Under the pieces are notes generated by a model. It had not been told where the DNA came from, made no database searches, and saw nothing but the letters and a program-made list of their open reading frames with translations. Position numbers and translations under genes: made by a program. From positions 1,674,001 to 1,738,000 of the forward strand of contig OX597842.1 of assembly GCA_951406725.2 (NCBI GenBank): DNA of 64,000 nt, given 5' to 3'. Shown here piece by piece: positions 1-64,000 of the stretch. Within the stretch, counting starts at the first letter, position 1; each line of letters begins with the position of its first letter. The stretch is from Octopus vulgaris (lineage: Eukaryota).

Positions 1-610
1 TGGTGGTAGTGGTGAAAGTAATAGTGGTGGTGTGGTTGGTAGTAGAAGTTGTAGTGGTGATGGTGGTAGTAGTAGTAGTAGTAGTGGTGGCAGTGGTACT
101 AATGGTTGTGATGGTGGTGAAGATGTAGGTAGCACCAACGGTTGTGGTAGTGGTGAAGGTAGTTGTAGTAGTAGTGGTGGTGGTGGTGGTAGCGGTGGTG
201 GCAACGATGGTGGTGGTTGTCTTTGATGAAAGTGGTAGTGGCTGTGTGGTGGAGGTGATGAAACTGGTGATGGAGTGATGAACCTCTTGGTAGTGGTAGG
301 ATCGACTCTGGTGGTTGTGGTAGCGGTGGTGCTGTTGTTGTTGTTGTAGTGGTGGTGCCATTTGTTATACAACAATGCTTTGTATGTTTGATGTTTTCAT
401 TGTTTATGATGATCTTGTTGTTGTTGTTGTTGTTGTTGGCGGTGGTGTTGCTTTCGAAATGCATATTTTTCTGCAACTTGATGTGCAGCAGTTGTTGATG
501 AAAAAAATATGCATTAATTTGGGAAAGGAGCTTTTGAACGGGGCCAGGCATCTACTACTACTACATCAACTACTACCATCAACTCCACAACCACCAACAT
601 CACCACCATC

Positions 611-642
<32 letters not shown>

Positions 643-810
643 ACCAGCACATTCCATCACCACAACCACCACCAACGACAACAACAACAACAACAACCAG
701 CACCACCTCCACTACCACCTTCCATCACCACCACCACTACTACTACAACCAATGCCAACTCAACTACTATTACCATGACAATCATCACCACCAACATATT
801 ACCACCACTT

Positions 811-857
<47 letters not shown>

Positions 858-925
858 GCTACTGCTGCTGCTGCTGCTGCTGCTACTACTACTAAGATGA
901 CCACCACCACAATTGTTATTACATT

Positions 926-971
<46 letters not shown>

Positions 972-1284
972 ACTAAGATGACCACCACTACAATTGTTAC
1001 TACATTTACTACTACTACTACTACTACCACCATCAACTCCACCACCACCAACATCACTACCTCTGCTACTACTACCATCACCACCACCACTAATCATCAC
1101 TACTGCTACTACTACCACCTCCACCACCAGGAACATTCCATCACCACAACCACCACCAACAACAACGACAACAACAACAACCAGCACCACTTCCACTACC
1201 ACCTTCCATCACCACCACCACTACTACTACAACCAATGCCAACTCAACTACTATTACCATGACAATCATTACCACCAACATATT

Positions 1285-1336
<52 letters not shown>

Positions 1337-1390
1337 ATACAGCTACAACTAAGATGACCACCACCACCACTATTGTTACTACATTTTCTA
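1..1390. repeat. Low-complexity triplet region: (GGT/AGT/GTT)n at 1-440, complementary (ACC/ACT)n at 552-1390, with an internal ~200 bp direct duplication (~645-830 vs ~1130-1330)
   Basis: Visible triplet runs; segment cattccatcaccacaaccacc...caaccaatgccaactcaactactattaccatgacaatcat occurs twice. Confidence 0.9.
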
Positions 1391-1728
1391 CTATTATTGT
1401 TTGTCCCCTCTATGTTTAGCCCCTTGTGGGTAGTAAAGAAATATATACCACCACTGCTACTGAGACCATCAGTACCACCAAAGCAACTACAGAGCTTCAA
1501 GAAAATGTTGTAAAGAGCCCTTGTTAAGAAGACAACCAATATGTTATGGCTGAGACATTTTAGAAACAGTAGCTAAGTCCCCTTAAATCAGAGCTTATGT
1601 CTCAAAATTAAACCCTACTGTCCATAGAAAGAATGTGATTATAGAGAAGGAGTGAAAGAGATGAAGGAGAGAGAGAGACTGTGTGTGAGAGACATAAAGA
1701 GGGGTAGAAGCAGAGATTGTGTGTGAGA

Positions 1729-1790
<62 letters not shown>

Positions 1791-2143
1791 AATATCTATA
1801 TATAGATAGATAGATATAAAGCAGCAAGCTGGCAGACTTTACGTTAGCGCGCCGGGCGAAAATGGCTGCGGTATTTCGTCTGTCGTTACGTTCTGAGTTC
1901 AAATTCCGCTAACTTAGAGTTTTGGCAAAAAGAGACTGATAGAGTAAGTACCATGCTTAAAAAAAGAAAAAAATGTTCCTTTCAGGGGTCAATAAATAAA
2001 GTACCAGTTTCGCACTGGGGCAAAATAATCGACTCAATCCCTTCGTCTGTCCTTGTTTGTCCCCTCTATGTTTGGCCGCAGTTGAATGACTGAAACAATT
2101 AAGTTTAAAAGATAAAAGATATTCTCTTTTACTTTTTTATCTG

Positions 2144-2175
<32 letters not shown>

Positions 2176-2179
2176 AAGG

Positions 2180-2405
2180 TGCAGGAGTGGCTGTGTGGTA
2201 AGTAGCTTTCTTACCAACCACATGGTTCCGGGTTCAGTTCCACTGCGTGGCACCTTGGGTAAGTGTCTTCTACTATAGCCTTGGGTTGACCAAAGCCTTG
2301 TGAGTGGATTTGGTAGACAGAAACTGAAAAAAGCCCGTTGTATATATGTATATATATGTGTGTGTGTTTGTGTGTCTGTGTTTGTCCCCCCCCCACCATT
2401 GCTTG
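2180..2405 (+). mobile_element. SINE family A (tRNA-like head plus CORE-like domain), 5' half
   Basis: ggagtggctgtgtggtaag (A-box-like), gggttcagttcc (B-box-like), gcaccttgggtaagtgtcttctac resembling the CORE-SINE motif; about 20 copies in the window. Confidence 0.8.
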
Positions 2406-5212
2406 ACTGTGGGCAATAAAGAAATAAGAAACGTTAGCACTCCGGGTGAAATGCTTAGCGGTATTTTGTCTGTCTTTATGTTCTGAGTTCAAATTCTGCC
2501 TAGGTCGATTTTGCTTTTCATCATTTCAGGGTCGATAAATTAAGTACCAGTTGCGCACTGGGGTCAATCTAATTGACTGGCCCCAACCCCCAAAATTTCA
2601 GGCGTTGTGCCTAGAGCAGAAAAGAATATCTCTCTCCCTCTCCCTTCCTCTCTGTATATCTTTTTCACTCACTCACATCAGACTCTTTTGCTGAACCGCT
2701 AAGTTACGGGGAAGTAAACATACCAACTCAACCCCCTCCACCTATATATCTTTTCTCTCACACTTGATATCTCTCTCTACCCTCTCTGTCACTCTAACTT
2801 ACTCTCTCACTCAGTCTACTTCTTCTCCACTCTTTGTTAGATATGACTTCTCTCTATCTTTCTCACACAATACCTCTCCCTCCCAGCTCTCTCTCTTTCA
2901 CTCACACTCAACTGGTATGCCTCTCTTCTCTTATTACTAGCAGGACCCATGAATATTTCACGGAATTAAGGCTAAACCTGTTAGGCTATTTCTGAAAACT
3001 TTATCCCCAAAAAACCTGAAATCATAGCCCGTGTTGTGTCTGTAAGGAAAGATAATCACTCATCTGCGATTCATTGAAAAGTGAAAGAAATTGGAATACA
3101 ACGATTACTTAATGCACTTTAAATTCTTTTACTTGTTTCATTCATTTGACTGTGGCCATGCTGGAGCACCGCCTTTTAGTCGAGCAAATCGACCCCAGGA
3201 CTTATTCTTTGTAAGCCCAGTACCACTTATTCTATCGGTCTCTTTTTGCTGAACCGCTAACTTGGGATTTTTGGCAAAAGGGCTTAAATGAAATACCATG
3301 CTTAAAAAGAAAAAAAATGTTAAGTACTGGAGCCAATTCATTCACTAAAAATATTTCAAGGTGGTGCTCCAGCATGTCGCTGATTCAGAATGACTGAAAC
3401 AATTAAGTTTAAAAGATAAGATATTCTCTTTTTTTTATCTGTTTTAGTCATTTGATTGCAACCATGCTGGAGCACTGTCTCTAGTCAAGCAAACACATGT
3501 ACTCTTTATATACTTTATGCACAATTTTATGGACTTAATACACATTACTCATAATTATTCTAAACAGTTCAATTAAAAAAATACACTTTTTGCTATCCAA
3601 CCAGCATTGGTTGTCAAGCGACGTTGAGGTGACACAGATATATACACACTAAACATACATATATATAAATAGATATATATATACAAGTGTTGGTGGTAGT
3701 GGTTGTAGTGGTGGTGGTGGCAAGGCTTTGGTTAGTCCAAGGCTATAGTGGAAGACACTTGTCCAAGGTGCCACACGGTGGGACCCGGGACTATGTGTTT
3801 GCCAAGGTGCCACGCAATGGGACTGAACATGGAACCAGCTGGCAGAAATGTTAGCACGCCAGGCGAAATGCTTAGCAGTATTTCTCTCTGTGTTTAGCCC
3901 CTTGTGGGTAGAGTAGACATAGGTAATGATTAAATATTCACTCTCATTTTTCCATTTTCCCCCAAGTAAAAAATATATCCTGTACATATGATACAATCTT
4001 TAGTTAAATTTCATATATCTGCCACATAATTAAGTGTGAATATTTCACAGAATTGCACTTATACGCATGTGTTAATTGATAGGTGATATAAATTGATAAA
4101 AGTGGTAATGAATGTGGTGATCCACCACCACCATGTTGTCATAGTAATAGTGGTGGGAGCAATGGCATTGGTGTTGTAATGGTGTTATTGGTAGAAGGCG
4201 GTGATGGTCATCGTGGTGGTGGGGGCGTTGGTTGGGATCTGCTGCTACGTTCCGAGTTCAAATTCCGCCGAGGTCGACGTTGCCTTTCATCCTTTCGGGG
4301 TCGATTAAATGAGTACCAGTTATGCACTTGGGTCGATATAATCGACTTAATCCGTTTGTCTATCCTTGTTTGTCCTAAAGAAGTAGGTGAACCTAAAATT
4401 AGAGGAAATATGAAAAAAATACATTTTGTTGTAGTGGTGGTGTTGGTACGTTGGAGCATCTTTAGTCAAGATTGGTATGAATGTATATATTTCTTTACTG
4501 CCCACAAGGGGGGTGTTGGTTGTGACCATGTTTGGTGAAGATGGCGGTGGTAGTACGAAATACCGCTAACGTTTCTGCCAGCTCGCCACCTTGTGGTGGT
4601 TGTGGCTGTGACAATGTTAGTTGTGGTGGTAGTGAATGTGTATATGTGTTTGTCCCCCCACCCCGCCATCGCTTGACAATCAATGCTGGTGTGTTTTCTT
4701 GGCAGCTATGATGTTTTGTTTATGTTTTTTAAGATCTAAAAATTGAAACATGCCACAGATGTTTGCATGGAAAAAGGGATATAAAAACGCTGTAAAGAGT
4801 AGAGGAGAAGGAAAAAAATAGGGTACAAAAAAAGGGGATTGGCCATAACACACAGCAAAAATAATCCCCTATCCTTTAAAACATGAAAAGCAAAAGAGAC
4901 TGGTAGAATAAGTACTAGGCTTTACAAAGAATAAGTCCTGGGGTTGATTTGCTCGACAAAGGCGGTCACACACACACATGGCCATCAGTCAAATTGTTTG
5001 ACCGTGGTCAAGACAATGGTATTTACCATGCTACACCTGTATTTACTGCAGGATCACATGGAGATAATCCTCTTGGTGGATTGTGAGTTAAGGGATTATC
5101 TTAGCATGTGGTCACCCAGCACGTTGGAAATAACAGTTAAATCGTGATTCCTCAATTTGCACCTAATAATCTTAAGTGAAAGATTTGTTATTGATTATGT
5201 CCGGAGATATCA

Positions 5213-5545
5213 TTATACTCCATTAAATGGAGTGGTCATACAGTCCATCATGGCATTACGGAGGTCCTGTTGCTGGATACCTGTATCCCTGGAGATTACA
5301 TCAGGGTAGGAGAGTGTGCGCCCTCTGGTATCGCGAGCATACACAGGTGGTAGTTTCCCATATATTTGCATTTTGGTTGGATGGCGCTTCCACGAGAGAT
5401 TTTGAGCTCTCATAAGGAGGTGAGTGTAGGTTCCATCCAACCGCCTCTCAAGCTTCTTTGATAACGTCCAGTTTTCTGAGCCATATAGTAGAATTGGTTT
5501 GACTGTGGCTTTGAAGATTTCAAGTTTGAAGTCTCTACTTAGATT
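5213..5545 (-). mobile_element. RTE-like LINE ORF2 3' fragment, internally deleted
   Basis: Translation KIWSTNLSRDFKLEIFKATVKPILLYGSENWTLSKKLERRLDG resembles the post-RT LLYGSETW region of RTE-type elements. Confidence 0.75.
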
Positions 5546-6203
5546 TGTTGACCAGATCTTATGTAATATTTTGTCTTCATCATCATTGTTCGACCGTGGT
5601 CGAGACAATGGAATTTACTATGTTACGCCAGACCTAAACATAGAGGGAACAAACAAGGACAGACACAAAGGATTTAAGTCGATTACATCGACCCCAGTGA
5701 GAAACTGGTACTTTATTTATCGACCCCGAAAGATGAAAGGCAAAGTTGACCTCTGCGGAATTTGAACTCAGAACGTAAAGACGGAGTAGAAATTACCTCG
5801 TTTTCAGCTCGCCACCTTGATATGAATGTATACTTCCCAGCCACATGGTTCTGGGTTCAGTTTCACTATGGGGCACCTTGGGTAAGTATCTTCTAACATT
5901 GCCTCAAGTTATAGAGTGGATTAGCGAGATGGAAACTGAAAGAAGCTTGTCATATAACTGGACTCTCTACCTTTCACAAGAGATGACATATCCCTGTAAC
6001 TTCTTCTTTGTATCACACACAACACAAATGAAACAAGCCGATATATACGTAACTCACTGCCATTTGAAATCATTATCATTAATGACAGAATCGTTAGCAT
6101 GCTGGGAGAAATACGTAGTGGTATTTTGTCTGTCACTATGTTCCAAGTTCAAATTCCACAGAGGTTGACTTTACCTTTCATCCTTACAGGGATATAAACA
6201 CAC

Positions 6204-6637
6204 TTAAATTTCACGGTCCATCATGGCATTACGGAGGTCCTGTTGCTGGATGCCTGTATCCCTGGAGATTACATCAGGGTAGGAGAGTGTGCGCCCTCTG
6301 GTATTGCGAGTAGATGGCTTCCAGAGGAGAAGAGTGCATGCAATCAAAGTGACACTGGGGTAAGATATACAAAGCCCTGTATACCCATCATGAGATAAAG
6401 GGTACACAGTACAACAATGTCCAGCAAATTTTCTTCTGGTCGAGTAACTCATCCTGCTCAAAAGGTTCCTGAATAAGGATTGTTTAAGGATGTTGAATGA
6501 AACACCCATGTTGTTATTATTATTATACAGGTGGTAGTTTCCCATATATTTGCATTTGGTTGGATGACGCTTCCACGAGAGATTTTGAGCTCTCATAAGG
6601 AGGCGAGTGTAAATTCCATCCAACTGCCTCTCAAGAT
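6204..6637 (-). mobile_element. Second RTE-like LINE 3' fragment, interrupted by pieces of the (AAT)n-associated element
   Basis: Near-identical to 5213-5460 (LLMRAQNLSWKRHPTK; TRGRTLSYPDVISRDTGIQQQDLRNAMMD). Confidence 0.7.
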
Positions 6638-7372
6638 TATTATTATTGTTATTATTATTATTGAGTGAGAGAGCAGTTCATGACGTGACACTGGGGTAAA
6701 ATATACGAAGCCCAGTATACCCATCATGACTACTCGTCTGATAAGGGTACACTAGGCACATGCCAGTGATACACTGCGTCCAATGTCCTCTCTCACAAAA
6801 TTTCAGGCCTTGTGCCTTTAGTACAAAGGGTTATTATTATTATTATTATTATGTATTATTATTCATGATCAGAGCATCACAACATATGTATGACCTTGAC
6901 ATGGTGGGGCCCATGCATCAGAACCATATATGTGCTTGACATGGTCGAGTAACCCATATCAAGCTCCAAACAGCATGACCTAATGCAGGTTATTTAAGGA
7001 CCAGTTAGAAATGAAACACCCATGTTTCCAGAGGTGATCTTATCCATTACCTCTAAGATTATTCCTATTCATTATCATCACGGCTTATGATTATCCCCCA
7101 CTACTATCTACTCATGATCATTATTATGCATTATTATCGTCAGCCACTAAGGGACCATGCTCATTACTGGTTACGGTCATTATTATTATTACTGATTATT
7201 AGCATTATTATTATGTGGTATTTGAGCAGATGATATTTGCTGATAGCCCATCTTTTAGCCACTCCCATCAGAACAAAACAATGTACATGATAACACTTCC
7301 AATCAGTTAAGATCAGAAGCTCCGAGAGCCACTGACTGGTACTGCATCAGGGCATTTATTATTATTATTATT

Positions 7373-7920
7373 GAGTGAGCGAGCAGAGCATGCCATCAAA
7401 GTGACACTGGGGTAAAATATACGAAGCCCAGTATATCCATCATGACTACCCGTCTGATAAGGGTACACCAGGCACATGCATCACAACCATATGTGCGCGA
7501 CATGGTGATCTCATATCAAGATAAATAGCACATGACCTTGCAGGTGGAGCCCAGTTAGAATTTTCTTCAGATCAAGTAGCCCTATACCGCTCAAAAGGTC
7601 CCTGAATAAGGGTTGTTTAAGGACGTTGAACGAAACACCCATGTTTCCAGAGGTGAATTATTCAAACCCCAAAGAATCCTTCTCAACACACGGCTATGAT
7701 GCTCCCCCACTACTTCTGCTCGTGATCAGAGATGCACATATCGTCAGCCACTAAGGGACATGCTCAACTGGTTAAGGTCAAACAACTGACAAGCAAATCT
7801 GTGGTATTGAGCAGAATATTTGCTGTAGCCCATCTTTTATACCAAGACAAAACAATGTACATGATAACACTTCCAATCAGTTAAGATCAGAAGCCATGAG
7901 AGCCACTGCCTGGTACTGCA
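7373..7920 (-). mobile_element. ~560 bp non-coding interspersed element flanked by (ATT)n; degraded copies at 6330-6510, 6662-7358, 8207-8335
   Basis: Reverse complement matches the complete copy at 38998-39556; ATT runs on both sides. Confidence 0.8.
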
Positions 7921-8333
7921 CTATTATTATTATCATTATCATTATTATTATTCTCATATCAAGATAAACAGTGTATGACCTTGCATTATTATTATTATTA
8001 TCATTATTATTATTATTATTATTATTTGACCAGATGAAACATCCGGAATATAATTTCACAAACTCACATGTCATTTGTTAAAACCATTCCTACTTATATG
8101 TAGAATGGCACATTGCCCTCTTCCCCCAATCTAACCCCCACTGCCCCCATACTGTACATGGAAAAACCAGGCAGAAAACCACCAGAAGAATATCGGAGAT
8201 CAGTGAAAGGGACATGCTCAACTGGTTACGGTCAAACAACTGACAAGCAAATCTGTGGTATTGAGCAGAATATTTGCTGTAGCCCATCTTTTATACCAAG
8301 GTTATAGACTTTCATTTTGGTTCCGTTTCAGGG

Positions 8334-8372
<39 letters not shown>

Positions 8373-8882
8373 TGTTGTTATTATTATGGAAGTGGTGAAG
8401 GTGGGGAGAGAAGGCAGTTGGCTGGCTGGTTGGTTGGTCGGTTGGTTGGAATCAAGAGATGGTTAATTGTGTGTGTGTGAGTATTATTATTATTATTATT
8501 ATTATTGACAGGTAGATGGATAAAGTGTTAGATAGGCCACCACCACCATCACCATCACCACAACAGCCAATATGCCAAACTGTCAATCATGAACAGGGTG
8601 TATGGATGGGTTTGGGTATATATATAATATATATATAATATATATATAATATATATAGGGAGAGAGAGATGTGTGTGTGTGTGTGTGTGTGGTGTCAATG
8701 TAAAGAAATATTTAAATAGGTGGATGGAAAATTAGGTAGGTATATATGCACATATATAGACAGACAGATGGATAAAGAGATAGATAAGAGAGGGTTAGAG
8801 AGACCTCGATATTAACAGATAATAGATAGAGAGACAAATAGATAGAGAGATACATAGATTGATAAATGGAAATATTGAGAGA

Positions 8883-9065
8883 CAGGTTGGTGCATAATTA
8901 TTGTGGTTTTTTTTCAATAAATTTTATTCTACAAAAAATTTAAACAAAATGTCAAGCATTAATTGAAGTAGATGGTGAGTTTATGTTCAACTTAGCGGTT
9001 AAATATAACGATAGAATGTGTTTTTGTTAAATGTTGCTATTGTTTTTGTTGGATAAAATTTATTG
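8883..9065. mobile_element. Mariner-type terminal fragment (one TIR only)
   Basis: caggttggtgcataattattgtggttttt resembles Hsmar1/MADE1-type TIRs; no partner TIR seen. Confidence 0.45.
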
Positions 9066-9117
9066 ACAGTCAAATGACTGAAACAAGTAAAAGAGTAAAA
9101 GAGTAAAGAGTATATGT

Positions 9118-9153
<36 letters not shown>

Positions 9154-9523
9154 GAAAATAGTAATGCAATACTATATATATATATTGGTAGAATTGGTAA
9201 GACCAGAAAAGAAAGAAAGAGACTCCGATACTATGTAAATGGAGGAATTTATCTGTAAATATAATATGTGACAATTGAGAGATGATAAAACTCCGAGTTT
9301 CGGATGCTGAGGTGGAAATCCACACCACCATCTCTTGATAGATGGAAATATTTTGAGATAGATAGACAGATAGATAGCTAAAGATATAGTTACATTGGCA
9401 TATATGTAAATAGGTAGATAGACAGATAGAAAGACTGATGGGCAAGTGTCTTCTACTATCCAGCCTTGCCGACCAAAGCCTTATGAGTGGATTTGGTAGA
9501 CGGAAACTGAAAGAAGCCTGTCG

Positions 9524-9554
<31 letters not shown>

Positions 9555-9618
9555 CGTGTATGTCTGTGTGTCTGTGTTTGTCCCCCTAGCATTGCTTGAC
9601 AACTGATGCTGGTGTTTA

Positions 9619-9796
9619 TTAACCCTTTTGTTACTGTATTTATTTTGAGGTAGTTATCATTAAGCTAGTGTTAGGAACATAAATTGTGGCCAGACTAAGG
9701 TTTGGTGGAAGATTTTAATTCAAAACTTATGAAAACAAGTCATTTGTCCTACAGAGCCAGAGGCAGTTTCAGCCAGGTTGGTATCAAAAGGGTTAA
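9619..9796. mobile_element. piggyBac-type MITE with TTAA target-site duplication
   Basis: TTAA|CCCTTTTGTTAC ... GTATCAAAAGGG|TTAA; related copy at 62821-63024. Confidence 0.75.
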
Positions 9797-10264
9797 GACA
9801 AAAGAGCTGGATGGATGGATGGATGGATGGATAGATAGATAGATAGATGGGTGGAGGAGTAGAGAGACAGATGGATGGATAGGTAGACAGATGGATGGAT
9901 GTGGATAGATTTACAGATAGATAAGATAGACAAACATGACACATATGGTTTGATGTGAATGACTCTACTCCAAGACTTTGATGAATTATTAAATATTAAG
10001 CATCATTGAGAAAGATAGATTTTGATATAGGAGGGTCTAGGCATCACAGTATAGTCCCACCACGGGGCAGTTTGAACAGTGGCATCCCAAGAGGGGAGGG
10101 TGCTGAGTAACTGAATGGCACCCTGAGACTTGTTAGGACAATCCCTTGCCATTGTGGGACGATACTTGTTTGCCATTGTAATAATGAAGCGGGAGTGTTG
10201 TAAAACCCTTAGTGGAAGTAGCAGCAGCAGCAGCAGCAGCAGCAGTAGCAACAGTAGCAGTAGC

Positions 10265-10326
<62 letters not shown>

Positions 10327-10433
10327 AGGTGAGGATGGTGGGGATAATGATAACTAGCTATTGTTGTTGTAATAAACTTACCCCTTCGCTAAAATTGCTG
10401 GCCTTGAGCCAAAATTTGAAAGCATCATCATCA

Positions 10434-10488
<55 letters not shown>

Positions 10489-10493
10489 AAAGT

Positions 10494-10925
10494 TGGGTGA
10501 GCTGGCAGAAACGTTAGCTCGCCAGGCAAAATGCTTAGCGGTGTTTCGTCTGACGTTACGTTCCGAGTTCAAATTCCACCGAGGTCGACTTTGCCTTTCA
10601 TCTTTTTGGGGTCAATTAAATAAGCACCAGTTATGCACTGGGGTTGATATAATCAACTTAATCCATTTGTCTGTCCTTGTTTGTCCTCTCTGTGTTTAGC
10701 CCCTTGTGTGTAGTAAAGAAATAGGTATTTCGTCTGCTGCTACGTTCTGAGTTCAAATTTCAAGGTATTTCGTCTGCTGCTACGTCCTGAGTTCAAATTT
10801 CACCAGGGTCAACTTTGCCTTTCATCCTTTTGGGGTCAATTAAGTAAGTACCAGTTACACACTGGGATCGATGTAACTGACTTAATCCCTTTCCCCAAAT
10901 TTGAGTCCTTGTGCTTCCAGCAGAA
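10494..10925 (+). mobile_element. SINE family B (tRNA-like head; gtcgactttgcctttcatcctttcggggtcgat core), tandem partial copies
   Basis: gagctggcagaa A-box-like and gagttcaaattcc B-box-like; further copies at 1821, 2430, 4240, 5630(-), 11035, 11277, 12027, 12270, 25780(-), 39750(-). Confidence 0.8.
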
Positions 10926-10944
10926 AAGATTATTATTATTATCA

Positions 10945-10975
<31 letters not shown>

Positions 10976-10976
10976 C

Positions 10977-11017
<41 letters not shown>

Positions 11018-11475
11018 CATCATATTACTATTATAGGCAGCAAGCTGGCAGAATTGTTCACTTGACGGGCAAAATGCTTAGTAGCATTTTGTCCATCATT
11101 ACGTCCTGAGTTCAAACTCTACTGAGGTTGACTTTGCCTTTCATCCTTTCAGACTTGATATATTTAATATTATGTATTAGTTATTACACTATTATTATGT
11201 ATTATTCAATTAGTGCCTTCCCCTAAAATTTCAGGCTTTGTGCTTTTAATAGAAAGGACTATTATCATCATTATTAAGGTAGTAAGTTGGCAGAATTGTT
11301 AGGGCAAAACACTTAAGCAGCATTCCATCCATCTTTATGTTCCGAGTTCAAATTCCACCAAGGTCAACTCTGCTTTTCATCCTTTTGGGGTCAATAAAAT
11401 AAATACTAGCTGAGTACTGGGGGCAATCGATGTAATAGACTTACCCCCACCTGCCTTGTGCCTTTAGTAAAAAGA

Positions 11476-11526
<51 letters not shown>

Positions 11527-11538
11527 ATTATTATTATT

Positions 11539-11805
11539 CAGTAGTTTTATTTTTATTTTTATAGCGTGCTTTCACTTCACTACCGCGCAGCTCTGTGTGC
11601 CTTGGGTATGTGCTGTGATTTGTTGTGATGCTCTGATGGTTATTGTATGGAAAGTGTTCTGCGTAAGATGTGTGCAGTGCCTAGTAGTGCAATTTTCTGT
11701 ATGTTATATGTGTTTGTAAGTCCTGGTGTTTTTGTTATGTATTTGTCTGAATATTTTTTTATCATGCCTAATGCACCTACTATGATAGGAATTGTTTCTG
11801 TTTTT
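11539..11805 (-). mobile_element. 5'-truncated R4/Dong-like non-LTR retrotransposon (RLE C-terminus plus 3' UTR) within (TAA)n
   Basis: TIPIIVGALGMIKK...IQKIALLGTAHILRRTL is the typical C-terminus of R4-clade ORFs; both junctions lie in TAA repeats. Confidence 0.8.
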
Positions 11806-13580
<1,775 letters not shown>

Positions 13581-13660
13581 TTAGCTTATCTAAGGTTCCA
13601 ATTCACAAAACCAATTCCCTTAACGTTAGCCCACACTTACACCATCTTGTCATCCCATCT

Positions 13661-13701
<41 letters not shown>

Positions 13702-13820
13702 ACCAACTAAACATCTATCTATCTCTGTATCCTTCCATGTGTATATATATATATATATATAGTACCACTGGCGATCTTTTTTCCTCTGTCTTCCCTTCTC
13801 TGGATCTTTCCTTCTCCTAT

Positions 13821-13855
13821 GTTTCCGACGAAGAGCTCTGCTCGAAACGTTAAAC
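13821..13855 (+). ncRNA. Minimal type-I HHR-like motif (C4 core variant) in a ~190 bp element within (TA)n; second copy at 14773-14807
   Basis: GTTT-CCGACGA-A-GAGC tct GCTC-GAAAC-GTT-AAAC: stem I GTTT/AAAC, stem II GAGC/GCTC, loopless palindromic stem III. Confidence 0.65.
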
Positions 13856-14067
13856 CCTCCTTCTTCCCTTCTTTCCTGACCGTCCAATAATACTTTATTT
13901 GTTCCACGTCCTTGCGTTGTGTTTTTTGTTTTCTTGTTTGGATTAACTTTACATATATATATATATATATATATATATAGGGGAGAATTCACAAAAACAA
14001 AAGACAAAGACAGTTGGTGTAGACAACAAACAGATGTATTAGTTTAACATTCAGGAAGTGAAAAGCT

Positions 14068-14103
14068 CTTTAACATTTCGAGCCTATGCTCTTCCACAGA
14101 AAG
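14068..14103 (-). ncRNA. HHR-like motif with CUGUNGA core; copies at 26107-26142, 26776-26811, 26966-27001, ~32458-32494, 52783-52818
   Basis: Minus-strand consensus CTTT-CTGTNGA-A-GAGC rtag GCTC-GAAAC-GTW-AAAG. Confidence 0.55.
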
Positions 14104-14272
14104 AAACAAGGAGAGAAAATAAAGAATATGTAGTGGCTAGAGATTTATTATGGCGATATAAACACAGGAGTGGCTGTGTGGTAAGTAGCTTGCTTCCCAA
14201 CCACATGATTCAGTTCCACTACATAGCACCTTGGGCAGGTGTATTTGGTAGAGGGAAACTGAAAAAAGCCCA

Positions 14273-14313
<41 letters not shown>

Positions 14314-14902
14314 TATATGTATATGTGTATATGTTTGTCTGTGCTCATCCCCTCACCAAATGTTGGCGTGTCTATGTTCCCATAACTTAGCGGTTTGACA
14401 AAAGTGATTGATGGAATTAGTACTAGGCTTACAGAGAATGAGTCCTGCGGTCAGTGTGTGTATGTGTTTGTGTGTCTGGTGTTTGCTTGACAATGGTGTA
14501 TTTATGTCCCCATAACTTAGCAGTCCAGCATAAAAGACTAATAGAATAAGAATTAGACTTACAAAGAATATGTCCTGGGGTCGTTTTTTCAACTAAAGAT
14601 TGCTCTAGCATGGCCAGAGTCAAATGACTGAAGCAAGTAAAAGAATAGAAGAATATATATATATATATTCTTTCACCATGTGTACTTCGTAAACACCAGT
14701 CGTTTTTTTTTTTTTTCTCCATCTCTTGTTGCCCACTTTGGGATCTTTCTTTCCTCTCTCTTCCTTCTTTATGTTTCCGACGAAGAGCTCCGCTCGAAAC
14801 GTCATACCTTCCTGCTTCCATATTTCCTGAGCGCCTATTAATAATAATACTGTAATTGTTCCACGTGTTGTTGTTTTTTTGTTTTCCCGTTTGGATTAAA
14901 AT

Positions 14903-16125
<1,223 letters not shown>

Positions 16126-16429
16126 GAGCTTTACTAATTTGCTTGTATGAACCACAAAAAACCTTAAATGGACCCCCTAGGGATCATAGGGACCCCAGTT
16201 GAAAACCATTTAGTTGTTCCTCGCTATAAACACAACTAAAGCAAAATTTCTTTCATAGGCCCCTAAAATACTATGGTGGTTCTTCAATTTACTATTTTGC
16301 TTGTGTGGCCCTTAAAAAGATCTTATATGGACCCTGCTTGATAACCACTGCCCTAAACTCTCGTCACTTGACACAAAACTGCATCACTCAATATGGCTCC
16401 TTCCCTCAGTTGAGTGGAAAAGCATCCAG

Positions 16430-17010
16430 TACTCCCTGTAAAGTGGTTGGTGTAAGGAAGGACATGCCAAAACAGACCCTGCCAGTGCTGGTGCCACATA
16501 AAAATGCACCCATTCCACTCTGCAAAGTGGTTGGCATTAGAAAGGGCATCCAGCCATAGAAACCATACCTAAGCACAGTCTTCTGACTTGCTGGCTCCAG
16601 TCAAACCATCCTCCGTGTGCCAACATGGAAGACGGACATTAAATGATGATGGCGATGGTGATGGTGATGGTGGTGATGATGGTAAAACTAGCAGTAGTGG
16701 ATTGTAGAGTGAATGTCATGGTTGGAATTCATTTTGGACAAGGGTCAATGATGACATTAGGAAGAGCATCCAGCCATAGAAACGATGCCTAAGCAGAGTC
16801 TTCTGGCTTGCGAGCTCCAATCAAATCATCCAACCTTTGCCAGCATGAAAAACAGATGTTAGATGCTGCTGCTGCTGCTGATGATGATGACGGCAGTGGC
16901 AACGATGACGGTAAAACCAGCAGGAATCTGTGATTGGTTTACATGTAGTGGATTGTAGAGTGAATGTCATGGTTGGAATTCATTTTGGACAGGGGTCAAT
17001 GATGATGATC
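16430..17010 (+). mobile_element. SINE family D 3' parts (ggcattaggaagggcatccag...(GAT)n tail), locally duplicated at ~220 bp spacing
   Basis: Same motif at 20640-20815(-), 34630-35227(-), 57850-58073, 60600-60990. Confidence 0.65.
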
Positions 17011-17192
17011 TCAGAATCGATCCATTTTTAGGTCTTTGTGGATAATTCTTTTCTTATTGTGTCTAGAATAAGGGCTACAATAAAAATAAAGCTGGAGGGT
17101 GTGAGTTCCATTTTATCCAGGTTTATTCTTGAAGTTGTCTCCCTTGGGATTTACCCCTTCACAAGTACTTCAGGACAGTGAGGGCTTATACA

Positions 17193-18017
17193 CAGGGCTG
17201 GATTAACCATTAAGCCAAATAAGTACTTGCTTGGGACATCAAGGGAAGGAGGGGGCAGCACAGAAATGGTAAATAGTTTACTATGCAAAAGAAATCAATT
17301 TAAACATGCTAAAATCATATTCCAAGTGGTTTCTATGATCAGAAATATAATTTCCAGGAGTTCATGGTGTAAGTGTGAGGATCTGATTAAAAACTTTGCA
17401 ATAGGCGTAGGAGTGGCTGTGTGGTAAGTAGCTTGTTTACCAACCACATGGTCCCGGGTTCATTCCCACAGTGTGGCACCTTGGTCAAGTGTCTTCTACT
17501 ATAGCCTCGGGCCGACCAAAGCCTTGTGAGTGGATTTGGTAGACGGAAACTGAAAGAAGCCCGTCGTATATATGTACATATATATATGTGTGTAAGTATA
17601 TGTTTGTGTGTCTGTGTTTGTCTCCCCAACATCGCTTGTGTGTTTACGTCCCCGTAACTTAGCGGTTCGGCAAAAGAGACCGATAGAATAAGTACTAGGC
17701 TTACAAAGAATAAGTCCTGGGGTCGATTTGCTCGACTAAAAGGTGGTGCTCCAGCATGGCCACAGTCAAATGACGGAAACAAGTAAAAGAGTAAAGAGTA
17801 AAGAGTAATTAAAAAAAGTAGAAGAAAACTTTTCAAATATAAATAAAGGGGAAATATTTTTGTATATTTTTCATTTTAATGTTAGTTTAGTTTCATTTTG
17901 AAAAATGAAAATTTTATAATATGCTTCATTATTGTTTATATTTTGAATTACATATATATGGGGGCACCAAAATCTTTTAAAGTGCTCAGGGCCTCTTTGA
18001 ATTTTAATCCGGCCCTG
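17193..18017. mobile_element. hAT-like non-autonomous DNA element interrupted by a SINE A; second partial copy at 18022-18280
   Basis: TIRs CAGGGCTGGATTAA / TTAATCCGGCCCTG; no matching 8 bp TSD found. Confidence 0.55.
17403..17808 (+). mobile_element. Full-length SINE family A with internal (TA/TG)n and (AAAGAGT)n tail
   Basis: Complete head-to-tail copy; similar copies at 21491-21880, 29588-29958, 31360-31768(-), 57146-57553, 61394-61806. Confidence 0.85.
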
Positions 18018-18297
18018 CATCCAGTACTGGTTTGACCATTAAGCAAAAGAAGCACGGGCTTAGGGCATCAACAGAAATGTTGCGGTACAGAAATGGTAAA
18101 TGGTTTATGGCACAAAAGAAATCACTTTAAATTTGCTAAAATAATATTCAAAGTGGTTTAGATGATCAGAAATATAATTATGAAGTGTCCATGGTGTCAT
18201 GGTGAGGATCTGATCAAAGATTTTGCAATTAAAAGAAAAATTAGGAGAAAACTTTTCAAATATAAATAAAGGGGAAATATACAAAAATAAACAACAG

Positions 18298-18445
18298 ATT
18301 ATTTACATTATTTACATTTGACAGATATTTGTCCTCACCTTGTTTGTTGTTAACACAACATTTCGGCTGATATATCCTCCAGCCTTCATCAGGTGTCTTG
18401 GGGGAAATTTCAAATCTGGTTTCTCATTCCTAAGGTATATTTCGA

Positions 18446-18502
<57 letters not shown>

Positions 18503-18582
18503 CCAGGTCACTGCGTGGAATTGAACTTGGAATTTTGGAGTAAGTAGTCTGTACTCTTAGCCGCTATGCAATATGCCTGTGG
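18298..18582 (-). mobile_element. tRNA-headed SINE-like element carrying a hammerhead motif (family H), copy 1
   Basis: Minus strand: degenerate A box TTGCATAGCGG, B box AAGTTCAATTCC, (AAT)n, HHR, tail (AATGTAAAT)2. Confidence 0.75.
18352..18397 (-). ncRNA. Type-I hammerhead ribozyme motif
   Basis: GACAC-CTGATGA-A-GGCTG gaggatatat CAGCC-GAAAT-GTT-GTGTT (GAAAC in copy 2). Confidence 0.75.
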
Positions 18583-18982
18583 CAATATGCCCCCTCCTCT
18601 CTCAAAATTCCTTGTCTTGCAAAGTTATTTGGTGTCCCACTGTGTGACACCTTGGTCAAGTACCTTTTACTATAGCCTCAGGCCGACCAAAACCTTGTGA
18701 ATGGATTTGGTAGATGGAAACTGAAAGAAGCCCGTTGTATATATGTATATATATGTATGTGTGTGTGTATATGTTTGTCCTGCCGACATCGCTTGACAAC
18801 AGATGCTTGTGTGCTTACGTCCCCGTAACTTAGTGGTTCGGCAAAAGAGACTGATAGAATAAATACTAGGCTTACAAAGAATAAGTCCTGGGGTCGATTT
18901 GCTCGGCTAAAGGCGTTGCTCCAGCATGGCCACAGTCAAATGACTGAAACAAGTAAAAGAGTAAAGAGTATGTATATACATA

Positions 18983-20184
18983 CACACAGACATGCAGGAA
19001 GTAAATGGACACCTTTAATTTTCCAAATCTTTTATTTGATACGCAAAGCGAACAATTGAAATGTAATCGATAGGTAGGACTACATACTTTGGTATTTAGT
19101 TGACATTTCCTTTGCAGTTTTTAATTCAGAAACTCTTTTTGGCATTGGACTGATGAGCTTTGAGATTGTCTCTTGTGGAATTTCTTCCCACTTTTCATGC
19201 AACAATCGAAACAATTCAGCTTTAGATTTAGGTTTCTGTCAAGTTTTTGTATAGCTCTATCTAGTATGCTCCAAAGATTTTCAATTGGGTTCACGTTTGA
19301 TGATTGGCTTTTTGATCCCATTTTCAATCAACCATTGTTGATTCCTGTTCACTATGTGGCATGGAGCCCCATCTTCCATGAATAAAAACTCATTTTTCGT
19401 TATGTTATTGTGTGAATACATCGGAAGTAGTCCTTTCTTAAGTATTTCGAAGTATTTTCAGAGTTTATGGTTCCAACACATTCAATAAGCTCAGAACGAC
19501 TGTTGCTGATGACAGCTACCCATGCCATTACAGAGATACTGCCATGTTTCACAGTTGGTCGGAGTCGTTTCAAATCAAATTCTTGTCTGAAAATAATGCA
19601 AATCTGGGTTCATCTGAGAAAATCACTCTATCACAAAATGAACTGGATTTTTCTGACATTTTAACCCATTTCTTTCTTTTCATTATATTAAATGGTTGAA
19701 GGAGAGGTTTTCTTCTAGCTGCTCGTCCATAATACCCAAGCTTATGCAGATATGCAGCACACGTTCTGGCAATAACTTCTAGCTGTTTTGCAATGTCAGA
19801 AGTCTTTGAACAGGGTTCGTTTTCCACAATTCTCTTCAAACAGTGAAGCCTCCTTTCCGAGGGCCCAGGTTGGCTGGGACGAGAATCTGTTGATTCCTTT
19901 CCTTGGCTTTTGAATTGCACTATAATTCTATAAACAGTAGCAAGAGGAATTTGAAGATTTTCGCCTATTTTTTGCTGGCTAAGACCAGCCTCAGATTGCT
20001 CAACAATACGATCTCTTTGAAAATCTGACAGCTGTGCTGAATTTTTTGCGTGTGGCATGGTTATTTTTGCAAATGTTTAAAATAATGGCACCTGGAATGA
20101 AAAAGAATAATTACATTGTAAATTCTACACCACTAAAAACATATTAAGACAATTCTATCAGAAATTTTGAAAATTAAAGGTGTC
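18983..20184 (-). mobile_element. Decayed Tc1-family transposon
   Basis: Inverted GACACCTTTAATTTTC at 19008 and ending at 20184; outer part of the right TIR missing. Confidence 0.85.
19090..20058 (-). pseudogene. Tc1-like transposase pseudogene (frameshifted)
   Basis: N-terminal HTH (LSDFQRDRIV...IPLATVYRII), GRAARRKPLL, VIFSDE, FMEDGAPCH near 19356-19385, NPIENLW, in different frames. Confidence 0.9.
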
Positions 20185-20598
20185 TTATATTAAACTTTTT
20201 AATACTTTTTGATAGTTATATATATTTAATAAAAAAAAATAAATTTTAATTTATAAATATAAATTAATAATTTTAATTTTAAATTTTAATTTAAATAATT
20301 TAAATTTTCAAATTTTATATTTTATATATTTTGTACATTAAGTGTTTTTATCTTTATGTTTTTCACTGTTTGATTTGCCTAATAGTGGTTTTATCTCTAA
20401 TTTAATTTATATATATATATATAATTTATTGGCATTGAATGCTCGAAATGAGGAGTAGACAGACAGCCGACAACTGATGATGGTCATTCTCTATTTCTTG
20501 TCCTGTTTTCCATCTTTTTTTCACTGTTTGGGTATTCAACTTGTTTGTTTTCGTACTTCATGTTGTTTACACAGTTGGTCACATCCTGTACACATATA

Positions 20599-20645
<47 letters not shown>

Positions 20646-20894
20646 TCATCATCATCATCATTGTTTAACGCCCGCTTTCTATGCTGGTATGGGTTGGACG
20701 ATTTGACTGAGGACTGGTGAGCCAGACGGCTGCACCAGGCTCCAATCTTGATCTGGCAGAGTTTCTACAGCTGGATGCCCTTCCTAATGCCAACCACTCC
20801 GAGAGTGTAGTGGGTATAGTATTTATAATATTATTTAATTGAATGCCACATCCATTTCCAAGTAACTTTATATATATGCGTGTGTGTGTATAAG

Positions 20895-20935
<41 letters not shown>

Positions 20936-21074
20936 TATGTCTATATAATGTTTATATTTACATGTCACATATTTGTGTGTGTACACGCATGTATGCATAT
21001 GAATATAAATATGCTACTTTTTATAGGACTTTCTATTTCTGTTAACATGTCTGTTTGATGAGTTTGTTATTTAT

Positions 21075-21165
21075 ATCCCGCTGATGAGACTGATGCATTG
21101 CTGACCATAATTTATCCTGTTTGACATTTTTGAAGTGCATCCATCGAAACGTATGTAGAAGAATT
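21075..21165 (+). ncRNA. Degenerate HHR-like motif with long stem II loop
   Basis: CTGATGA (21081) GActGATGCA...TGCATCcaTC GAAAC gtat GTA; stem I does not pair well. Confidence 0.4.
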
Positions 21166-22121
21166 TAAGATAGAAATAGTTTAACAACATCCTGAGTGTT
21201 TGCCCCCTTATTTAATTTTCGTATATGCATATATAGACATATATCTATATAGAGACATACTTTTTTTTTTATTAAAGCTGCAAATACATCAGTTTTGTGA
21301 TGTTTTTGTAGCTTTAATAAAAAAGCATATCACTCTACCTCTGGTATTCAAGTACTATTTTTTCCAACTTGTTTTGCATTTATGTGCTTACTTGCATGTG
21401 CATGTGTATATATATATTATACACACATATGGATATATAAATATACACATATAGATATATAGTTATATACATACAGTCATATACATACATAGGCGCAGGA
21501 GTGGCTGTGTGGTAAGTAGCTTGCTTACAAACCACATGGTTCTATGTTCAGTCCTGCTGTGTGGCACCTTCGGCAAGTGCCTCCTACTATAGTCTTGGGC
21601 CGACCAAAGCCTTGTGTGTGGATTTGGTAGACGGAAACTGAAAGAAGCCTGTCATATGTATATATATGTGTGTGTGTGTGTGTGTTTGTTCCCCTAGCAT
21701 TGCTTGACAACTGATGCTGGTGTATATATGTCAATGTAACTTAGTGGTTGGGCAAAAGAGATCGATAGAATAAGTACTAGGCTTACAAAGAATAAGACCT
21801 GGGGTCGATTTGCTTGACTAAAGGCAGTGCTCCAGCATGGCCGCAGTCAAATGATTGAAACAAGTAAAAGAATAAAAGAATACATACTTATGTGTGTGTG
21901 TATAATGGATTTTGTGCATGATGTACTATCTATTAATCAATAAAAAACTCGGAAACAGCTGTAGTGAATGAACCATTATACACCTCTTTCTTTCTCCCTC
22001 TTTCTCTCTCTCTCTTCCTCTCTCTCATTCTCTCTCTCTCTCTCTGTCTCCTTTCTCTGTGTCTCTGTTTTATCTCTGTCTCTCTTTCTTTCTCTCTCTC
22101 TCTCTCTATATATATATATGC

Positions 22122-22168
<47 letters not shown>

Positions 22169-22182
22169 CATATATTTATATT

Positions 22183-22215
<33 letters not shown>

Positions 22216-22484
22216 GCATGTGTATATATATATGTATGTATATATATGTATATATGTATGTATATATATTCTTTTACTTGTTTCAGTGAAGTAAGAGGAG
22301 TATAAGAAAGTGGGGAGCACTGCCTTTAGTCAAGCAAATCGACACCAAGACTTAGTATTTGTAAGCTTAGTACCTATTCTATCAGTCTCTTTTGCTGAAC
22401 CACTAAGTTATGGGGACATAAATACACCAGCATCGGTTGTCAAGCAGTGGTTGTCAATAAATATATATATATATATATGTATAT

Positions 22485-22548
<64 letters not shown>

Positions 22549-22594
22549 GTATATGTTTTTATATATATATATATATATGTATATATATGTATAT

Positions 22595-22627
<33 letters not shown>

Positions 22628-22630
<3 letters not shown>

Positions 22631-22852
22631 GAGTAAACACATAAATGTGAAACAAGGTGGAAAAAAGAGTACTCAAATACCAGTGGTAGAGTAATATGCT
22701 TTATTTAAAGCAGCAGAAAATTCAACAAAACCTGTTACTTTGAGTTTCCTGTTGCCGTTCATCGGACAATTTTTGCAAAAACTGTCCGATGAATGGCAAC
22801 GGGAAACTCAGAGTAACAGGTTTTGTTGAATTTTCTACTGCTTTAAATAAAG
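22628..22852. mobile_element. Fold-back element: spacerless palindrome 22699-22852 plus ~70 bp unpaired tail, HHR motif in each arm; relatives at 21260-21390, 26259-26310, 51646-51845
   Basis: Arms reverse-complementary about ttttg|caaaa; CTGT-CCGATGA-atg gcaa cgg-GAAAC-tcaga-GTA-ACAG at 22782-22819. Confidence 0.8.
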
Positions 22853-22877
<25 letters not shown>

Positions 22878-22883
<6 letters not shown>

Positions 22884-23233
22884 AGGAAATGAAGAAAATG
22901 CTGACAAAATAATTTAAGTAAGGGAGAGTGTATTTAATTAGGTGAAAGTTCTTTTTACCGGTTGCGCATTTGTTATGTTTATCAAAAGATATTTTTTAAG
23001 AGAGATAGAGTTCCTTTCTGATAGATTTTTTTCTCTTATCTGATAAAAAATCTATCAGAAAGGAACTCTATCTCTCTTAAAAAATTATCTTTTGATAAGC
23101 ATAACAAATGCGCAACCGGTAAAAAGAACTTTCACCTAATTAAATACACTCTCCCTTACTTAAATTATTTTGTCAGCATTTTCTTCATTTCCTTTTTTTA
23201 TATATCACAACTTGTGTTCCACATCTCCTTTTT

Positions 23234-23235
<2 letters not shown>
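22878..23235. mobile_element. Fold-back element: ~155 bp near-perfect inverted arms, ~13 nt loop, ~30 bp tail, within (TA)n
   Basis: 22878-23031 is the reverse complement of 23045-23199 with few mismatches; HHR-like TTGATAA-GCAT aacaa ATGC-GCAAC-CG-GTA at 23092-23121. Confidence 0.8.
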
Positions 23236-23284
<49 letters not shown>

Positions 23285-23378
23285 ATATGTGTGTATATAT
23301 ATGTATATATATATATATATATATGTTTATATATGTATATGTTTATATATATGTGTGTATATATATATATATATAATA

Positions 23379-23717
23379 TAGAAAAGAGTGAAAAAACTAC
23401 AGAAGGCTTGATTTATAAGGTTAAAGAATAGTTTTAAGTCATTATGTTAGAAAAATGTTATAAAATTTTGTGTATAGTAGCATAGTTTTTGGAGAAATAA
23501 CCGGTTTCGTGTAAACTTTTCAAATTTCTCAAAATTTACACGAAACCGGTAATTTCTCCTAAAACTATGTTACTATACACAAAATTTTTCTAACATTTTT
23601 CTAACATAACGACTGAAATATATTCTTTAACCTTATAAAACAAGCCTTCTGTAGTTTTTTCACTCTTTTCTATTTTTTATACATCCAACCACATGCTTTT
23701 ACACACCAACTTTCTCT

Positions 23718-23720
<3 letters not shown>
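23379..23720. mobile_element. Fold-back element: ~137 bp inverted arms, short loop, ~48 bp tail, within (TA)n
   Basis: 23379-23515 vs 23535-23672 are reverse-complementary. Confidence 0.8.
23492..23530 (-). ncRNA. Type-I HHR motif with U3-A8 core
   Basis: GAGAAAT-TTGAAAA-GT ttac AC-GAAAC-CG-GTT-ATTTCTC; 7 bp perfect stem I, palindromic stem III. Confidence 0.7.
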
Positions 23721-23771
<51 letters not shown>

Positions 23772-23999
23772 AAATAAGAAAATGGAGGAACTCACAACCC
23801 CTATCTCATTTATATATATATATATGAGAGGCTTCTACACAGTTTCTATCAACCAAATTCATTTACATGGCATTGGTTGACCCAGTATGATGGTAGAAAA
23901 TATCTGCCTAAGGTGCCATACAATGGGATTGAACCCAGAATGAATGGCTTGTCGTGCATCTTAAATATTTTAAAATGTAGGTCTATTCACCTTGTTTAA

Positions 24000-24300
24000 T
24001 GTGTCCTGTCATTTGCATGACAGTTGTGTATGATTTTAGGGAGATTTGGCTGTTATTTTTAGCAGGCCTGGTGACTATTCAGAAATCAGCCTTAGGTCAT
24101 ACATGCATATATATACATAATAAGACAGTAAGGTGTGATTTGAGGGAGATTTGGCTGCTATTTCTACCAGGTCTAAGCAGTATTTAGAAGTCTCCCACAT
24201 TGGCTCATACATACACATATATAAACATAAGACATTAGGGTGTGATATGAGGGAGATTCAGCAGCTATTTCTACCATGTCTAGCAACCATGTAGAGGTCT
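24000..24300. repeat. Three dispersed copies of gtgatttgagggagatttggctgctatttcta (short repeat family)
   Basis: Copies near 24030, 24134, 24242; diverged reverse copies near 1560 and 32040. Confidence 0.6.
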
Positions 24301-24489
24301 GTCACTGGTTGCTGTTATTGATGATGTCATAGCTCATAGTAGCAACATCCATAACTGCCCCTTTAAGACAAGACAGCCACCACCTCCTCCTCCCCACTTT
24401 CTTCTACTCCTCTCACTTCACCCAATTCTGTCTCCTACTTCGTCTGGCGTTTTGTCCTCAGCTCTGGCAATTAAAGATAGTCTTGTTGT

Positions 24490-25590
24490 TGATGGCCATG
24501 GTGGTGGTGGTGGTGGTTGTGGTTGTGATGGTGGTGGTTGTGGTGGTGGTAGTGGTGGTTGTGGTTGTGATGGTGGTGGTGGTGGTGAATGTGTTGGTGG
24601 TAGTGGTGGCGGAGATGATGGTGGTGGTGGTGGTTGTGATGGTGGTGGTTGTGGTTGTGATGGTGGTGGTTGTGGTTGTGATGGTGGTGGTGGTGGTGGT
24701 GAATGTGTTGGTGGTAGTGGTGGCAGAGATGATGGTGGTGGTGGTTGTGATGGTGGTGGTAGTGGTGAATGTGTTGGTGGTAGTGGTGGCGGAGATGATG
24801 GTGGTGGTGGTGGTTGTGGTGGTGGTGGTGGTTGTAATAGTGATGGAGGTGGTGGTGATAGTTGTGTTTATAGTGGTGGTGGCGGATGTGGCATATGTGG
24901 TCGTGAAGGTGGTGGTGGTGTGAATGTGTTGGTGGTAGTGGTTATGGTAGTGATGGAGGCGATGATGGTGATGGTGGTGGTTGTGGTTGTGGTGGTTCTG
25001 GTGCTTGTGATGGTGGTGGTGGTGGTTGTAATGGTGATGGAGGTGGTGGTGATAGTTGTGTTTATGGTGGTGGTTGTGGTGGTGGCGATGGTAGTGGTGG
25101 TGGTGATGGTGGTGGCGATGGTAGTGGTGGTGGTGATGGTGGTGGCAGTGTTGATGATGGTTGTCATGGTGGTGAAGTTGGTGATGGTGGTGGTTGCGAT
25201 GGTGATGGAGGTGGTGGTGATAGTTGCTGTTGTAGTGGTGGTGGTAGTGGGTGGTGGTGGGTGGTGGTGGAGGTGTCATTTGTGTTCACGAATATGATAG
25301 TGGTGGTGGTGATGGTGATGGTGGTGGTAGACAATGCTGTTAATAGTGATGGTGGTGGTACTGTAGTGTGTGGTCATGATGGAGTTGGCAGCAGCATCAA
25401 CATTTGCAGTTTCTGTAACGATGGTGGTGGTGGTGGAGGTGGTGGTTGTGGTGGTAGTGGCTAATGGTAGTTCCTGGTTGAAATCGATATTAGAGCGAAA
25501 GTACATGCAGTAGTGATGCTAATAATGGTGGGGATGGTGATGGTAGTATTGATGGCAGTGCTGGTGGTAGTGCTGGTGCTGGTGGTGGTA
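24490..25590. repeat. (GGT/GAT)n low-complexity tract with internal short duplications
   Basis: Direct inspection. Confidence 0.9.
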
Positions 25591-26309
25591 GAGACATGAG
25601 CCATATCTGTTGCTTCACTGTTGCAGTTTTCCGTGTTGATAAACACACACAAACAAACACACACACACAAACATATATATATATATATATACAAAACATA
25701 TACTCACACACAGACATGTTAATACTCAGCACTCAAAGCACCCGAGTCACTCTGCTGCTTCTGTGGAATACTGCTTTCAAATTTCAGCACAAGGCCAGCA
25801 ATGTTGTGGCGGCGGGGGTGGAAATGGTTACACCATTCCCAGTACTTAACTGGTACTTAATTTATCAACCCCAAGAGGAAAAAATGCAAAGTGGATCTCA
25901 GTGAAATTTGAACTCTGATGGATGAAATGCTGATAAACATTTTGCCTGGCATGCTACCAGTTCTGCCAGCTTCCTACGTTGTTTTTGCTAAACATGAATA
26001 TATACATATATATAGGGAGAGAGAATTCACAAAAAAAAAAAGATGAAGACAGGTGGCGTAGACAACAAACAAATGTATTAGTTTAATGCTCAGGAAGTGA
26101 AAAAGTCTTTAACGTTTCGATCCTACGCTCTTCCACAGAAAGGGACACAGAAAGAAACAAGGAGAGAAAATAAAGAATGCGTAGTGGCTTGTGTATGTAT
26201 ATATATATATATATATACCCATACTGTATGTCTATATGTACATATATATATATATATGAGAAACTCAGAGTAACAGATTTTGTTGAATTTTCTGCTGCTT
26301 AAAATAAAG

Positions 26310-26333
<24 letters not shown>

Positions 26334-26340
<7 letters not shown>

Positions 26341-26663
26341 AAGGGTGAAAAGGAACACACAAGTTGATATATATGAAAAAACAAGTCAAGATAGAAAATG
26401 CTAAAATAATTTTATAAAGAACATTTCAAAGGTAGAAACAAGGAAAATGCCACTTATATTTGAACACTATACAAATATTCCTTTAAAAACACTTTTCTTT
26501 TAATTTTTCTAAATTTAATTATTTAATCGTTACAGTTGAAAAGGTCTCAAAATGACCGAAACCGGTACTGGAATGTTCTTTATAAAATTATTTTAGCATT
26601 TTCTATCTTGACTTGTTTTTTCATATATATCAACTTGTGTGTTCCTTTTCACCCTTATACATA
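26334..26663. mobile_element. Element with ~90 bp terminal inverted repeats within (TA)n, containing an HHR motif at 26533-26570
   Basis: 26334-26425 vs 26572-26663 inverted; CAG-TTGAAAA-GGTC tcaaaat GACC-GAAAC-CG-GTA-CTG. Confidence 0.75.
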
Positions 26664-27999
26664 GATATATATATATATATATATATAGGGAGAATTCACA
26701 AAAAAAAAAAAAGACGAAGGCAAGTGGTATAGAAAACAAACATGTATTAGTTTAATGTTCGGGAAGTGAAAAAGTCTTTAATGTTTCGAGCCTATGCTCT
26801 TCCACAGAAAGGAACACAAGGAGTGAAAATAAAGAATGTGTAGTGGTTAGCAATCTATCAATACTACATATATATAATTCAAATCTATAGAAAAACAAAG
26901 ACAGAGACAGGTGTAGGAACAACAAGCAAGTATATTGGTTTGACGCTCAGGAAAAATGGAAAAGTCTTTTACATTTCAAGCCTACTCTCTTCAACAGAAA
27001 GGAATAAGAGAAAATAAACAGATAGAGAAAAAATGCCTGTTGAGTTCAGTGGTCCCTGTGTGTGTATATATATTGGCTTCCCAGACCCCGGTCGAACCGT
27101 CCAACCCGTGCTAGCGCGGAAAACGGACGTTAAACGATGATGATGATGATGATGATGATATGTATATATATGTATGTATATACTAGGCACAGGTATAGCT
27201 GTGTGGTAAGAAGTTTGCTTCCCAGCCACATGGTTCTGTGGCATCTCAAGTAGTGTCTTGTACTATAGCTTTGGACCAGCCAAAGCCTTGTGAGTGTATT
27301 TGGTACATGGAAACTGAAAGAAGCCTATCATATATAATGTTTGTATGTATGTATATATGTATATGTGTGTGTATATGTATACACACATACAATCATATAT
27401 ATATATATATAGGTACAGATGTGGTTGTATGGTAAGAAGCTTGCATTCCAACCACATGGTTTCGGGTTCAGTCCTACAGTGTGGCACCTTGGGCAAATGT
27501 CTTCCACTATAGCCTTAGACCAACCAAAGCCTTCTTAGCCGATTTGGTAGCTGGAAACTAAAAGAAGCCCGTCATGTGTGTGTGTATTTGTTGGTGTGTT
27601 TATGTCCCTGTAACGTAGGGTGACAACTGGTGTTGGTGGTTTACATCCCCATAATTTAGTGGTTCAGCAAAAGAGACTGATAGAAAAATCCTGGGGTCAA
27701 TTTATTCAACTAAAACCCCTTCAAGTTGGTGCTCCAGCATGGCCGTAGTCAAATGACAAACCAGTAAAAGAATAAAAGAATAAAATATACTTGACTGAGT
27801 GGAGTTTACCATGGAACAGAAAAGCTCTAAAAATTTATATATTAATTCCCATTTTAACGATTACACTAAATAATTAAAACTGGTTTTCTTATCTCATACA
27901 AACTGTTCACACAGAAATTTAGACTCATTTCTCCAAATCCTGCCAGATATTTTTTAATGCCAGCAAATTATGTTTGTCTATCTGGACAGCTGGGTGAGA

Positions 28000-28190
28000 A
28001 TGACCACTCTACTCATCTTGTCCCAATTCTTCTCCATTTGGAGGTCTGGACCGAACCAGACCCTCAGCAATTTAACTGGTCTGTCAGTCCAGCATCCCAA
28101 AGTGGAGATGCTGTTGGACAGCATGGGCTTGTTTCTCCAGGTGCCAAGTCACAAACCCACAGGCTTTTCCAAGTTTAAGTTTTGCTCCTA
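28000..28190 (-). mobile_element. L1/Tx1-like LINE ORF2 fragment
   Basis: Hand translation GAKLKLEKPVGL*LGTWRNKP...WTDRPVKLLRVWFGPDLQMEKNW resembles the end of Tx1-type RT; contains an in-frame stop. Confidence 0.65.
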
Positions 28191-28224
28191 TTACTGTTTT
28201 GTATTCTTTTAGTGTTTTGCCTAG

Positions 28225-28321
28225 CAGGTCGATAGATACATAGATAGTGGAACATAGACAGATAGATAGATGATGAGATAGATAGATAGATATATATATA
28301 TATAGATAGATTGATAGATAA

Positions 28322-28399
<78 letters not shown>

Positions 28400-28400
28400 T

Positions 28401-28446
<46 letters not shown>

Positions 28447-28655
28447 CAGACAGATAGATTAACAGATGGATAGATAGAGAGAGAGATAGGTAGGTCGATA
28501 GATGGTCAGATGGTGAGATAGATAGATTGATAAATAGACACACAAATAGATAGACAGATAAATAGACAAACAGATAGATAGATTCAGATAGATAGATAAA
28601 TAGACTGATAGAGTGGCAGATAGATATAGCTATTGATAGATAGATAGACCAACTC

Positions 28656-28708
<53 letters not shown>

Positions 28709-28921
28709 ATAGATTATTTAATAAATAGATGGACAAAGATAGATAGACAGGCAGGCAGACAAACAAATTGACAGACAAGCAGATAGACAAACAGACAGAC
28801 AGATTGATAGACAGACATAACTACTGACACATAGGTAGACCAAGAATGATAGATTGTTATATAGATAGACAAAGACATATATACATAGATAAACATATAG
28901 ATAGATAGATAGATGTATAAT

Positions 28922-28961
<40 letters not shown>

Positions 28962-28985
28962 ATGTATATATGAGAGAGAGAGAGT
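28225..28985. repeat. (GATA)n/(GACA)n/(TA)n microsatellites
   Basis: Direct inspection. Confidence 0.9.
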
Positions 28986-29749
28986 GTTTCTTTGTTCAAG
29001 AATAATTCACAGTGGAATTAATTCCAGAGTTTGGTTCCAAGACGGAAGTGCAGCCATTAACCAATGCTGCTGCAGTAATACAATGAGCTGCACTCAGGTG
29101 CATGTTGCACCTTGCTAATGCTGCACATCACTGCACATATCAATGTAATCTCCGGCTTTTTCTCCTTGCACAAACAGCAAAAATTGCGTAACAACAACAA
29201 CAACAACAAGAAGAACAGCAACAACAACTGACAGCAGCAAGGAGAAGAACAAGAACAGGGGAACGAAAAGAGACACTGAATAATAACAACAACAGCAACA
29301 ATAAGAACTACAACGACTGTAAGCAGAAGAAGTGCAGGAACGAACAAAACAACAATGGCGAGATCAGCAGCAACGGCATCCACAAGGATGGATATATGGA
29401 GAAAAGCCTTGTCCAATAACAAAGAGAAAAACAGCAACAACAACTACAAGAGCAAAGACATCAAGAATGAGAACAACAACAATAAGGGAAAAAAATTATA
29501 AAAGCTACTGTGTTATATAAACAACAACAACAACTACTACTTCTACTACTACTACTACTACTATTACTAGTTGGTGCTTCTCCTATAAGCGTGGAACTGG
29601 CTGTGTGGTTAGTAGCTTGCTTACCAACCACATGGTTCCGGGTTCAGTCTCACTGCATGGCATCTTGGGCAAGTGTCTTCTACTATAGCCTCGGGTCGAC
29701 CAAAGCCTTGTGAGTGGATTTGATAGACGGAAACTGAAAGAAGTCCATC

Positions 29750-29805
<56 letters not shown>

Positions 29806-30374
29806 ATGTGTGTATATGTCTGTGTGCCTGTGTTTGTCCACCCAACATTGCTTGTCAACCGATTGTTGTGTGTTTATGTCCCTGTAACTTAGCAGTTCGG
29901 CAAAAGAGACCGATAGAATAAGTACTAGGCTTACAAGGAATAAGTCCTGGGGTCAATTTCCAGTGACGACCAGACCAGCTCATTCTAGCAACCCAGCCAT
30001 GTCCCTGCTCCAGCCAACGATGACGCTAACATACACTAGCAATGCAGGATGTTCTCCACCTCCGTCACCTTCATCTCGATGACGCCTTTCTCTGCCATCG
30101 TCATGACCATCGTCATCCTTCAACTTCACGTCATCTCCATCTCCGTCGCCTTCATCCCCAGCAACACCAATACATACAGAGCATGAAACTCGACTAAATG
30201 AAAAAATCCCAACCCAAAGTATAATCTATAGCTTCTTCATGATCTGCTGGAGTGTCCCCTTCCAGATGTATCTCTTCACCATGCAGCTAAAGAGTACCCC
30301 ATATTACATGTCATTTTTTGAAAATTGAAAATTATCAAATTAGACATTAGTGTGGGAAAAACACTGACTTGGAA

Positions 30375-31130
30375 TAATGATAATGATAATAATAATAATA
30401 ATGATAATGAAATAATTGTATACAGTGCTCAGGTGCACCACATCTTGTCAAAAGTGCGTATAAAGCATATGCAGTAATGTACAAATGTCTGGAAAGCGAA
30501 CAGTGTATGAGTCAGATACATGCTTGCGGTGTGTATGGAGGGGAAAAAATCAGGTGTAGTGTTGGCGAATCTCAGAAGGATGGAAGTTTTGAAGGATGCA
30601 GTGCTCCAACAACTAACAACTGATGCCGGTAGTTTGTTCCATGCTTCAGCTTGTGTATGGAGGGGAGAAAATCAGGTGTAGTGTTGGCGAATCTCAGGAA
30701 GCATGGAAGTTTTGAAGGATGCAGTGCTCCGACAACTAACAACTGATGCCGGTAGTTTGTTCCATGCTTCAGCTTGTGTATGGAGGGGAGAAAATCAGGT
30801 GTAGTGTTGGCGAATCTCAGGAAGCATGGAAGTTTTGAAGGATGCAGTGCTCCGACAACTAACAACTGATGCCGGCAGTTTGTTCCATGCTTCAGCAACT
30901 CTTAGCGTGAAAAATGTTTCCGAAAGTCATGGGAGCTGTGCTGTTTTCTGATTTTGTAAATATGTCCATGGGTGTTAGACAGGTGGAGTTTGAAAAGGTG
31001 CTCAGAGTTATTGTTAGCAAGATGGTTAATAATTTTATGGGTGTCTGCCAAGTCAGCTGCCAGACATCGGAGTTTCAATGTATCCATGCCCAGGAAAGAA
31101 GTAAAGCGTTCAGAATATGGCAAATGCCTG
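30375..31130 (-). mobile_element. CR1-like LINE 3' end with (ATT)n tail and a triplicated 123 bp segment
   Basis: PYSER...LGMDTLKLRCLAADL...THGHIYKIRK...RKHF followed by RVAEAWNKLP; 123 bp units begin near 30530, 30652, 30775. Confidence 0.8.
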
Positions 31131-32204
31131 ATGGAGGGTCTTCTCTTGGTTGCACTTCACTGAGAGAAATGAATATTGATTGTTAAACACCAAAAATGAT
31201 CCAGATATTTCATTAGCAACCTCAAATACAGTCGGGTCAAAACTGCGGAAAAATTTCAGTGGAATTCTGGTTTGAGCCCCCATTAAATCCCGCATTTTTT
31301 ATTTTTTGGAATTTCAGAAAATGTTTGCAAATTTGTCTTCTACAGACAGGAATTCAAATACTCTTTTACGCTTTTACTTATTTCAGTCATTTGACTGTGG
31401 CCATGCTGGAGCACTGCCTTTAGTCAAGCAAATCGACCCTAGGACTTATTCTTTGTAAGCCTAGTACTTATTCTATCGGTTCTCTATTGCCGAACTGCTA
31501 AGTTACGGGGATGTAAACACACCAGCATAGGTTGTCAAGCGATGTTGCAGGGGACAGACACAGACACAAACATATACACACACAAATATATATGTATATA
31601 CATAAATATACAATGGGCTTCTTTCAGTTTCCGTCTACCAAATCCACTCACAAGCTTTTGGACAGCCCGAGGCTATAGTAGAAGACACTTGTCCAAGGTG
31701 CAATGCAGTGGGACTGAACTCCGAATCAGGTGGTTCATAAGCAAGCTACTTACTGCATAGCCACTCCTACAAATGATAATGAAACAAATTGTTCTTTGAT
31801 TTTTTGAAACCCTCCCCACTCATAAATCATAAAAGTTCCATTCTTTTCCAACTTTCTGCTAAAAATCAGAGTTTAAAATATGGTGAGTCTGAATCTTTTA
31901 CTTAAATCCCAGTAGTGGACCATCCTTGGTTCATCATTATTCCATTAAATGTGTTTATGGGGAGAGAAATATTGAAAACCATCAATATACGTCAGAGTGA
32001 CAAAGAAACGAGGAAGGTGTCAGGTGGCCATGAGATGTGCTAAAAACAACAGCTAAATCACTTCTGAATCACACTCCAAAAATTTGTTTGCATAATCATA
32101 TGAATTCCCATGTGTAGAACTCAAATTCACAAACATATTCTGAAAATTCCAAAGGATAAAACACCAATGAAGGGTTACATGGGCTGCTCAAACTAGAATT
32201 CCAC

Positions 32205-32305
<101 letters not shown>

Positions 32306-32564
32306 CATATACATATATATATATATATATAAATATATATATATATAAATATATATACATACATACATACACATATATATAAAAAACAAAAGACGAAGAT
32401 AGTTGTGTAAACAGCAAACGGGTGTATTAGGGTAATGCTCAGGAAGGTGAGGAAGCGTTTTTTACATTTCGAGCCTATGCTCTTCAACAGAAAGGAACAT
32501 GAGAAAATAAGCAGAGAGAATAAAAAATGCATTAGTGGCTAGATCATGGTGATGGCTGGATATT

Positions 32565-32600
<36 letters not shown>

Positions 32601-32604
32601 CATA

Positions 32605-32900
32605 TCACGTGACCGACCAGGCTATCAGATGTTGCTACACATCACTCGTCACAATGCGCTTCACATTGTTTTTTTAGTCATCAAGTGATGCCACCCTGCT
32701 GGCTAAGTGAGCAGTCCAACAGAAGAAAGAGTGAGAGAAAGTTGGGGGCGAAAGAGTACAGCAGGGATCGCCACCACAGAGCCTCGTGGAGCTTTAGGTG
32801 TTTTCGCTCAATAAACACTCACAATGCCTGGTCTGGGAATCGAAACCGTGATCCTACGGCCACAAGTCTGCTGCCCTAACTACTGGGCCATTGTGTCTCC
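32605..32900 (-). mobile_element. SINE family C (tRNA head; acacctaagctccac core)
   Basis: tggcccagtagttagggcagc A box, ggtttcgattccc B box; copies at 37360-37545(+), 49810-50117(-), 50160-50466(-), 61975-62495(-). Confidence 0.8.
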
Positions 32901-32905
32901 ATATA

Positions 32906-33277
32906 TCTTTATATATAAAAGAAAGGTTGTGTGTCTGTCTACTCCAATTTAGATTCCTAACTACTCCCACATTTTGCGGTTCTTATAGTCGTGATTCATA
33001 TCGAGCCCTTCTGGGTATTAGCGCGCATCTACGATGAGTTTACAATTTTAAAAATAATTTACCATCATTTTTTTCCATTTTAATGCATATTTTTTTAAAT
33101 ATAAGGGAAATAACTCTCTAAAAATGTCTACGATGAGTCAACGATTTAAAAAAAAATTTACCATGATTTTTTTTCCATTTTTAATGCATTTTTTGCTATT
33201 TTTTGGCTATAACTCTCTAAAAATGCTTTATAGTTATTTCCCTTACAAACCCGAGCAACGCCGGGCGATACTGCTAG
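32906..33277 (+). mobile_element. Non-autonomous Helitron
   Basis: A|TC 5' end, subterminal hairpin cccgagcaacgccggg, 3' CTAG|T; internal duplication of tctacgatgagt...ttaatgcat. Confidence 0.7.
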
Positions 33278-34220
33278 TATATATATATATATATGTGTGT
33301 AAATACACATATCAATTATAATCAAAGATAAAGTCTGTATATGATTTTATCAATTATACATAATGTCTAAATCCATACTGATGCTTTCCAAAATTCACTT
33401 TGGACAATGATAAATTGGAATCATTTACATAAGCTAATCAACATTGCAGTGACATGTATATCACAGATTCACAATTTATCAACATTTTCTGTCTTGCTGG
33501 ACATATTCAGACTCAAACATCACAAATGGAATGGCTGTAATGTTAAAAGAACAATTGATAAAACGTCTATAAATTTAAAGAAAACATGTCTGTAAGAATA
33601 ACGCAGGAACAGCAGACTGGATGTCTTGGCTTAATGTAAAATGAAGAGGGAGTCTTCGGAATGATTGTCTCAATATGTCCAGAAGAATTCACTGGGAAAA
33701 CATCAACATTTTATTTAAAGACTATAAACTGTTAATTCATAATTAAAAAAGGTGTTTTGAATAGGGTTTTAATTAGCAGCATAAAACATACTCACAGTTT
33801 ATATATTCTTTAATTCTTTTACTTGTTTCAGTTATTTGACAGTGGCCATACTGGAGCACCACCTTGAAGGGTTTTAGTCGAAATTGACCCTGGGGCATTC
33901 TTTGTAAGCCTAGTACTTATTCTATTGGTGCCTGTTGCCAAACCTCTCAGTCATGGGGACAAACACAAATACAAAGACTTAAACACATAAATACTATGTG
34001 TGTGTGTGTGTATGTGTGTAAAGGCAGTGCTCCAGCATGGCTACAGTCTGATGACTGAAAAAAAGTAAAAAAAAATTTTTTTTAATATATATATATATAT
34101 ATAAGCAAAAGTAAAGAAATACCTGCTCCTGGTGTTTTAGGTAAGGTTTAGGGTTAGGGCTTTTGTTACACCAAAAACAGGTGGTGTACGTATTCTTTAC
34201 ATCTGCCTATACATCCATAC

Positions 34221-34279
<59 letters not shown>

Positions 34280-34802
34280 CACAGACATTCTGTGTCTGTT
34301 TATAAAAATTCGATCTCAGCCAAAGACGGACATACCTTGGTCTAGATTGCATATGGACTTTGCAGGGTCACTAAATGGTGTGTATTATCTAGTAGTTGTA
34401 GATAGTTACACGAAATGGCTAGAAATATGTAAATACAGAAAGCCAACCAGTAAAATAACAATAGAAATTTTGGACAAACTTTTTGCATGATTTGGCGTTA
34501 CATGTAGACATAAAAACATACACACATAAGCTGACAAAAATACACTTACATGCCAAACTGCTAGGTTATGAGGACATAAACACAACACAGGTTGTCAGTT
34601 GATGGTGGGACACACGGACACACACACATCATCATCATCATCATCATCATCATCGTTTAGCGTCCGCTTTCCATGCTGGCATGGGTTGGACAGTGCAACT
34701 GGGGTCTGGGAAGCCAGAAGGCTGCACCAGGCCCAGTCTGATCTGGCAGTGTTTCTACAGCTGGATGCCCTTCCTAAGGCCAACCACTCCGTGAGTGTAG
34801 TG

Positions 34803-35227
34803 GGTGCTTTTTACGTGCCACCGGCACAGCTGCCAGACGAGTCTGGCAAACGGCCACGATCGGATGGTGCTTTTTACATGCCACCAGCACGGAGGCCAGG
34901 CGAGGCTGGCAAATGGCCACAATCGGATGGTGCTTTTTATGTGCCACCGGCACGGAGGCCAGGCGAGGCTGGCAGACAGCCACGATCGGATGTTGCTTTT
35001 TATGTGCCACCGGCACGGAGGCCAGGCGAGGCTGGCAAATGGCCACAATCGGATGGTGCTTTTTATGTGCCACCGGCATGGAGGCCAGGCGAGGCTGGCA
35101 AATGGCCACAATCGGATGGTGCTTTTTATGTGCCACCGGCACGGAGGCCAGACGAGTCTGGCAAACGGCCATGATTTGATGGTGCTTTTTACGTGCCACC
35201 GGCACGAGGGCCAGGCAAGGCTGGCAA
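34803..35227. repeat. 63 bp minisatellite (~6.5 copies) inside a SINE D
   Basis: atcggatg recurs at 34859, 34922 and onwards at 63 bp spacing. Confidence 0.9.
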
Positions 35228-35619
35228 CACATATATACATAAATAAACGACGGGCTTCTTTCAGGTTCCATCTACCAAATCCACTCACAAGGCTTTGATT
35301 AACCTGAAGCTACAGCAGAAGACACCTGTCCAAGGTGCCATGCAGTGGAACCGAAAACGGAACCATGTGGTTGGGGAGCAAGTCTCTTACCACACAGCCA
35401 TACCTGTGGACGAAATGTTGCTTAGCATTTTGCCCAGTGTACTAATGTTTCTGCCATATTGCCACCGTCTTAATAATGATAACAACAACAACAATAATAA
35501 TAATAATAATAATAATAATATGCATACTGTATACTACCCACCCTAACTTTGTGTCCTCACCACTTTCAGAAAAATGAAAATAGATATTTTATGATGAAAC
35601 TTTCTGCACCTAACTTCCA

Positions 35620-36749
35620 CATTTGCCACCGCAACCACCATTGCCACTATAACCACCATCACCACCACAACCACCATCACCACCACAAACACTATCGCCA
35701 CCATCACCACCACAACAACTATCACCATCACCATCACCCCACCACCATTGCCACCACAAACACCATCACCACTACAACCACTATCACCATCACAACCACA
35801 ACTACTATCGCCACCACCATCACCACCATCCCCCCCACCACCATTGCCACCACAACCACCATCACCACCACCCCACCACCATTGCCACCATCACCACCAC
35901 TGCCACCACAACCACCATTGCCACCACAAACACCATCACCACTACAACCACTATCACCATCACAACCACAACTACTATCGCCACCACCATCACCACCATC
36001 CCCCCAACCACCATTGCCACCACAACCACCATTCCCACAGCAGCCACCATCACCACTTCCATCACCACTACAACTACAACCATCACCCAAACAACAACCA
36101 CTACCGCCACCATTCCCACCACACCACCACGACTGCCAACATCCCCACCAACACACCATCACCCTCTGCCGACGCCCTCACCACCACCACCACCACCACC
36201 ACCATCACCACCACCACCACCACCACCACACCACCACCACCCTCACCACCATTTCCCCTCCATCGGTCAGTCCAGTCCATCCATCACTATTTCCTGCTTG
36301 TCCACTTACATTTTCCTTTGTCCTATTTTGTCTTCCACTAAATTTAACCGCACCAACCGAATTACCATTCCATACCATTCCATACCATTCCAGACGATTC
36401 CAGGACCAATTCTTGCATCACTAAAAGACACAAAATTCCTCAACTCCAGGAAATTCTTCAACTCAAAACCTCTTCTGGTTTTGTTTGTTTGTTTTGTTTT
36501 GGTATTTTGGTTTTTTGTTTGTTTAGTTGTTTCCTGTTTGGACGATGGGAACAATAGGGAGGAACGGCAACGGCAGCAGATGCAGCAGCAGCAAGAACAG
36601 CAGCAGCAGGTGCTGCAGTAGCAACAGTAATGATGATAATTATGGTAACGACAGCAACAGTAATTACAAGAGCAGTGGTAATAACTGCAGCAATAAACAG
36701 TGACAGCAACTGCAGCAGCACTAAAAGCAGCAGCAACAACAGCAGCAGG

Positions 36750-36785
<36 letters not shown>

Positions 36786-37125
36786 GGCAACAACTACAGC
36801 AGCAACAGCAGTGGCAGCAACAACAGCAACAGCAGCAGCAACAGCAGCAGCAACAGCAGCAGCAACAGCAGCAGCAACAGTACAACAGCAGCAACAACAG
36901 CAGCAACAGCAGCAACAGCAATAACTGCAGCAGCAGCAGCAACAACAGCAGCAACAGCAATAACTGCAGCAGCAGCAGCAACAACAGCAGCAACAGCAAT
37001 AACTGCAGCAGCAGCAGCAACAGCAGCGGCAACAACTGCAGCAACAACAACAGCAGCAGCAACAGCAGCAACAACAACAGTAGCAATAGCAACAACTGCA
37101 GCAGCAACCACAACAGCAGCAGTCA
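35620..37125. repeat. (ACC)n-rich tract 35620-36260 and (CAG/CAA)n tract 36560-37125
   Basis: Direct inspection. Confidence 0.9.
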
Positions 37126-37860
37126 TTCAAGAATTTGGACCTGGAGATCTCCATTTCCAGTGGTGTCGGGCGTCAACGAAGAGCCCTTGACTACAACAAG
37201 ACGACCAAAGTTTTTTTTCCCAAGGTCTGGGGTCTCCCGCCCCTAAGCCCTAGACCATCACCTAATCACTCTTACCAACAACAGCAGCAGTAGCAACGAC
37301 AGTGGTAACAACAACAATGACAAAAGCAGCAACAACAACAACAGCAACAAAAGCAGCAGAGGCGCAATGGCCCAGTGGTTAGAGCAGCAGACTCATGGTC
37401 TTATGAATGCAATTTCGATTCCCAGACCAAGCATTGTGAATGTTTATTGAGCAAAAACACCTAAGCTCCACGAGGCTCCGACGGGAGGTGGTGGTGAACC
37501 CCACTGTACTCTTTCACCGCAACTTTCTCTCACTCTTTCTTCCTACTTCTGCCACAAAGCAGAGGAACCCTGGTGTAACCCACTATGGTGTGGTAAACTT
37601 TCAGACCCTAGTCTAGATTGCGAATCCTCTGTACCCCAGGATGGTTCAGCTCTCCACCCATTAAAAGTCACCATTTATGGAATGAGGATAACAGCGTCGT
37701 TTTTGCACCTGTGCAAGTTGACCTCAGTGGAATTTGAACTTTGGTCAGCCCAAGGCTATAGTAGAAGACACTTGCCTAAGGTGCCACGCAGTGGAACTGA
37801 ACCCAGAACTATATGATTGGTAAGCAAGCTACTTACCACACAGCCACTCCTACGCCTTAT

Positions 37861-37950
37861 GCAACGTTTCGGCTGATATACCCTCCAGCCTTTATCAAGT
37901 GTCTTGGGAAAATTTCAAACCTGGGTTCTCATTCCTAAGGAATTTTTCAA

Positions 37951-37992
<42 letters not shown>

Positions 37993-38072
37993 AGTCACTA
38001 CCTGGAATCAAACTCGGAATCTTGGGGTTAGTAGCCTGCGCTCTTAACCACTACGCCATTTGCCCATGGGCC
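37861..38072 (-). mobile_element. Family H SINE-like element, copy 2 (3' end lost at junction with a SINE A)
   Basis: A box TGGCGTAGTGG (38048-38058), B box GAGTTTGATTCC (38004-38015), (AAT)n, HHR GACAC-TTGATAA-A-GGCTG...CAGCC-GAAAC-GTT (37863-37903). Confidence 0.75.
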
Positions 38073-38304
38073 TATGCTGTAGTAGTTGCAAACACTTCTA
38101 CCAGCTCACATTTATTTTATCTGCCACTGGGGCATTAGATGAGGTGGAGGCATTACGAGGACTAGTAACAATTTGTGCATGCAGGGGGTTGGATCTAAAA
38201 TCAGGTCAGGGGAAGAGAAAAGGGAGTTTTAGCAGTAGTGGTGTTGGTCATGGCGAGAAATATGAGAAGAAGTATAAATGATATACAAAATATATGAATA
38301 TGAA

Positions 38305-38950
38305 TGGGTATCAAAGGGTTCCTGGACGAGTTATGTTTAATAAAAAATAAGTTATTTACCAAAGTTTTAACATCATCCCCTTTGAAATTGTCCCCTTGTA
38401 CAGAAATTCACTGGTCCCAGTGTTCCTGCCACTTTTGGAATCCAGCCTGGAAGTCATTTTCTCTGAGTTGAGGGCCTTCTGCAATTCACTTGGGATCTCA
38501 ACAGCATTGTTAAAACAGCAATTTAGGGGCTGTATTTTCATCTTGGAGAAGAGATGGTGGTGGTGGTGAAGGTGTCGTCAGAGGGTGATGGTATGTTGGT
38601 GGTGGTGATGTTGGTGATGTTGGCAGTCGTGGTGGTGTGGTGGGAATGGTGGTGGTAGTGGTTGTTGTTAGGGTGATGGTAGTAGTTGTAGTGGTGATGG
38701 AAGTGGTGATGGTGGCTGCTGTGGGAATGGTGGTTGTGGTGGCAATGGTGGTGGAGTGGTGGTGATGGTCGTTGTGGTGGCGATGGTGATTGCTAGAAAC
38801 TCACAAGTGAGGAGAGTTTGATGACAGGGTGCTTCGTCATTGTGAGGAATCCTGTTCTACTTGCTTCACAGATCCGGTTGCTTTCACCGAATGCATTCCC
38901 TCAAATGCTTCAAACCATTGCAGTAGAAATCTCAATTGACCGCCTGGCCC
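38305..38950 (-). pseudogene. Mariner transposase 3' fragment, interrupted at 38553-38790
   Basis: Hand translation GQAVN*DFYCNGLKHLRECIR*KQPDL...IPHNDEAPCH...CEFLA, then FSKMKI...ENDFQAGFQKWQEHW...GDNFKGD. Confidence 0.75.
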
Positions 38951-38997
38951 TGTGGTTGGGAAACAAGCTTCTTACCACTCATAATAATAATAATAAT

Positions 38998-39556
38998 AAA
39001 TGCCCTGATGCAGTACCAGACAGTGGCTCTCGTGGCGTCTGATCTTAACTGATTGGAAGTGTTATCATGTACATTGTTTTGTGTTGGTATAAAAGATGGG
39101 CTACAGCAAATATTCTGCTCAATACCACAGATTTGCTTGTCAGTTGTTTGACCGTAACCAGTTGAGCATGTACCTTATTGGCTGATGATATGAGCATCTC
39201 TGATTCCAAGCAGAATTAGTGGGGGAGCATCATAGCCATGTGTTGAAAGGAATTCTTAGAGGTTTGGATAATTCACCTCTGGAAATATGGGTGGTTCTTT
39301 CAACATCCTTAAACAACCCTTATTCAGAGACCTTTTGAGCGGGATGGGCTACTCAACCTGAAGAAAATTCTAACTGGGCCCCACCTGGAAGGTCATGTGC
39401 TGTTTATCTTGATATGAGATCACCATGTTGCACACATATGGTTGTGATGCATGTGTCTGGTGTACCCTTATCTCAGATGGGTAGTCATGATGGGTATATT
39501 TGGCTTCGTATATTTTACTCCAGTGTCCCTTTGATGGCATGCACTGTTCTCTCACT
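38998..39556 (+). mobile_element. Complete copy of the ~560 bp (AAT)n-flanked non-coding element
   Basis: (AAT)n-aaatgccctgatgcagtacc...gcactgttctctcact-(AAT)n. Confidence 0.8.
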
Positions 39557-39914
39557 AAATAATAATGATAATAATAATAATGATAATTCTTTTTCCCATA
39601 GTTGTTGTAGGTGGTGGTGCTGGTGGTAATAATAGTAGTAGTAGTAGTAGTAGGTAGTGGTGGTGGTGGTAGTAATTTGTTGTGATGGTGGTAGTAGTTG
39701 TAGGTGTCAGTGGTGGTTGTGGTGGTGGTAGTAGTATTAGTAGTAGTAGTCAAGTGCATTGATCCTGGTACTAAATGGGTATTTATTTTCATCAACCCCA
39801 AAAGGGTGAAATGCAAAATCGGCCTCAGCAGGATTTGAACACAAAACCTAGAGTGTCAAAAGAAATACCACAAGGTATTTGTTTGTCCAAGCACTCTAGT
39901 AATTCTACCAAGTG

Positions 39915-42900
39915 GTGATGGTGATGGTGATGATGATGATGACAATAATTACATGAATAACAGTAAATAATAACAAATTTGTAGTTGTAGTAATAGTGGT
40001 GGTGGTAGCTGTAGTATTGGTAGTAGTAGGAGGAGGAGGTAGTAGTAGTGGTTGTATGTGGTGGTAGTAGCAGTAGTAGTAGTCGTAGGTGGTGGTGGTG
40101 GTAGTAGCTGCAGTAGGTGGTAGTGATGGTAGTAGTAGCTGGTGGTGGTGGTGGTGGTGGTAGTAGTAGTAGTGAGTTGTGGTGGTAGTGGTAGTAGTCA
40201 GTTATGGTGATGGTGGTAGTAGTAGTAGGGGGTGACGGTGGTAGTAGTGGCAGTAGTAGTAGGTGGTGGTAGTAGTAGTAGTCAGATGTGGTGGTGGTGG
40301 TGGTGGTAGTAACAGCAGTAGTGGTAGTAGTAGGTAGCAGTGGTAGTAGTAATAATAGTAGTAGTAGGTGGTGGTGGTGGTGGTAGTAGGTAGCAGTGGT
40401 AGTAGTAGTAGGTAGCATTAGTAGCAGTAGTAGTGGTAGTGGTGTTAGTATTAGTGGTGGTGGTGGTAGTAATAATGTTTGTGGCAGTGGTAAAAGTATT
40501 AGCAATGGTAATACTCTCAGTGGTAGTGGTGGAGGTAGTATTAGTGAAAGTGGTTGTAGTAGTAGTCGAAGTAGTAGTAATTGTAGTTACAGTAATAGTA
40601 TCAGTGGTGGTTGTAGCAATGGTAGTAATAATAGTTGTGGAGTTAGTATTAGTGGTATTAGTAGTAGTGGTACTGGTTGTAGCATTAGTAGTAGTAGTTG
40701 TAGTAGTAGTAGTAGTAGTAGTAGTATAGCAAAAATGGTGTTAGTAGTGGAGGCAGTGTTAGTGGTGGTGGTGGTAGTAGTAGAAGTAGGTGGTGGTAGC
40801 AGTATAGGTGGTATAGTTATAGCAATAATGGTGTTGGTAGTGGTGGTGGTGGTAGTAGTGGTAGTAGTAGCTGTAGGTGGTGTTGGTAGTGGAGGCAGTG
40901 TTAGTGGTGGTGGTAGTAATGTTAGTAGTAGCTGTAGGTGGTGTTGGTAGTGGAGGCAGTGGTGGTGGTGGTGGTAGTTGTAGCAGTAGGTGGTGGTAGC
41001 AGTAGTAGTAGTTATAGCAAAAATGATGTTGGTAGCGGAGGCAGTATTGGTGGTGGTAGTAGTGGTAGTAGTAGCCACAGGTGATGTTGGTAGTGAAGGC
41101 AGTGTTAGTGGTGGTGGTGGTGGTAGTAATAGTAGCTGTGGGTGGTGGTAGCAGTAGTAGTAATAGCAATAATGTGTTGGCAGTGGTGGTGGTGGTGACA
41201 GTAGTGGTAGTAGTAGTAGTAGTAGTGGGTACTGGTAGTGGAGGCAGTGTTAGTGATGGTGGTGGTGGTAGTAGTAGTAGCCACAGGTGGTATTGGTAGT
41301 GAAGGCAGTGTTAGTGGTAGTGGTGGTGGTAGTAGTAGCAGTAGGTGGTGGTAGAAGTAGTAGTAGTTATAGCAATAATGTGTTGGCAGTGGTGGTGGTG
41401 GTAGTAGTAGCTGTAGGTGGTGTTGGTAGTGGAGACAGTGTTAGTGATGGTGGTGGTGGTAGTAGTAGAAGTTATAGCAATAATGTGTTGGCAGTGGTGG
41501 TGGTGGTAGTAGTAGCTGTAGGTGGTGTTGGTAGTGGAGACAGTGTTAGTGATGGTGGTGGTGGTAGTAGTAGAAGTTATAGCAATAATGTGTTGGCAGT
41601 GGTGGTGGTGGTAGTAGTAGCTGTAGGTGGTGTTGGTAGTGGAGACAGTGTTAGTGATGGTGGTGGTGGTAGTAGTAGAAGTTATAGCAATAATGTGTTG
41701 GCAGTGGTGGTGGTGGTAGTAGTAGCTGTAGGTGGTGTTGGTAGTGGAGACAGTGTTAGTGATGGTGGTGGTGGTAGTAGTAGAAGTTATAGCAATAATG
41801 TGTTGGCAGTGGTGGTGGTGGTAGTAGTAGCTGTAGGTGGTGTTGGTAGTGGAGACAGTGTTAGTGATGGTGGTGGTGGTAGTAGTAGAAGTTATAGCAA
41901 TAATAGTGTTGGTAGTGGAGGCGGTGGTGTTGGTGGTGGTAGTAGTGGTAGTAGTAGCTGAAGGTGGTGTTGGTAGTGGAGGCAGTGTTAGTGGTGGTGG
42001 TGGTGGTAGTAGTAGTAGGTGGTGGTAGCAGTAGTAGTTATAGCAATAATGCTATAGTGGTAGTGGAGGTGGTAGTAGTGGTGGTAATGGTAGTAGTAGC
42101 AGTAGTAGTAGTTATAGCAATAATGGTGTTGGTAGTGGTGTTGGTAGTGGTGCTGGTAGTAGTAGTTATAGTAGTAGTAGTAGTTATAGTAATAATGGTG
42201 TTGGTAGTGAAGGCAGTGTTGGCGGTGGTAGTAGTGGTAGTAGTAGCTGTAGGTGATGTTGGTAGTGAAGGCAGTGTTAGTGGTGGTGGTGGTGGTAGTA
42301 ATAGTAGCTGTGGGTGGTGGTAGCAGTAGTAGTAATAGCAATAATGTGTTGGCAGTGGTGGTGGTGGTGACAGTAGTGGTAGTAGTAGCTGTAGGTGGTA
42401 CTGGTAGTGGAGGCAGTGTTAGTGATGGTGGTGGTGGTAGTAGTAGTAGCCACAGGTGGTATTGGTAGTGAAGGCAGTGTTAGTGGTGGTGGTGGTGGTG
42501 GTGGTAGCAGTAGTAGTAGTTATAGTAATAATGTGTTGGCAGTGGTGGTCGTGGTAGTAGTGGTAGTAGTAGCTGTAGGTGGTGTTGGTAGTGGAGTCAG
42601 TGTTGGTGGTGGTAGTAGTAGCCACAGGTGTTGTTGGTAGTGGAGGCAGTATTGGTGGTGGTGGTGGTGGTAGCAGTAGTAGTAGTTATAGTAATAATGT
42701 GTTGGCAGTGGTGGTCGTGGTAGTAGTGGTAGTAGTAGCTGTAGGTGGTGTTGGTAGTGGAGGCAGTGTTGGTGGTGGTAGTAGTAGCCACAGGTGTTGT
42801 TGGTAGTGGAGGCAGTATTGGTGGTGGTGGTGGTGGTAGCAGTAGTAGTAGTTATAGTAATAATGTGTTGGCAGTGGTGGTCGTGGTAGTAGTGGTAGTA

Positions 42901-45900
42901 GTAGCTGTAGGTAGTGTTGGTAGTGGAAGCAGTGTTGATGGTGGTAGTAGTAGCCACAGGTGTTGTTGGTAGTGGAGGCAGTATTGGTGGTGGTGGTGGT
43001 GGTAGCAGTAGTAGTAGTTATAGTAATAATGTGTTGGCAGTGGTGGTCGTGGTAGTAGTGGTAGTAGTAGCTGTAGGCAGTGTTGGTAGTGGAGGCAGTG
43101 TTGGTGGTGGTAGTAGTAGCCACAGGTGTTGTTGGTAGTGGAGGCAGTATTGGTGGTGGTGGTGGTGGTAGCAGTAGTAGTAGTTATAGTAATAATGTGT
43201 TGGCAGTGGTGGTCGTGGTAGTAGTGGTAGTAGTAGCTGTAGGTGGTGTTGGTAGTGGAAGCAGTGTTGATGGTGGTAGTAGTAGCCACAGGTGTTGTTG
43301 GTAGTGGAGGCAGTATTGGTGGTGGTGGTGGTGGTAGCAGTAGTAGTAGTTATAGTAATAATGTGTTGGCAGTGGTGGTCGTGGTAGTAGTGGTAGTAGT
43401 AGCTGTAGGTAGTGTTGGTAGTGGAGGCAGTGTTGGTGGTGGTAGTAGTAGCCACAGGTGTTGTTGGTAGTGGAGGCAGTATTGGTGGTGGTGGTGGTGG
43501 TAGCAGTAGTAGTAGTTATAGTAATAATGTGTTGGCAGTGGTGGTCGTGGTAGTAGTGGTAGTAGTAGCTGTAGGTGGTGTTGGTAGTGGAAGCAGTGTT
43601 GATGGTGGTAGTAGTAGCCACAGGTGTTGTTGGTAGTGGAGGCAGTATTGGTGGTGGTGGTGGTGGTAGCAGTAGTAGTAGTTATAGTAATAATGTGTTG
43701 GCGGTGGTGGTCGTGGTAGTAGTGGTAGTAGTAGCTGTAGGTGGTGTTGGTAGTGGAGGCAGTGTTGGTGGTGGTAGTAGTAGCCACAGGTGTTGTTGGT
43801 AGTGGAGGCAGTATTGGTGGTGGTGGTGGTGGTAGCAGTAGTAGTAGTTATAGTAATAATGTGTTGGCAGTGGTGGTCGTGGTAGTAGTGGTAGTAGTAG
43901 CTGTAGGTAGTGTTGGTAGTGGAGGCAGTGTTGATGGTGGTAGTAGTAGCCACAGGTGTTGTTGGTAGTGGAGGCAGTATTGGTGGTGGTGGTGGTGGTA
44001 GCAGTAGTAGTAGTTATAGTAATAATGTGTTGGCAGTGGTGGTCGTGGTAGTAGTGGTAGTAGTAGCTGTAGGTAGTGTTGGTAGTGGAGGCAGTGTTGG
44101 TGGTGGTAGTAGTAGCCACAGGTGTTGTTGGTAGTGGAGGCAGTATTGGTGGTGGTGGTGGTGGTAGCACTAGTAGTAGTTATAGTAATAATGTGTTGGC
44201 AGTGGTGGTCGTGGTAGTAGTGGTAGTAGTAGCTGTAGGTGGTGTTGGTAGTGGAAGCAGTGTTGGTGGTGGTAGTAGTAGCCACAGGTGTTGTTGGTAG
44301 TGGAGGCAGTATTGGTGGTGGTGGTGGTGGTAGCACTAGTAGTAGTTATAGTAATAATGTGTTGGCAGTGGTGGTCGTGGTAGTAGTGGTAGTAGTAGCT
44401 GTAGGTAGTGTTGGTAGTGGAGGCAGTGTTGATGGTGGTAGTAGTAGCCACAGGTGGTGTTGGTAGTGGAGGCAGTATTGGTGGTGGTGGTGGTGGTAGC
44501 AGTAGTAGTAGTTATAGTAATAATGTGTTGGCAGTGGTGGTCGTGGTAGTAGTGGTAGTAGTAGCTGTAGGTGGTGTTGGTAGTGGAGGCAGTGTTGGTG
44601 GTGGTAGTAGTAGCCACAGGTGTTGTTGGTAGTGGAGGCAGTATTGGTGGTGGTGGTGGTGGTAGCACTAGTAGTAGTTATAGTAATAATGTGTTGGCAG
44701 TGGTGGTCGTGGTAGTAGTGGTAGTAGTAGCTGTAGGTGGTGTTGGTAGTGGAAGCAGTGTTGGTGGTGGTAGTAGTAGCCACAGGTGTTGTTGGTAGTG
44801 GAGGCAGTATTGGTGGTGGTGGTGGTGGTAGCAGTAGTAGTAGTTATAGTAATAATGTGTTGGCAGTGTGGTGGTCGTGGTAGTAGTGGTAGTAGTAGCT
44901 GTAGGTGGTGTTGGTAGTGGAGGCAGTGTTGGTGGTGGTAGTAGTAGCCACAGGTGGTGTTGGTAGTGGAGGCAGTATTGGTGGTGGTGGTGGTGGTAGC
45001 AGTAGTAGTAGTTATAGTAATAATGTGTTGGCAGTGGTGGTCGTGGTAGTAGTGGTAGTAGTAGCTGTAGGTAGTGTTGGTAGTGGAGGCAGTGTTGGTG
45101 GTGGTAGTAGTAGCCACAGGTGTTGTTGGTAGTGGAGGCAGTATTGGTGGTGGTGGTGGTGGTAGCAGTAGTAGTAGTTATAGTAATAATGTGTTGGCAG
45201 TGGTGGTCGTGGTAGTAGTGGTAGTAGTAGCTGTAGGTGGTGTTGGTAGTGGAGGCAGTGTTGGTGGTGGTAGTAGTAGCCACATGTGGTGTTGGTAGTG
45301 GAGGCAGTATTGGTGGTGGTGGTGGTGGTGATAGTAGTAGCAGTAGTAGTAGTTATAGTAATAATGTGTTGGCAGTGGTGGTCGTGGTAGTAGTGGTAGT
45401 AGTAGCTGTAGGTGGTGTTGGTAGGTGGAGGCAGTGTTGGTGGTGGTAGTAGTAGCCACAGGTGGTGTTGGTAGTGGAGGCAGTATTGGTGGTGGTGGTG
45501 GTGGTGATAGTAGTAGCAGTAGTAGTAGTTATAGTAATATGGGTTGGCAGTGGTGGTCGTGGTAGTAGTGGTAGTAGTAGCTGTAGGTGGTGTTGGTAGT
45601 GGAGGCAGTGTTGGTGGTGGTAGTAGTAGCCACAGGTGGTGTTGGTAGTGGAGGCAGTGTTGGTGGTGGTGGTGGTGCTGATAGTAGTAGCAGTAGTAGT
45701 AGTTATAGTAATAATGTGTTGGCAGTGGTGGTCGTGGTAGTAGTGGTAGTAGTAGCTGTAGGTGGTGTTGGTAGTGGAGGCAGTGTTGGTGGTGGTAGTA
45801 GTAGCCACAGGTGTTGTTGGTAGTGGAGGCAGTATTGGTGGTGGTGGTGGTGGTAGCAGTAGTAGTAGTTATAGTAATAATGTGTTGGCAGTGGTGGTCG

Positions 45901-48199
45901 TGGTAGTAGTGGTAGTAGTAGCTGTAGGTGGTGTTGGTAGTGGAGGCAGTGTTGGTGGTGGTAGTAGTAGCCACAGGTGGTGTTGGTAGTGGAGGCAGTA
46001 TTGGTGGTGGTGGTGGTGGTGATAGTAGTAGCAGTAGTAGTAGTTATAGTAATAATGTGTTGGCAGTGGTGGTCGTGGTAGTAGTGGTAGTAGTAGCTGT
46101 AGGTGGTGTTGGTAGTGGAGGCAGTGTTGGTGGTGGTAGTAGTAGCCACAGGTGGTGTTGGTAGTGGAGGCAGTATTGGTGGTGGTGGTGGTGGTGATAG
46201 TAGTAGCAGTAGTAATAGTTATAGTAATAATGTGTTGGCAGTGGTGGTCGTGGTAGTAGTGGTAGTAGTAGCTGTAGGTGGTGTTGGTAGTGGAGGCAGT
46301 GTTGGTGGTGGTGGTGGTAGTAGTAGCAGTAGTAGTAGTTATAGTAATAATGTGTTGGCAGTGGTGGTCGTGGTAGTAGTGGTAGTAGTAGCTGTAGGTG
46401 GTGTTGGTAGTGGAGGCAGTGTTGGTGGTGGTAGTAGTAGCCACAGGTGGTGTTGGTAGTGGAGGCAGTATTGGTGGTGGTGGTGGTGGTGATAGTAGTA
46501 GCAGTAGTAGTAGTTATAGTAATAATGTGTTGGCAGTGGTGGTCGTGGTAGTAGTGGTAGTAGTAGCTGTAGGTGGTGTTGGTAGTGGAGGCAGTGTTGG
46601 TGGTGGTAGTAGTAGCCACAGGTGGTGTTGGTAGTGGAGGCAGTGTTGGTGGTGGTGGTGGTGCTGATAGTAGTAGCAGTAGTAGTAGTTATAGTAATAA
46701 TGTGTTGGCAGTGGTGGTCGTGGTAGTAGTGGTAGTAGTAGCTGTAGGTGGTGTTGGTAGTGGAGGCAGTGTTGGTGGTGGTAGTAGTAGCCACAGGTGG
46801 TGTTGGTAGTGGAGGCAGTATTGGTGGTGGTGGTGGTGGTGATAGTAGTAGCAGTAGTAGTAGTTATAGTAATATGGGTTGGCAGTGGTGGTCGTGGTAG
46901 TAGTGGTAGTAGTAGCTGTAGGTGGTGTTGGTAGTGGAGGCAGTGTTGGTGGTGGTAGTAGTAGCCACAGGTGGTGTTGGTAGTGGAGGCAGTATTGGTG
47001 GTGGTGGTGGTGGTGATAGTAGTAGCAGTAGTAGTAGTTATAGTAATATGGGTTGGCAGTGGTGGTCGTGGTAGTAGTGGTAGTAGTAGCTGTAGGTGGT
47101 GTTGGTAGTGGAGGCAGTGTTGGTGGTGGTAGTAGTAGCCACAGGTGGTGTTGGTAGTGGAGGCAGTATTGGTGGTGGTAGTAGTAGCCACAGGTGGTGT
47201 TGGTAGTGGAGGCAGTGTTGGTGGTGGTAGTAGTAGCCACAGGTGGTGTTGGTAGTGGAGGCAGTGTTGGTGGTGGTAGTAGTAGCCACAGGTGGTGTTG
47301 GTAGTGGAGGCAGTATTGGTGGTGGTGGTGGTGGTGATAGTAGTAGCAGTAGTAGTAGTTATAGTAATATGGGTTGGCAGTGGTGGTCGTGGTAGTAGTG
47401 GTAGTAGTAGCTGTAGGTGGTGTTGGTAGTGGAGGCAGTATTGGTGGTGGTGGTGGTGGTGATAGTAGTAGCAGTAGTAGTAGTTATAGTAATAATGTGT
47501 TGGCAGTGGTGGTCGTGGTAGTAGTGGTAGTAGTAGCTGTAGGTGGTGTTGGTAGTGGAGGCAGTGTTGGTGGTGGTAGTAGTAGCCACAGGTGGTGTTG
47601 GTAGTGGAGGCAGTGTTGGTGGTGGTGGTGGTGGTAGCAGTAGTAGTTATAGCAATAATGCTATAGTAGTAGTGGAGGTGGTAGTAGTGGTGGTAATGGT
47701 AGTAATAGTTATAGCAATAATGCTATAGTAGTAGTGGAGGTGGTAGTAGTGATGGTGGTGGTAGCAGTAGTAGTAGGTGGTGGTAGCAGTAGTAGTTATA
47801 GCAATAATGCCATAGTGGTAGTGGAGGTGGTAGTAGTGGTGGTAATGGTAGTAATAGTTATAGCAATAATGCTATAGTAGTAGTGGAGGTGGTAGTAGTG
47901 ATGGTGGTGGTAGCAGTAGTAGTAGGTGGTGGTAGCAGTAGTAGTTATAGCAATAATGCTATAGTAGTAGTGGAGGTGGTAGTAGTGGTGGTAATGGTAG
48001 TAATAGTTATAGCAATAATGCTATAGTAGTAGTGGAGGTGGTAGTAGTGATGGTGGTGGTAGCAGTAGTAGTAGGTGGTGGTAGCAGTAGTAGTTATAGC
48101 AATAATGCCATAGTGGTAGTGGAGGTGGTAGTAGTGGTGGTGCTGGTAGTAGTAGTTATAGCAATAATGGTGTTGGTAGTGGTGGCGGTGGTGGTGCTG

Positions 48200-48239
<40 letters not shown>

Positions 48240-48277
48240 CAATAATGGTGTTGGTAGTGGAGGCGGTGGTGTTGCTG

Positions 48278-48310
<33 letters not shown>

Positions 48311-48352
48311 ATAGCAATAATGGTGTTGGTAGTGGAGGCGGTGGTGTTGCTG

Positions 48353-48395
<43 letters not shown>

Positions 48396-48665
48396 CAATA
48401 ATGGTGTTGGTAGTGGAGGCGGTGGTGGTGCTGGTAGTAGTAGTAGTACTAGTAGTAGTAATAGCAATAATGGTGTTGGTAGTGGTGGCGGTGGTGGTGC
48501 TGGTAGTAGTAGTAGTAGTAGTAGTAGTAGTTATAGCAATAATGGTGTTGGTAGTGGTGGTGCTGGTAGTTGCAGTAGTAGTAGCAGTTATAGCAATAAT
48601 GCTATAGTGGTAGTGGAGGCGGTGGTGTGTTGGTGTTGGTGGTTGTGGTAGGGTGGTGGTAGTAA
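39915..48665. repeat. GGT/AGT-derived complex satellite: 105 bp units (41360-41905), 166 bp units (~42505-45300), mixed 166/175 bp units (to ~47620), degenerate flanks
   Basis: Landmarks recur at 41471/41576 (105 bp), 42579/42745 (166 bp), 45928/46103 (175 bp), 47191/47240/47289 (49 bp). Confidence 0.95.
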
Positions 48666-48953
48666 CAATGCAGTTGACTGTATCACTGACAACAATGGTA
48701 AGCCATAAACCATTATAGCAAGACTCTCTTTCCACACCGCTGCCGACTCCGACTCAGCGCAGACCCCGCCACCCAGCACTGCACCGTGCCACCCCACACC
48801 CCCTAACCCCCACCCCGCTCCTCTGCATCCTTATTACAGCGACAAGGGACCCAAGAAAACAATAACACTTTAGAAATATTGCTGCTCTGCCATCGCCATC
48901 TTGCCTCACCTCCATCGCTGCCACCGCTCTACGGCTGCTGTATTCTGTATCGC

Positions 48954-48967
48954 GTTGCTATGGAAAC
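48954..48967. promoter_or_regulatory. RFX X-box-like motif GTTGCTATGGAAAC in a CpG-retaining unique island
   Basis: 14-mer fits the X-box consensus; half-site GTTGCCATG at 49087. Confidence 0.35.
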
Positions 48968-50115
48968 CAACTACAGCCACCACTGCAGAGCCTCGACACC
49001 ACCACTGCTGCCGCAGTGGGGTCTATACAGCTCCGTAGTCATGGTGCAAAGATTGTATATTGCAAGCCGCCAGATCGAACCTCTGGGTTGCCATGCAGTG
49101 GAATCATGTTGTACTACATGCTGTACTGTATCATGTGGTCACTACGCTACACTATACTATACTATACTACCATCTGTACTACCACACCAGTGCATCACCA
49201 TGACTGGAAACACACCTGCCTGTGCCAGCACCATCACCACCGTCATCATCAATGCTGGGAATACACCTATACTAGCGCCAGCACCACCACACTTTACCAC
49301 CACCAGAAATGCTCCTATACTAGCATTTCCACTACCACTACCACCAACACCATCTGAAATGTATTCAAAGTATCAACCTCTGCCAGGGGCACACCTTTAC
49401 TAGAATCACTACCACTGCAACCACCATCACCACCACCACCACCACAACCTCCATTACTACTACCACTGCCTCAAACATTACCACCACTACAAACATTACC
49501 ACCATTACAACCACCACCAGCAACACACCTGTACTAGCACCAACACCATCAGGGACACACATATGCCATCACTACCACCACCACTATTATCAGAACCATG
49601 CCTGTACTAGTATCAATACCACCACCAGAAACACACCTATACTAACACCCCACCACCACCACCATCAGGAACATAGCCACCACTACCACAAACACACCCT
49701 TACTACTGCCACACAGCCAATACACAACCCACACACAACTATGACAGGAACTACACACCTGACCACAGGTATACAACCACCACCATCACCACCATCTCAC
49801 TACATTATCAGATAATGTGTTGATCCTTCTCAAGCCACACCTGGCTCATGAGGGCCGGTTTCCCGGTTTCTTGGCGTATAGGTTCTCCACCTGGACAGGA
49901 CGCCGGTCCATCGCAGGTGAGCTGCAAGATGGAGGAGGAAAGAGTGAGAGAAAGTTGTGGCAAAAGTGTCAGCAGAAGTTCGCCATGACCTTCTGCCGGA
50001 GCCGTGTGGAGCTTAGGTGTTTCGCTCATAAACACACACATCGCCCGGTCTGAGATTCGAACCCGCGATCCCTCAACCACCTGTCCGCTGCTCTAACCAC
50101 TAGGCCATGTGCCTC

Positions 50116-50158
<43 letters not shown>

Positions 50159-50579
50159 GTTGTTGTTTGTTCCTTCTTGAGCCATGCCTGACTCATAAGG
50201 GCCAGTTTCCTAGTTTCCTTGATGTATAAGTTCCCCACCTGGACAGGACGCTGGGCCGTCGCAGGTGAGCTGCAAGATGCAGAAGGAAAGAGTGAGAGAA
50301 AGTTGTGGTGAAAGAGTCAGCAGAAGTTTGCCATTATCTTCTGCCGGAGCCGCGTGGAGCTTAGGTGTTTCGCTCATAAACACACACACCACCCGGTCTG
50401 AGATTCGAACCCGTGATCCCTTGGCCGCCTGTCCGCTGCTCTAACCACTAAGCCATGTGCCTCCACCGATCAGACAAAATTTTGGCTATATGTTACATAG
50501 ATCTTTATAAAGCTGCTGTTATTGTTTTTGTTGGTGGTGGTCATGGTCAAGATGATGGGTTTAATGTCTTTGTAATTGT

Positions 50580-51190
50580 TCTATGATCACTAATATTCCA
50601 CCTGTGACCACCCAGCCTTAGTGTATCTTGGACTACATTATCTAATGTATTAGTTAGTTTTAGTTGTTGTTGTTGTTTAGCCCCAGGTCAGTCCAGATCC
50701 AGAAGACCTATGATCAAAGATGTTCCAGCCATGACCACCCCATCTTTTATTCAGGCATAGGGTATCTAGGACTACATTATCTAATGTATAGTATATATGG
50801 CTATTGTTGTTATTGTTTTAGCACCAGGTCAGCCTGATAAAAAGACCAATGATCAAAGATGTTCCAGCCATGACCATCCCATCTTTTATTCAGCCATAGT
50901 GTATCTAGGACTACATTATCTAATGTAGTTACTTTTAGTGGTTATAGCTGTTGTTGTTGTTTAACCCCTGGTCAGTCCTGATCCAACAGACCTGTGATCA
51001 AAGATGCTCCAGCCATGACCATCCCGTCTTTTATTCAGCCATAGTGTATCTGGGACTACATTATCCAATGTAGTTAGCTTTAGTGGTTATAGCTGTTGTT
51101 CGTTTTTAGCCCCAGGTCAGTCCTGATCCAACAGATCTATGATCAAAGATATTCCAACCATGACCATCTCATCTTTTATTCAGACATTAT
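50580..51190. repeat. ~143 bp tandem repeat, 4 copies plus a partial copy
   Basis: tagccccaggtcag...tgatcaaagatgttccagccatgacc at ~50678, 50819, 50961, 51107. Confidence 0.85.
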
Positions 51191-51290
51191 CTAAAGCACT
51201 AGTTCTCAACCAATTTTTGCGTACCTACAATTCCTAGTTTACTCAGATGGATCCTCTTAGCCTTTCAATGTTTTAAAAAAATCCTATTAT

Positions 51291-51427
51291 ATTGCAGCGT
51301 GGAAGATGTTTATAAGCCATTTAAAAACACACTAAAACCATTAGATTAATTTCAACATTTAATTTAATTTGTCAAAATATTTTCATCGCTTTGAGACCAT
51401 GACCTGATCACTGATAAAAATTCCATG

Positions 51428-51472
<45 letters not shown>

Positions 51473-51844
51473 CAGACACAATTGGTGCACGGATTGTGTT
51501 TATAAGCCATTTAAAAACACAGAAAAACCGTTAGATACACTTCAACATTTAAATTTAATTTGTCAATATATTTCCATCGCTTTGAGACCACGACCTGTTC
51601 AATTGACAAATATTCCGTGCTGCATATATATATATATATATATATACTTTATTTAAAAGCAGCAGAAATTTAACAAAAGGTGTTACTCTGAGTTTCACAT
51701 TCCTGTTCGTTGGACAGTTTTGTTAGCAAAACTCCGAGTAACAGCTTTTGTTAAATTTCTGCTGCTTATATATACTATATTGCTCTACCTCTGGTATTTG
51801 AGTACACTTTTTCCCACCTTGTTTCACATTTATGTGTTTACTTT

Positions 51845-51886
<42 letters not shown>

Positions 51887-51983
51887 AAAATGGATAAAAT
51901 AACAATGGGAAACTTGTGGTTTATGCTGGTATGTCTTTAAGTAAATAGATAACAAAGAAGGAAGAAGCAGAGAAGAGGGTAGC

Positions 51984-52028
<45 letters not shown>

Positions 52029-52170
52029 CACAATTGCAGCATGGATGGGTTTTATAATCCATTTAAAAACACAAAAACCATTAGATTCACTTCAACATTT
52101 AAATTTAATTTACCAAAATATTTTTGTCGCTTTGAGACTGCAACCTGTTCACTGACAAAAAAATTCCATG
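51291..52170 (-). mobile_element. Three copies (51291-51430, 51481-51625, 52031-52170) of a ~140 bp element in (TA)n, each with an HHR-like motif (G3-C8 core in the consensus)
   Basis: Consensus TTGTCA-GTGAACA-G-GTCGC ggtctcaaa GCGAC-GAAA-ATAT-TT-TGACAA. Confidence 0.65.
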
Positions 52171-52220
52171 TGGCCAGAATTTTGTCAGTGAGTATTAAAA
52201 CAGATTAGGAGATCGAAAAT

Positions 52221-52263
52221 CCACCTGACGAATGTCATTGAAGACATGAAACGATTGTAGTGG
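52221..52263 (+). ncRNA. Canonical minimal type-I hammerhead ribozyme motif
   Basis: CCAC-CTGACGA-ATGTC attgaa GACAT-GAAAC gatt GTA-GTGG; all core nucleotides intact and all stems paired. Confidence 0.8.
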
Positions 52264-52436
52264 CGGTTTATTTCTTTATATTAAAAATTTTTATGTATTG
52301 ATTAAGTCTTTCCTTGTTTGTTTTGCAAAATAGTGGTTTTGTCTCGAATTAATATTATATAATATTTTACTATAAAATTGGATTTAATCATAAATCTGAT
52401 CTTTTCCCTGTAAATTTGGATTTATTCCATAATATT

Positions 52437-52478
<42 letters not shown>

Positions 52479-52650
52479 GTATATGGTATTTTTTATAAGC
52501 TTAAAACTTATAGCGATCACTGTGCCAGTGACTAAGGAAAATAGTCTAAGAATGGGGCAATATAAGCCCTCGACAGAAAAAAGTAGGTTTTCCTGTATAC
52601 ATGGGACTTGAAACCACATCCCTCAAACCCCATATATATATATACGTATA

Positions 52651-52684
<34 letters not shown>

Positions 52685-52899
52685 ACGGGATAGTTTACGA
52701 AAATAAACAAAAGACGAAGACAGGTGGAGTACAAACAAACAAATGTATTAGTGTGGTGCTCAGGAATAGAAATAGAAAAAGTCTTTTATGTTTCAAGCCT
52801 ATGCTCTTCGACAGAAAGATACACAGAAAAAAACAAGGAGAGAAAAAAATGGAGAGTGAAAAAATGCGGGTAGGAGCTAACGATCTATCATGGTGTATA

Positions 52900-53530
52900 T
52901 ATAAACTTAGATAAACTTAGATATGTTTCGACCAGAGATTGGTCCAGGCCATGTCTAACTTAATAGCACCACCTGATAGGATTATTCGAATCCTGTTTAA
53001 GTCAAGTTTTGTTCAAGTAGTGAGTTCTTGTTGGGTGAGTTGTATCCAGTTTTGTTCAAGTAGTGAGTTCTTGTTGGGTGAGTTGTATCCAATTATGGGT
53101 GGCTTATCTGGTATTCTTTGAAGGAATCTATCCAGACTCTGTTTAAAGTTGATGGGATCCTTTTCCTCTTTGATCTCTCTTGGGACAATGTTAAATAGGG
53201 CAGGGCCTGTTGAGGAAAAGAAATTATGTTGCAGTGTACATGTATGTTGTGATCTTGAATTTGGCAGGGGACGTATAGCCCGTGGTCCAAGTCTTGGATG
53301 AACCTTGAAGCTAATGTTTAGGTCGTTTGGGCAAAGTTGGCGGTATATTTTCCACATCGTACAAATGATGTACCGCTCACGGCGACGCTGGAGGGAGTAA
53401 AGTTTCAAGGCTTTAAGGTGATCCCAATAATCAAGAGCGGCCATGCCTTCAATTTGTTTAGTGAGAGCCCTCTGGGGTGACTCAATTCTGGAGATGTTTT
53501 GTCTTGTGTGAGGAGACCACAGTGGGCAGA
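52900..53530 (-). mobile_element. CR1/Jockey-group LINE 3' end with short tandem tail
   Basis: WSPHTRQNISRIESPQRALTKQIEGM...LKLYSLQRRRERY; tail atctaagttt repeated; ~42 bp duplication at 53008/53050. Confidence 0.8.
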
Positions 53531-53673
53531 GTGCGGTGAATAAACTGTTGTCTAAATTACACAAAACTGAAAATAACACATCTAATCTTAACAGATATAT
53601 TTACCAGAATTGCATAAAAATACTAAAGAGTAAATTTATTCAATAAAAGTGCATTGAAACAAGTAAAAGAGAG

Positions 53674-53719
<46 letters not shown>

Positions 53720-53721
<2 letters not shown>

Positions 53722-54475
53722 CCTTTCTACTAAAGGCAGAAGGCTGGAAATTTTGATTTGAGGGAGGAGTTAAGTCGATTACATCGACCCCAGTGCATAA
53801 CTGGTACTTATTTGATCGACCCTGAAAAAATGAAAGGCAAAGCTGACCTCAGCAGAATTTGAACTCAGGGGCTAAACACAGAGAGGACAAACAAATGGAT
53901 TAAGTCTATTATATTGACCCCAGTGCGTAAATGGTACTTATTTAATCAACCCCGAAAGGAGGAAAGGCAAAGTCAACCTCGGCGGAATTTGAACTCAGAA
54001 CATAACAGCAGATGAAATACCACTAAGCATTTCGTCCGGCGTGCTAATGATTCTGCCAGCTCGCCGCCTTAATAATAATAATGATAATCCGTTCTACTAT
54101 AAGCTCAAGGACTGAAATTTAAAGGAGGGGACGGGTCGATTATATTAACCCCAGTATTCAACTGGTACTTATTTTATCGACTCTGAAAGGATGAAAAGCA
54201 AATTCGACCTCGGTGGAATTTGAACTCACAACTTGAAATATAATAATAATAATAATAATAATAATCCTTTCTACTATAAGCACAAGGCCTGGAATTTTGT
54301 AGGATGGTCTAGTTGATTACACTGACCCCAGTATTAAACTGGTATTTATTTTACTCCCTCCAAAAGAATAAAATTCAAAGTCAACCTCAGTGGAATTTGA
54401 ACTCGGAAATTTAAGAACCGAAAGAAACGCACAGTTGCATTTTGTCTGATCTGCTAATGATTCTGCCAACTTGTC
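53720..54475 (-). mobile_element. Cluster of SINE B copies separated by (AAT)n
   Basis: Repeated gaaaggcaaagtc-gacctcggcggaatttgaactc. Confidence 0.8.
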
Positions 54476-54493
54476 ATGTTAATAATAATGATG

Positions 54494-54524
<31 letters not shown>

Positions 54525-54579
54525 TAATGACAAAATCTAATTACAATAGTATAATTCATAGGTGTATAAAGAAGGAAAA

Positions 54580-55430
<851 letters not shown>

Positions 55431-55838
55431 CCTTCTACACCACCACCTGCGCACCCACCCATGCCCACTCCTTCCTTATATATATCACCAAAAGACCAGA
55501 TCTTTTACAAAGAGCTTCAGCTTTAGTTGTACGACCAACCAACCGACCGGGGAGGCCCATAATTTAAGATTTACAGTTTCTACATGACTAGATACTTATT
55601 AGAACCGCTCCGAACCCAACAGCCCCACCACCACCACCATAACTACTCCCTCCACCATTATCATTACTACCACCTCTGCCATCGCCATCGTCATTGTCCC
55701 CATCACTGCATCTAACAAAAATAGCAATGTTAAGATGATGAAGATGGTGATGAGGAAGAAGCTAATATTTTAATGGCTGTTATCTGGTCGGTTAACAATA
55801 AGCGTTTAAGTTTGCCGTTGTCGAACAGAAAGATATTA

Positions 55839-56650
55839 GGTGGCGAGCTGGCAGAAATGTTAGCAAGCCGGGCGAAATGCTTAGCGGTATTTCGTCTGAT
55901 GCTACGTTCTGAGTTCAAATTCTGCCGAGGTCGACTTTGCCTTTCTTTCTTTATACTTCCATGGATTATACTATTATAATTAGATTTTGTCGCTGTTGTT
56001 GTTGTTATGTTTAAATAAGTACCAGTTATGCACTGGAGTTGATGTAATCGACTTAATTCATTTGTCTGTCCTTGTTTGTCCCCTCTGTGTTTAGCCCCTT
56101 GTGGGTAGTAAAGAAACAGGTATTTCGTCTGCCACTACTTTCTGAGATCAAATTCCGCCGAGGTCCACTTTGCCTTTCATCATTTTGGGGTCGATTAAAT
56201 AAGTACCAGTTACACACTAGGGTTGATATAATCGACTTAATCTGTTTGTCTGTCCTTGTTTGTCCCCTCTGTGTTTAGCCCCTTGTGGGTAGTAAATAAA
56301 TAGAAATAGGTATTTCGTCTGCCGTTACGTTCTGAGTTCAAATTCTGCCGTGGTCGACTTTGCCTTTCATCCTTTTGGAGTCGATATAATCGACTTAATC
56401 TGTTTGTCTGTCCTTGTTTGTCCTCTCTGTGTTTAGCCCCTTGTGGGTAGTAAATAAATAGAAATAGGCATTTCGTCTGCTGCTACGTTCTGAGTTCAAA
56501 TTCCGCCAACGTCGACTTTGCCTTTCATCCTTTCAGGTCAATTAAATAAGTACCAGTTACGCACTGGGGTCGATATAATCGACTTAATCCGTTTGTCTGC
56601 CTTTGTTTATCCCCTCTGTGTGTAGCCCCTTGTGGGCAGTAAAGAAATAA
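55839..56650 (+). mobile_element. Head-to-tail array of about four SINE B units
   Basis: Unit ggtatttcgtctg...tttagccccttgtgggtagtaaa repeated. Confidence 0.8.
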
Positions 56651-57109
56651 GAAAGATATCAGTATTTTGTGGGGGAATTTAGCTAAGCTGGAAATGCAAC
56701 AGAAACGAGGCAGGTGGCACATGAGGAGCAACCAAGGAGTAATGTGTGTGTGTGGTGTCTTCTAAGATTTTATTCTTATACATTTAGTCTATTACTCATT
56801 GCAGTCATTTGACTGTGGCCATGCTGTAGCACTGTGTTAAAGGAAGGTTGAAGCCACCACCACCACCACGACCAGTACTTATATTTCCTTTTCTTATCTG
56901 TTAAGCCTGGATTCAAGGGCAAATTTGCTTTTATTTAGCTTTATGTAGGCGCAGGAGTGGCTGTGTGGTAAGTAGCTTGCTTACCAACCACATGGTTCCA
57001 AGTTCAGTCCCACTGTGTGGCACCTTGGACAAGTGTCTTCTACTATGGCCTCGGGCTGACCCAAGCCTTGTAAGTGGATTTGGTAGACGGAAACTGAAAG
57101 AAGCCTGTC

Positions 57110-57148
<39 letters not shown>

Positions 57149-58299
57149 GGCTGTGTGGTAAGTAGTTTGCTTACCAAACACATGGCTCCGGGTTCAGTCC
57201 CACTGCGTGGCACCTTGGACAAGTGTCTTCTACTATAGCCTTGGGCCAACCAAAGCCTTGTGAGTGGATTTGGTAGACGGAAACTGAAAGAAGCCCATCG
57301 TATATATGTATATATATATATATATGTATGTGTATATGTTTGTGTGTCTGTGTTTGTCCCCCAACATCGCTTGACGACCAATGCTGGTGTGTTTATGTCA
57401 CCGTCACTTAGCTGTTCGGCAAAAGAGACCAATAGAATAAGTACTGGGCTTACAAAGAATAAGTCCTGGGGTCGATTTTTCTCGACTAAAGTCAGTGCTC
57501 TAGCATGGCCACAGTCAAATGACTGAAACAGGTAAAAAAGTAAAAGAGTAAGAGTATGTGTCTTTCCAAGCATGGCAAACCACCAGAAGTCTCGGTCCCC
57601 TGTCAGCTCCTATGTGAGCCCTAATGTCTGTAGAGCGTATATAGATATTAGAAATGGAAGTGGTATAAATACTGTATGGCAGCATTTATATCCTACTTAA
57701 TATAACTCTGATGATGATGATATATATCAGTAGTTCTTGAGCTTTTTAATTTCTAGGCTAGATCTAAAACCTGAATTTTTTAGCAGGCCACATCTTAAAA
57801 ATTTAAAACCAGTCAAAAAATTTATATTATCTGTTATCTGTAGAAAAAAACTTGAGCGTGGCCGTTGCCAGTACCGCCTGACTGGCCCTCGTGCCGGTGG
57901 CGTATAAAAGCACCGACAACACACTCTCAGAGTGGTTGGCATTAGGAAGGGCATCCAGCTGTAGAAACTCTGCCAGATCAAGATTGGAGCCTGGTGCAGC
58001 CATCTGGTTCGCCAGCCCTCAGTCAAATCGTCCAACCCATGCTAGCATGGAAAACAGACATTAGACAACGATGTAGGCAGACTTCAATACATTTCCAATA
58101 ACATTTATTTCTCTCTCCCACCTTCCTTCTCATTCTTTGTCCTACTATGATAGCTAAATATCTCTTGTACAGGAAGACAACCTATCTCTGTCACTTTGTC
58201 ATATCCTGCTTGGCACACAACCGTTTTCCTCAGCTCCACTCCTTCTGTCAACTAAGAGGTCTTTGTCTTGCTAGTTACTTAGCAACCCTGATAGTACAG

Positions 58300-60420
58300 G
58301 TGCCACATAAAAGGCACCTGTGCCAGTGCTACATATGAAGTGTGCCAGTGTCACATAGAAAGTACATGTTCTGGTGCCACGTAAAAAGCACCTGTACTAG
58401 TGCAACATCGAAAGCACCTGCTCTGGTGCTACGTAAAAAGCACCTGTACCAGTGCTACATAGAATGCACCTGTTCTGGTGCCACGTAAAAAGCACCTGTG
58501 CCAGTGCTATATAGAAAGCACCTGCCGTAAAAAGTACCTGTACCAGTGCTAGATAGAAAGCACCTGCTCTGGTGCCACGTAAAAAGCACCTGTACCAGTG
58601 CTACATAGAAAACACCTGCTCTGGTGCCACGTAAAAAGCACCTGTGCCAGTGCTATATAGAAAGCACCTGCTCTGGTGCCACGTAAAAAGTACCTGTACC
58701 AGTGCTAGATAGAAAGCACCTGCTCTGGTGCCACGTAAAAAGCACCTGTACCAGTGCTACATAGAAAGCACCTGCTCTGGTGCCACGTAAAAATCACCTG
58801 TACTAGTGCTACATAGAAAGCACCTACTCTGGTTCAACGTAAAAATTACCTGAGCCAGTGCTACATAGAAAGCACCTACTCTGGTGCCACGTAAAATGCA
58901 CCTGTACCAGTGCTACATAGAAAGCACCTGCTCTGGTTCCACGTAAAAATCACCTGTACCAGTGCTACATAGAAAGCACCTGCTCTGGTGCCACGTAAAA
59001 ATCACCTGTACTAGTGCTACATAGAAAGCACCTGCTCTGGTGCCACGTAAAAATTACCTGAGCCAGTGCTACATAGAAAGCACCTGCTCTGGTGCCACGT
59101 AAAATGCACCTGTGTCAGTGCTACATAGAAAGCACCTGCTCTGGTGCCACGTAAAAATCACCTGTACTAGTGCTACATAGAAAGCACCTGCTCTGGTGCC
59201 ACGTAAAATGCACCTGTGTCAGTGCTACATAGAAAGCACCTGCTCTGGTGCCACGTAAAATGCACCTGTACCAGTGCTACATAGAAAGCACCTGCTCTGG
59301 TTCCACGTAAAATGCACCTGTACCAGTGCTACATAGAAAGCACCTGCTCTGGTGCCACGTAAAATGCACCTGTGTCAGTGCTACATAGAAAGCACCTGCT
59401 CTGGTGCCACGTAAAATGCACCTGTACCAGTGCTACATAGAAAGCACCTGCTCTGGTTCCACGTAAAAATCACCTGTACCAGTGCTACATAGAAAGCACC
59501 TGCTCTGGTGCCACGTAAAAATCACCTGTACTAGTGCTACATAGAAAGCACCTGCTCTGGTGCCACGTAAAAATTACCTGAGCCAGTGCTACATAGAAAG
59601 CACCTGCTCTGGTGCCACGTAAAATGCACCTGTGTCAGTGCTACATAGAAAGCACCTGCTCTGGTTCAACGTAAAAATTACCTGAGCCAGTGCTACATAG
59701 AAAGCACCTACTCTGGTTCCACGTAAAAATTACCTGAGCCAGTGCTACATAGAAAGCACCTGCTCTGGTGCCACGTAAAATGCACCTGTGTCAGTGCTAC
59801 ATAGAAAGCACCTGCTCTGGTTCAACGTAAAAATTACCTGAGCCAGTGCTACATAGAAAGCACCTGCTCTGGTTCCACGTAAAATGCACCTGTGTCAGTG
59901 CTACATAGAAAGCACCTGCTCTGGTGCCACGTAAAAATCACCTGTACTAGTGCTACATAGAAAGCACCTACTCTGGTTCAACGTAAAAATTACCTGAGCC
60001 AGTGCTACATAGAAAGCACCTGCTCTGGTGCCACGTAAAAATTACCTGAGCCAGTGCTACATAGAAAGCACCTGCTCTGGTGCCACGTAAAAAGCACCTG
60101 TACCAGTGCTACATAGAAAGCACCTGCTCTTGTGTCACGTAAAAAGCACCTGTACCAGTGCTACATAGAAAGCACCTGCTCTGGTTCCACGTAAAATGTT
60201 CCTGTACCAGTGCTACATAGAAAGCACCGGCCCTGGTGCCATGTAAAAGCACCTGTACCAGTGCTATATAGAAAACCCCTGCCTTGGTGCCACGTCAAAA
60301 GCACCTGTGCCAGTGCTACATAAACAAAAACCTTTGCTTGCTCCACATAGAAAGTATGTGGGCCAGTGGCACGTAAGAGTCACCAGTGCCACGAAATGCA
60401 TCTGTGCTGGTGTGACATAA
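58300..60420. repeat. ~52 bp minisatellite made of two related 26 bp subunits, inside a SINE D remnant
   Basis: agcacctgtaccagtgctacatagaa + agcacctgctctggtgccacgtaaaa; right flank resumes gtggttggcattaggaagggcatcca. Confidence 0.95.
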
Positions 60421-61974
60421 ATTGCACCTTTACTGGTGTCATGTTGGTGCTATCTAAAATTACCCCAACACAGTTTGTAAAGTGGTTGGCATTAGGAAGG
60501 GCATCCAACTGTAGAAATCAAGTCAAAACATGACTGGAACCAGGTGAATCTCTCCATCTTACCAGCTCTGGTAAAATCATCTAACCCAAGCAACAAACTG
60601 GCCTCCATGCCGGTGCCTTGTAAAAAGCACCAATTTAGCGTGATTGTTACCTGCGTCGCCTTACTCGCACTTGTGCTGGTGGCATGTGAAAAAACTTTTG
60701 AGTGAGGTCATAGCCAGTGCCACTGGATCGGCTCTTGTGCAGGTGAAGCATAAAAAGCACCATTTGAGTGTGACCATTGCCAGTACCGCCTAACTGGCCC
60801 TGGTGCCAGCGGCACGTAAAAGCACCGAGTACCCTCATGGAGTGGTTGGCATTAGGAAGGGATCCAGCTGTAGAAACTCTGCCAGATCAGATTGGAGTCT
60901 GGTGCAGCCATCCGGTTCACCAGACCTCAGTCAAATCATCCAACCCATGCTGGCATGGAAAGTGGATGTTAAACGATGATGATGATGACGAAGGCGGTGA
61001 GCTGGCAGAAACGTTAGCACGACGGGCGAAATGCGTAGCCGTATTTCGTCTGCCGTTACGTTCTGAGTTCAAATCCCGCCGAGGTCGACTTTGCCTTTCG
61101 TCCTTTCGGGGTCGATAATTTAAGTACCAGTTACGCACTGGGGTCGATGTAATCGACTCAATCCGTTAGTCTGTCTCTGTTTGTCCCCTCTGTGTTCAGC
61201 CCCTTGTGGGTAATAAAGAAACAGATATATATCTATGTCTATGAAGACACTACAGATGATGATGATATATCAGCATGGAGAGTGATCATTAAATCATGAT
61301 GATGACAAGAGGGAAGACCGTAACAGAAAATGGTAAGGCAATGATGTCTTGCAAACAACTTGCACATGCAAGTGCTATCAGTCGAAAGCTCCACAGGAGT
61401 GGCTGTGTGGTAAGTAGCCTGTCTACCAACCACATGGTTCCGGGTTCAGTCCCACTGTGTGGCACCTTGGGCAAGTGTCTTCTACTATAGCCTCGGGCCG
61501 ACCAATGCCATGTGAGTGGATTTGGTAGACGGAAACTGAAAGAAGCCCGTCGTATATATGTATATATATATATATGTATGCGTGTGTGTGTTTGTGTGTC
61601 TGTGTTTGTCCCCATAGCATTGCTTGACAACAGATGCTGGTGTGTTTGTGTCCCCGTCACTTAGCGGTTCGGCAAAAGAGACCGATAGAATAAGTACTGG
61701 GCTTACAATAGAATAAGTTCCGGGGTCGAGTTGCTCGATTAAAGGCGGTGCTCCAGCATGGCCGCAGTCAAATGACTGAAACAAGTAAAAGAGTAAAGAG
61801 TAAGAGTATACCAGAAGCCAGCAAGTGTATGGGGTCATCAGGAGAGAATGCGCACCATTTCAGGGCCTACCTCTCAACACCATCATTGCACACCATCTCC
61901 TTTTAACCAAATCCAGTCACTAACCTTTTCCACTGTATTTTGGATATCACTCATGGTGGTATTTTTTGTTTTTT

Positions 61975-62495
61975 CCTTCTCGAGCCATGCCTAGCTCATA
62001 AGGGCCGGTTTCCTGGTTTTCTTGGCATATAGGTTCCCCACCTGGACGGGACACTGGTCCGTCGCAGGTGAGCTGCAAGATGCAGGAGGAAAGAGTGAGA
62101 GAAATTTGTGGCAAAAGAGTCAGCAGTATATATATGTCTGTGTGTTTGTGTGTCTGTATTTGTCCCCACAACCTCGCTTCACAACCGATGCTGGTGTGTT
62201 TACGTCCCTGTAACTTAGCGGTTCAGCAAAAGAGACCGATAGAATAAGTACTAGGCTTACAAAGAATAAGTCCTGGGGGTCAATTTCCTTGACAAAAGGC
62301 AGTGCTCCAGCATGGCCGCAGTCAAATGACTGAAACAAGTAAAAGAGTAAAAGTGAAGTTTGCCATTACCTTCTGCCGGAGCCGCGTGGAGCTTAGGTGT
62401 TTCACTCAAAAACGCACAGATTGCCCGGTCTGAGATTGAACTTGCGATCCCGCAACCACAAGTCCACTGCTCTAATCACTAGGCCATCTGCCTCC
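61975..62495 (-). mobile_element. SINE C interrupted by the 3' half of a SINE A (62128-62352)
   Basis: gagtcagcag|aagtttgccatt is contiguous in the 50160-50466 copy and split here. Confidence 0.8.
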
Positions 62496-63217
62496 ATGGT
62501 GGTATTTACTTTATGATGAGTTAGGCCAAACGATAACAACAGTCACCTGACGCTGTATCCAACGGATCCTCTACATCTGATTCCAACTGGAAAATGCTCC
62601 GCTTTTTCAGCCTGCGTCTTCACATTCCTTTTAACTAGACCTGGGGTGAATTCATCTTACTTAAAATACTTCAAGGCAGTGCTCCAGCATGGCCTCAGTT
62701 GAATGAATGACATAAATAAAAGATTTCTCACAGCATTGTTTTTAATGGAAGTCTGGAATTCTTTTTTAAGCTCATTTTTTTTTTCTTCCGAAACATTGAT
62801 ATAAAAACAGAAATATTAATAAACCATTTTTTGATGCCAACCTGCATGTGACCACCCCTAGTTCTGCGATACAAACTACAAACATTTTATTTCAATGTAA
62901 TCTAAATTAAAATCTTCCATCAAAATTCTGTTCCAAACACTGCTTCGTTACTAAATTTTCCATTATTTTCATAAATGAAACAAAAGCAGCACATTTCAAC
63001 AAGAATACGGTAACAAAAGAGTTAATTAATTTTAATAACTCACAAATTGATTTAAAAAACAACATTATCTGGAGTAGCTGTGTGGTAAGAAGTCTGCTTC
63101 CCAACCACATCGTTCTGGGTTCAGTCTCCCTGCATGGCACCTTGGAGAAATGGCTTCTATTCTAGCCTCAGGTTATCCAAAGCCTTGTGAGTGGATTTGG
63201 TAGACAGAAATTGAAGT

Positions 63218-63536
63218 ATGGCTCAGTGGTTAGCGCATCAGACTCACAATCATGAGGTAGTGAGTTCGATTCCTGTACCAGGCTGTGTTCTTGAGCAAGA
63301 CACTATTTCACATTTTTCCAGTTCACTCAGCTTTTGAAACAAGTTGTGATATCACTGGTGTTAAGCTGTATTGGGCTTTGCCTTTCCCTTGGATAACATT
63401 GGTGGTGGGGAGAGAGGAGGCTGGTATGGATGGGTGACTGCTGGTCTTCCATAAACAACCTTGCCCAGACTTATGCCTCAGAGGGGAACTTTCTTGGTGC
63501 AATCCCATGGTCATTCATGACCGAAAGGACTCTTTA

Positions 63537-63540
<4 letters not shown>
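63218..63540 (+). mobile_element. Another tRNA-derived SINE with CORE-like motif
   Basis: TGGCTCAGTGG A box, GAGTTCGATTCC B box, cttgagcaagacact; no acceptor stem. Confidence 0.7.
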
Positions 63541-63583
<43 letters not shown>

Positions 63584-63587
<4 letters not shown>

Positions 63588-63700
63588 GTGAAAGAAGGTT
63601 TGAAAATGCAATTTTAAAAGATGTTTCTTTTAAAATTGCATTTTCAAACCTTCTTTCATATATAATTCCACTCGTGCGGTACCTTACAACTCCACTTTGT
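63584..63700. mobile_element. Small fold-back element with ~36 bp tail within (TA)n
   Basis: tgaaagaaggtttgaaaatgcaattttaaaaga-tgtt-tcttttaaaattgcattttcaaaccttctttca, then an unpaired tail. Confidence 0.7.
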
Positions 63701-63704
63701 TATA

Positions 63705-63775
<71 letters not shown>

Positions 63776-64000
63776 ATATATATATATATATATATGTACT
63801 ACTAATATAGGATGAAGTTTTTTTTCTCTACAGAAAAAAATCTCATCAAAAAATGTGGCAGAATATTAAAATACCTTTACGGTTAAAATTATAAACAACA
63901 TATAAATAAGAGCTAAAGAAAATTATTTCTATGCCAATATGCTGATAACAGACTTTTAAATCGTCAATTTCCACATGTTATTTACTCACTGTAGAAAAAA

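Follow-up and report, generated by a model that had tools for sequence, protein, structure and literature searches.

Three probable head-to-head PLE insertions stacked in one (TA)n tract of the Octopus vulgaris genome

Introduction

How did three different palindromes with hammerhead-like motifs come to lie side by side in a single (TA)n tract of the Octopus vulgaris genome? The tract was found in a stretch of 64,000 nucleotides (hereafter, the window; assembly GCA_951406725.2, contig OX597842.1, positions 1,674,001 to 1,738,000), at positions 22628-23720 of that stretch. A first-pass annotation read the palindromes as non-autonomous, PLE-derived hairpin elements that target (TA)n and would fold, if transcribed, into dsRNA masking their own ribozymes. 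In the parts of the PLE literature available to us, an inverted 5'-truncated copy with a tail is the published footprint of PLE insertion (PMC8557442, PMC3846280), the insertion mechanism is described as unresolved (PMC8557442), and minimal PLE hammerheads, among them a U3-A8 variant, are reported in opposite-strand pairs 100-700 bp apart (PMC4209133). We conclude that three protein-coding PLE families probably inserted here independently, each leaving a heavily 5'-truncated head-to-head copy, and that every hairpin likely formed during insertion from just one template.

Three palindromes with one-sided tails

Self-comparison places the palindromes at 22699-22852 (element 1), 22878-23199 (element 2) and 23379-23672 (element 3), with 144 of 154, 312 of 324 and 270 of 297 columns, respectively, matching the reverse complement of the same segment; the arm-to-arm match is 91–96%, and the arms differ at 4-9% of columns. 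The first-pass description is confirmed in these coordinates, in the spacers, which consist of TA/TG repeats alone, and in the unpaired tails, expected at 30-70 bp on one side of each palindrome (Table 1). In the search for a host gene, 65 of the 137 candidate frames of the window were scanned; apart from a Tc1-like remnant and two DUF matches below the cutoff, nothing was found. Taken as a single locus, this is ordinary retrotransposon debris.

Table 1. Features of the stacked elements (window coordinates)
Feature	Position	Strand	Remark
(TA)n tract left of element 1	22457..22627	.	target of element 1
Element 1 tail, ~70 nt	22628..22698	-	in parent runs straight into 5' end of ORF
Element 1 tail-bearing arm, 77 nt	22699..22775	-	3' end of Hydra-like PLE
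Element 1 tail-less inverted arm, 77 nt	22776..22852	+	ends at fixed TA-like site of family
Element 1 hammerhead, type I minimal, U4C core	22782..22819 (descriptor pass 22786-22815)	+	predicted cut after 22815
(TA)n spacer, elements 1/2	22853..22877	.	
Element 2 tail-less inverted arm	22878..23038	-	extends 167 nt into parent
Element 2 hammerhead-like motif, tail-less arm	22956-22985	-	U3-A8 core
Element 2 tail-bearing arm, 157 nt	23039..23199	+	3' end of putative Neptune-type PLE
Element 2 hammerhead-like motif, tail-bearing arm	23090..23123 (descriptor match 23092-23121)	+	U3-A8 core, 4-bp stem II, GCAA for GAAA
Element 2 tail, 34 nt	23200..23233	+	
Imperfect (TA)n/(TG)n spacer, elements 2/3	23234..23378	.	
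Element 3 tail-less inverted arm	23379..23530	-	162 nt of parent
Element 3 complete minimal hammerhead, left arm	23492..23530 (descriptor match 23499-23523)	-	U3-A8 core
Element 3 tail-bearing arm, 148 nt	23531..23678	+	3' end of putative Neptune-type PLE
Element 3 tail, 41 nt	23679..23719	+	
(TA)25 right of element 3	23720..23769	.	

The claim of a hammerhead-like motif near each centre holds in part: all three elements contain such motifs, but these are imperfect, with U4C in element 1, GCAA in element 2 and a complete motif in just one arm of element 3, and those of element 2, one per arm, sit ~53 nt off the palindrome axis. A type I hammerhead descriptor that admitted the U4C and GCAA variants detected four motifs in 22628-23720; four were reached in 0 of 500 dinucleotide shuffles and one in 2 of 500, a lenient control because the descriptor allowed variants that had already been noticed. 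In the Rfam scan of this segment, there was no hammerhead match at E<=1, and the best matches were to sub-threshold miRNA models.

Element 1 passes the descriptor on the plus strand only; its tail-bearing arm has kept the hammerhead core, with stems II and III mutated, and canonical CUGA is present in 14 of the 28 hammerhead motifs of sampled family-1 copies. The plus-strand motif of element 2 has a contiguous stem I of 2 bp, and GCAA replaces GAAA in 23 of the 24 family-2 copies that hold the motif (the remaining copy has ACAA), which sets this family apart from the Neptune/Nematis PLEs. The hammerhead of element 3 combines a 7-bp stem I and a 2-bp stem II with a palindromic helix III, and the tail-bearing arm of this element lacks the 5' half of the motif. 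The type I layout, palindromic helix III, U3-A8 variant and opposite-strand pairing are shared with the minimal PLE hammerheads, whereas U4C and GCAA variants are not mentioned in the available text of PMC4209133 and stem II is only 2-4 bp long here. By folding, all four motifs fall inside a long stem (-118 to -245 kcal/mol), and the ribozymes are predicted to be buried in it if the hairpin is transcribed. Minimal PLE hammerheads are described in the same text as weak in vitro and expected to need dimers (PMC4209133).

ORF-bearing parents of the three elements

Each element is a dispersed repeat: across the 2.8-Gb genome, 1262, 1444 and 1899 candidates were found for elements 1, 2 and 3, respectively (40 scored for each), and the exact tail 33-mers of families 1 and 2 occur at least 4497 and at least 667 times. 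The parents were located by tracing longer copies upstream, and the arms of all three elements proved to be the 3' ends of ORF-bearing PLEs in the same genome, which directly supports the PLE origin suggested at first pass. In these parents, the stretch corresponding to the tail comes after the pLTR core and leads on to the ORF. A partial tandem forms the pLTR in L221, L222, L141 and L142, an upstream partial copy was called at 28 of 30 ORF-start loci, and the hammerhead motif is present, at the motif level, in the pLTR.

The parent of element 1 (copies L221 and L222) has an ORF of 727 aa, in the translations of which the motifs RWK, DKT, CxCX5C, CxxC and CxH were recognized by eye, with a C>F change in the L221 linker. 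This protein had no Pfam match and its single-sequence AlphaFold model reached a pLDDT of 34; in its Atlas neighbours at 0.96-0.99, HTH_animal, GIY-YIG or RVT_1 is found in a share of the members. The five motifs, the C-terminal EN and the (TA)n target (29 of 30 family-1 copies) are shared with the Hydra clade, including Hydra-1_Obim, as described in the available part of PMC8557442, and it is by these motifs that we provisionally assign the parent to that clade. The element 1 hammerhead has almost the layout of the published Hydra-2_aMil motif (PMC8557442) and is unlike the one listed for Hydra-1_Obim, which makes this a separate family; a search for sequence motifs of family 1 in the portion of the Craig et al. 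2021 supplement available to us found none (PMC8557442). Hydra clade PLEs are generally shorter than 3 kb, a tendency rather than a rule according to the same source (PMC8557442), whereas the element 1 unit spans 3352-3362 bp (3.35 kb), with a long 3' UTR. The family is a recently active Hydra-like family.

The parents of element 2 (copies L224/L185, with RT, linker and EN) and element 3 (copies L094/L106/L141-143) match PF00078 (RVT_1) above the cutoff and a GIY-YIG profile below it (E 0.043), and both carry a CX4CxxC linker ahead of a C-terminal GIY-YIG domain. The element 3 parent additionally contains GxKF and DKG; a BLASTP comparison with it gave a marginal match (E 0.009). The linker and, for element 3, the GxKF and DKG motifs are shared with Neptune/Nematis PLEs in the accessible text of PMC8557442; judged by the linker motif (CX2-5CxxC), which is common to both clades, elements 2 and 3 fit Neptune/Nematis, and on the protein sequences we provisionally treat them as Neptune-type sister families. 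Over 479 aa, the two parent proteins share 57.6% identity, while the DNA ends barely align; the palindromes, initially called unrelated, thus differ as DNA, but elements 2 and 3 are related. Naiad identity was rejected given that the endonuclease would be N-terminal, whereas EN is C-terminal here.

Two observations on the parents are worth recording in their own right. The 5' region of the element 1 parent is 99-100% identical across 40 scored loci (L229-L258; 231 candidates). Copies L141-L143 (G000 C25, C16, C3) represent a young sister family of element 3, with many near-identical copies, open frames of at least 843 aa and a hammerhead stem II that differs by a compensatory pair.

Fold-back architecture across the families

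Because the top matches lean toward the query's own centre, copies were sampled by the tail alone (n=30, 30 and 17 for families 1, 2 and 3). Family-1 copies were picked by exact pattern, the tail words being too common for similarity search, and that of family 2 contains, besides the window copy, three loci of an earlier set and three neighbouring long copies. Fold-backs make up 19/30 of the family-1 copies (20 with an 11-bp one missed by the script), 20/30 in family 2 and 7/17 in family 3, that is, about two thirds of the samples of families 1 and 2; the other copies are single arms, partial inversions or long copies. The tail end adjoins a TA run in 29/30, 29/30 and 17/17 copies (75 of 77 in total), compared with 11.3% of flank positions, in support of the (TA)n targeting that had been proposed, and the tail-less arm ends at the TA-like site of the respective family in 17/19, 20/20 and 6/7 fold-backs. 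The target-site duplication is hidden by the (TA)n itself; one of at least 12 bp was seen at L191. This locus is a family-1 fold-back in a non-TA microsatellite, with an inverted arm that extends 22 nt into the tail.

Fold-backs form a size continuum in the genome, from 11 bp to kilobases, and the same layout with coding sequence occurs at 1.5-3.5 kb in L147, L148 and L159. Palindrome centres differ between copies, and the arms are cut back independently. The tail arm is longer, shorter or equal within 4 nt in 5, 5 and 9 fold-backs of family 1 and in 6, 4 and 10 of family 2, a balance which indicates that neither arm was simply copied from the other. Overlaps at the junction range from 2 to 13 nt and reach at least 2 nt in 13/19 (family 1) and 10/20 (family 2). 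Private mutations are present in both arms 13 times in 44 family-2 copies (0.06 expected by chance) and five times in 48 family-1 copies (0.2 expected), counts from which duplicates were imperfectly removed; both arms of a copy also share subfamily mutations, far above chance.

Proposed origin of the hairpins

Taken together, the varying centres, the fact that either arm can be the longer one and the private mutations common to the two arms suggest that a hairpin most likely takes shape as the element inserts, with a single template serving both arms. Under the scheme that we propose, the GIY-YIG endonuclease would nick both strands of (TA)n, a sequence that reads alike both ways; the first nick would prime reverse transcription at the tail end and the second, 34-70 nt farther inward, at a TA-like site, after which both cDNAs would stop early and be joined head to head via microhomologies of 2-13 nt. 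We infer both the two-nick priming and the joining; L1 twin priming provides an analogy for priming from two nicks. Every insertion would leave TA on each side, i.e., a fresh target, so that stacking requires no link between the families. Another of the five tested families lies within ~500 nt at 2 of 76 tail-anchored loci, and we infer that a triple stack is uncommon yet expected somewhere among thousands of copies with a common target. The ribozymes would be inherited pLTR motifs, and the stubs are most likely inert.

Some of the observations would also follow from later events. One-sided deletions at palindrome centres are a known phenomenon and would yield unequal arms as well, and gene conversion between the arms would account for shared private mutations. 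Furthermore, arm lengths are correlated (Spearman 0.87 in family 2 and 0.42 in family 1), a pattern not expected from independent truncation by itself, and near-equal arms are found in 9/19 fold-backs of family 1 and 10/20 of family 2.

The layout corresponds to the insertion unit of EN+ PLEs (PMC8557442, PMC3846280), with an inverted, 5'-truncated head-to-head copy, a tail at one end, a microsatellite target and a palindrome or overlap at the junction. As far as the available text of these sources goes, the differences are that the unit is shrunk here to 115-350 bp, is non-coding and is the majority form in two families, that the tail of element 1 is ~70 nt long as opposed to the published 30-40, and that a fixed stopping point is seen here but not described there.

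A fixed stopping point and a possible short-RNA template

Two-nick priming from one template does not by itself explain the pile-up of arm lengths in families 1 and 2. Among 15 family-1 tail arms that reach 79 nt, nine stop at 79-85, compared with 0/24 upstream pLTRs of ORF-bearing copies (Fisher p=2e-5); for the 79-98 window, the counts are 11/15 and 3/24 (p=3e-4). In family 2, 16 of the 22 arms reaching 152 stop at 152-168. These windows were picked after viewing the data, and few copies, from a limited set of subfamilies, were sampled. At 898 loci, two arms meet head to head at the family-1 stop point. There is no pile-up among the 17 tail-anchored copies of family 3.

An intrinsic stop in the sequence should act on both passes, and a short RNA starting within the pLTR is therefore the reading that we prefer for the pile-up. 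As an addition to the two-nick scheme, we tentatively propose, while giving it somewhat less than even chances, that short copies of families 1 and 2 derive from short RNAs (~155 and ~200 nt) that start inside the pLTR, with RT, primed at either nick, reaching the 5' end of the RNA and running off; on this view, the stubs would form a non-autonomous, SINE-like layer that is mobilized in trans. Single-arm copies L203 and L178 end at the family-1 point as well, both stop points resemble the initiator consensus, and a TSS inside the pLTR has been reported for Penelope and Chlamys-3. This proposal has to be weighed against the post hoc windows and the behaviour of family 3, the frequency of initiator-like words in AT-rich DNA, and the similar appearance that a protein roadblock on the RNA would have (both points lie 1-4 nt before a YAG). 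In addition, full-length copies do not begin at the stop point, which accordingly is not the 5' end of their template. Two other explanations of the pile-up were considered. That it marks where the full-length mRNA begins was rejected, given that upstream pLTRs span <10 to >1480 nt, with none at 79-85. A splice junction is not supported, since the AG and the preceding 1-4 nt are retained in the arms, a pyrimidine tract is missing from family 2, and the AG itself is missing from L017, an older copy of family 1.

Alternative origins of the hairpins

Unlikely, but still to be taken seriously, is the formation of each hairpin by snap-back, whereby the 3' end of a single cDNA would fold back at a short palindrome and be extended by the enzyme as far as the TA-like site, with later deletions making the arms unequal. 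Self-priming is the explanation given for such junction palindromes in the available text of Arkhipova 2013 (PMC3846280), many centres indeed lie on short palindromes (CTAG; TATCWGATA), and the two arms share private mutations; the correlated arm lengths somewhat favour snap-back with later deletion, and also gene conversion. Against this stand the about equal frequencies of copies with the longer tail arm and with the longer tail-less arm, the scattered and unequal centres of family 3, and the presence, in L217 and L188, of different parent stretches on the two sides of the centre.

It appears improbable that the hairpins are non-autonomous elements which spread as complete units through transcription and re-insertion. 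Near-identical full-length hairpins do occur among the top matches, but these were chosen for likeness to the query, and the centres vary in the tail-anchored samples. No top match combines the three variants seen in the tail arm of the window copy, whereas 12 carry one each; recurrent asymmetric variants are few and mostly at CpG or homopolymer edges; and there is no ADAR-type hyper-editing in 111 copies, none of which exceeds four A>G changes. This test is blind to a master with identical arms. Given that the centres vary, the arms are cut independently and the layout extends to kilobase-scale copies with coding sequence, the initial reading as non-autonomous hairpin elements is unsupported as worded.

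An assembly fold-back artefact, or an origin from MITE or Foldback DNA transposons, is very improbable: no public contig spans the locus, but the arms are mismatched and the tails one-sided, the tail-less end is joined to TA in contigs from 4/4 public sequencing runs and arm-to-arm joints with other centres occur in contigs from 3/4, and the parents encode RT, not transposase. MITE and Foldback transposons have fixed symmetric termini and a cognate transposase; the one-sided tail, the RT parent and the length continuum do not fit that description.

Other repeats in the window

The same design had been noted at 21260, 26334, 51646 and 63584. A hairpin with a tail is indeed present at 63584-63700, but there, as at 21260 and 51646, no motif passes the descriptor, and at 26334 both arms include the tail. 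The repeats at 21260-21392 and 51646-51845 are older relatives of element 1, and 26260-26310 is an older or partial copy of the same family, all without a passing hammerhead. The segment 26335-26662 is a PLE end with inverted arms separated by a ~140-bp spacer, and its tail region is 78% like element 2 over 59 nt; a clean U3-A8 hammerhead with a 4-bp stem II (26536-26567) lies in the spacer, unmasked by the stem. The hairpin at 63584-63700 belongs to a fifth family (1533 candidates), a longer copy of which (L171, 2700-2950) has a U3-A8 hammerhead-like motif by eye.

Another TA-flanked repeat family is represented by single arms at 13761-13960 (and ~14761-14913), with 85-92% copies in several loci and a hammerhead-like motif with a U4C core and 4-bp stems at 13825-13851. 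The remaining repeats are a Tc1/mariner transposase remnant on the minus strand (19573-20076; HTH_Tnp_Tc3_2, E 4e-7, just below the cutoff), a 166-bp tandem array of ~28 copies with 94% match, based on GTA/GTG triplets (42428-47228), and a 123-bp tandem repeat of three copies with 97% match (30530-30896).

Implications

Non-LTR retrozymes are likewise non-coding, hammerhead-bearing and PLE-related, but, in the available text (bioRxiv 10.64898/2026.07.22.740005), they are head-to-tail tandem monomers, whereas the stubs are head-to-head parent ends; identity with retrozymes was rejected for want of head-to-tail monomers each with a hammerhead. In the literature searched, which excludes Repbase and most subscription papers, we found no report of such minimal hairpins or of a fixed stop in cephalopods. 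The stubs are further cases of the known PLE footprint, the unusual sign being the fixed stop in two families, perhaps a trace of copying from short RNA.

With respect to dsRNA, the idea of Dicer substrates is weakened because a mollusc survey, in its available part, reports no endo-siRNA pathway (PMC12479628), and ADAR editing is plausible only for transcribed copies. The stubs could be mis-annotated as MITEs or microRNA hairpins. The population of tiny copies is nonetheless useful, with its two fixed, putative priming sites, independently cut arms that share private mutations, and a fixed stop in two families. It is possible, although we hold it to be doubtful, that two PLE families belonging to different clades have a short pLTR-started RNA copied from both nicked (TA)n strands, and that between hundreds and thousands of near-perfect hairpins of 150-350 bp, each masking its own ribozyme, were written in this way. 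If so, the start site of PLEs and the two priming sites could be read from the stubs at base resolution; the stubs would also report, at genome scale, on how PLEs insert, a mechanism still unsolved, and would constitute a stock of ADAR substrates.
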